Below, piece by piece: positions 1 to 37,879 of a stretch of DNA of 37,879 bases (its first letter is position 1; each line of letters starts with the position of its first letter). Both the position numbers and the translations under genes were made by a program. The stretch is taken from the IMG/VR virus record IMGVR_UViG_3300019877_000005, positions 1-37,879 of that record; one strand, written 5' to 3'. Below the pieces are notes generated by a model, which was not told where the DNA came from, searched no databases, and saw only the letters and a program-made list of their open reading frames with translations. The stretch comes from a virus. Its lineage: Duplodnaviria; Caudoviricetes.

Positions 1-8
1 AGTTATCA

Positions 9-134
9 ACGCCGCCGGCGTTGATAACTTTGCTCACCCACAAACGTTAGGGCCAAACCTAAGGCCTCCAACAACTAATGATATCCAAAATCCAGGAACT
101 CAGTGGCTAGATAGTAGTGTTTCCCCTCCTATTA
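9..134. repeat. Terminal direct repeat, left copy (126 bp; circular assembly overlap)
   Basis: 9-134 is identical to 37754-37879. Confidence 0.95.
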
Positions 135-2158
135 TGTGGGAGACTGTAGGTGCTGGTATTTGGCTTCAAGGTGGTGTAGCACCAGCAACAACAACTTCTT
201 TTGGAACTGTTGAACTTGCGACACTATCACAATTACAAAATGGTAATGCGCCAGCAGGAGCTATTGTACCTTTATCTAATGATGTAGCAACCGTTATCGC
301 GGGTGTTGTGGCAGGCGCAGGAGTGCCAGCGACTACGGCACAGCAGGGATATGTTTTTCTTGAAACGGATGCTAATGCCGTTCTTGGTACTGCTCCTAAT
401 GCTAATACAGCTTTACAACCTAGCAATCTTGCAGCAGTTTTTGCAGCGCCTCCAGCAGGTGGATTTGGTAGCACAACGCCTAGGCCTGTTGCAGCAACAA
501 CATTGTCAACTACAGGCGCTGCAACAATAGGAACAACATTAGGTGTAACTGGAGCAAGCACATTAGCAGCTCTTTCAGCTACTTCGGGAGCTTTCTCAAC
601 CACTCTTAATGTTACCGGTGCTTCCACAATAGCGGCTTTATCTGCCACTTCTGGAGCATTTTCAACCACCCTATCAGTAACCGGGGCTTCTACTATTGCA
701 GCCTTATCAGCAACTTCAGGAACATTTTCAACAACACTTGGAGTTACAGGGGCATCAACATTTACCTCAGGAACATTTAGCACAACTTTAGGCGTTACTG
801 GACTAGCTTCATTAACAACACTTGCGGTTTCCTCAACATCAACTTTCACAGGATTAGCGACCTTTAACGGTGGTGCAACTATCGCAAGCGGTACTTTAAC
901 GGTAGCTGGATTAACAGTAGTTGGAACAACATTAATTAATAATTCTGGCGGTGCAGCTACTACCATCGGCGGCGCTGCTGCTGGTGCTATTGGGATTGTT
1001 GTTGGTTCTGCTGGTAACTTCACATTATCGACAGCTACAGCAGGCGCGACCATGGCAATTGGTTCAGCTTCACAAACCGGAGCAATTACACTAGGTGCTT
1101 CAACGGCTGGTCAGATTGTTAATATCTCCAGTGCTGCAACGATTTTAGGCGGAAATACTGTTAACGTATTAGCTGGGGCAACTCCAGGAGCTTCGCAGAC
1201 ATTCAACCTAATGACAGGTGTTGGTACTGCTGGAACATATGCAGTTAACGTTCTTACCGGAAATAGCACAGGAACTACCCAGAGTCTATCATTAGCCACA
1301 GGTTCGGCGGCAACTACGATAGCCATTGGTAATGTCACGTCAACTACTGGTATGACACTTTCGGTAGGAACAAATAACTTCTTAGTTAATGGTGCGGTAA
1401 CTTCAACTTATACTATTGGCACAGCTCTTGGAACTGGTCTAATTTCTATTGGCTTATCAACTGCTGGACAGACGGTAGCTATAAATAATGCTGCATCAAA
1501 TACCGTTGCCAATATAGTCAATATCCTTAATGGTGCAACGCCTGGCGCGAATAACACTTTAAATATAATGAATGGTGCAGGCACTGCCGGAACTCAGACT
1601 GTTAATATTTTAGCTTCTGGAGCTACTAGGGCGGGCGCTATAAATCTAGGCACAGGTGTTGCAGCTCACGTGGTAACTATCGGTCAAGTGACTTCTTCTT
1701 TAGTTGTCAATGCCCCACAAGTAAATACTTTAGCATCCGGCACAGCCGTTGGATTAACAATTAATACATCCGCAGGCACAGGGAGAGGCTTAAGTGTTAC
1801 ATCAAGTGGAGTATCAGTTCCAGATATTGCCTCTTTAGCTGGTGGTATTTTAGTAACTCCGACAGATGTTTCAGCAGGAGCAAGCCCTCTAACAGCAAGT
1901 AATAGGCACTTTAAGGTTGTATTTAGCGGTGTCAGCATAGCAGCAAATGCCGATCAGACATTAACAATTACCAACACCACTATAACAGGTGCAAACACTG
2001 ATATAATGATATCATGGTCGGGTGCAACAACAGGCTCAGCCGTTTCGTTAAAGAGCGTAGTACCTGGAGCCGGAACCGTGGCTTTGACTTTTACAAATGG
2101 TGTTGGAGCAACCACAACTACATCAAATATCACCGTTATTGGTTGGGTAATGAACTAA
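134..2158 (+). CDS. Long tail fibre/spike protein, 3' part (true start at 37723 across the junction, about 726 aa)
   Basis: G/A/T/S-rich beta-repeat protein with 22-aa repeats; frame is open from ATG 37723 (AAGAGG RBS) through the terminal repeat. Confidence 0.75.
   Translation: MWETVGAGIWLQGGVAPATTTSFGTVELATLSQLQNGNAPAGAIVPLSNDVATVIAGVVAGAGVPATTAQQGYVFLETDANAVLGTAPNANTALQPSNLAAVFAAPPAGGFGSTTPRPVAATTLSTTGAATIGTTLGVTGASTLAALSATSGAFSTTLNVTGASTIAALSATSGAFSTTLSVTGASTIAALSATSGTFSTTLGVTGASTFTSGTFSTTLGVTGLASLTTLAVSSTSTFTGLATFNGGATIASGTLTVAGLTVVGTTLINNSGGAATTIGGAAAGAIGIVVGSAGNFTLSTATAGATMAIGSASQTGAITLGASTAGQIVNISSAATILGGNTVNVLAGATPGASQTFNLMTGVGTAGTYAVNVLTGNSTGTTQSLSLATGSAATTIAIGNVTSTTGMTLSVGTNNFLVNGAVTSTYTIGTALGTGLISIGLSTAGQTVAINNAASNTVANIVNILNGATPGANNTLNIMNGAGTAGTQTVNILASGATRAGAINLGTGVAAHVVTIGQVTSSLVVNAPQVNTLASGTAVGLTINTSAGTGRGLSVTSSGVSVPDIASLAGGILVTPTDVSAGASPLTASNRHFKVVFSGVSIAANADQTLTITNTTITGANTDIMISWSGATTGSAVSLKSVVPGAGTVALTFTNGVGATTTTSNITVIGWVMN
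533..802 (+). repeat. In-frame ~66-bp (22-aa) tandem repeats TTL(G/N/S)VTGAST(I/L)AALSATSG(A/T)FS
   Basis: Three full and two partial copies visible in the translation. Confidence 0.85.
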
Positions 2159-2196
2159 TAACATATTAGATAGAAAAAAAATAACAAGGAACCACA

Positions 2197-2394
2197 ATGG
2201 AAATTCAAACGCAAGCGGTAGTTTTAGTAAAAAAAGATGATAGGACATATTCATTTGTATGCGCAAATAATTCAACTCTTGGCGAGGTATATGATGTTAT
2301 CCAAGAAATGAGATCTTATATATTTGAACGTATCAAAGAAGTTGAACAAAAACAAAATGAAAAGAAAATTGAACCTATGCAAGAGGCGCAATAA
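2197..2394 (+). CDS. Hypothetical protein (65 aa), possible tail-fibre chaperone
   Basis: AAGGA RBS; TAATG coupling to the next gene. Confidence 0.7.
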   Translation: MEIQTQAVVLVKKDDRTYSFVCANNSTLGEVYDVIQEMRSYIFERIKEVEQKQNEKKIEPMQEAQ

Positions 2395-2738
2395 TGTCAG
2401 ATCCTGAACTTGACTCAGTCCAATGTATACCAAATGCAAGTTTTGACTTGGCTACTTTAACCGGATCGTTTCAGCCTTTGAATGGGTCAGGTACAGCGGA
2501 TAATATCAAGCAACTTGTTATATTTAATGGGTCTGCCGTAGGTGTTGACATTAGCTATGACGGAGTAACAAAGCATGATTTTTGGCCAGCGGGGGCCACA
2601 ATGATCTTTGATTTTCAAACAAATCATAGTGATAATCCTCCTTATGGATCTGGTACGAAATATCTTCGTGCAGGTCAAATTATCTGGGGAAGAACTTCGA
2701 TAACTTCAACATTTTTACAGATGAGCGGTTATCGCTAG
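2394..2738 (+). CDS. Small beta-rich virion protein (114 aa)
   Basis: Translationally coupled within the tail cluster. Confidence 0.65.
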   Translation: MSDPELDSVQCIPNASFDLATLTGSFQPLNGSGTADNIKQLVIFNGSAVGVDISYDGVTKHDFWPAGATMIFDFQTNHSDNPPYGSGTKYLRAGQIIWGRTSITSTFLQMSGYR

Positions 2739-2765
2739 TTGATTTTTAGGCTTAGGTACCCTATA

Positions 2766-2905
2766 ATTTGTAAACATGTAATAATAAATCTTGTATAAAT
2801 CCAGATCATATGTATCATGGAACTGCCTATAACAATGCTCAAGATGCTATCCGAGATGGTGCATACAAAAAAAGAAGCTTAACATCTTCTAGATGGATTA
2901 AATAA
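2766..2905 (+). pseudogene. HNH endonuclease relic
   Basis: Frame from 2774 reads TCNNKSCINPDHMYHGTAYNNAQDAIRDG, matching [26 protein letters not shown] of the 36270 HNH; no start codon; frameshift after IC. Confidence 0.8.
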
Positions 2906-3462
2906 TGAGTGAATTCCATATTATCTCAACTTCCGCTCCTCCTCCCCCAACAGTACCAACCAGTTTTACTGTAGATATTACGGATAATACTACTGTAATG
3001 GGAGTTCCTGTATCTGCCGTGACTGTTATACCTCAAGCTAATGTTTTAAGAGTAACTGGGGATAATGGAATTAATACAGTTGCATCCGCTGCATTCCCCG
3101 GGGTGATGATTCTCTATTTTACTAGGGGAGAAGTAACTACCATTGGAGCAACAACAAGCGCCTGTTTAACATATCCTATAAATACAGATTCTGCATTAAC
3201 AATGCAATTGATCGTGATAGGACGCGATACCACAACCGGGGACGCCGTCGGTGGATATTCCACATGTACTGTCAAGAATGTTGCTGGAACTGTATCGGTC
3301 ATCGGAACACCTGATATTATCGTTAATCGAGGAACAACCTTTGCGGGAACGGTTACGTTTACGGTTGCCGGATCAGGTTCAAACTTTATTGTTAACGTTA
3401 CCGGAGATGCTGGCAAGACGATTAAATGGACAGCAGTTTTACCAGGAATTGTTTCAGACTAA
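2905..3462 (+). CDS. Tail/virion structural protein (185 aa)
   Basis: T/V/G-rich beta composition; located in the tail cluster. Confidence 0.65.
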   Translation: MSEFHIISTSAPPPPTVPTSFTVDITDNTTVMGVPVSAVTVIPQANVLRVTGDNGINTVASAAFPGVMILYFTRGEVTTIGATTSACLTYPINTDSALTMQLIVIGRDTTTGDAVGGYSTCTVKNVAGTVSVIGTPDIIVNRGTTFAGTVTFTVAGSGSNFIVNVTGDAGKTIKWTAVLPGIVSD

Positions 3463-3471
3463 AAGGATATT

Positions 3472-4548
3472 ATGGCTGGCATAGATAATGATGTCTTTTA
3501 CGGGAAAAACTGTGATTATACAGGCGTTGCACCTCCACAAGAATCTAAGGGCTTATTCACAAATGGGCAATTATGGATAGGAACCACTGCCGTTAATGCA
3601 GGGGGAACCCATGTTAATGTTAATACTTTAACCGCCGGATCAGGCGTTACAATAACGAATGGTGCAGGAACTATTACAATTGGTTTAACTGGTGGAGGAG
3701 TAGCAGTTGAGCATTTAACAGCAGACTCCGGCGGACAACTTAACCCTGACGGATCTAACAATTTCAATTTATTAGGCTCAGGAAGTATAACCACGGTCGG
3801 TTTAGGAAGCACAATAACGACGCAGTTAACAGGACTTACTAATCATGCCGTTTTAGTAGGAGCAGGAACAACCACTATAACAAAAGTAGGCCCAACAGCT
3901 ACCGCAGGTCAAATTTTACAATCGGCAGGCGCAGCAGCCGATCCAGCTTTTTCAACTGCTACTTACCCAGCAACAACAACAGTAAGCCAAATCCTATATT
4001 CCTCAGCAACTAACGTTGTCTCTGGCCTTGCCACAGCAAACCGAGGTGTTTTAACGACAGGAACAACAGGAATACCGGTTATTACAGCATTGGCAACCGA
4101 TGGTCAGCTTATTATTGGATCGACAGCAGGAGCACCAGCAGCAGCAACTTTAACGGCTGGGTTAGGGATTACTATTACTAATGGTTCTAATAGCATTACC
4201 ATTGCAGCCTCACAGGGGATGACTTGGACAGATGTTACGTCAGCAACACAAACCCTTGCGGTTTTCAATGGCTATTTTACAGATAGAGGCGCAGGCGTCA
4301 CATACACATTGCCTGCAACAGCGGCATTAGGGGATTTAATAAAGATTGATGGAAAACTTGGACTTACGACAATTGCACAAAACGCCAACCAGTCCATTAG
4401 ATTTAGCTCAGCTATAACGACAGTAGGCGTGGGTGGTACAGCTACGGGAACTAATTTAGGCGATTGTGTGACGTTAAGATGCTCAACTGCCGGAGCTTCC
4501 ACAGTATGGGTTGCTGAGAACTTCGTTGGAAATTGGACGATTGTTTAG
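3472..4548 (+). CDS. Tail fibre protein (358 aa)
   Basis: Repeated GQL(W/I)IG...TLTAGxG(V/I)TITNG motif; C-terminal TYTLPATAALGD fibre-type module; AAGGA RBS. Confidence 0.75.
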   Translation: MAGIDNDVFYGKNCDYTGVAPPQESKGLFTNGQLWIGTTAVNAGGTHVNVNTLTAGSGVTITNGAGTITIGLTGGGVAVEHLTADSGGQLNPDGSNNFNLLGSGSITTVGLGSTITTQLTGLTNHAVLVGAGTTTITKVGPTATAGQILQSAGAAADPAFSTATYPATTTVSQILYSSATNVVSGLATANRGVLTTGTTGIPVITALATDGQLIIGSTAGAPAAATLTAGLGITITNGSNSITIAASQGMTWTDVTSATQTLAVFNGYFTDRGAGVTYTLPATAALGDLIKIDGKLGLTTIAQNANQSIRFSSAITTVGVGGTATGTNLGDCVTLRCSTAGASTVWVAENFVGNWTIV

Positions 4549-5163
4549 ATGGGGTCTATTAATTGCATAAATGAGAAAAACATTGGAATTCAGTCACTGG
4601 CATCGTCAGGCGTAATCAATGGCGTTACGATTACAGGGACAGCGAATCAGATAAGTATTTCCTCAAATGCTGATGGGACGGCTGGAAATCCAACGGTAGC
4701 ACGCTCAGCAACAATAGTTAATAGCACTCAACCTTGTTTCATGGCGTATTTAAGCGGAAACTTGACGGATGTAACGGGCGATGGCACTAATTATACAGTA
4801 ATTTTTGATACAAAAGCATTTGACCAAGGCACTAATTACAGCACATCGACCGGAAACTTTACTGCCCCGGTGACCGGATTATACTTATTAACATCCTCTA
4901 TAACTTTGTCTGGAGTGTTAGCAGGTAATTCAAGTGCAAACTTAAGGTTTAATAGCAGTTTAAGTAAAGCCTATAGAGGGTTATTATTTAACCCTTTTAC
5001 AATATCTGTTTCAGGTGTTGTCGGGGTGAGTTTTTCTTTATTTGTTAAGTTGACTGCAGCTGAAAACATAGCCTCGCAGATTATTGTGAGTAATGGCACA
5101 AAAGTAGTAGATGTTTTATCAGGCTCGGTAAGTAGTTTTTTTTCCGGTGCATTGATTACATAG
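4549..5163 (+). CDS. C1q-like domain tail protein 1
   Basis: F-x-A-Y...VIFD...FDQGTNYSTSTGNFTAPVTGLY C1q signature. Confidence 0.75.
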   Translation: MGSINCINEKNIGIQSLASSGVINGVTITGTANQISISSNADGTAGNPTVARSATIVNSTQPCFMAYLSGNLTDVTGDGTNYTVIFDTKAFDQGTNYSTSTGNFTAPVTGLYLLTSSITLSGVLAGNSSANLRFNSSLSKAYRGLLFNPFTISVSGVVGVSFSLFVKLTAAENIASQIIVSNGTKVVDVLSGSVSSFFSGALIT

Positions 5164-5169
5164 GAAGTC

Positions 5170-5787
5170 ATGGCAATAATAAATTGTGTAAATCAAAATT
5201 CTACGGGAATACAGGTTCTAACCTCGACCCCTGCATTTGTTGGACGAACACTAACCGGAACCACTAACCAAATAGCTATCTCCAACGGTGACGGGACTTC
5301 GGGAAATCCCACTATAGCCCTTGCATCTACGGTATTGAATGCAACCCAACCAGCATTTTTAGCCTATAATAGTGCTCAGATTTCAAATATTACAGGCGAT
5401 GCCACAGCTTATACAGTTTTATGGGATGCTGAACAATATGATCAGGCCTCAAACTTTAATACTGGAACCGGGACTTTTACATCCCCGGCAACAGGAAAGT
5501 ATTACTTTGCATGCACATTGTCGTTAGGGGGATTGCTACTCACACATACTACCTGCACAGCTTCTATAGTAACAACATCGACAACATTTGCATGTATAGA
5601 CTTCAACCCCTTTACAGATGCAATAGGAACTAATATAGCGATTAATTTTTCAGCAATAGCAGCTATGACAGCTAATGACACTGCGACCATATTGCTTACG
5701 ATATCAGGTGGAACTAAAGTCGTTGATATCCTCTTTGGTTCATCGGCGAACCTTTTGAGTAGTTTTGGCGGATTCTTAATATGTTAA
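5170..5787 (+). CDS. C1q-like domain tail protein 2 (paralog of the previous gene)
   Basis: AFLAY...YDQASNFNTGTGTFTSPATGKYYF; aligns end to end with 4549-5163. Confidence 0.75.
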   Translation: MAIINCVNQNSTGIQVLTSTPAFVGRTLTGTTNQIAISNGDGTSGNPTIALASTVLNATQPAFLAYNSAQISNITGDATAYTVLWDAEQYDQASNFNTGTGTFTSPATGKYYFACTLSLGGLLLTHTTCTASIVTTSTTFACIDFNPFTDAIGTNIAINFSAIAAMTANDTATILLTISGGTKVVDILFGSSANLLSSFGGFLIC

Positions 5788-5829
5788 AATTAATCAAATA
5801 TGTGTACCATTGTGATAAAACAGGTACAC

Positions 5830-6438
5830 ATGTTAAGGAAATGCTCAGTTTGTGGTGAAGAAAAAGAAATCGAAAGATTTGTAAAACAGACAGGGAAATA
5901 TAGATCAGATCCCTACCGCAAAGATTGTAAAGATTGCAGAAATTTTCGCAGGCGTGAGAAAATTAAAATAGAGCCTAAATTTTGGAATCGAGGAACTGGA
6001 AAGGGTAGATGGACTGTAAATTATCATAAATGGAGAAATTCAGTTTTAGAACGTGATAATTTTGAATGTCAAGAATGCGGAGAAAAAGAAGTATTACATT
6101 GTCACCACATTATCTCTTGGAAAGAAAATTATGATTTAAGATTTAATGTAGATAACGGGAAAACCCTTTGTAGGTCATGTCATATAAGATTAGAATCATT
6201 GGAAAGACATAAAAAAGGGATTTCAAAAGAGACTAGAAAAAAAATGAGCGAATCGTTAAAGGGTCATACTTCTTGGAATAAAGGTATTCCAATGACGGAA
6301 GAAGCTAAAAAAAATCTAAGTGATAAGAGAAAAGGAAACACTCTTAATAAAGAGATTAGGAAAAAAATCAGCGATTCATTAAAAGGGCGAAAAGCCTGGA
6401 ATAAAGGATTAACTCGTTATGGCCCAACAAATTCTTAG
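5830..6438 (+). CDS. Free-standing HNH endonuclease with NUMOD3-like WNKG repeats
   Basis: ERDNFECQEC...LHCHHI...NGKTLCRSCH; ATG 5830 follows CAGGT; overlaps the next gene by 20 nt. Confidence 0.85.
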   Translation: MLRKCSVCGEEKEIERFVKQTGKYRSDPYRKDCKDCRNFRRREKIKIEPKFWNRGTGKGRWTVNYHKWRNSVLERDNFECQECGEKEVLHCHHIISWKENYDLRFNVDNGKTLCRSCHIRLESLERHKKGISKETRKKMSESLKGHTSWNKGIPMTEEAKKNLSDKRKGNTLNKEIRKKISDSLKGRKAWNKGLTRYGPTNS

Positions 6439-7936
6439 CACTAATACTTTTTGTGAAGCCAAATTTCTTGTTGATCCTGATGCTTCACAGGGTGGGTATA
6501 CTACTATTTCAACAGCTTTAACTGCGGCTTCGTCGGGTTCGACCATTTTCATACGCCCCGGAACCTATACGGAAAACCTAACTCTAAAAGCAGGCGTCAA
6601 CCTCTGTGCCTATGATTGCGATGCATTAACGCCAAATGTAATTATTCTAGGGAAATGTACTTACACGGGCGCAGGAACTGTTTCAATATCAGGGATACAA
6701 CTAAAGACAAATAGCGATTTCTTTTTAGCTGTCACAGGATCGGCAGCATCAATAGTAAATTTGAGAAATTGTTATCTAAATGTTAATAATAATACGGGGA
6801 TAAGTTTTACATCATCCGGTGCAGGGAATCAAATTAATATTGAAAATTGTTATGGGGAGACAGGAACTACAGGAATTACATATTTTACCATGACTTCAAC
6901 TGGAACAATGTTCATACAAAATTGTCATTTTGAAAATAGTGGAAATTCTGTAACAAATTCTACTAATTCCGCAGGATCAGTTTATATTAATAGCAGCAGA
7001 TTTGTTTGCCCAGGTATAACAACAACATCAACCGGTGCTATTCAAATTAAGAATTCGGACATCCTTGTTGCTGCTGCAGGAAATACCACAATGATTACGC
7101 ACGGCGGAAGTGCTTCAAACAGTTTTATATATAATAGCTTTATCGGAAGTGGAACTGCCTCCGCTGTGTCTATTGGTTCAACTTTAATTATGGGCGGTTG
7201 CGTAGTTGATAGCAGCAATACAAATGCAATCACAGGCGCAGGAACGCTTTTAAACGCTGGGATTTCATTTTCAAATTCAAGTGATACAATAAATACTACT
7301 ACTCAAACAGCAAGAACATTCAGGAGTGGGATATTCGGTTCTAACGTTACAGGAACTACCGCAGATTCAACTTATCAATCTCAAATAGTCGGCGGACAAT
7401 CCTGGATGTGGGGTCTGGATAATAGTGATACAGATGCGTATGTTTTGGCCTCTTCAGCGGCATTAGGAACAACTAACGTTATGAGAGTGGCTACTACGGG
7501 AGAGATTAATTATCCTTTACAGTCGGCCTTCCTAGCAACAGTTACGTCGAATATACTTGATGTAACCGGGGATGGAACAACCTACACTATTGTATATGAT
7601 AACGAGGTGTTTGATCAAAATGCAGACTTTGCGTCCGGAACATACACAGCACCCATAACAGGAAGGGTTCAGTTATCGGCAAACGCATCTTTTAATCAAA
7701 TCCCTGTAGGCTCAACATCGGGAAACCAAGCGATTGTAACATCAAATAGATCGCTTAGAATTGGTTTGCTATCATGGGGCACGGTAGCTTCAGGAAACCA
7801 AGTAACTATCGCAGGATCTGTTTTGTGTGATATGGATGCTGCCGACACAGCAACAGTTCAGGTCACATTAACAGGATCTACAAAAACAGCAGACGTGAAC
7901 ACCACGAGTTGGTTTTCAGGCATAATTTTAGCATAG
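6419..7936 (+). CDS. Tailspike-like protein: pectin-lyase-type beta-helix plus C-terminal C1q-like domain
   Basis: YTTISTALTAASSGSTIFIRPGTYTENL beta-helix start; C-terminal AFLA...FDQNADFASGTYTAPITGR. Confidence 0.75.
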   Translation: MAQQILSTNTFCEAKFLVDPDASQGGYTTISTALTAASSGSTIFIRPGTYTENLTLKAGVNLCAYDCDALTPNVIILGKCTYTGAGTVSISGIQLKTNSDFFLAVTGSAASIVNLRNCYLNVNNNTGISFTSSGAGNQINIENCYGETGTTGITYFTMTSTGTMFIQNCHFENSGNSVTNSTNSAGSVYINSSRFVCPGITTTSTGAIQIKNSDILVAAAGNTTMITHGGSASNSFIYNSFIGSGTASAVSIGSTLIMGGCVVDSSNTNAITGAGTLLNAGISFSNSSDTINTTTQTARTFRSGIFGSNVTGTTADSTYQSQIVGGQSWMWGLDNSDTDAYVLASSAALGTTNVMRVATTGEINYPLQSAFLATVTSNILDVTGDGTTYTIVYDNEVFDQNADFASGTYTAPITGRVQLSANASFNQIPVGSTSGNQAIVTSNRSLRIGLLSWGTVASGNQVTIAGSVLCDMDAADTATVQVTLTGSTKTADVNTTSWFSGIILA

Positions 7937-7943
7937 GGGACTT

Positions 7944-8237
7944 ATGAAGATTTCAGTTGATGATAAAGAATTGTTTACACTTACAGAGACACAGAAGAAG
8001 GTCATACAAAATGACATCCACTTGGATATCTTCGAAGAAGACATGAAAAGGCGACTTCAATATATCCTAATGCATAAGCATGAGAGATGCATGGAAAGAT
8101 TGAAAAAAGAATGGGAACCTAAGCTAAAGTCGCTAGGGGTAAAGTCTTTTCCTGCCGACGATGAAGCATTTGCCGAACTTGTTTTCTCACAACCATCCTA
8201 CAAGAGCAGAAGTCAGAGAGAATCAATTATCGAGTAG
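7944..8237 (+). CDS. Hypothetical protein (97 aa), possible fibre assembly chaperone
   Basis: GGGA RBS; charged helical protein closing the fibre cluster. Confidence 0.7.
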   Translation: MKISVDDKELFTLTETQKKVIQNDIHLDIFEEDMKRRLQYILMHKHERCMERLKKEWEPKLKSLGVKSFPADDEAFAELVFSQPSYKSRSQRESIIE

Positions 8238-8411
8238 AAGATCGGGCTTTTCTTCATGACAAGGGCATTGTGAACTATGCATTAACATGTATGGTTCCCA
8301 TAAATGCCCCTCAAACTCTATGACGCCGGGCTTTGGATAGTATTCATCAATATAATATGGCTCATCGGCACATAAAGACATAGATAAGAATATAAATAGA
8401 GCTATAGCCAT
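8223..8411 (-). CDS. Small exported protein with HxxxCPC motif
   Basis: Hydrophobic N-terminus ending SLCA; GAGG RBS. Confidence 0.6.
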   Translation of the reverse strand: MAIALFIFLSMSLCADEPYYIDEYYPKPGVIEFEGHLWEPYMLMHSSQCPCHEEKPDLLLDN

Positions 8412-8422
8412 AAAACCTCGGA

Positions 8423-8560
8423 TTAAAACATGTCGGAATCATCTTTATGCATGGGATCATTATCTTGCTTACGTCGATCTCTTTTTTCAGCTAGATAACT
8501 TGATATCAAAATCATGATCAGTATCACGGCAATGAATAAAAAAACTATTTGCAGAATCAT
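8423..8560 (-). CDS. Single-TM peptide (45 aa, MILQIVFLFIAVILIMILISSYL...)
   Basis: Hand translation; AAGGA RBS. Confidence 0.55.
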   Translation of the reverse strand: MILQIVFLFIAVILIMILISSYLAEKRDRRKQDNDPMHKDDSDMF

Positions 8561-8621
8561 GAAAATCCTTGTGAAATGAAATATAATTTATATATAACTA
8601 TGAAAAACAGCAAGAGCAAAT

Positions 8622-8786
8622 ATGAATAAATACATCTTCTCGTTATTTTTTCTTTTCCATTCCTGCACATACTCCATAACAATGGTTCATACTGAAGGCT
8701 CTGCTACAGATGTAGTTGATGAAACAGCAACTAATACCCCTAATGTTTCACCTACAATAACCTTACCAATGATCCCTGGAGTATAG
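8622..8786 (+). CDS. Putative small lipoprotein (54 aa, MNKYIFSLFFLFHSCTYSITMVHTEG...)
   Basis: Hand translation; hydrophobic leader with Cys15. Confidence 0.6.
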   Translation: MNKYIFSLFFLFHSCTYSITMVHTEGSATDVVDETATNTPNVSPTITLPMIPGV

Positions 8787-8787
8787 T

Positions 8788-8937
8788 ATGCCTTTAAAAC
8801 ATGGTAAAAGCAAGAAAGTTATTGGGAAAAACATAGCTGAAATGGAGTCTTCCGGACATCCTAAAAAACAGGCGATTGCAGCCAGCCTAAACGAAGCAAG
8901 AAAGAGTGGAGCGAACATTAAAAAGCCTAGAAAATAA
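8788..8937 (+). CDS. Small basic phage protein (49 aa, MPLKHGKSKKVIGKNIAEME...KQAIAASL)
   Basis: Hand translation; matches the common MPLKKGKS...NI...KQAxAxAL phage peptide pattern. Confidence 0.75.
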   Translation: MPLKHGKSKKVIGKNIAEMESSGHPKKQAIAASLNEARKSGANIKKPRK

Positions 8938-8978
8938 CCTTATTCTACGGTATATTAGCTCTTTAATAGGAGATAAGT

Positions 8979-9605
8979 ATGCCTAAAGGTGTTTATGTTA
9001 GGAAATCGCATCATAAAACGGGAAAATTTGAAAGAAGTGATGAACAGAAAGAAATTCTAAGAAAAAGATTTCAAGAACAATCTCGTTTAAGGATAGGTAA
9101 AAAACGCATTTTCAGTGACGAATGGAAACGTAAGATGAGTGAATCCAGAATGGGGAAAGAACCTTGGAATAAAGGGAAAGTAGGAATTTATTCTGATGAA
9201 TGCCTAAAAAAAATTAGGAATGCAAGAAAAAAACAAATCATCACACAGAGCCAAAAAATAAAACAAAGCTTAACAATGAAGCGTAGGGTTTCTGAAGGAA
9301 AATGTCATTTATGGAAAGGAGGAATTAATCCAATTCATAAGGCATTAAGAAAGACAGTGGAATATAAACTTTGGCGAACTTCAGTATTTGAAAGAGATAA
9401 TTTTAAGTGTGTGATATGTGCAAATGATAAGAGCGGAAATCTTGAAGCCGATCATATAAAAGCATTTTCGTTATATCCAGATTTGAGACTTTGTATTAAT
9501 AATGGAAGAACTTTATGTAAGGAATGCCATAGGAAAACGGATACATTTGGATTTAAAGGAAATATTCAAAATAGATATCAGCCGGAAAAGAAAGTCAGGA
9601 GCTAA
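8979..9605 (+). CDS. Free-standing HNH endonuclease (NUMOD3-like N-terminus)
   Basis: WRTSVFERDNFKCVIC...LEADHIK...NGRTLCKECH; AGGAG RBS. Confidence 0.85.
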   Translation: MPKGVYVRKSHHKTGKFERSDEQKEILRKRFQEQSRLRIGKKRIFSDEWKRKMSESRMGKEPWNKGKVGIYSDECLKKIRNARKKQIITQSQKIKQSLTMKRRVSEGKCHLWKGGINPIHKALRKTVEYKLWRTSVFERDNFKCVICANDKSGNLEADHIKAFSLYPDLRLCINNGRTLCKECHRKTDTFGFKGNIQNRYQPEKKVRS

Positions 9606-9626
9606 AATTCCACGCAAGAAATAGTC

Positions 9627-9818
9627 ATGAATGAACGAGATCGAATAAAAAGAAATCTCCTCTATAATGAAAAATGGGTTGAAAGAGATCTCTCGGAAAA
9701 GCAACGCAAATATAGAAGAAATGCTATCGCCTATTCAAAGACGTTTAACGGAAAATCCCCCGAAATAATGATTGAAGGGGATGAAATAACATGGAAACGA
9801 CCATCAAAATTTGGATAA
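9627..9818 (+). CDS. Hypothetical protein (63 aa)
   Basis: ORF in operon orientation. Confidence 0.5.
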   Translation: MNERDRIKRNLLYNEKWVERDLSEKQRKYRRNAIAYSKTFNGKSPEIMIEGDEITWKRPSKFG

Positions 9819-9821
9819 AGC

Positions 9822-9953
9822 ATGGATAAGAAAATTAAAGCCATTATGAAAGATACAAAGAAAATTGAAAAAAAAGAATCATCTCTTTTGAAAGCCGATA
9901 AAAAAAATGACAAAATTGTGGACAAGGCCAAGAAGATGAAAGGCAAATGCTAA
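9822..9953 (+). CDS. Lys-rich small protein (43 aa, MDKKIKAIMKDTKK...)
   Basis: Hand translation; last rightward ORF before the convergence point. Confidence 0.6.
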   Translation: MDKKIKAIMKDTKKIEKKESSLLKADKKNDKIVDKAKKMKGKC

Positions 9954-10018
9954 TCTTCATGAGGCGTTTTGTCAGTTGATTTAATCCAAGTCATCAAATA
10001 ATCCTTTTGGTCTGATTT

Positions 10019-10468
10019 CTAGCAGTAATTTTTGATATATTCATTCAGTTTTTCTTTGGCTCCTTTTTCCTTTGGTTTCCAGGAAAGAGAGCTTCCTTTT
10101 TGTCTATTTTCCTTAGTTTTAAGATACTGAAGATTAGAAATAACATGTTGTCCTCCTTTGGATAAGGGAATTATATGATCTACTTCATATCCTTTAGGAG
10201 TATTCAAATAAAATTGTCTAATACATTCCAATTCTTCCTTTGATAATTCTTTTGTCAAATTCCGATATCTTAAACCACTAATGCAATCTCTGCGTTTAGC
10301 AGACTTTTTACCATTTTTTGATCTACAATATTTTTTGTGATTTTCTAATATATATTCTCTATTGTTTTCATAATACAATCTTCTATATAGATATCGTTTC
10401 CTATCTTCTCTTTTAACGTCAGTTTTAAATAAATTATTACATCTTTTAATAAAGTCTAGTTCTAGCAT
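10019..10468 (-). CDS. HNH endonuclease
   Basis: YEVDHIIPLSKGGQHVISNLQYLKTKENRQK. Confidence 0.85.
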   Translation of the reverse strand: MLELDFIKRCNNLFKTDVKREDRKRYLYRRLYYENNREYILENHKKYCRSKNGKKSAKRRDCISGLRYRNLTKELSKEELECIRQFYLNTPKGYEVDHIIPLSKGGQHVISNLQYLKTKENRQKGSSLSWKPKEKGAKEKLNEYIKNYC

Positions 10469-10471
10469 AAC

Positions 10472-10499
10472 CCGGCTGATAATATATATTATGTTGTAA
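10472..10499 (+). promoter_or_regulatory. XerCD dif-like recombination site
   Basis: CCGGCTGATAA-TATATA-TTATGTTGTAA: 11-6-11 architecture with ATAA/TTATGT inner arms, as in E. coli dif (GGTGCGCATAA TGTATA TTATGTTAAAT). Confidence 0.7.
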
Positions 10500-10593
10500 T
10501 TAAATTAATTTCTAACTATCACAAATAAATGTGGAGGCATATTTCTTTAATTCGTCAAAATAGTTAAAATAATCATTTGAAAGATTTGACACT

Positions 10594-10776
10594 TTACTCA
10601 TTCAAATTCTCTTCATCTCTCATGTCCTCAGGCGCAAATACAGTCCCATCAACAGAAATATATCCTGGCCACATGCAATTTACTCGGGCGTCATTATATG
10701 ACTCCACTGCATTTATGCATTGTCTCATAGCTTTATATGCTTCTTTAGCTATGTGCAGTTTATCTTTCATTTTCAT
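10594..10776 (-). CDS. Hypothetical protein (60 aa)
   Basis: ATGA overlap with the upstream gene. Confidence 0.55.
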   Translation of the reverse strand: MKMKDKLHIAKEAYKAMRQCINAVESYNDARVNCMWPGYISVDGTVFAPEDMRDEENLNE

Positions 10777-11012
10777 TGCCTCTCAGCTCCGCACATACCA
10801 CAGTATCTAATCCTATTGTCATTCTTGTGCCTACATGATGAATTTGGACATGTCCATGTACCTGATTTCACTTTCATTTCATAATCATAATAATCGGCTT
10901 GCTTAATTTCGCATTCCATAACTTCACTGCAATGGGGACATACGATAATAAAATCCTGTGCGCTAGCCACAGAAAAAAACAACAACAACAAACAACATAA
11001 CCATTGAAACAT
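10773..11012 (-). CDS. Exported protein with RanBP2-type zinc finger (79 aa)
   Basis: Start MFQWLCCLLLLFFSVASA after AAGGA; CPHC; WTCPNSSCRHKNDNRIRYCGMC. Confidence 0.7.
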   Translation of the reverse strand: MFQWLCCLLLLFFSVASAQDFIIVCPHCSEVMECEIKQADYYDYEMKVKSGTWTCPNSSCRHKNDNRIRYCGMCGAERQ

Positions 11013-11131
11013 AATCACAGTATCCTTTTTGTGTATTTTATCTATCTTTGTTTGAGATTCAATATTATGCATCTCATGTTGAAGCCAGAATTTGTCATAT
11101 GGAAGCATTTAAAGACTTTCCTTATATTCTT

Positions 11132-11407
11132 TCATCCCATTCCCATAAAACATTGAATAACACCTTCCTCCTGTTTAGAAGGTTCTATTTTTATTTCAAT
11201 ATCGTAACCAAAAAGATTTATTATATTAAATAATCTTTCAACACCAAAATCCTGGAGTTGCATTTTCAGTAAATGGGAAACTTTTGGCTGAGTAACATTA
11301 ATTATTTTTGCTATTTCTGTTTGATTTAATGTTAATGATTTTTCCTCAATGATTTTTTTGATAAAGAATCCTAACTTTTGTTTTAATTTTTGTATTTCTG
11401 TCATCAC
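11132..11407 (-). CDS. XRE-family HTH regulator
   Basis: LNQTEIAKIINVTQPKVSHLLK...FGVERL...LFGYDIEI. Confidence 0.85.
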   Translation of the reverse strand: MMTEIQKLKQKLGFFIKKIIEEKSLTLNQTEIAKIINVTQPKVSHLLKMQLQDFGVERLFNIINLFGYDIEIKIEPSKQEEGVIQCFMGMG

Positions 11408-11553
11408 TTCTCCTTAATATATTTATCAAACCATATTTCAATCACATCTTTAGCATCTCTAATTGATATTTGCGATGCTGTTCTATCCGGATAAGCATTG
11501 AGTAGCATTACTGAAAAATCAAGCAATATGGCTTTAACATCATAATCAGTCAT
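11404..11553 (-). CDS. Hypothetical protein (49 aa, MTDYDVKAILLDF...)
   Basis: Hand translation; overlaps both neighbours by 4 nt. Confidence 0.55.
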   Translation of the reverse strand: MTDYDVKAILLDFSVMLLNAYPDRTASQISIRDAKDVIEIWFDKYIKEK

Positions 11554-11822
11554 CTAGTCATTTCCTTTAAGTAAGAATTTTTCAGCCTTTCAATTTCCTT
11601 ATCCACATGATCCGTTATTTCTTGTTTGAGTATATCAACATTTATTCTCATCTGTTTTGAAACTTCTTCGAATGTTGGAATATATTCAGGAATTGGAATA
11701 TATTCAATTTGAGATGGCCAAAATATCATTGATGTTACTCTTGTGTCAGAGCCAGAATCATCCATTTGAGATGGCCAAAATATCATTGATGTTCCTCTTG
11801 GGTCAGAGCCAGAATCATCCAT
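11550..11822 (-). CDS. Hypothetical protein with duplicated 19-aa N-terminus
   Basis: MDDSGSDPRGTSMIFWPSQ / MDDSGSDTRVTSMIFWPSQ. Confidence 0.55.
   Translation of the reverse strand: MDDSGSDPRGTSMIFWPSQMDDSGSDTRVTSMIFWPSQIEYIPIPEYIPTFEEVSKQMRINVDILKQEITDHVDKEIERLKNSYLKEMTR
11707..11820. repeat. 57-bp tandem duplication (2 mismatches)
   Basis: 11707-11763 versus 11764-11820. Confidence 0.95.
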
Positions 11823-12402
11823 TAATCATTTCCTTATAAAATTCCCATTCCATTTCGATCATACGCTCAATAAACTTATCATCTCTACCTACCGCCACTA
11901 CAACCCCACTACTTCCGTCAAAGCTAAAGTAATAGCAGCAATCAACATCGCAAACACTAATCTGATGCTGTACTTGCGGATAATAGTAATCAGGGATCTT
12001 TCCATTTTTTGCTAACTCGTGGTTTTTTTTGTTGGTGCACTTTACCTCGAGAATCATCTTATTGTCAATGCAAACTCCGTCTAGAGATGCAAGCATGAAT
12101 GGATGCTCTATGCTTTGGTATACTCCAGGAATAAATAAGTTACCTAATATATCCTCAGCCATTGCTCTAGCTGTAGGCTCTAATTTTATACCTCTTTCCA
12201 TGAGGTAATTTCTTTCTTTCTCAGTCCTTGTCCCTTGTTTTCTCTCTAATGCTTCTTGTCTAGACGTCCATTTAGATAGTCCCATAACCTCTAAACAATC
12301 GCTTGCGCAGACGTGTTTTCTGCGAAGGGCAAGCCATTCTGGACTACCCTGCTCAACATGATGCCTAATTGCATTCACTCTGCGTCCTTGCGCTAATATC
12401 AT
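11815..12402 (-). CDS. YqaJ/lambda-exonuclease family protein
   Basis: QGSPEWLALRR...ERGIKLEPTAR...ASLDG...LEVKC...YYPQVQHQ. Confidence 0.92.
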   Translation of the reverse strand: MILAQGRRVNAIRHHVEQGSPEWLALRRKHVCASDCLEVMGLSKWTSRQEALERKQGTRTEKERNYLMERGIKLEPTARAMAEDILGNLFIPGVYQSIEHPFMLASLDGVCIDNKMILEVKCTNKKNHELAKNGKIPDYYYPQVQHQISVCDVDCCYYFSFDGSSGVVVAVGRDDKFIERMIEMEWEFYKEMING

Positions 12403-12560
12403 TTTCTATTTTCCTTTTTTATTTGATGGTCATTTGATGGAAAGCTGTCTATATCCACCCATTCATGCTCTACAAATTCTGTAGACTGTAATTCTTGTTT
12501 GATTTCCAGCACATCTTGATAAATGCGCTGGAATATGTCAGGGTTATAAGACGAGATCAT
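12399..12560 (-). CDS. Hypothetical protein (53 aa)
   Basis: Hand translation; ATGA coupling to the exonuclease gene. Confidence 0.55.
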   Translation of the reverse strand: MISSYNPDIFQRIYQDVLEIKQELQSTEFVEHEWVDIDSFPSNDHQIKKENRK

Positions 12561-12563
12561 TAT

Positions 12564-12668
12564 TTAGTTCCCCTTAAATAAATCTATTATCTTTGTCATT
12601 GCCCATCCACCTATAATTCCTCCCAAAATTCCAGTAAATAAACATGTAACTATATTTATTATTATCAT
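12564..12668 (-). CDS. Single-TM peptide (34 aa, MIIINIVTCLFTGILGGIIGGWAM...)
   Basis: Hand translation; ATGA coupling to bet. Confidence 0.5.
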   Translation of the reverse strand: MIIINIVTCLFTGILGGIIGGWAMTKIIDLFKGN

Positions 12669-13456
12669 TCCTCATCCTTTACAACGTTGATTGTCATCTC
12701 TTTTTCAACTAACATCTTTTGATGTTCATCTCTTTTCTTAATCAAAATCTTCTTTATCTTTTCAAAATCTTTTTCAGGTAATCCCTCAACACCTTCAGTT
12801 TGATAGGATTTCTTGATATATTCCCCAAAGCCTTTTTGCGATTCTTCAGAACATTCATTAAGTAATTGCTGTAATTCTTTTGCATGATCTAAAGCGATTA
12901 CTTCTATGTAAAGCTGTTTTACATTACTCTCTTCTGTTTGATCCATTTCTTCTTTACCATAGATACCGCTCATTTCAGCAGGGAATGCCTTACGCAAAGC
13001 CAAGCACTCGGCACATTTGCTGAGCATAATATGAGCTTTTGTCTTCCAGAAAGTATTCTTACCGTCGTATTCATCGAAACGAGCATTAGCACTCACTTCA
13101 TGCCACGTGCCATCCCTAGTTTGTTTTTTTACATAAGCAGTTGCAGAAACTAGATTTCCATTAGCATCGTAAGTAAACGTTGTTTCTTTTCCGGGAGCAT
13201 ATCTGCCGCTTCTATCTGCAATCAATCTAAACCCGTCAACGGAGGTTTGTATTACTCTCTGTCCACCACGTGGAACGCTGTAGATCTGTCTTGCAAAAGG
13301 ATCTAATCCGGTCCGTTGGCATGCATAGATAAAGAACTTAAGCTCATCATCCGTGCTGCCCTTACATATAGTTGTTTTCAGCAATTGTATCTGGCTATTG
13401 TCAAACCCCATGGCTGGGGGGTGGCTTATGGGTTCTACTTTTTGTAAAGCGTGCAT
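12665..13456 (-). CDS. bet: Phage recombination protein Bet (RecT-like single-strand annealing protein)
   Basis: TDDELKFF...CQRTGLDPFARQIY...QTSVDGFRLIA...MLSKCAECLALRKAFP. Confidence 0.92.
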   Translation of the reverse strand: MHALQKVEPISHPPAMGFDNSQIQLLKTTICKGSTDDELKFFIYACQRTGLDPFARQIYSVPRGGQRVIQTSVDGFRLIADRSGRYAPGKETTFTYDANGNLVSATAYVKKQTRDGTWHEVSANARFDEYDGKNTFWKTKAHIMLSKCAECLALRKAFPAEMSGIYGKEEMDQTEESNVKQLYIEVIALDHAKELQQLLNECSEESQKGFGEYIKKSYQTEGVEGLPEKDFEKIKKILIKKRDEHQKMLVEKEMTINVVKDEE

Positions 13457-13473
13457 TTGTTTTGTCCTTGTGT

Positions 13474-13653
13474 TTATTTTCTCATCATTCTTATTGCTTC
13501 TATACTCTCTAAAATATCTTTAGTTAACGCTAGATTGTCAGGAATTGCAATCAAACACTTTTCGAGTGTCTCCGAAACTTCTTTCATTGTTACGTCATAA
13601 ATTCTTAGACAAGCTATTATGCTATTCAACTCGTCTATATTATTTTTAATCAT
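13474..13653 (-). CDS. Hypothetical protein (59 aa)
   Basis: Hand translation; GAGGT RBS. Confidence 0.55.
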   Translation of the reverse strand: MIKNNIDELNSIIACLRIYDVTMKEVSETLEKCLIAIPDNLALTKDILESIEAIRMMRK

Positions 13654-13656
13654 GAT

Positions 13657-13824
13657 CTACCTCGCTGCCAAAAATTTCTCGATCTGAAAATCGTATTTCA
13701 CATCGATTAGCAACGTGTCAATTTCAGACTGTAGAATTAGTATTTTCCGGTGACAAGTTTCAATTCTTCTGTTTTCTTCTTGCATCAGATATAATTTTTC
13801 TTGTATTTGTTCTATTGTCTTCAT
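13657..13824 (-). CDS. Coiled-coil hypothetical protein (55 aa, MKTIEQIQEK...)
   Basis: AAGGAG RBS before the internal ATG of the tracked 86-aa ORF. Confidence 0.6.
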   Translation of the reverse strand: MKTIEQIQEKLYLMQEENRRIETCHRKILILQSEIDTLLIDVKYDFQIEKFLAAR

Positions 13825-13860
13825 AAAGCATCTCCTTCCAAGGTTTTTTAAGGTCATTTG

Positions 13861-13892
13861 AGGGCGCGAGTCGTGTCGCGCCCTTTTTCTTT
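13861..13892 (+). terminator. Rho-independent terminator-like hairpin, antisense to the leftward operon
   Basis: AGGGCGCGA-gtcgtg-TCGCGCCCT followed by a T run. Confidence 0.6.
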
Positions 13893-14092
13893 TAATCATC
13901 GCTATCAATTCTATCATCTCTTATCTTATTCCAAAGCTGCTCAAACTTAGATCGATTGTCTGTTAAAGCATAAAACATTAACATTCCTTTTTCATCTAAA
14001 TCTTGTAATGCCCATCTCCCCTCATCCCAATATTTGTTCATAATCATTTGTAAAGCGTATTCATCTTTCTCTATAAAGCTTGTGTATTGCAT
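13892..14092 (-). CDS. Hypothetical protein (66 aa), first gene of the leftward operon
   Basis: AAAGGA RBS before ATG 14092. Confidence 0.6.
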   Translation of the reverse strand: MQYTSFIEKDEYALQMIMNKYWDEGRWALQDLDEKGMLMFYALTDNRSKFEQLWNKIRDDRIDSDD

Positions 14093-14144
14093 TTTTTGTC
14101 CTTTGTTCAAGTCATCCTTGACTTTATTCTTGTTTCATGGTATC

Positions 14145-14174
14145 ACTATATCATAATCCAATAATAAAGAACAA
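14145..14174 (-). promoter_or_regulatory. Putative leftward sigma70-type promoter
   Basis: TTGTTC-18 nt-TATAGT on the minus strand in the divergent gap. Confidence 0.45.
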
Positions 14175-14203
14175 GATCTTTTTCATCAAAAAGGAAAAAT
14201 AAT

Positions 14204-14482
14204 ATGCATTTAAAGAAATGGCTTGATAATAATGGACTCACCTACCAGGAGTTTGCCAACCGCATTGGAATACATCGTCAGACTATTGTAAATTTAATGG
14301 GTGGTAAAGATATAAGACTTAGCGTAGCTGCGAAAATCGAAGATGCAACACTTGGTGTTGTAAAATGTCGTGAACTTTATCTAGAGACAAGTGACGACGA
14401 GCCCCAAACAAAAAAAGAAAAACAACAACAACATGATCAAGCTTGCTTGAATACACCAATCGGTTCCAACGATGCGAACTAA
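14204..14482 (+). CDS. Cro-like XRE HTH regulator
   Basis: LKKWL...LTYQEFANRIGIHRQTIVNLMGG...IEDATLGVVKCREL. Confidence 0.85.
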   Translation: MHLKKWLDNNGLTYQEFANRIGIHRQTIVNLMGGKDIRLSVAAKIEDATLGVVKCRELYLETSDDEPQTKKEKQQQHDQACLNTPIGSNDAN

Positions 14483-15014
14483 TTCCTCAGCTATTTCCTT
14501 CCAAACATCTCGCATGGCAACCTCTTTTTTAAAATTAAGATTGCCTGAAAATAATTATTTGTACAAGATGTCAAAGGAATATTGGAGACTAGAAAGCTAT
14601 GCCGGGGACATCCACTTCCCCGGCACAACACAAATGCGAATCACCCGGCTTTATTCAGATGATACGTTTACAAAACAAGAACGGCAGCAGATTATAATGA
14701 TTGAGAATTTTTGTAAAGAGCCTTATCAGGAAAATCCCCCTCACCCCTACATTGAACAACTAGCAAATCATGCCCACGCATGTATTAAGACCTACTATAA
14801 GTTATGGCGTACTAGGGATAAAAAAAATACAATCCTCATACTTCAAGCCAACTTACCACACACTTTAAACATACAACCTCAGAAATTCATCCGTGATGTA
14901 ATCGATATTTGCAATGAAGGCCTATGCAGTTGGGCTAAAGTAAAGAAAAACAAAAAACAATACATTCAAATTGAACTAGTAGGCTGGGCATATGGTGATG
15001 ACAACCAGGATTAG
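14472..15014 (+). CDS. Hypothetical protein (start may lie further downstream)
   Basis: Long ORF in the rightward early operon. Confidence 0.55.
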   Translation: MRTNSSAISFQTSRMATSFLKLRLPENNYLYKMSKEYWRLESYAGDIHFPGTTQMRITRLYSDDTFTKQERQQIIMIENFCKEPYQENPPHPYIEQLANHAHACIKTYYKLWRTRDKKNTILILQANLPHTLNIQPQKFIRDVIDICNEGLCSWAKVKKNKKQYIQIELVGWAYGDDNQD

Positions 15015-15309
15015 CCTATGTGGGGAATGTGCTAAAGCCCTCAACGATGCTTATCTATTCAATCTATGGGAAACCACGTGCAGGCAAAAAGGCTTATACA
15101 AACGAGCATTTCATATGTATATAGATTGTGCTATTGTGCATGATTCTATCCGCGAACTTGAGCATAAAGGCTACATAATCACTACAGAGGTTAGCGAGTC
15201 GACATTAGCTATGATCCCGGCCAAAGAATATAACACTTTCAACGGAAAAGAAGATTCTCTATTCTATTGTGCAAATCCAAATCAACACTTGGAGCTTTGT
15301 AATGACTAA
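14992..15309 (+). CDS. Hypothetical protein, possible winged helix
   Basis: IRELEHKGYIITTE wHTH-like segment. Confidence 0.55.
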   Translation: MVMTTRISLCGECAKALNDAYLFNLWETTCRQKGLYKRAFHMYIDCAIVHDSIRELEHKGYIITTEVSESTLAMIPAKEYNTFNGKEDSLFYCANPNQHLELCND

Positions 15310-15511
15310 ATTTATATCAAGCTATGACGGCCATTATATTAATGTTGATTACATCACTAATATTTCATGTACTGATAAAGAAATCATTGTTTTTTTTATA
15401 GATGGTACTGGCGGTGATCATGCTTATTTGCACAGAAATGTAAAAACGAAAGCCGAAGCACAAATTTGGCTTCGTGATTTTATGATAAAGGAAGGTCTTT
15501 ATCATGACTAA
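15302..15511 (+). CDS. Hypothetical protein (69 aa, MTKFISSYDGHYINVD...)
   Basis: GGAG RBS; paralog of the next gene. Confidence 0.65.
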   Translation: MTKFISSYDGHYINVDYITNISCTDKEIIVFFIDGTGGDHAYLHRNVKTKAEAQIWLRDFMIKEGLYHD

Positions 15512-15752
15512 GTTTATAGCTTGTCTATCAGGACAATACGTAAATGTCGATCAAATCACAGGATTTTATTTATGGGAAAATCCTGAGGGCTGGCATGTAA
15601 TATGTTACATTATAGAAATTGACGAACCTGATAGGGAATGGATGATAAGTTCTAATATGTCAGATGAAGAAGAAGCGCAAAAATGGCTAGACAAGTTCAT
15701 GGAAAAGCACGGCCTATGCCTTGAACCAATCACCCCATCCAGGTGCTTTTAA
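15504..15752 (+). CDS. Hypothetical protein (82 aa, MTKFIACLSGQYVNVD...)
   Basis: Paralog of the previous gene. Confidence 0.65.
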   Translation: MTKFIACLSGQYVNVDQITGFYLWENPEGWHVICYIIEIDEPDREWMISSNMSDEEEAQKWLDKFMEKHGLCLEPITPSRCF

Positions 15753-15791
15753 TGAGACGTAAGAGGATGAATGAAAATTATATAGTTATAG

Positions 15792-15822
15792 AAACAGAAA
15801 ACCCGTGCTGATAACACGGGTT
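15792..15822 (-). terminator. Terminator-like hairpin on the minus strand
   Basis: AACCCGTG-7 nt-CACGGGTT with TTTTCTGTTTC tail on the minus strand. Confidence 0.55.
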
Positions 15823-15916
15823 GTCTTGACTAGGGTATAACACTGAAAGATGTCTATATCCTATCGAGATTAATTATTTATCACAACAAAAAATAAATAT
15901 TTGATAGGAGAAAATT

Positions 15917-16756
15917 ATGTCAGCACTTCCAGAGAACACCGACGAACAGGATAGCAAACCAGGTTATTTTGCTGTGATTCCAGCAAATGTCCGCTATTGT
16001 AAGCAATTGCCTCCTTGCGCTCGTCTTCTTTATGGAGAAATCACAGCCCTTGCCAACAAATATGGCTATTGCTGGGCAAAAAACGAATACTTTGCTGATC
16101 TTTATGAAGTTGATGTTTCTACAATCGTCAGATGGCTAGATGCATTGAAAAATCTAGGATTTATCTTTGTTGATTCGCGAAAAGATGGATTTACCTGGAA
16201 AAGAAAAATTTGGATTTCTAAAGAATCTCAAGAAATGTTTACGAAAGTGCAAAAATGCACTATCGAAGATGCAAAAAAAAGTGTTCGAGCATGCAAAAAT
16301 GCATCTCCTCTCATTATAGATAAGAATAGTACATTGGAAAAAGAAACAAACAACAACACAGAAAAGCCGCCCAAAGCGGCTGTTGTTGATTTGATTTTTT
16401 CAGATGAAGAAATGGAACGATTAGGTAACTTTTCTTCAGACCAAATCGCAGAAGCAAAACAAACAACAAATCGAGATTGTATCCAAAAAGCTAATCATTC
16501 CAGAGTGAAGTTCTTTTTCAAAGTTATCGAATCTCTTACTGCAAAGAAAAAGACAAAACTCCCCATATTTGAAGAAATTTCCAAATACTTTCAAAAAGAT
16601 AAGGAATACAACGGAGCGACTTGTTTCTTAAATAATGAGGGAATCTCTTTTCACCGTGGACAAAAAGATGAAGGCTTAAAATTTGATAAATTTTGGTCAT
16701 GGGATAAATTTAAATCCTTATGCGACAGTTTTGAAATCAAATTCAAACGAGATTAA
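15917..16756 (+). CDS. Phage replication initiator / replisome organiser (N-terminal wHTH)
   Basis: YFAVIPANVRY...ARLLYGEITALANKYGYCWAKNEYFADLYEV; AGGAG RBS; internal iterons. Confidence 0.85.
   Translation: MSALPENTDEQDSKPGYFAVIPANVRYCKQLPPCARLLYGEITALANKYGYCWAKNEYFADLYEVDVSTIVRWLDALKNLGFIFVDSRKDGFTWKRKIWISKESQEMFTKVQKCTIEDAKKSVRACKNASPLIIDKNSTLEKETNNNTEKPPKAAVVDLIFSDEEMERLGNFSSDQIAEAKQTTNRDCIQKANHSRVKFFFKVIESLTAKKKTKLPIFEEISKYFQKDKEYNGATCFLNNEGISFHRGQKDEGLKFDKFWSWDKFKSLCDSFEIKFKRD
16242..16304. repeat. Putative origin iterons (3 copies, 22-bp period, CGAnnnTGCAAAAA(TGCA))
   Basis: Units start at 16242, 16264 and 16286 inside the initiator gene. Confidence 0.7.
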
Positions 16757-16758
16757 TC

Positions 16759-17157
16759 ATGGCCGAAGATTGGGAAAATCTCACTTACACTAGGAGTTGG
16801 ATGAAAGAACCTAGGAAAAAACCCGATTGGGTATCCTTTGGTCTAAAGAAAAATGAACAAAATCAACCCGACAAAATGTTTGAAATTGCTCTGCAACCTC
16901 CAGTATGCTACCCTATGGGAAACAAGGCAAACAGAATACCATTAGCCCTAGATCACAAAAAGTATGTAGTCGAACTAAACCAAACTTGGCTTACCTACTG
17001 CAACCTGGGATATAAACTTGATGAAGATATCAAAAATAAAGGGCTAGACTTTGAATTGGAGCGAAAAATAAGACAAGGGTTGACCACACCCACCATAAAT
17101 GAAAAACAAAGCATACAATCGAAAATAAACGACCTTACAGACTTATGGCACAAATGA
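16759..17157 (+). CDS. Hypothetical protein (132 aa)
   Basis: Directly follows the initiator gene. Confidence 0.6.
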   Translation: MAEDWENLTYTRSWMKEPRKKPDWVSFGLKKNEQNQPDKMFEIALQPPVCYPMGNKANRIPLALDHKKYVVELNQTWLTYCNLGYKLDEDIKNKGLDFELERKIRQGLTTPTINEKQSIQSKINDLTDLWHK

Positions 17158-17185
17158 CTATAACCCACTATAACTTGATATAACT

Positions 17186-17545
17186 ATGCGACTCATCACA
17201 TCTACAGTCATCCCCATTCGTCTAGTCAGCGAAGCTAACAACCATGACCATTGGGCTAAGAAATACTCCAGACAAAAGAAACTACAACAACGCATCAAAT
17301 TAGAATGGTTACACCTTCGACCGGATATCAAACTACCATGCGAAATTCACCTAATCCGCCACGGCCTTAAAAATCTCGATGATGACAACCTAGTCCATTG
17401 TTTCAAGGGAATTCGCGACACTCTTGCTAGCTGCATCACACCAGGATTAGCCCCAGGACAAGCCGATTCTAACACCCAAATTCAATGGATATACTCACAA
17501 AAAATCTCTAAAACCTACGGATTACAAATAGATATTTATGCGTAA
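17186..17545 (+). CDS. RusA-like Holliday junction resolvase
   Basis: LPCEIHLIR...LDDDNL...KGIRD acidic motif. Confidence 0.7.
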   Translation: MRLITSTVIPIRLVSEANNHDHWAKKYSRQKKLQQRIKLEWLHLRPDIKLPCEIHLIRHGLKNLDDDNLVHCFKGIRDTLASCITPGLAPGQADSNTQIQWIYSQKISKTYGLQIDIYA

Positions 17546-17546
17546 T

Positions 17547-17693
17547 TCACTTGTTCTCATACTTCTCTACTATGATAATGCACTTCTCAATACAAATCAT
17601 ACCAACATAATTTAAATGCTGACTGAAAAATAAACAAATATTACTAAAACTTGAAAGAAAACGAACTATCCAGAAATCAAAAAATTCCCTCAT
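17547..17693 (-). CDS. Hypothetical protein (48 aa)
   Basis: Hand translation; ATGA coupling. Confidence 0.35.
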   Translation of the reverse strand: MREFFDFWIVRFLSSFSNICLFFSQHLNYVGMICIEKCIIIVEKYENK

Positions 17694-17863
17694 TCTTCCT
17701 CACCAAATAACTCACTCATCTTCCTAACATGCGCCTCCCACAATTCCTTTCCCTTCATCCCTCTAGTATGCTTACCCGTTGCCATCTCCTCGATCTTCTC
17801 CTGCATTTCCCTTTTCCCTTTCTCTTCCACTGTCATGTCAAATAAATCTAATTGAATATTCAT
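17690..17863 (-). CDS. Hypothetical protein (57 aa) with N-terminal QLDLF motif
   Basis: Hand translation MNIQLDLFDMTVEEK...; GAGGT RBS; ATGA coupling. Confidence 0.6.
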   Translation of the reverse strand: MNIQLDLFDMTVEEKGKREMQEKIEEMATGKHTRGMKGKELWEAHVRKMSELFGEEE

Positions 17864-18168
17864 AATAACCTCTCTACTTTAAGAAGCCTCTTCTCTAAAT
17901 CCAAAATATACTCATTAGAACAGCGATTCATAAGCATTTTTTCCATAGCATCCATCCTTTCCTCTATCGTCATCATCTTCTCAATCTTCGGCGCATCCGG
18001 GATAAACACATAACACCAATAACATTCACCTTCCCATGCAAACTCTTCTTCCATTCCAACATAAACTTCACCACCTTCTTCAGGAAAAAACGCATAAATA
18101 TACTTATCTTCTGCAGGTTTCACATCTTTATAGTTATTCCATGTGAATTGTCCAAACTTTTCGTTCAT
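17860..18168 (-). CDS. Hypothetical protein, DUF551-like
   Basis: WNNYKDVKP...YWCY..IPDAP pattern. Confidence 0.6.
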   Translation of the reverse strand: MNEKFGQFTWNNYKDVKPAEDKYIYAFFPEEGGEVYVGMEEEFAWEGECYWCYVFIPDAPKIEKMMTIEERMDAMEKMLMNRCSNEYILDLEKRLLKVERLL

Positions 18169-18419
18169 TTATTATCCTTTGTTATCTTAAATTCTTGAAG
18201 ATGCTTTATTAACAATTTCACATCCTGATATTTTATTTTGAAGTTAGTCATTAAACTTTCTGGCCGTGGCCTAAACGTTACTTCTAAAACATCTGGTTCA
18301 CACTCTTCACAAATATGCCACCAATCAGGAGTGAAATTCTTTCTTAACCTAGCAGGATTAGTGCACTTTTTACATATTTCACAATAATGTGCCCCACATC
18401 TAATCTTTTCAGTTGTCAT
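18165..18419 (-). CDS. Cys-rich hypothetical protein
   Basis: CEICKKC...ICEEC. Confidence 0.6.
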   Translation of the reverse strand: MTTEKIRCGAHYCEICKKCTNPARLRKNFTPDWWHICEECEPDVLEVTFRPRPESLMTNFKIKYQDVKLLIKHLQEFKITKDNK

Positions 18420-18600
18420 CTTTTAGAACTCTATTAATAAGATTAGCATCCAATTCTCTGAATTTTCTTTTTAGAATAACTATAGCTTTAACATCTTTTT
18501 CCATAGGTCTTTGTCCTAAACCTTTCCTCGCAAATATTTCAGCACGTGTACATATTCTTTCTAGAAACTCTCTTTCTTCTTCAGTGATGTCAATAATCAT
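18409..18600 (-). CDS. Hypothetical protein (63 aa)
   Basis: AAGGAG RBS. Confidence 0.6.
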   Translation of the reverse strand: MIIDITEEEREFLERICTRAEIFARKGLGQRPMEKDVKAIVILKRKFRELDANLINRVLKDDN

Positions 18601-18750
18601 TCCAACTCTCCTTTTTATCCGGATAGTTCAGTTATCCTGTTTTTCCGGATAACCAAATCCGAATATGTAACAAAAATATCCTCATATTCCAATTGTCTTG
18701 AATAACTCGCGCATTCTAGCATCGCTATTTTAATCGTTCATCACAAAAAT

Positions 18751-18897
18751 TTATTTGACATCATCAGGCTCTAAATACATATTCACAAGATCAACTATAA
18801 TCTCTTGTATGCTAATGTCTAACTCCACGCTTGCTAACTTCAACTTCTTGTGAAGCTCCAAAGGCAGCCTCACTGCTAATATCTTCGTATCGTCCAT
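18751..18897 (-). CDS. Ribbon-helix-helix DNA-binding protein (48 aa)
   Basis: Hand translation MDDTKILAVRLPLELHKKLKLASVELDISIQEIIVDLVNMYL; TAATG coupling. Confidence 0.75.
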   Translation of the reverse strand: MDDTKILAVRLPLELHKKLKLASVELDISIQEIIVDLVNMYLEPDDVK

Positions 18898-19112
18898 TAC
18901 TTCCTCTCCTTCAGCAGGTCAACAAACATCTTATACAATTGATCTATCCTCACCGCATGACCGTCCAAACGATTACCTAATTTGTCCACAGATTGAGCTA
19001 TACCCTTAACATCATTATCTAGCTTAGTAACTACCCACACTAACAACGCAGCTAATGCGCCTATCAACGCTATATTTACTCCCAAAATCGTATATACTTG
19101 ATTCCATTCCAT
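18897..19112 (-). CDS. Single-TM plus coiled-coil protein (MEWNQ...)
   Basis: N-terminal hydrophobic helix followed by a heptad region; AAGGAG RBS. Confidence 0.75.
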   Translation of the reverse strand: MEWNQVYTILGVNIALIGALAALLVWVVTKLDNDVKGIAQSVDKLGNRLDGHAVRIDQLYKMFVDLLKERK

Positions 19113-19146
19113 CGCTAGATCTCCTTAAATTTGCTTTGATAACAAC

Positions 19147-19180
19147 AATATAGCAAATAAGCAACTTATCTTGCAAGCAA
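19147..19180 (-). promoter_or_regulatory. Putative promoter with AGCAA repeats (candidate RHH operator)
   Basis: TTGCAA-18 nt-TATATT on the minus strand; AGCAA at 19152, 19160 and 19176. Confidence 0.45.
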
Positions 19181-19266
19181 AATTAATAAAAAGAAAATAC
19201 TTTACAAAAATAATACAAACTACAACAGTAGTATCATATCATTAAAAAAAATAGTACTTGTAAATT

Positions 19267-19683
19267 ATGGCAAGACCTTTAAAGGAAATCAACTGGGATT
19301 ATGTCGAAAGATTGGTTATGGCTGGGTGTAAAGCAGTTGAAATATATCCAGAATTAGGAATAAATGAAAATACTTTTTACTATAGGTTTAAAGATTATTT
19401 CGGCGAAAGTTTTCAAGATTATCACGGCAAATTGCACAGTATAGGTCATGGAAAAATTAGACTTACTCAGTTCGAAAAAGCCTTAGATGGTAATTCTCAA
19501 ATGCTTATGCTTCTAGGCGAAGAATGGTTAGGTCAAAGAAAACAATCAGAGCAAACCCCTCCAAAAGATTCTCAAGTTGATAATGAAAACATCGAGATGG
19601 ATGAAAAACACAAGTTAAGACAGCGCATAGCAGAACTAGAGGAAGAACTTGATAACAAGTCCGAAACAGGATCAGAGCTATAG
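19267..19683 (+). CDS. terS: Terminase small subunit (putative)
   Basis: MARP start, HTH, ALDGNSQMLMLLGEEWLGQ motif; precedes terL. Confidence 0.75.
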   Translation: MARPLKEINWDYVERLVMAGCKAVEIYPELGINENTFYYRFKDYFGESFQDYHGKLHSIGHGKIRLTQFEKALDGNSQMLMLLGEEWLGQRKQSEQTPPKDSQVDNENIEMDEKHKLRQRIAELEEELDNKSETGSEL

Positions 19684-20932
19684 TGAAGCTACCCACCGCT
19701 TCAACATATGGGTAGGCGCTGTAAGATCAGGTAAAACATTCTCAAGCATACGTAAATTCTTAAACAGGCTTAAGCATGGTGTGCCAGGTGATGCCATGAT
19801 CATAGGAGTCAACCGTGGAACAATTCATCGAAATGTACTTACGCATATGTATAATACTTTGGGTTTTCCTTGCCCTAGTCCGATGTCGAATAAGACAAGC
19901 CTTTACGGTCGTAACCTATATTTTGTTGGGGCACCTGATGTTAGCGCTGTCACAACCATACAGGGAAGTACATTGGCATACGCTTATGTCGATGAGGCCA
20001 CTTGCATTCCTGAACCTTTTTGGAAGATGCTTGAAACGCGCTTAAGCGTTCCGGGCGCTCAGCTCTTTGCCACATGTAACCCGGAAGGCCCAGCACATTG
20101 GCTTAAGAAAGAATATCTAGACCGTCCAGATATCCACGATCTAATTTCATGGCAGTTTAATCTAGATGATAACCCCATATTAGATGATGCATATAAAAAA
20201 GCTATCAAAGCATCATTTAACGGTATGTGGCATAAGCGCTATATCTTAGGGGAATGGGCTCTAGCAACTGGAGCTATATACGACACATATGATCATGACA
20301 ATGAATACCATCTTGATTACCCTAACCCAAATTATTACATCGTTGGGATTGATTACGGTACAACCAATGCCACGGCGGCGGTTCTTATTGGCGTTACCCC
20401 GAATCGTTGGCCTCAGTTACATGTTGAGAAAGAATATTACTATGATTCAGTTAAAGTTGGACGGGCCAAAACAGATGCTGAGCTTGTCAAAGATATTAAA
20501 GATTTCATCGGTTATAAAAGCGTATCTGCTATTTACCTCGATCCTTCTGCTGCATCTCTTAAAATTGCACTACAACAAGCAGACTTACCCGTAATTTATG
20601 CTCTTAATGATGTCCTACCAGGGATAAAGACAACTGGTAAATTCATCGCAGGTAAAAATCTAGTTATTCATCGTGGTTGCACTACTCTTCGCGAACACAT
20701 TCAATCCTATGCATGGGATCCTAAAGCAGCAGATCGAGGAGAAGATAAACCCATAAAGAAAAACGACCACATCTTGGATGCGTTACGTTATGCCTGTTAT
20801 AGTGCATTTACTCAAGGAGAATTCAATTCACCCGATGAACAACTAACAATAGATCAATTGAGACGTAAAGTTTATCAAGAAAATGATGGATACGGATTTA
20901 TGAACCCTGCTATGGGTGGAGGATATTTTTAA
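19649..20932 (+). CDS. terL: Terminase large subunit
   Basis: Walker A GAVRSGKT, Walker B YAYVDE, ATCNP, nuclease motifs GIDYG and DHILDALRY. Confidence 0.95.
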   Translation: MITSPKQDQSYSEATHRFNIWVGAVRSGKTFSSIRKFLNRLKHGVPGDAMIIGVNRGTIHRNVLTHMYNTLGFPCPSPMSNKTSLYGRNLYFVGAPDVSAVTTIQGSTLAYAYVDEATCIPEPFWKMLETRLSVPGAQLFATCNPEGPAHWLKKEYLDRPDIHDLISWQFNLDDNPILDDAYKKAIKASFNGMWHKRYILGEWALATGAIYDTYDHDNEYHLDYPNPNYYIVGIDYGTTNATAAVLIGVTPNRWPQLHVEKEYYYDSVKVGRAKTDAELVKDIKDFIGYKSVSAIYLDPSAASLKIALQQADLPVIYALNDVLPGIKTTGKFIAGKNLVIHRGCTTLREHIQSYAWDPKAADRGEDKPIKKNDHILDALRYACYSAFTQGEFNSPDEQLTIDQLRRKVYQENDGYGFMNPAMGGGYF

Positions 20933-20935
20933 AAT

Positions 20936-20974
20936 CTCCGGAAGCAGGGATCGAACCTGCGACAGCTTGATTAA
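20936..20974 (-). pseudogene. 3' half of a tRNA (Asn-like)
   Basis: Minus strand TTAA-TCAAG-CTGTC-GCAGG TTCGATC CCTGC-TTCCGGA-G; intact T arm, no 5' half. Confidence 0.75.
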
Positions 20975-21055
20975 AATTCATCGGAAAAAACAAGAAAAAA
21001 CTGAATTAAAATAATAATATGATATATAGTTAAAATTTAATTATATCGGTGATTC

Positions 21056-23071
21056 ATGGGTTCATATGATAAAGGCGGTTACAACCTAGGTGGGACTAGC
21101 GGTTACATAGATCCGGGCGATTCCTCAGCTAAAAACATAAAGCAGATGAAGGATGATTTCTATCAAAGTAATTACCCCGGTAATAGCGCTTTATGGTCAC
21201 AGGGATCTATAGATAAGCGATTCAAAGTAGGCGATCAAGGTCTTTATAATTGGGCTACAGGAAACAATTTCAATCAAAACTCTTATCGCTACTTCTTCAA
21301 TTTAATTCGTCGCCACATCAATATGATATGTGGTTTTCAAAGAAAAAATCGTAAATCTACTATATCTATTCCCTTACATGATGAAGATGACCCTTTAGCA
21401 GATGATTTCAACATGGTTATGCGCTGGGTTGAAGATAGGGCAGGCTTTCAAGAATATCTTTCAGAAGCTTTTGAGGGTTCATGCGATACAGGTATGACAT
21501 TATTATATATGTATCCAGATTACACCTTAGACCCAATTTCAGGTGATCTTTTTGATGATTGTGTATCATATAACAACTTCTTAATAGATCAATACTTCAG
21601 AAAGCAAGATCTTAGTGATTGTAACGGCATATGGCGTAGACGCTGGACATCTAAACAAATGGCTATGAAGTTATTGCCAGGCTATGCCAGTGAAATAAAG
21701 AAGATGAAACCGGGTGGCATGAAAGATGGTCGCTTCCCAGTTCAAGCGGAGTTGCAGAATATAGCTCTTAACAACCTATTTACATATGATGAATTCCTTT
21801 ACAGAACTACCCGAGAAGCCAACATCATACTAGATCCTAAGTCCGGTGAGGCTGTCGAATGGGAACAGGATGACTCTGACGAAGATGATATGATGGAAAT
21901 GGCTCTTGCACAACAGCCTTGGTTGCAAGTCAAGAAAGTTCAAGTCCCCACAGTCAAGCTTTGCATATCGTTAGGAGACAAAGAGGTCTATGATGGCCCC
22001 AACTTACTTAACATCGATTCTTATCCATGCGTACCTTCTATATGTTATTATGAGCCAGACATCACTAGTTACGCATGGCGATGCATGGGCGTTATCCGTA
22101 ATTTGCGTGATCCTCAATTTTTGTATAACATGCGTAAGGTCATAGAGCTTGAAATACTTCAATCTCAAATAAACTCTGGATGGATATTTCCAATCGATGC
22201 TGTGACAGACGTAAAAGCATTTAGGCAATCAGGTCAAGGCTTCTTAGTTCCTTTAAAAGCAGGACATCTACCAAATGAAGTGCAACGAATTGAGCCTGCT
22301 GCTATACCGCAGAGCTTATTAGAACTATCAGCAAGTTTAAGTGAAGATATAACAAAGATATCAGGTGTTAATGAAGAACTTTTGGGAGCAGCGACAGACG
22401 ATAAATCTGGCATTCTTTCTATGTTGCGTCAAGGCGCAGGGCTTACGACCCTCCAAACTATCTTCGATAAACTTGATTATACTCAACGATTATACGGGAA
22501 AATACGTTTACAAGCCATTCGCAAAAACTTCAGTAAGGGTAAAGTTCGCAATATCCTTGGTCATGATGCAGATGAAAGATTCTGGACAAGCCATAGCCAA
22601 AAATACTCTATATCCGTTGAAGAGGGGAATTATAGCACTTCACAACGCCAGATGGAATTGCAGCAATTGCTTCACTTCAAAGAATTGGGAATGGGCATCG
22701 CAGATAAGTCAATCCTACGCGCGGCATTTATCACGAATAAGCGCGAAGTAATGAAGGATATGGAAGAACAGAATCAGCAACAGCAGCAAGCGCAACAAGC
22801 CCAAGCTCAACAACAAGAAAAGATGGACAACGCCAAGATAATGCAGGCCTTCAGTAAAGCTAAGCTTGATATGGCTAAAGAGAAAGAGTCCTATGCTAAG
22901 ATACACGAACTACATGCTAGTGCCGAGCATAAGGAGATGGAAGCCGATCTAAATCTAGTGAAGCTAGCCATGGAATTAGAGGATGTTCAGTTTAATCAAT
23001 TGCGGGAAGCCTTTGAATTGGCACAAGCAATGAAAATAGCTAACCAACCACAAGAACAGGTTGCACAATAA
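21056..23071 (+). CDS. Portal protein (P22-like, long helical C-terminus)
   Basis: Position after terL; FNLIRRHINMICGFQRKNR and GVIRNLRDPQ motifs; Q-rich coiled tail. Confidence 0.9.
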   Translation: MGSYDKGGYNLGGTSGYIDPGDSSAKNIKQMKDDFYQSNYPGNSALWSQGSIDKRFKVGDQGLYNWATGNNFNQNSYRYFFNLIRRHINMICGFQRKNRKSTISIPLHDEDDPLADDFNMVMRWVEDRAGFQEYLSEAFEGSCDTGMTLLYMYPDYTLDPISGDLFDDCVSYNNFLIDQYFRKQDLSDCNGIWRRRWTSKQMAMKLLPGYASEIKKMKPGGMKDGRFPVQAELQNIALNNLFTYDEFLYRTTREANIILDPKSGEAVEWEQDDSDEDDMMEMALAQQPWLQVKKVQVPTVKLCISLGDKEVYDGPNLLNIDSYPCVPSICYYEPDITSYAWRCMGVIRNLRDPQFLYNMRKVIELEILQSQINSGWIFPIDAVTDVKAFRQSGQGFLVPLKAGHLPNEVQRIEPAAIPQSLLELSASLSEDITKISGVNEELLGAATDDKSGILSMLRQGAGLTTLQTIFDKLDYTQRLYGKIRLQAIRKNFSKGKVRNILGHDADERFWTSHSQKYSISVEEGNYSTSQRQMELQQLLHFKELGMGIADKSILRAAFITNKREVMKDMEEQNQQQQQAQQAQAQQQEKMDNAKIMQAFSKAKLDMAKEKESYAKIHELHASAEHKEMEADLNLVKLAMELEDVQFNQLREAFELAQAMKIANQPQEQVAQ

Positions 23072-23124
23072 ATAAATTGAAAATATATTAAATTTTTAAT
23101 CCGCCTTTTGGCGAAGGAGTAAGT

Positions 23125-23325
23125 ATGGCATATAGCAAAGAATCAAATGCAAAGATGAGTGCAATGGAACAATTCAATAAAGGCCATTGGACAAAAGACC
23201 AAGGCGATACAATGGTAGCCGATGGGAAATATACATCTGGGGAAATGAGCAATCCAGAACACTTGAAAAAGTCTGTTGACATGCTTGCTTCATACACAAA
23301 GAAAAACAAGATGCAGTATCCATAA
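23125..23325 (+). CDS. Hypothetical protein (66 aa)
   Basis: AAGGAG RBS. Confidence 0.7.
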   Translation: MAYSKESNAKMSAMEQFNKGHWTKDQGDTMVADGKYTSGEMSNPEHLKKSVDMLASYTKKNKMQYP

Positions 23326-23330
23326 TATTT

Positions 23331-23410
23331 TTCCCGTTCGTCTAAGCGCAAGGCTTAAAATGCCAGGACGTCACTTAAATGTGGAAATGAGATAAGTAAC
23401 TCACGGGAAT
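23331..23410 (+). ncRNA. tRNA-shaped non-coding element
   Basis: 7-bp acceptor-like stem TTCCCGT/ACGGGAA; TCGTCTA...AGGAC D-arm pattern; short anticodon-like arm; degenerate T arm. Confidence 0.5.
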
Positions 23411-23425
23411 ATTTTAAGAGGAAAT

Positions 23426-23641
23426 ATGAAAAAGAAACATCACGCCCCTGATTATGTCAAAAATGTAGATGCTGACGTAATCATGAAAGGTTGGAGCGAT
23501 GCCGTTCCAAACGAGCATTGGCAGGTTAACGTTGATATTACACCAGCCGGAATTAGAAATGAACCGGCAGGCGCTTTCTTGCCACAAAGCGGCACAACAA
23601 GACCCCAACCACATACTAAATTAAATGATTGTGATCATTAA
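23426..23641 (+). CDS. Hypothetical protein (71 aa)
   Basis: GAGG RBS. Confidence 0.65.
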   Translation: MKKKHHAPDYVKNVDADVIMKGWSDAVPNEHWQVNVDITPAGIRNEPAGAFLPQSGTTRPQPHTKLNDCDH

Positions 23642-23649
23642 AGGATTAT

Positions 23650-23733
23650 ATGAAAAACGACAAGAAGAAAAAGCCTAAAGGAAATGACAACAAGAATGGT
23701 GTTCCACCTATTAAAATCACCAAGGCAACTTAA
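23650..23733 (+). CDS. Small basic peptide (27 aa)
   Basis: AAGGA RBS; hand translation. Confidence 0.35.
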   Translation: MKNDKKKKPKGNDNKNGVPPIKITKAT

Positions 23734-23736
23734 TAC

Positions 23737-24342
23737 ATGACTCGTAAAACAGCTGGCGAACTCTCTCAAAAAGCAGCAGCTGACACCACAAAATATGACG
23801 CTCTTGAAGTAGGTCATGCAATGTCTGATGATATCGGTCTACATTTGCGTCAGGCTATTGAGAATTACAGAGATATTATCAATGAGCCTGAGTTTTGCGT
23901 TGTCATGATCATCGCTAAAGACCCACTTATAGCTAATCTTATTCGTCGTAAGTTCTATTGCTGGCCCTATTTACCTAGCCCAAGACCTAATCAAGCAGTT
24001 TTCCTTTATAACAAAGTAAAAGACTGTATAACGAAAAGACTATGGGTGTTACCTTCAGATATGGTGATGGCTGAACTAGCAGGAACTAATATAATAGTAG
24101 ACAAGCGATACGAAACAATGCAAGCGTGGTCAGTGGCATTCTTTAAAGGTACTTTTTGGGAGTTTATACGACATCAACATGACATCAATATGCCTTCAGA
24201 GCATGAATATTTTCTAGCGCATCGAGAGGAATTGATCAAGGCCGGCGGTAAGATCCCTGATTCTAACCTCACCGATGCCTTTGATTTTAGTAAGATCCAC
24301 GTCAAACAAGTCGTAGATCCTTTGGAACCCGTTTTTAATTAA
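23737..24342 (+). CDS. Hypothetical protein (201 aa)
   Basis: Long ORF between portal and scaffold genes. Confidence 0.75.
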   Translation: MTRKTAGELSQKAAADTTKYDALEVGHAMSDDIGLHLRQAIENYRDIINEPEFCVVMIIAKDPLIANLIRRKFYCWPYLPSPRPNQAVFLYNKVKDCITKRLWVLPSDMVMAELAGTNIIVDKRYETMQAWSVAFFKGTFWEFIRHQHDINMPSEHEYFLAHREELIKAGGKIPDSNLTDAFDFSKIHVKQVVDPLEPVFN

Positions 24343-24492
24343 GATCTTTTCAGTAGTTTTAGGAAGGCATAAACATCCAATGGGAAGATCTCCAGACATA
24401 CAAGCAACAAATTTCCTGTAATTCTGTAGACTTTCAAGAAGTTTCTTGTTAATTTTTCGTACTTCAGACTTCTTTAATTTAACTTCAACCAT
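24214..24492 (-). CDS. RNA polymerase alpha-CTD-like / HhH protein
   Basis: LPIGCLCLPKTTEKILIKNGFQRIYDL...LTKIKGIGEVRIRDL. Confidence 0.7.
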   Translation of the reverse strand: MVEVKLKKSEVRKINKKLLESLQNYRKFVACMSGDLPIGCLCLPKTTEKILIKNGFQRIYDLFDVDLTKIKGIGEVRIRDLTAGLDQFLSMR

Positions 24493-24503
24493 ATGAGGCC
24501 CTT

Positions 24504-25241
24504 ATGAATCCAGTTGCAACAGAAATTAAACCAGAAACTAAAATAGAACAACAACAAAATATACAACAATCGCCGATTCAGGCTAAAGAAGAATCTCCTC
24601 CCATAAAAACAGAAGAAAACCAAGCCAACTGGAAGGCATTTAGGGAACAGCGTGAAACAGAACGTAAAGCAAGAGAAGAAGCAGAAAAACGAGCACAACA
24701 AAAGCAAGAGGAAGCCTCTGCCTTACGCGCAGCACTAGAAGCGATTACAAACAAACCGAATCAGAATCAATTGCAAGATTCCAGTGATATAGAAGATAGT
24801 GAGGAGAAAAGAATTGATAGAAGGGTAAACCAAATCATAGCCGAGAGAGAAGCACAAGCCGAGCAAGCAAGAGAAGAAAGAGATAGAAAAGAAGCACCAC
24901 AAAAAATACTTCAAACTTTCCCCGATTTTCAAAAGGTTGTTACAACTGAAAACTGCGATTATCTAGACTATCATTATCCTGAATTAACAGCACCCTTTAA
25001 GTACATGCCAGATGGGTATGATAAATGGGTTGCTATGTATAACGCTATTAGAAAATTCGTACCAAATAACGATTCAAAAAAAGATATGGCTAAAGCGGAT
25101 AAGAATCTTCAAAAGCCCGGTTCTATTTCAAGTACGGGAACATCAACAGGGACCGGTCAAATGCCTTCAGCGCAATTAACTGAGGAAAGGAAAGCTGCTA
25201 ATTACGCAAGGATGCAAAGAACATTAAAAGGGTTGAGTTAA
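24504..25241 (+). CDS. Putative capsid scaffolding protein
   Basis: Charged coiled coil immediately upstream of the capsid gene. Confidence 0.7.
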   Translation: MNPVATEIKPETKIEQQQNIQQSPIQAKEESPPIKTEENQANWKAFREQRETERKAREEAEKRAQQKQEEASALRAALEAITNKPNQNQLQDSSDIEDSEEKRIDRRVNQIIAEREAQAEQAREERDRKEAPQKILQTFPDFQKVVTTENCDYLDYHYPELTAPFKYMPDGYDKWVAMYNAIRKFVPNNDSKKDMAKADKNLQKPGSISSTGTSTGTGQMPSAQLTEERKAANYARMQRTLKGLS

Positions 25242-25265
25242 ATTATATATTTAAATATACATAAT

Positions 25266-25375
25266 ATCAGCTGATCAGGACGTCGCTAATCCAGGCTGAT
25301 CCATACCTCGCCAGTATGTGCAGATAGGTACTAGCTCGCAACTAGGACATATGAAACATACTGTCGAGGTAAAAA
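25266..25375 (+). promoter_or_regulatory. Structured 5' leader of the capsid gene
   Basis: Three TCGC-loop hairpins; 25304-25319 is complementary (15/16) to 25356-25371, which contains GAGGT. Confidence 0.65.
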
Positions 25376-26344
25376 ATGTCCTTCCCAACAGGTATCACAA
25401 ATATAAATAATTTCGCTCCCGAGTTGCCGGTTCAGGCTTCGGAAGACCTATTGTCAACGCCAATGTTTAATTTAATTCATAGCTTTGGCGTAGATTTACA
25501 CCATGCAGAAGCCTATATCGGTAAAACAACTAGAATGTCACGATTTGAGCGTCTATCTACTGATGGCGGTCAACTTGACGGTTCCGGTATCGATCCAGCC
25601 TCTGAAGTACCCGTAAGAACTGATATCGACGCCACAATGGAAATCTATGCGAAATCCATCGTGACAAATGAGCAAGTCGTATTATATGAAAACAGCAAAA
25701 CGCTAACCAAGTTCACAGCTTTGCTTGGACAATGGGTAAGAGAAAAAGAAGATCTCTTGATGAGAGACTTGTTTGCTAGCTCTGTATCCTACATTAATGC
25801 TACAGGTGGAACAAACGGCGATCAGCCAAGTAATATTAGCTTGAATGATGTGAACAACATCGAAACTATATTACTTAACAATGATGCTCGTACAATGCTT
25901 GTAAGCATAGATGCTATGGATAAGTTTTCAACAGGTCCTACAAGAGATGCATTCATTGCTCTTGCATCAACTGCTCTTACAAACGATCTTCAGAAAGTTC
26001 AAGGTGTTATTTTAAAGAATGCTTACCCATCACAAGAAGGTTTAAGACCGGAAGAATATTGTTCAATTTCAAGATTCCGTTTCTTTGTTTCTTCAAAAGG
26101 CGCAAAAACACCTGGTATTTCAACACTAGGCCGCACAGTCTATACGATTCCAATGTATGGTCTTGAAGCTGCTGCTAAGATTGAACAAAACAACTATACC
26201 GCAGTAATCGGCTATCGTCCTCCATGGGTGGTTTCTTCTGTGGCTCAAAATAGCCAACTTTATGCGAAATTTGCAATTGCAAGAGCAATTACGAATCAAA
26301 ACTGGATCTCCGGTTTGAATGTAACTACATTTACCCCATCCTAA
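25376..26344 (+). CDS. Major capsid protein (N4-gp56-like)
   Basis: Size and position; GKTTRMSRFERL, EKEDLLMRD and LYAKF motifs. Confidence 0.8.
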   Translation: MSFPTGITNINNFAPELPVQASEDLLSTPMFNLIHSFGVDLHHAEAYIGKTTRMSRFERLSTDGGQLDGSGIDPASEVPVRTDIDATMEIYAKSIVTNEQVVLYENSKTLTKFTALLGQWVREKEDLLMRDLFASSVSYINATGGTNGDQPSNISLNDVNNIETILLNNDARTMLVSIDAMDKFSTGPTRDAFIALASTALTNDLQKVQGVILKNAYPSQEGLRPEEYCSISRFRFFVSSKGAKTPGISTLGRTVYTIPMYGLEAAAKIEQNNYTAVIGYRPPWVVSSVAQNSQLYAKFAIARAITNQNWISGLNVTTFTPS

Positions 26345-26353
26345 GGAGAACAT

Positions 26354-27376
26354 ATGCCTTTTACTATTTTGACAGGTGATACCTTCTTATCAGATGGTAC
26401 AGCTAAGAAAATATTGATACCCTCAAGCGCAGATTATTTTGTTGCAACTAATGTAACTCAAATGCCTTTAGCTCCTGCTACAGGTGTAGTCATTAGATCT
26501 GAATGGTTCGGCCCTAAATTCGGTGCTGGCGCTACCGCTGCAAATGACGGTATACGTTGGAAAAAAACAAACTCAACAAATGCGTTGTTAATTGATACGT
26601 TTGCAACATCAACGGCATCTAACGGATTTACATATGTCGTAACCAACCCGGTTGTTGAGGCTCAAGCTCCAAATGCTATTACAGCAATTACAGCCGCTTC
26701 ACCTGCCGTTGTTTCTCAAACTAATACATATTCTGATGGGGATATTATTCAATTTTATGGAACAACTGGAATGTTGCAGATCTCTGGAATGAATTTCCAA
26801 ATCTCTACAACTTCAGGCTCAGGTTATACTTTAATTGGTTTAAGAGCTGCTGGTTTTGCAGCCGCTGCAACCGCTGGATTTACAAGACGTATTTCTAAAT
26901 ACTTGGCTGTTGAACCTCAATTTCTGTATATCACAGAGATTACAAAGGCAACTCAAGCTGTTGTTAGAACTTCTGTTGATCCAACGGCCTATTATGTTGT
27001 AGGTATGAAGATTCATTTTAGCATTCCTTATTCTTTTGGTATGATTGAAATGAACCAGCTTACCGGAACAATTGTTGCTGTTAGCGCAGCTAATTACACG
27101 CTTACAGTTGATATTGATTCTACGGCCTTTACAACATTTGCTTTCCCCGCTTCCTCAGCATCGCCAACAGCGCAATTATTTGCCACGTTAGCTCCTGCCG
27201 GTGCTGCTACAAAACGAGATCCTAATACATATGTTCCAACTGGGTATGATTTTCAATTTCAACCTTTTAGAACAGGTCAATTTGTACCTTATTTACTGCT
27301 CTCTGGTGGTGCTCAAAGCCCTGCCGGTGCTGCAAGTGATAGGATCAATTGGATCGCCTATAAGCTGGAAAACTAG
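26354..27376 (+). CDS. Virion decoration protein with two E1-FCCH-like modules
   Basis: ITAITAASPAVV...GMLQISG and ITEITKATQAVV...GMIEMN; AAGGAG RBS. Confidence 0.7.
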   Translation: MPFTILTGDTFLSDGTAKKILIPSSADYFVATNVTQMPLAPATGVVIRSEWFGPKFGAGATAANDGIRWKKTNSTNALLIDTFATSTASNGFTYVVTNPVVEAQAPNAITAITAASPAVVSQTNTYSDGDIIQFYGTTGMLQISGMNFQISTTSGSGYTLIGLRAAGFAAAATAGFTRRISKYLAVEPQFLYITEITKATQAVVRTSVDPTAYYVVGMKIHFSIPYSFGMIEMNQLTGTIVAVSAANYTLTVDIDSTAFTTFAFPASSASPTAQLFATLAPAGAATKRDPNTYVPTGYDFQFQPFRTGQFVPYLLLSGGAQSPAGAASDRINWIAYKLEN

Positions 27377-27397
27377 AGAATTAATAATTTAATTATT

Positions 27398-27426
27398 GGA
27401 AGGGGCTTCGGCTCCTTCCTTTATGT
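27398..27426 (+). terminator. Rho-independent terminator
   Basis: GGAAGGGGC-TTCG-GCTCCTTCC followed by TTTATGT. Confidence 0.8.
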
Positions 27427-27441
27427 AAAGCAGCTTTACAA

Positions 27442-27846
27442 ATGACAATACCAAACGATGCAAACATATATTTACCTGGAACTATTCAAGTACCGTCATC
27501 GATTGTCATTACTGCAATCACACAAAGTAATCCTATGGTGGTTACTATTGATGTTGACCCAGTGTCTGAGTCCAATACATACATAGCAGGGCAATTAGTG
27601 AAATTAACCGTTCCAATAACATATAAAATGTTTCAAGCCGACGGTTTATTGGGTCAAATTTTAGACGTTTCCGGAAGCGATCTAACGCTAGATCTAGACT
27701 CCCGTTTATTCGATCCATTTATCATTCCCGCAGCTGGAAAATTGCAACCGGCAAGCTTAGCCCCTTCAGGTTCTAGGAACCTTCCATTTAATAACGTTAC
27801 AAGTAGCGTCATCCCTTTTCAATCACTTAACAATAGAGGTAACTAA
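27442..27846 (+). CDS. Virion protein with an FCCH-like module
   Basis: ITAITQSNPMVVT...GQLVKL...LTLDLDS. Confidence 0.7.
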   Translation: MTIPNDANIYLPGTIQVPSSIVITAITQSNPMVVTIDVDPVSESNTYIAGQLVKLTVPITYKMFQADGLLGQILDVSGSDLTLDLDSRLFDPFIIPAAGKLQPASLAPSGSRNLPFNNVTSSVIPFQSLNNRGN

Positions 27847-28271
27847 TGCAATTAACAATGTATACAGCAACAGGCGAAGCGCATGGGTTAGTCAACACTT
27901 TGACAAATTCATGTGAATTCAATGATTTCAAACATATGACACCGCAAACTAAAGCTAAGCTTGAAAAAGAAAAGAAAGAAGATTCAAGGATCGTAAAAGC
28001 AGAATACATCAATCGCACAGGCAAACATGAGCGCTTAACAAAGCCATATTGCCGTTACGCAGGAGATGCAATTCAACTTTATAATTTTATCCCGGGCAGA
28101 ACCTATGAAGTACCTTATGGCCTTATTAAAGAAGTTAACCAAGTTAAGATGCCGAAGCGTTCTGGATTACTTGAAGTCGATGGAGAAAAAGTAAGAAAAG
28201 ATGGTGCACCTTTGGATAAAGATGAGGAAGGGGACTGGATTCACAAGTTCATTTCTGTTGAATTCAAATAA
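27846..28271 (+). CDS. Hypothetical protein (141 aa)
   Basis: TAATG coupling; GAGGT RBS. Confidence 0.7.
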   Translation: MQLTMYTATGEAHGLVNTLTNSCEFNDFKHMTPQTKAKLEKEKKEDSRIVKAEYINRTGKHERLTKPYCRYAGDAIQLYNFIPGRTYEVPYGLIKEVNQVKMPKRSGLLEVDGEKVRKDGAPLDKDEEGDWIHKFISVEFK

Positions 28272-28280
28272 GGATTAATA

Positions 28281-29567
28281 ATGACTATAACCGCTGTTGC
28301 CCCTTCAGATTCTACGGTAGCCTTTATAAGAAAGGTTGTAAGACGGCTTACAGCTTCACCCGGCGAAGCATCTTTGACAACAGCGGATTTAGATCAAATT
28401 CTAAATTATGTTTACAGCAATGACTTTCCTTATGCCATTAAAATAGATCAGACGCGCTCAATTTATACATTCTTTACGGAACCTTATCGAGATCGTTACC
28501 CTTTAGATGTGAACTTTAATCAGGGTGTAAGAGCACCTTTATATGTTGATGGTATTTTAGGTTCATTTTTTAAAGACCGAACGCAATTTTTCAATATATG
28601 GCCTAAATGGCCAACCAAATTCACGCAAGGTAATGACACAATTACAGGAACTATAACAGGAATTGCCCAACCAACCAACCCAACACAGATAACAAGTGTA
28701 GCACATAATCTAACTACGGGGGCGGTTATCTTGATTGAAAATGTTGGAGGAATGACACAACTTAACGGAAATAATTATAGTATTACTGTCATAGATCCTA
28801 ATACATTTAGTTTAGATGGTATTGATAATACGGCTTTTGGTGCTTATACTTCAGGGGGCACATGGTCTACTATTAATCAAACATTCTCTTTTGTAATTCC
28901 AGGGCCATTTTTAAGCAGAGAAGTAATTATAGGTGGCGTTGATACGGGTGGAAATCCAATTAGCATCAATGATGATGGGGATGGAAATCTGATCTATATG
29001 ACTACAAATCCGGTGGTTTCCGTGCCTTTGGCAACAACAAACCCGGCTGTACCCGGCATGTATAATATTAATACATCAAATCCCGGGTTGATAAATCCAA
29101 CCACGATTGGAACCGTAGATTATGTTACAGGTCAAATAAATTTCATTCTTCCTACGGGCGTTTCATTAGCTCAAGGGACATTATTAACAATAAGGGTAAG
29201 TCAATATCAAAACGGCCGTCCCCATAGCCTTCTATTCTGGAATAATGAGTTTACAATACGTCCTATTCCAAAACATATCCATAAAGTTGAGATCGAAACA
29301 TATCTTACGCCTGTTCAGTTCATGTTAAGCAATGATCTTCCCATCCTTAACCAATGGGCTTTATACCTAGCCTATTTAACAGCACAAGAGATCCTACGTC
29401 AACGCAATGACTTCGATGGCGTGTCAGCCTTGGAAGAAGGTAGAATGCGTCAGGAAGGACTTGTATTGGAGAGACAAGGTATAGAGGAGATTGGACAACC
29501 TAACTTTCAGCTATTCAACTCGACTCAAGGATATAGCGTTTACGGTGGGTGGGGTGGTTATCCATGA
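28281..29567 (+). CDS. Head-tail adaptor / tail tubular A-like protein with an inserted FCCH-like module
   Basis: IRKVVRRLT N-terminal helix; IRPIP and helical C-terminus; GMTQLNG...IDNTAFGAYTSGG insert. Confidence 0.7.
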   Translation: MTITAVAPSDSTVAFIRKVVRRLTASPGEASLTTADLDQILNYVYSNDFPYAIKIDQTRSIYTFFTEPYRDRYPLDVNFNQGVRAPLYVDGILGSFFKDRTQFFNIWPKWPTKFTQGNDTITGTITGIAQPTNPTQITSVAHNLTTGAVILIENVGGMTQLNGNNYSITVIDPNTFSLDGIDNTAFGAYTSGGTWSTINQTFSFVIPGPFLSREVIIGGVDTGGNPISINDDGDGNLIYMTTNPVVSVPLATTNPAVPGMYNINTSNPGLINPTTIGTVDYVTGQINFILPTGVSLAQGTLLTIRVSQYQNGRPHSLLFWNNEFTIRPIPKHIHKVEIETYLTPVQFMLSNDLPILNQWALYLAYLTAQEILRQRNDFDGVSALEEGRMRQEGLVLERQGIEEIGQPNFQLFNSTQGYSVYGGWGGYP

Positions 29568-31921
29568 GTTATCAGCCAATCTACATTTCTGGAATGGAAA
29601 CAGGACTTGTTCAAAATAGGGTTGAATCGATCTTACCAAATGATGCTTATCCTGTTTTAGAAAATGCTTTTATTTACCGCGAAACCATTAAAAGACGTGA
29701 GGGTTTGCAATTACTTGGCAGGCTTCGACGTGTTTTAACAGCAGCTAGCTTAGGAAATTTCACAACCATTATAGGCACTAATACTTTAGACATTTTCACA
29801 GTCCTAGGCGTTAATATAACGCAACCTAATGCCGAAATAGAATTAGGTAATATAACTTCAATCACAATTACCTTTGGCGCCCCTATTTCGCAGACTCTTA
29901 CAGATACAGCGGGAACAGGTGTGTTTGTGGTCACCGGAGCCGGCCCGATAACCTCAGCAACCATAATATATTCTACAGGGATTGTCAGTATAACATCCAG
30001 CGCAGCAGTGGGGCCGGCAGCTGTAACAATAACAGCAGCTTATTTTCCTGGATTACCCGTCATGGGGATCCGATCTAAAGAAGTAACTAATATAAACGAC
30101 GAGCTGATGGTCGTTTGGGATCAAGTTTATGCGTATATATATAATAATATATTCATAGAATGGATTCCTGGAACTACTTGGACAGGGACAGATCATGATT
30201 TCTTTTGGACTACAAATTACTGGGTAACACCTGCGCCGGCTAATTTAAAATTATTTTGGGCTACAAACTTTTCAGGTATTTTAGGGGATCCCATTAGATA
30301 TACAGAAGGTAGCGTGTGGATTGACTTTGCACCGACAATAAACGCAGCCGGAGATAAATTAAATCAATGCCTCGCCATACTTCCTTTTAGAGGTAGGCTA
30401 ATGGTATTTAATACATATGAAGGCCCTAATCTAGCTAATTCAGTGCAATACCGTCAAAGAATTAGATGGGCTGCAATTGGAAATCCTATTTCCGATATTA
30501 GTGCTTTGTTTCCTGTAGCAGGAGACATAAGCGCTGACGCTTGGAAAGATGATATTAGGGGTAAGGGGGGATTCCTTGACATACCTACAGCGGAAGATAT
30601 AACCGCAGTTGGTTTTGTAAGAGATAATCTTGTCATTTACTGTGAAAGAAGTACATGGCAACTTAGATATACCGGAAGATCAATTGCCCCATTTCAGATA
30701 GAAAAAGTTAATAGTGAGTTAGGAGCTGAAAGCACTTTCTCTGCGGTTCAATTTGATACCTCACTTGTTGGTATCGGTGATAAAGGTATAGTTGAATGCG
30801 ATAGTTTTAAAAGTGAAAGAATTGATATTAAGATCCCTGATTTAGTTTATCGTTTTACCAACGAAAACTTTGGCCCCGAGCGCGTGGCTGGAATTAGAGA
30901 TATTCAACAACGACTAGCCTACTGGATATACCCCTATGAACCTGTGCAAGTCGAGGGTATAAACAACACATATCCCAACCGACGGTTAGTCTATAACTAT
31001 GAAAACGATTCATGGGCTATATTTACAGATTCTTTGACAGCTTTAGGAACTTTTCAACAAAAAGAAATTATTACATGGAATCAATTTGCAATTAAAGAGC
31101 CTGCTAATAGATGGCAAGCCCAGAACTATCCCTGGTTAGGAACACCTAAATTATTTCCATCTATCATGGGAGGAAATCAACAAGGCTTTGTGATGTATCT
31201 TTCCGGTAACATGGAAAAAGCTGCAACAAATGAAGTTAGCTTATCTATTACAGATATCGGCGCCGGGGGAGTAACTGCCGTTCAAAGCCCAAATCATAAT
31301 CTTGAGGAAGGAACCATCATAGGAATATATGGAATCCCTGCAGGAACTCCATTTGATAATTTAAATGATGGGGTATTCTACGTAAATGTTCAAACAAAAG
31401 ATGTTTTTTTCTTATATAAATATAACCCAATTTCAGGAGAATTTAGCGATCCTCAACTAGACACTTCGGGTGTTTATGTAGGGGGAGGGATGATCGCAAT
31501 TCGTACTAATTTTAATGTAACTAGTAAGAAATTCAACTTTGCTGATCAAGGGCAAAACATTCAAATGGGTTTCTTGGATGTGCTATTAAACAATACATCT
31601 AATGGAGCGATCTCGCTTAATGTCTATCAAGATTATAATGACGATAGTCCTATCAATATCCTTCCTCAAAATCTAGATCTTTTGACGAATCAGCCCGACC
31701 CATTTTTCAATACAATTGTTCCGACCTCACAAAATGGGGGTATTCAATCCTCTAAAAACTGGCAGCGCGTGTTTTGTGCTGTAAGAGGGGGATTTTTAAC
31801 TTTGCAATGGACATTCTCAAATGCTCAAATGAACGGTGTTGAACAAGAAAATGACGTGAAAATAGAATTACAAATACTCTGGCTTCGAAAAGCCGGTAAA
31901 CAATTACCTGTAGGATTTTGA
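29564..31921 (+). CDS. Tail nozzle / tubular B / P22 gp10-like stabilisation protein
   Basis: About 785 aa; LENA...IKRREG start; FRGRLMV...RIRWAAIGNP propeller motifs; ATGA coupling. Confidence 0.75.
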   Translation: MSYQPIYISGMETGLVQNRVESILPNDAYPVLENAFIYRETIKRREGLQLLGRLRRVLTAASLGNFTTIIGTNTLDIFTVLGVNITQPNAEIELGNITSITITFGAPISQTLTDTAGTGVFVVTGAGPITSATIIYSTGIVSITSSAAVGPAAVTITAAYFPGLPVMGIRSKEVTNINDELMVVWDQVYAYIYNNIFIEWIPGTTWTGTDHDFFWTTNYWVTPAPANLKLFWATNFSGILGDPIRYTEGSVWIDFAPTINAAGDKLNQCLAILPFRGRLMVFNTYEGPNLANSVQYRQRIRWAAIGNPISDISALFPVAGDISADAWKDDIRGKGGFLDIPTAEDITAVGFVRDNLVIYCERSTWQLRYTGRSIAPFQIEKVNSELGAESTFSAVQFDTSLVGIGDKGIVECDSFKSERIDIKIPDLVYRFTNENFGPERVAGIRDIQQRLAYWIYPYEPVQVEGINNTYPNRRLVYNYENDSWAIFTDSLTALGTFQQKEIITWNQFAIKEPANRWQAQNYPWLGTPKLFPSIMGGNQQGFVMYLSGNMEKAATNEVSLSITDIGAGGVTAVQSPNHNLEEGTIIGIYGIPAGTPFDNLNDGVFYVNVQTKDVFFLYKYNPISGEFSDPQLDTSGVYVGGGMIAIRTNFNVTSKKFNFADQGQNIQMGFLDVLLNNTSNGAISLNVYQDYNDDSPINILPQNLDLLTNQPDPFFNTIVPTSQNGGIQSSKNWQRVFCAVRGGFLTLQWTFSNAQMNGVEQENDVKIELQILWLRKAGKQLPVGF

Positions 31922-31922
31922 T

Positions 31923-32570
31923 ATGCCGTACCTCCCAAATATTCCTCAACCAACAGATAATATAAGCGATAGCCAAGGACAGATTTTAGGAAACTTCCAA
32001 CAACTACAAACCTCGTTTTCTGTAAATCATGTCCCTTTAACAACCGCATCTAACAACGGCAAGCATACTTTCATTGAAATGCCCACGTTAGGATCAGATC
32101 CCACTTTGCCGCCGGGTTTACTAAGCGGAGAAGGAACCCTATTTGTAAACACTAAAAGCTCAGTAAGAGAGCTTTATTATACTCCGGATGTTTCTGGAAA
32201 TTCGTATAGGTTAACAGCTACATCGACTCTACATTTTCCAACTTTTTCAACCAGCACGAATTATCCTTCAGCAACTTCACTCACGCAGTTTGGAGGATGG
32301 ACATTCTTAGGGGGTGGCATGCTTCTTCAATATGGGTTTGAAAAATTGCCTGGCTCATCTAGTCCCACTGGAACATTACCTTTCCCGAGGTCTTTTTCAG
32401 GCGCTCCTTTTTCTGTTCAGTTGACTCTAAATGCAACTAATTCAGCAACTGCAAACGAAAACACAATTTTTGTAGTAGGATCACCGTCCAGTTCATCCTT
32501 TGTATGGGGATTTACTGGAAGTACGTCGTATAACTTTTTTTATTGGATGGCGATAGGAAGATCACCATGA
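31923..32570 (+). CDS. Minor tail protein with gp53-like C-terminal domain
   Basis: WTFLGGGMLLQYG...FPRSF...YWMAIG. Confidence 0.7.
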   Translation: MPYLPNIPQPTDNISDSQGQILGNFQQLQTSFSVNHVPLTTASNNGKHTFIEMPTLGSDPTLPPGLLSGEGTLFVNTKSSVRELYYTPDVSGNSYRLTATSTLHFPTFSTSTNYPSATSLTQFGGWTFLGGGMLLQYGFEKLPGSSSPTGTLPFPRSFSGAPFSVQLTLNATNSATANENTIFVVGSPSSSSFVWGFTGSTSYNFFYWMAIGRSP

Positions 32571-33043
32571 ACGATCAGCAGTTTGAAAGCTATTTACCCA
32601 TTTATGATGCTATTCCTGATGAGTGGGAAAAGGCTAGAGAATTTATTGTCGAACATTTAAAGAAGATTTCAAACGCTGTAAATGTGAGAGAAATAGGATT
32701 TTTATTAGATGAGGAGCTATTAAGTGGAAAGCAATTTATTCCTACTGTTGCTATGTCTGGTTCTAATTCTTCTAACTCTCAGCAATTTAGATCCGTTTTA
32801 AGAAAGGTTATAGATTGCTCTCCGTTGATAGCAGGAGCTAATATATTTCCTCACGGAATAACGTTTGATATTAACTTTACTTTAATAGACTTGTGGGTTT
32901 CAGCAACAAACTCGACAACATTTATAGCTATAACGATGTCTGATCCCACAAATGTTACAATGGATGCAACTAACATTAATATAACTTCTCCGGGGGCTTT
33001 TGATAGAGCATTTGCCTTCGTCGAGTACACGCAGGAGATTTAA
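32567..33043 (+). CDS. Virion protein (about 158 aa)
   Basis: ATGA coupling; C-terminal beta module ending VEYT. Confidence 0.65.
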   Translation: MNDQQFESYLPIYDAIPDEWEKAREFIVEHLKKISNAVNVREIGFLLDEELLSGKQFIPTVAMSGSNSSNSQQFRSVLRKVIDCSPLIAGANIFPHGITFDINFTLIDLWVSATNSTTFIAITMSDPTNVTMDATNINITSPGAFDRAFAFVEYTQEI

Positions 33044-33045
33044 TC

Positions 33046-33735
33046 ATGGTATGGGTTCCAATTGTTGCGGCAGCTATTTCAGCTGCTGGGGCATATGCTG
33101 CTAGTAAATCTGGTGAGGGTAGCGAAGGTAAACACGAACAAAAGCCTTTATATTCTAAAGAACAACAACCTCTATTTCAACAGGCTATCAATGCAGCTAC
33201 TGGAAAAGGTGGTGGTGGAGCATTTGGAAATGCCGCCGATTATTACCGCGATTTAATGAGTGATAATCCTCAGGATTTACAAGCTTTTCAAGCACCTGAA
33301 ATGAGGCGTTTTAGAGAAGAAACTATTCCTGGAATAAGCGAACAATTTGCGGGCATGGGATCCGGGGGTCTTTCAAGCTCTGGCTTTAGAAATGCTGCTG
33401 TCGGCGCTGGAACAGATCTATCCGAAAGACTCGGTCAAATTAGAGCTAATCTAAGGATGCAAGGCGCGCAAGGGTTGATGAATATAGGAAATACAGGTTT
33501 AAGCAGGCAAACAGAAAACGTTTATTACAACCCTACACCAGGTTTTGCCGATACCGCCTCAAAAGGATTCGGAAATGTAGCCACTCAGGCAGCAGGACAA
33601 TATTACCAAGATTATTTGGATAAAAACAGAAATGCAACATCAACGAAAGGGACATCTAGCCCTTATGGAGGAGGTCAGGGAGCATCTCAGTCTAGATCTA
33701 AACTACCTGATTTTAACCCGAATTTGAGGCAATAA
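33046..33735 (+). CDS. Putative DNA ejection/pilot protein
   Basis: A/G-rich hydrophobic N-terminus; GMGSGGLSSSGF; position after tail genes. Confidence 0.65.
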   Translation: MVWVPIVAAAISAAGAYAASKSGEGSEGKHEQKPLYSKEQQPLFQQAINAATGKGGGGAFGNAADYYRDLMSDNPQDLQAFQAPEMRRFREETIPGISEQFAGMGSGGLSSSGFRNAAVGAGTDLSERLGQIRANLRMQGAQGLMNIGNTGLSRQTENVYYNPTPGFADTASKGFGNVATQAAGQYYQDYLDKNRNATSTKGTSSPYGGGQGASQSRSKLPDFNPNLRQ

Positions 33736-33736
33736 G

Positions 33737-35002
33737 ATGGTACAAGTTTTAAATCAAAAAGGTAGCTTAGCCGGAAGAATAGGAGCAGGTTTCGGAGAAG
33801 GTTTTTCCGAACAGGCCCCTAAAGAGTTTGAACGCTATAGAATGGCTCAAGGACTTGAAAAATTTCAAAATCAATCAGGTGGACGCTCGCCTATTCAAAA
33901 TCTAGCTGCGATTTCCTCTATTCCGGGTGTAACACCTCAAATGATTCAATCATTCGGAGAATTATCAAAACAACAAGCTCAGGCTAATGCTTTAGCAAAT
34001 AGAAAGGAATTAGAAAACCGTCCTCCACCTTCTCCATTTCCTGATAGAAAAAGAGGGGGACAGCCAGGAAGCGATATCCCTTCTATAACGCAACCTAAGC
34101 CTTTAGAACAAATTCAAGAAGGTTATATACCACCCACATATGAGCAAAAGCTTGATAGAGCCGGAGAATTGTATAACGCAAACCCTGGATTATATCAAAA
34201 CAATCCACAGTTAGCAATTGATGCGGTTGATCAAGAAGAAACTCAAAAGAAAGCGATCACAGAAGCATATGAAAAAAAACATCAAAACTTAACAGACATA
34301 CAAGATAACGTTGTAAATAGATTGAAAGCGCATTCCGAAAGGTTAGGGGTTAATAAAGTCCCTGCAAATGTTTATAGCAAAGTCGAAGATGAAGCCATTA
34401 AAGCCACAAAACCTAAAAAAGATGGTGGTGGTGGATTAACAGAACAGCAAGCAATGAAAAAATATGGTGATAAGCTAGATGAAATAAATAGGCAATATGA
34501 AGCTGTTGATACGATTGGAAATTGGGGAATGACAGCAAGGAAACCATCAAGCACATTACGAAACATTGAATCTTTACAAAAAGATTTCAAGAAAAGGGAT
34601 GATACAGAAAATTTTGCTGATACGTTAATTGACTCTTCGGGCTTATCACCTCTTATGGCTTATTCCATGGCAGATCCTGTTAAAGAATATAAACAATTAA
34701 ATAGCTATATATCTAAATTACCCAGAATTAATGATACTAAATCGGAAGATCCCGCATATGAAACAGAAAAAATATCAGAGAATTTATTTAATATGATGGG
34801 AGAGGGAAGCCCTCTTGCTATAGCTTATGAATTAAAAAGATTGGGATATGACCCTAATACATGGTTAGATTATGTAACCAAGAATAAAGATAAGTTGAAA
34901 GTAAAACAAGGTCGTCAAGTTGATAAACCTGTTAATGTTTTTGGCACTCTTAATGATTGGTGGCTTAGTTCATGGTCAGGAATAGAAAAGGAAGGTAAAT
35001 AA
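33737..35002 (+). CDS. Putative DNA ejection/internal virion protein (421 aa)
   Basis: GRIGAGFGEG N-terminus; helical and Q-rich. Confidence 0.6.
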   Translation: MVQVLNQKGSLAGRIGAGFGEGFSEQAPKEFERYRMAQGLEKFQNQSGGRSPIQNLAAISSIPGVTPQMIQSFGELSKQQAQANALANRKELENRPPPSPFPDRKRGGQPGSDIPSITQPKPLEQIQEGYIPPTYEQKLDRAGELYNANPGLYQNNPQLAIDAVDQEETQKKAITEAYEKKHQNLTDIQDNVVNRLKAHSERLGVNKVPANVYSKVEDEAIKATKPKKDGGGGLTEQQAMKKYGDKLDEINRQYEAVDTIGNWGMTARKPSSTLRNIESLQKDFKKRDDTENFADTLIDSSGLSPLMAYSMADPVKEYKQLNSYISKLPRINDTKSEDPAYETEKISENLFNMMGEGSPLAIAYELKRLGYDPNTWLDYVTKNKDKLKVKQGRQVDKPVNVFGTLNDWWLSSWSGIEKEGK

Positions 35003-35736
35003 TGCAGCCTTATCAAAAAGCCTCACAGGAAATACAAAGACAAGGTGAAGTGCCTATAAAAGCTATAAAAACGGGCGCATCTCTCGGAGCTAGTTTATAT
35101 GGTGGTGGATTGGCAGCTAGTAAAGTTTTGCCATTCCTTAGCAAATATATTCCAGCGGACTTAGCTATAAAAGGATTAACTAAAATTGATCCGCGTTTTG
35201 GCATTTTTATTAATACAGCTTTGAAAAAAGGCAAGTCCTTTGATGAAATAAAACAGTTTATACAAGGCGAAGTGGAAAAAGGACAGCAACAAGAATCTGA
35301 AACAGAGCCAAACTTGTCGCCTTCTGGTTTTCCAATTAAAGAAAAAAACCAACAACAAACAAATCCTAAAAAACAAAATGCTAAAGATCAACGTAATATT
35401 ATAGAGCAATATTCACCTGAATTGCATCAAATGCTTAGTAAGCATGTAACCGCAGGTAGGTCGCCCACTGAAGCAGCGGCGTTAGCAGCGAATGAAGGGA
35501 AAGGACAGAAAAGCTTTAAAGCTATCATTAAAAAAATACAAGAAGATCACAAAACACCATTTGAGTCTATTGTTGAATCCATTTATGGCGGAGGCCAATA
35601 CGGTGGCTCTGTAAATCCCCCTCAACAAAATCAACAACCACAACAGCCACAGCAACAAGGTCAACAACAGGCTGGATCAGGTCAGCAAGCATTAATGAGT
35701 ATTTTACAGAAAATTGACCAACGCTTAGGAAAATAA
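35002..35736 (+). CDS. Putative internal virion protein (244 aa, Q-rich)
   Basis: TAATG coupling; G/A hydrophobic stretch. Confidence 0.6.
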   Translation: MQPYQKASQEIQRQGEVPIKAIKTGASLGASLYGGGLAASKVLPFLSKYIPADLAIKGLTKIDPRFGIFINTALKKGKSFDEIKQFIQGEVEKGQQQESETEPNLSPSGFPIKEKNQQQTNPKKQNAKDQRNIIEQYSPELHQMLSKHVTAGRSPTEAAALAANEGKGQKSFKAIIKKIQEDHKTPFESIVESIYGGGQYGGSVNPPQQNQQPQQPQQQGQQQAGSGQQALMSILQKIDQRLGK

Positions 35737-35737
35737 T

Positions 35738-36226
35738 GTGGATGAATTGCAAGAACTTGAACAACTTCTAAAAGAATTGTTACAGGGGATTCAACAAGTT
35801 ATCCAGTCTGGTGAGGAATTGTCAGATGAATTTCAAAGTCAATTAGCTAAAACATTAGGGATTTTAGTTGAGAGGATCGACCAGTTACAAGATGAAAACC
35901 CTGTTGAAGGATTGCATCCACAACAACCAGAATTGCAGCCAGGCCCATTTCCTTCAAGCAATGTAAATTCTTTCAAGTATGACCCAAAAAGTCAAAGACT
36001 TTTTGTTAAGTTCCATGGAAAAGATTCGGCAGAAGCAGGCCCAATATATAGTTATGAAAAAGTGCCAGAACATATTTTTGATATTTTCAGACGTGGAGCT
36101 GTTGCCCCAAAAACATCTGGAAAAAATCAATATCATCAATGGTTTGAAGGTGTTACACCTTCTCTAGGAGCTTCAATGAATGCACTCATTAAAGCTGGTG
36201 GATATCCCTTTAAAAAATTGAGATAA
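35738..36226 (+). CDS. KTSC-domain protein with N-terminal helical extension
   Basis: SSNVNSFKYDPKSQRLFVKFH...YSYEKVPEHIF. Confidence 0.75.
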   Translation: MDELQELEQLLKELLQGIQQVIQSGEELSDEFQSQLAKTLGILVERIDQLQDENPVEGLHPQQPELQPGPFPSSNVNSFKYDPKSQRLFVKFHGKDSAEAGPIYSYEKVPEHIFDIFRRGAVAPKTSGKNQYHQWFEGVTPSLGASMNALIKAGGYPFKKLR

Positions 36227-36269
36227 TTCGATATAATCCTGTTAAGAATATTAGTTCTTACAGGATATC

Positions 36270-36899
36270 ATGAAAAAAAACGAAGTTTTCATATCAAAAA
36301 GATTTAACAATCTAGTCGTAATTGAACGATTAGGAATGGAAAAAGAATATCGTAAATTTTGGATATGTCAATGTGATTGTGGAAATAAAAAAATTGCTCG
36401 AATTGATGCCCTTAAGGATGGAACCACAAAGGATTGTGGATGTAAAAGAACCATCAATATGCAGATAAAAATATTTAATAGAAAGTATACAAAAAAAATC
36501 GATGGATGCTGGCAATGGAAAGGATTTTGTACAAGTTCAGGACATGGTCAATTAGGAAAAAAAGGCGCACATAGATTTTCATATGAATTATTTAAAGGAG
36601 AAATAGGCAAAGGTTTATTTGTTTGTCATTCCTGTGATAATCCTGGATGTGTAAATCCCGATCATCTTTTTTTAGGAACGCCTAAGGATAATATGCACGA
36701 TATGATAAAAAAAGGACGTGATCGAAAAGCAAAAGGAGAAACTTCAGGAACCTCTAAATTGAAGGAAAATGAAGTTCTTGAAATAAGAAGATTATCCTTT
36801 GAAGGTAAAAGTTACAAAGAGCTTTCTGAAAAGTTTAAAATTTCCAGGGTAACAATAGGTCAAATTATCCGAGGTGAACGCTGGAAACATTTAATATAA
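36270..36899 (+). CDS. HNH endonuclease with C-terminal HTH
   Basis: WICQCDCG; CWQWKG; AHRFSY; [19 protein letters not shown]. Confidence 0.9.
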
Positions 36900-36905
36900 A
36901 TTAAT

Positions 36906-37049
36906 TCAATGACATTTAAATAGATGAATCATAATCCATGAAAAAGTCATGATTGGATATAGTATTATATTAGACAGTATTTCTTTACTGTTAATTGCCA
37001 CACAAGCTAAAGCAGAGAAACATATGAATTTCTGAAACCAATTACGCAT
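36906..37049 (-). CDS. Small membrane protein (47 aa, MRNWFQKF...)
   Basis: AAGGAG RBS before ATG 37049; hydrophobic. Confidence 0.55.
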   Translation of the reverse strand: MRNWFQKFICFSALACVAINSKEILSNIILYPIMTFSWIMIHLFKCH

Positions 37050-37059
37050 AAAAATCTCC

Positions 37060-37269
37060 TTATTTTTTATTTCTTTCTTCAATAGCACAAAGTCTACCAT
37101 GAAAGTCTTTAATTTCTTCTTTGATAGCTTCATGAAAAGCAATTATTAAATTTCGATTAGATTCTAATTTAGCATCCATATGTCTCATATCTGATCTGTT
37201 CTCGGTTCTATTCCAGATGAATAAACCCACGAATGTTATAAACATCACAGAAAATTGTCCCCAGTCCAT
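37060..37269 (-). CDS. Single-TM plus coiled-coil protein (MDWGQ...)
   Basis: Hydrophobic N-terminus; ...EIKDFHGRLCAIEE. Confidence 0.75.
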   Translation of the reverse strand: MDWGQFSVMFITFVGLFIWNRTENRSDMRHMDAKLESNRNLIIAFHEAIKEEIKDFHGRLCAIEERNKK

Positions 37270-37270
37270 A

Positions 37271-37363
37271 TTAATCTTTCCTTTTTTTTCTGACCCATAT
37301 CATCGCCCATAATAATATAGTCAAGTTTGCACCAACTATTGTTGCTACTTGATACCATTCCAT
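37271..37363 (-). CDS. Single-TM peptide (30 aa, MEWYQVATIVGANLTILLW...)
   Basis: Hand translation; AAGGA RBS; N-terminus similar to that of 18897-19112. Confidence 0.6.
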   Translation of the reverse strand: MEWYQVATIVGANLTILLWAMIWVRKKRKD

Positions 37364-37420
37364 ATTCATCCTTTTCCATAAATATAACACAAAAAGGAAT
37401 GTCTGTTAAGTCCGAATCTT

Positions 37421-37636
37421 TTATTTAATTAATTTAGAAGATTTTTTTTCTAATTCTAGTATTAAAGTTATATGGATTTTTCCGATGGTTTTCTTTGATA
37501 TTCGATATGGACTTTTCTTGCAATTACCTATACGAATAGCCGCAATGAATCCCATGCGTATAGCTTTCCTAATGGTATTTTCATGCACTGCAAATATGAC
37601 GGCAGTTTCCTTAATACTATAAAATTCTGGTTCCAT
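37421..37636 (-). CDS. Excisionase/MerR-like HTH DNA-binding protein (71 aa)
   Basis: FYSIKETAVIFAVHENTIRKAIRMGFIAAIRIG...YRI. Confidence 0.8.
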   Translation of the reverse strand: MEPEFYSIKETAVIFAVHENTIRKAIRMGFIAAIRIGNCKKSPYRISKKTIGKIHITLILELEKKSSKLIK

Positions 37637-37694
37637 AAATACTTGTTTAACTTTGTCAAACCATAAACTTCCAACTTTAATATTGTCAATGCAA

Positions 37695-37708
37695 TATGAA
37701 GCTTCATA
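37695..37708. promoter_or_regulatory. 14-bp perfect palindrome TATGAAGCTTCATA (candidate operator)
   Basis: Lies in the divergent gap, just upstream of the fibre-gene RBS. Confidence 0.45.
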
Positions 37709-37722
37709 ACAAGAGGTTTTAT

Positions 37723-37879
37723 ATGCCCCAGCCGTTTGGTTCTTTCCCATTTGACGCCGCCGGCGTTGATAACTTTGCTCACCCACAAACGTTAGGGCCA
37801 AACCTAAGGCCTCCAACAACTAATGATATCCAAAATCCAGGAACTCAGTGGCTAGATAGTAGTGTTTCCCCTCCTATTA
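37723..37879 (+). CDS. N-terminal 52 codons of the tail fibre gene continued at 134
   Basis: MPQPFGSFPFDAAGVDNFAHPQ...SPPI is in frame with ATG 134 via the repeat. Confidence 0.85.
   Translation, partial: MPQPFGSFPFDAAGVDNFAHPQTLGPNLRPPTTNDIQNPGTQWLDSSVSPPI
37754..37879. repeat. Terminal direct repeat, right copy
   Basis: Identical to 9-134. Confidence 0.95.

What the first reader, a model, noticed from the sequence alone, without database searches (positions are those of the whole stretch)
25266..25378. Candidate two-state RNA switch controlling major capsid translation
Seen: three hairpins with related loops, GGA-cgTCGCtaa-TCC, CATAC-cTCGCca-GTATG and CTAG-cTCGCaa-CTAG, the first two each preceded by GCTGATC (25270 and 25295). 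Mutually exclusive with hairpin 2, TACCTCGCCAGTATGT (25304-25319) pairs at 15 of 16 positions with ACATACTGTCGAGGTA (25356-25371), burying the GAGGT SD 5 nt before the ATG. An AT-rich promoter-like stretch precedes it. Inference: a repeated-ligand RNA element in which a protein binding the TCGC loops (scaffold, capsid or another phage protein) stabilises the hairpins and frees the RBS, tying capsid synthesis to assembly state. I do not recognise it as a known family.
Basis: partly seen in the sequence, partly recalled or inferred. Interest (0 to 1): 0.8.

Follow-up and report, generated by a model that had tools for sequence, protein, structure and literature searches.

The report
Triple-pseudoknot switch gating phage capsid translation
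The capsid gene of a large group of uncultured phages is preceded by a conserved RNA made of two to four co-evolving miniature pseudoknots that compete with a helix covering the ribosome-binding site, and the same cassette recurs before a fibre-like gene, so it likely keeps these virion genes off until a phage protein, probably a late one such as the scaffold, binds the repeats.

Summary
Each "GCTGATC + hairpin" unit is a ~25-nt pseudoknot: upstream N-R-C-x-G pairs with the loop C-G-Y-N. Across 140 distinct leaders the two variable pairs are Watson-Crick in 238/254 and 200/254 modules (shuffled 147 and 105), and are specific to their own module. The anti-SD helix co-varies only for module 2 (own tail beats the median foreign tail in 87/97; modules 1 and 3 at chance). 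A sigma70-like promoter puts the predicted 5' end at module 1. The cassette reaches capsids only 35-38% identical. A two-module copy with its own promoter and anti-SD precedes a fibre-like gene in 16 of 27 related genomes, though not in this one, which suggests a small late regulon. There is no Rfam match, and it is not STAXI. An unviewable candidate (DNAVirus_3698, Fremin 2023) may overlap. Best model (0.5): a translational ON switch whose pseudoknots are captured by a multivalent phage protein, with scaffold the lead suspect. Rivals are a ligand-free kinetic timer (0.25) and a metabolite or ion riboswitch (0.12). The ligand and the switching are inferred, not shown.

The parts
25233..25265 (+). 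Probable sigma70-type promoter of the capsid transcript (weak match in this genome)
   Evidence: 59 leaders anchored on module 1: T 83%/T 56%/G 41% at -37..-35 and T 69%/A 71%/T 73% at -14/-13/-9; A 76% at -2. Window: TTGAGT 25233-38 and TATACA 25256-61, read; start site inferred.
25269..25292 (+). Pseudoknot module 1: AGC-t-G (25269-73) pairs with loop CGCT (25284-87); stem GGA/TCC
   Evidence: module-1 knot helix 96.9% paired in 33 aligned leaders, 2 of 4 pairs with two-sided changes
25294..25318 (+). Pseudoknot module 2 (switching module): GGC-t-G (25294-98) pairs with loop CGCC (25309-12); stem CATAC/GTATG
   Evidence: G-C/A-U switches on both sides together: 28 and 26 steps, 29 jointly
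25319..25345 (+). Pseudoknot module 3: TGC-a-G (25319-23) pairs with loop CGCA (25337-40); stem CTAG/CTAG
   Evidence: 16/14/16 steps
25304..25319 (+). Anti-SD strand of the OFF helix (stem top, loop and 3' arm of module 2)
   Evidence: 15 of 16 pairs; covariation specific to module 2
25356..25371 (+). 3' strand of the OFF helix, including the Shine-Dalgarno GAGGT (25366-70)
   Evidence: SD unpaired probability about 0.00-0.01 in the free ensemble
25376..26344 (+). Major capsid protein gene, N4-gp56 family (target)
   Evidence: TIGR04387 above cut-off; source names
24504..25241 (+). Probable scaffolding protein gene, lead candidate for the ligand (inferred)
   Evidence: present in 30 of 30 genomes and 124 of 131 loci with enough flank; all-helical model; nearest named Atlas cluster PF09306 Phage-scaffold, 13% of members, score 0.93; weak scaffold rows in BFVD

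Best explanation
The capsid leader is a conserved array of three co-varying miniature pseudoknots whose middle unit competes with a helix over the ribosome-binding site, and it likely works as a translational ON switch: predicted to fold first as pseudoknots, to collapse by default into the SD-hiding helix, and to stay open only when a multivalent phage protein, probably the free scaffolding protein, captures the repeats. SHOWN (sequence and comparison): the modules, their pairings, the competing anti-SD helix, a promoter consensus, and a second copy before a fibre-like gene in relatives. PREDICTED: the OFF fold is the equilibrium fold, and hairpin 2 forms first during transcription. INFERRED: transcription starts at module 1, a protein binds each module cooperatively, binding blocks strand exchange into the OFF helix, and the ligand is a late phage protein (about 0.5 overall; scaffold in particular about 0.3). 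This would let a host-type promoter fire early while capsid and fibre are made only once the activator accumulates, and, if it is scaffold, in proportion to scaffold not yet built into procapsids.
For: Pseudoknot: 238/254 and 200/254 WC against shuffled maxima of 169 and 127; off-register controls fall below shuffle; both pairs WC with the own loop 193/254 against 18/139 (next) and 19/139 (previous). After dereplication to 109 clusters: 184/196 and 156/196 against 121 and 78. The two sides change together on the capsid tree. Un-bulged versions occur in 7 distant leaders. Switch: own module-2/tail duplex -15.1 against -10.3 kcal/mol, 87/97 better than the median foreign tail; module 1 27/60, module 3 47/97. 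The distal arm makes 5 or more WC pairs in 42/81 against 11% for foreign tails, with 14 distinct duplexes; module 1 0/57. Forcing hairpin 2 opens the SD region in 65/85 leaders and closes it in 3. Regulon: a model built from capsid leaders, run over the window plus 29 genomes, gives 39 hits: 27 capsid leaders, 11 fibre-gene leaders, 1 weak other. The second array has its own promoter and anti-SD (own beats foreign 14/16). Protein rather than metabolite: every knot pair has compensatory variants, including C-G to U-A and G-C to A-U, and some lineages shift all or most modules at once (TTT x2, TT x2, CTT, GG). That fits a co-evolving partner. [quoted passage not shown]
Against: No ligand is shown, and there are no expression or probing data. 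Forcing hairpin 2 costs a median 11 kcal/mol (quartiles 7.7-13.6; no pseudoknot term). That is large for an equilibrium shift, so capture must be kinetic. In the window, the hairpin-2-forced model still pairs part of the SD elsewhere. In 21 of 140 leaders module 2 is replaced by a different knot (AGAG/CUCU) that keeps the anti-SD, so the switching unit need not carry the consensus. The second array is absent from this genome and from 10 of 27 relatives (3 with unclear start or short flank). The U-type leaders may be one lineage, and no capsid residue tracks them; one scaffold residue (N42) differs in all 5, a lead only. The scaffold label itself rests on position, helicity and weak look-alikes.
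Confidence: 0.5

Rival explanations
1. Ligand-free kinetic timer. The pseudoknots are metastable folds that delay the OFF helix, so only nascent transcripts load ribosomes and output is set by transcription rate, as proposed for the MS2 maturation leader.
For: Hairpin 2 appears first in stepwise folding and the OFF helix only when the 3' strand emerges. The OFF fold is far more stable (-25.5 against -5.8 kcal/mol for the drawn structures). A plain AGAG/CUCU knot can replace module 2. No unpaired base is invariant. Precedent: PMC4615214 passages.
Against: It does not explain module 1, which shows no anti-SD covariation (27/60) yet is kept at the 5' end of both arrays, in the distant clade and in the AGAG class. 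It also does not explain why all modules keep one shared shape and shift in concert.
Confidence: 0.25
2. Tandem riboswitch. Each module binds a host metabolite or ion, and the repeats give a cooperative ON response that ties virion synthesis to host state.
For: Aptamer-plus-expression-platform anatomy, tandem repeats, a compact knot with a 1-nt 3' linker that is A in 146/184 modules and a loop U in 174/184. Tandem aptamers are known (recalled: glycine, guanidine-II).
Against: About 25 nt is smaller than natural aptamers I recall. No invariant unpaired base, and lineage-wide shifts in the core. Structured hits occur only before virion genes: 12 of 12 in a full viral scan and 38 of 39 model hits. 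Bacterial chromosomes were not searched for it.
Confidence: 0.12
3. The modules bind a host or phage factor for another purpose (antitermination like HK022 put, mRNA 5' protection, or repression by capsid), and the anti-SD helix is a separate damper.
For: Module 1 lies at the predicted 5' end right behind a promoter, and the operon behind it is long.
Against: Module 2 and the anti-SD helix use the same nucleotides and co-vary in both folds, in both arrays. Stabilising the modules should open, not close, the SD.
Confidence: 0.09
4. A phage small RNA pairs with the anti-SD strand and frees the SD.
For: An 11-nt complement of loop 2 lies at window 2280-2290.
Against: That match lies inside an apparent small ORF starting near 2198 (read by eye, exact frame not confirmed). 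It is one of four 11-mers, about what chance gives, and other sites score as well or better. An sRNA does not explain repeated intramolecular knots. Relatives were not scanned for complements.
Confidence: 0.04

Closest known systems
Phage Mu Com / mom mRNA translational activation (PMC6483171, passages read)
   Same: A phage protein binds hairpin-loop motifs, present in several copies, next to a translation-inhibition structure and exposes the start signals.
   Different: Com binds a CC(N)2-3GAG loop in a plain hairpin beside the inhibitory stem. Here the unit is a repeated pseudoknot whose own nucleotides form the inhibitory helix, the targets are virion genes, and no Com-like activator is identified.
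STAXI RNA motif, RF01728 (PMC2864571, passage and supplementary alignment read)
   Same: A pseudoknot repeated two or three times.
   Different: Larger unit with CCAAU, CUGRGA and an inner UUCG hairpin; lies near DNA-handling genes; no anti-SD switch described; no match here.
MS2/Levivirus maturation-gene 5' leader (PMC4615214, passages read)
   Same: A transient fold holds the anti-SD strand until a long-range SD helix forms.
   Different: A single hairpin in an RNA phage, with no repeated pseudoknots and no DNA promoter.
T4 gene 32 operator and P22 gene 8 scaffold autoregulation (passages in PMC10690425 and bioRxiv 2022.12.13.520362; details recalled)
   Same: A phage protein controls translation through a leader; T4 uses a pseudoknot; P22 links free scaffold to translation.
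   Different: Both are autogenous repression of the protein's own gene. Here the logic points to activation of other genes (capsid, fibre).
Fremin et al. 2023 candidates DNAVirus_3698 and DNAVirus_865 (PMC10690425, supplementary tables read)
   Same: Predicted structured RNAs within 25 nt upstream of capsid_maj_N4 genes (37 and 4 times) in IMG/VR.
   Different: Their sequences and alignments could not be opened, so identity is untested. They are listed only as table rows, with 2 covarying bases each.

Membership tests
Any Rfam 15 family | Score at or above the gathering threshold | tested here: not met
   0 hits in the window; only chance rows at E<=10 on 25200-25420; none on the leaders of 11 related loci; 0 in 7 stretches that hold second arrays
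STAXI (RF01728) | Match to the covariance model | tested here: not met
   0 matches at E<=10 in G000
STAXI (RF01728) | Repeat unit with CCAAU, CUGRGA and an inner UUCG hairpin | tested here: not met
   STAXI alignment against the module anatomy
STAXI (RF01728) | Pseudoknot repeated 2-3 times | tested here: met
   2-4 modules in 93 of 140 leaders under the strict UCG definition
Mu Com/mom-type activation | Inhibitory structure over the translation start with an adjacent or overlapping repeated motif | tested here: met
Mu Com/mom-type activation | CC(N)2-3GAG loop motif and a Com zinc-finger protein | tested here: not met
   Loops are YUCGCN; no Com family among the window ORFs scanned; the one weak zinc-ribbon ORF (10773-11108) was not among ORFs found in 5 or more of 29 genomes
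Mu Com/mom-type activation | Protein binding activates translation | not testable with these tools
   Needs binding and reporter assays
Metabolite riboswitch | Expression platform mutually exclusive with the conserved domain | tested here: met
Metabolite riboswitch | Invariant unpaired core nucleotides | tested here: inconclusive
   Loop U 174/184 and 3' A 146/184, none invariant; bulge variable
Metabolite riboswitch | Direct ligand binding | not testable with these tools
   Needs in-line probing
Levivirus maturation leader (kinetic switch) | Early metastable fold holds the anti-SD strand | tested here: inconclusive
   Stepwise MFE folding agrees; kinetics not computed
Fremin 2023 DNAVirus_3698/865 | Sequence or model identity | not testable with these tools
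   Alignment files not readable
N4-gp56 major capsid (target gene) | TIGR04387 above cut-off | tested here: met
   66.1 bits against cut-off 60

The most novel reading that the evidence does not exclude
Free scaffolding protein is a multivalent RNA-binding translational activator that reads arrays of miniature pseudoknots and switches on capsid and fibre synthesis: a portable promoter-plus-pseudoknot cassette that meters virion proteins by assembly state and replaces transcriptional late control in a widespread uncultured phage group.
Probability: 0.3. Interest if true: 0.88.

Novelty: new variant of a known kind. Interest (0 to 1): 0.74.

Why it matters
How tailed phages match capsid to scaffold and time their late genes is mostly explained by transcription; the translational cases I know are repressors (T4 gp32, P22 gp8) plus Mu Com. 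This element gives a compact, testable case of a late regulon run at the level of translation. It has a 25-nt pseudoknot unit supported pair by pair, a co-varying OFF helix, two target genes, and natural variants (bulged or un-bulged, C/U/G core types, an AGAG replacement) that serve as ready-made specificity controls. A new small RNA fold with its ligand would also be a candidate part for synthetic ON switches.

Tried and rejected
Rfam: no match. STAXI: different unit. Thermometer: the predicted SD stays paired from 10 to 65 C. Upstream ORF in the tail: ATG in 40/140 leaders against 59 shuffled. Trans sRNA: chance-level 11-mer. KTSC protein (35738-36226) as ligand: in 28/30 genomes but not found in G029 and G030, which carry modules, so downgraded. 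Scaffold-capsid complex: no verdict. RNA runs: no RNA holder listed. Scaffold fold in PDB: nothing at E<=0.001. Loose pattern scans were mostly chance: one search returned 120 of about 4400 stretches, 5 passed a stem filter without looking real and 1 held the capsid gene; one search returned 120 of about 900, 6 passed, 4 before distant capsids. P0127 found no loci. Host: bin titles disagree, so unknown; the only cultured-collection hit was a 27% capsid. Errors of mine: the third constrained fold had off-by-one pairs (redone); alignment A2 held 4 misplaced rows (not used); module 2 was mis-picked in 6 of 16 rows (redone); the 'M2' class is positional and includes some first modules of two-module leaders. 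Literature: searches showed no description of this motif; one search (STAXI) returned only psychology papers among the 30 listed. The supplement of Weinberg 2017 (PMC5737381) and the alignment files of Fremin 2023 could not be read and may bear on novelty.

Full report
Setting. The window is a 37.9-kb virus record judged complete; its two ends overlap. It carries terminase, a P22-like portal, RecT/YqaJ and tail genes. The finding lies in the 134-nt gap between a 245-aa gene (24504-25241) and an N4-gp56-family capsid gene (25376-26344). The host is unknown.

Observation. The OFF fold is the predicted minimum (-36.9 kcal/mol, SD unpaired about 0.00-0.01; z = -3.0). The window holds one three-module array and 100 shuffles held none.

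Relatives. Capsid searches gave 217 loci, 213 with a usable leader and 140 distinct, at 62-100% capsid identity. By eye, the bases before the upstream C track the bases after the loop's UCG. To test this without bias I defined hairpins by a UCG loop and a stem of 4 or more pairs (280), and anchors by the nearest upstream C-x-G (254), neither looking at the other. The pair next to the C is Watson-Crick in 238/254 (G-C 175, A-U 63; shuffled mean 147, maximum 169). The next pair is WC in 200/254 (shuffled 105, maximum 127). The third position out is at chance (80/254), and off-register controls fall below shuffle. Both pairs match the own loop in 193/254 but the next or previous loop in only 18/139 and 19/139. 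With 109 clusters below 75% identity the result holds (184/196, 156/196). On a capsid tree the two sides change together: 28 and 26 steps, 29 jointly for module 2; 16, 14 and 16 for module 3. An independent count on 33 aligned leaders gives 96.9% pairing for the module-1 knot and a covariation score of 0.552, against 0.224 shuffled and at most 0.081 slid. The two near-invariant pairs also have compensated variants (C-G to U-A in 4 leaders; G-C to A-U in 5 modules). The unit is therefore a 4-bp pseudoknot helix, N-R-C-(x)-G with C-G-Y-N, on a 4-6-bp hairpin. Its geometry (a 1-nt 3' linker) is unusual, and its 3D form is not known. Under the strict definition 115 of 140 leaders have at least one module; most others show variant loops by eye.

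Reach. Seven leaders of a distant clade (capsids about 35-38% identical) carry three un-bulged modules each, some with inserted hairpins. In a full viral scan for a two-module pattern, 12 of 42 hits had the module-1 anchor and all 12 precede this capsid; the other 30 had neither.

The switch. The module-2 segment pairs with its own pre-ATG tail at -15.1 kcal/mol against -10.3 for foreign tails, and beats the median foreign tail in 87/97 leaders; modules 1 and 3 do not (27/60, 47/97). Outside the conserved SD core, the 3' arm makes 5 or more WC pairs in 42/81 leaders against 11% for foreign tails, in 14 distinct duplexes. The OFF fold also buries the upstream strand of module 3 in 50/81. Forcing hairpin 2 opens the SD region in 65/85 leaders, at a median cost of 11 kcal/mol without any pseudoknot term. 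Both folds are thus under selection and exclude each other. In 21 leaders module 2 is a different knot (AGAG/CUCU) that keeps the anti-SD and arm pairing beside an intact or variant module 1. A -35/-10 consensus with 17-nt spacing puts the predicted start at the A of module 1 (59 leaders).

A second target. In 29 near-complete genomes a two-module copy appeared before a long Thr/Gly/Ala-rich, fibre-like gene (no PHROG or PDB name). It is present in 16 of 27 genomes where the gene was found, plus one variant, and absent in 10 and in this window. It has its own promoter, and its module-2 arm pairs with that gene's SD region (own beats foreign 14/16; SD more open in 10/16). A covariance model from 33 capsid leaders finds 39 matches in 1.14 Mb: 27 capsid leaders, 11 fibre leaders (mostly at weak E-values, 2.5e-5 to 0.56) and one weak other.

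Mechanism. Hairpin 2 forms first in stepwise folding, and the OFF helix replaces it once the SD strand is made. Anything that stabilises the knots favours translation. Module 1 takes no part in the anti-SD pairing yet is kept everywhere, which points to a repeated binding site. The lack of invariant unpaired bases and the concerted core shifts within leaders favour a co-evolving protein over a metabolite. Of the proteins shared with the distant clade, the scaffold-like protein is the best suspect: universal, helical, nearest to a Phage-scaffold cluster, with a conserved basic and aromatic N-terminal helix. A P22 precedent exists. This step is inference. A ligand-free timer remains a serious rival, given the large energy gap and the AGAG class.

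Known systems. There is no Rfam match and it is not STAXI. It works most like Mu Com/mom or the MS2 maturation leader but belongs to neither. Fremin 2023 lists two unviewable candidates upstream of N4-type capsids, and the Weinberg 2017 supplement was unreadable, so prior listing as a bare prediction cannot be excluded. What I read of each paper: passages of PMC2864571, PMC5737381, PMC10690425, PMC4615214, PMC6483171 and one passage of bioRxiv 2022.12.13.520362, plus one supplement part of the first and table rows of the third. HK022 put, the T4 and P22 details and tandem riboswitches are recalled. Earlier scan notes describe pseudoknot arrays before capsids in other genomes, but none was found by sequence likeness. 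They suggest a recurring theme and are not support.

Verdict. A real, uncatalogued (as far as I could search) repeated-pseudoknot translational switch, with a second target gene in relatives. Structure and two-state design are strongly supported; the ligand is open. Interest 0.74.

Noticed in passing
window 37723-37879 continuing at 2-2158: The record's ends overlap; a fibre-like gene starts at ATG 37723 and runs across the join. Its homologues carry a second pseudoknot array in 16 of 27 relatives, but this copy has none.
   Followed up: yes
window 35738-36226 +: KTSC-domain protein with a helical N-terminus, found in 28 of 30 related genomes, often just upstream of the fibre-like gene; not found in the two distant genomes.
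   Followed up: partly
L016, L019, L022 and 18 more leaders: Module 2 is replaced by an AGAG/CUCU classical-type pseudoknot that still supplies the anti-SD; module 3 is lost or degenerate.
   Followed up: partly
L084, L219, L222 capsid genes: The capsid match is about 300-400 nt longer than the protein needs, and P0128's cluster holds many 227-aa and 110-aa pieces: probably an intron or other insertion in the capsid gene.
   Followed up: no
L004:1792-1856: int-alpA RNA match just under the gathering score (35.1 against 35.8 bits) upstream of the capsid region.
   Followed up: no
window 4549-5787 +: Two tandem C1q-domain proteins in the putative fibre region.
   Followed up: no
window 5800-6438, 8979-9605, 10019-10468, 36270-36899: Four HNH endonuclease genes, two with NUMOD3 motifs.
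   Followed up: no
window 23737-24342 +: A 201-aa gene of no known family between portal and scaffold, found in 27 of 29 relatives but not the distant two.
   Followed up: partly
window 20939-20965: Short intergenic stretch after the terminase gene that reads like the reverse strand of a tRNA T-arm fragment (by eye), possibly an attachment-site remnant; not tested.
   Followed up: no
window 25242-25270 -: The best sigma70-like match in the region points leftwards into the scaffold-like gene (10 of 12); matches in the region overall are at chance level.
   Followed up: no
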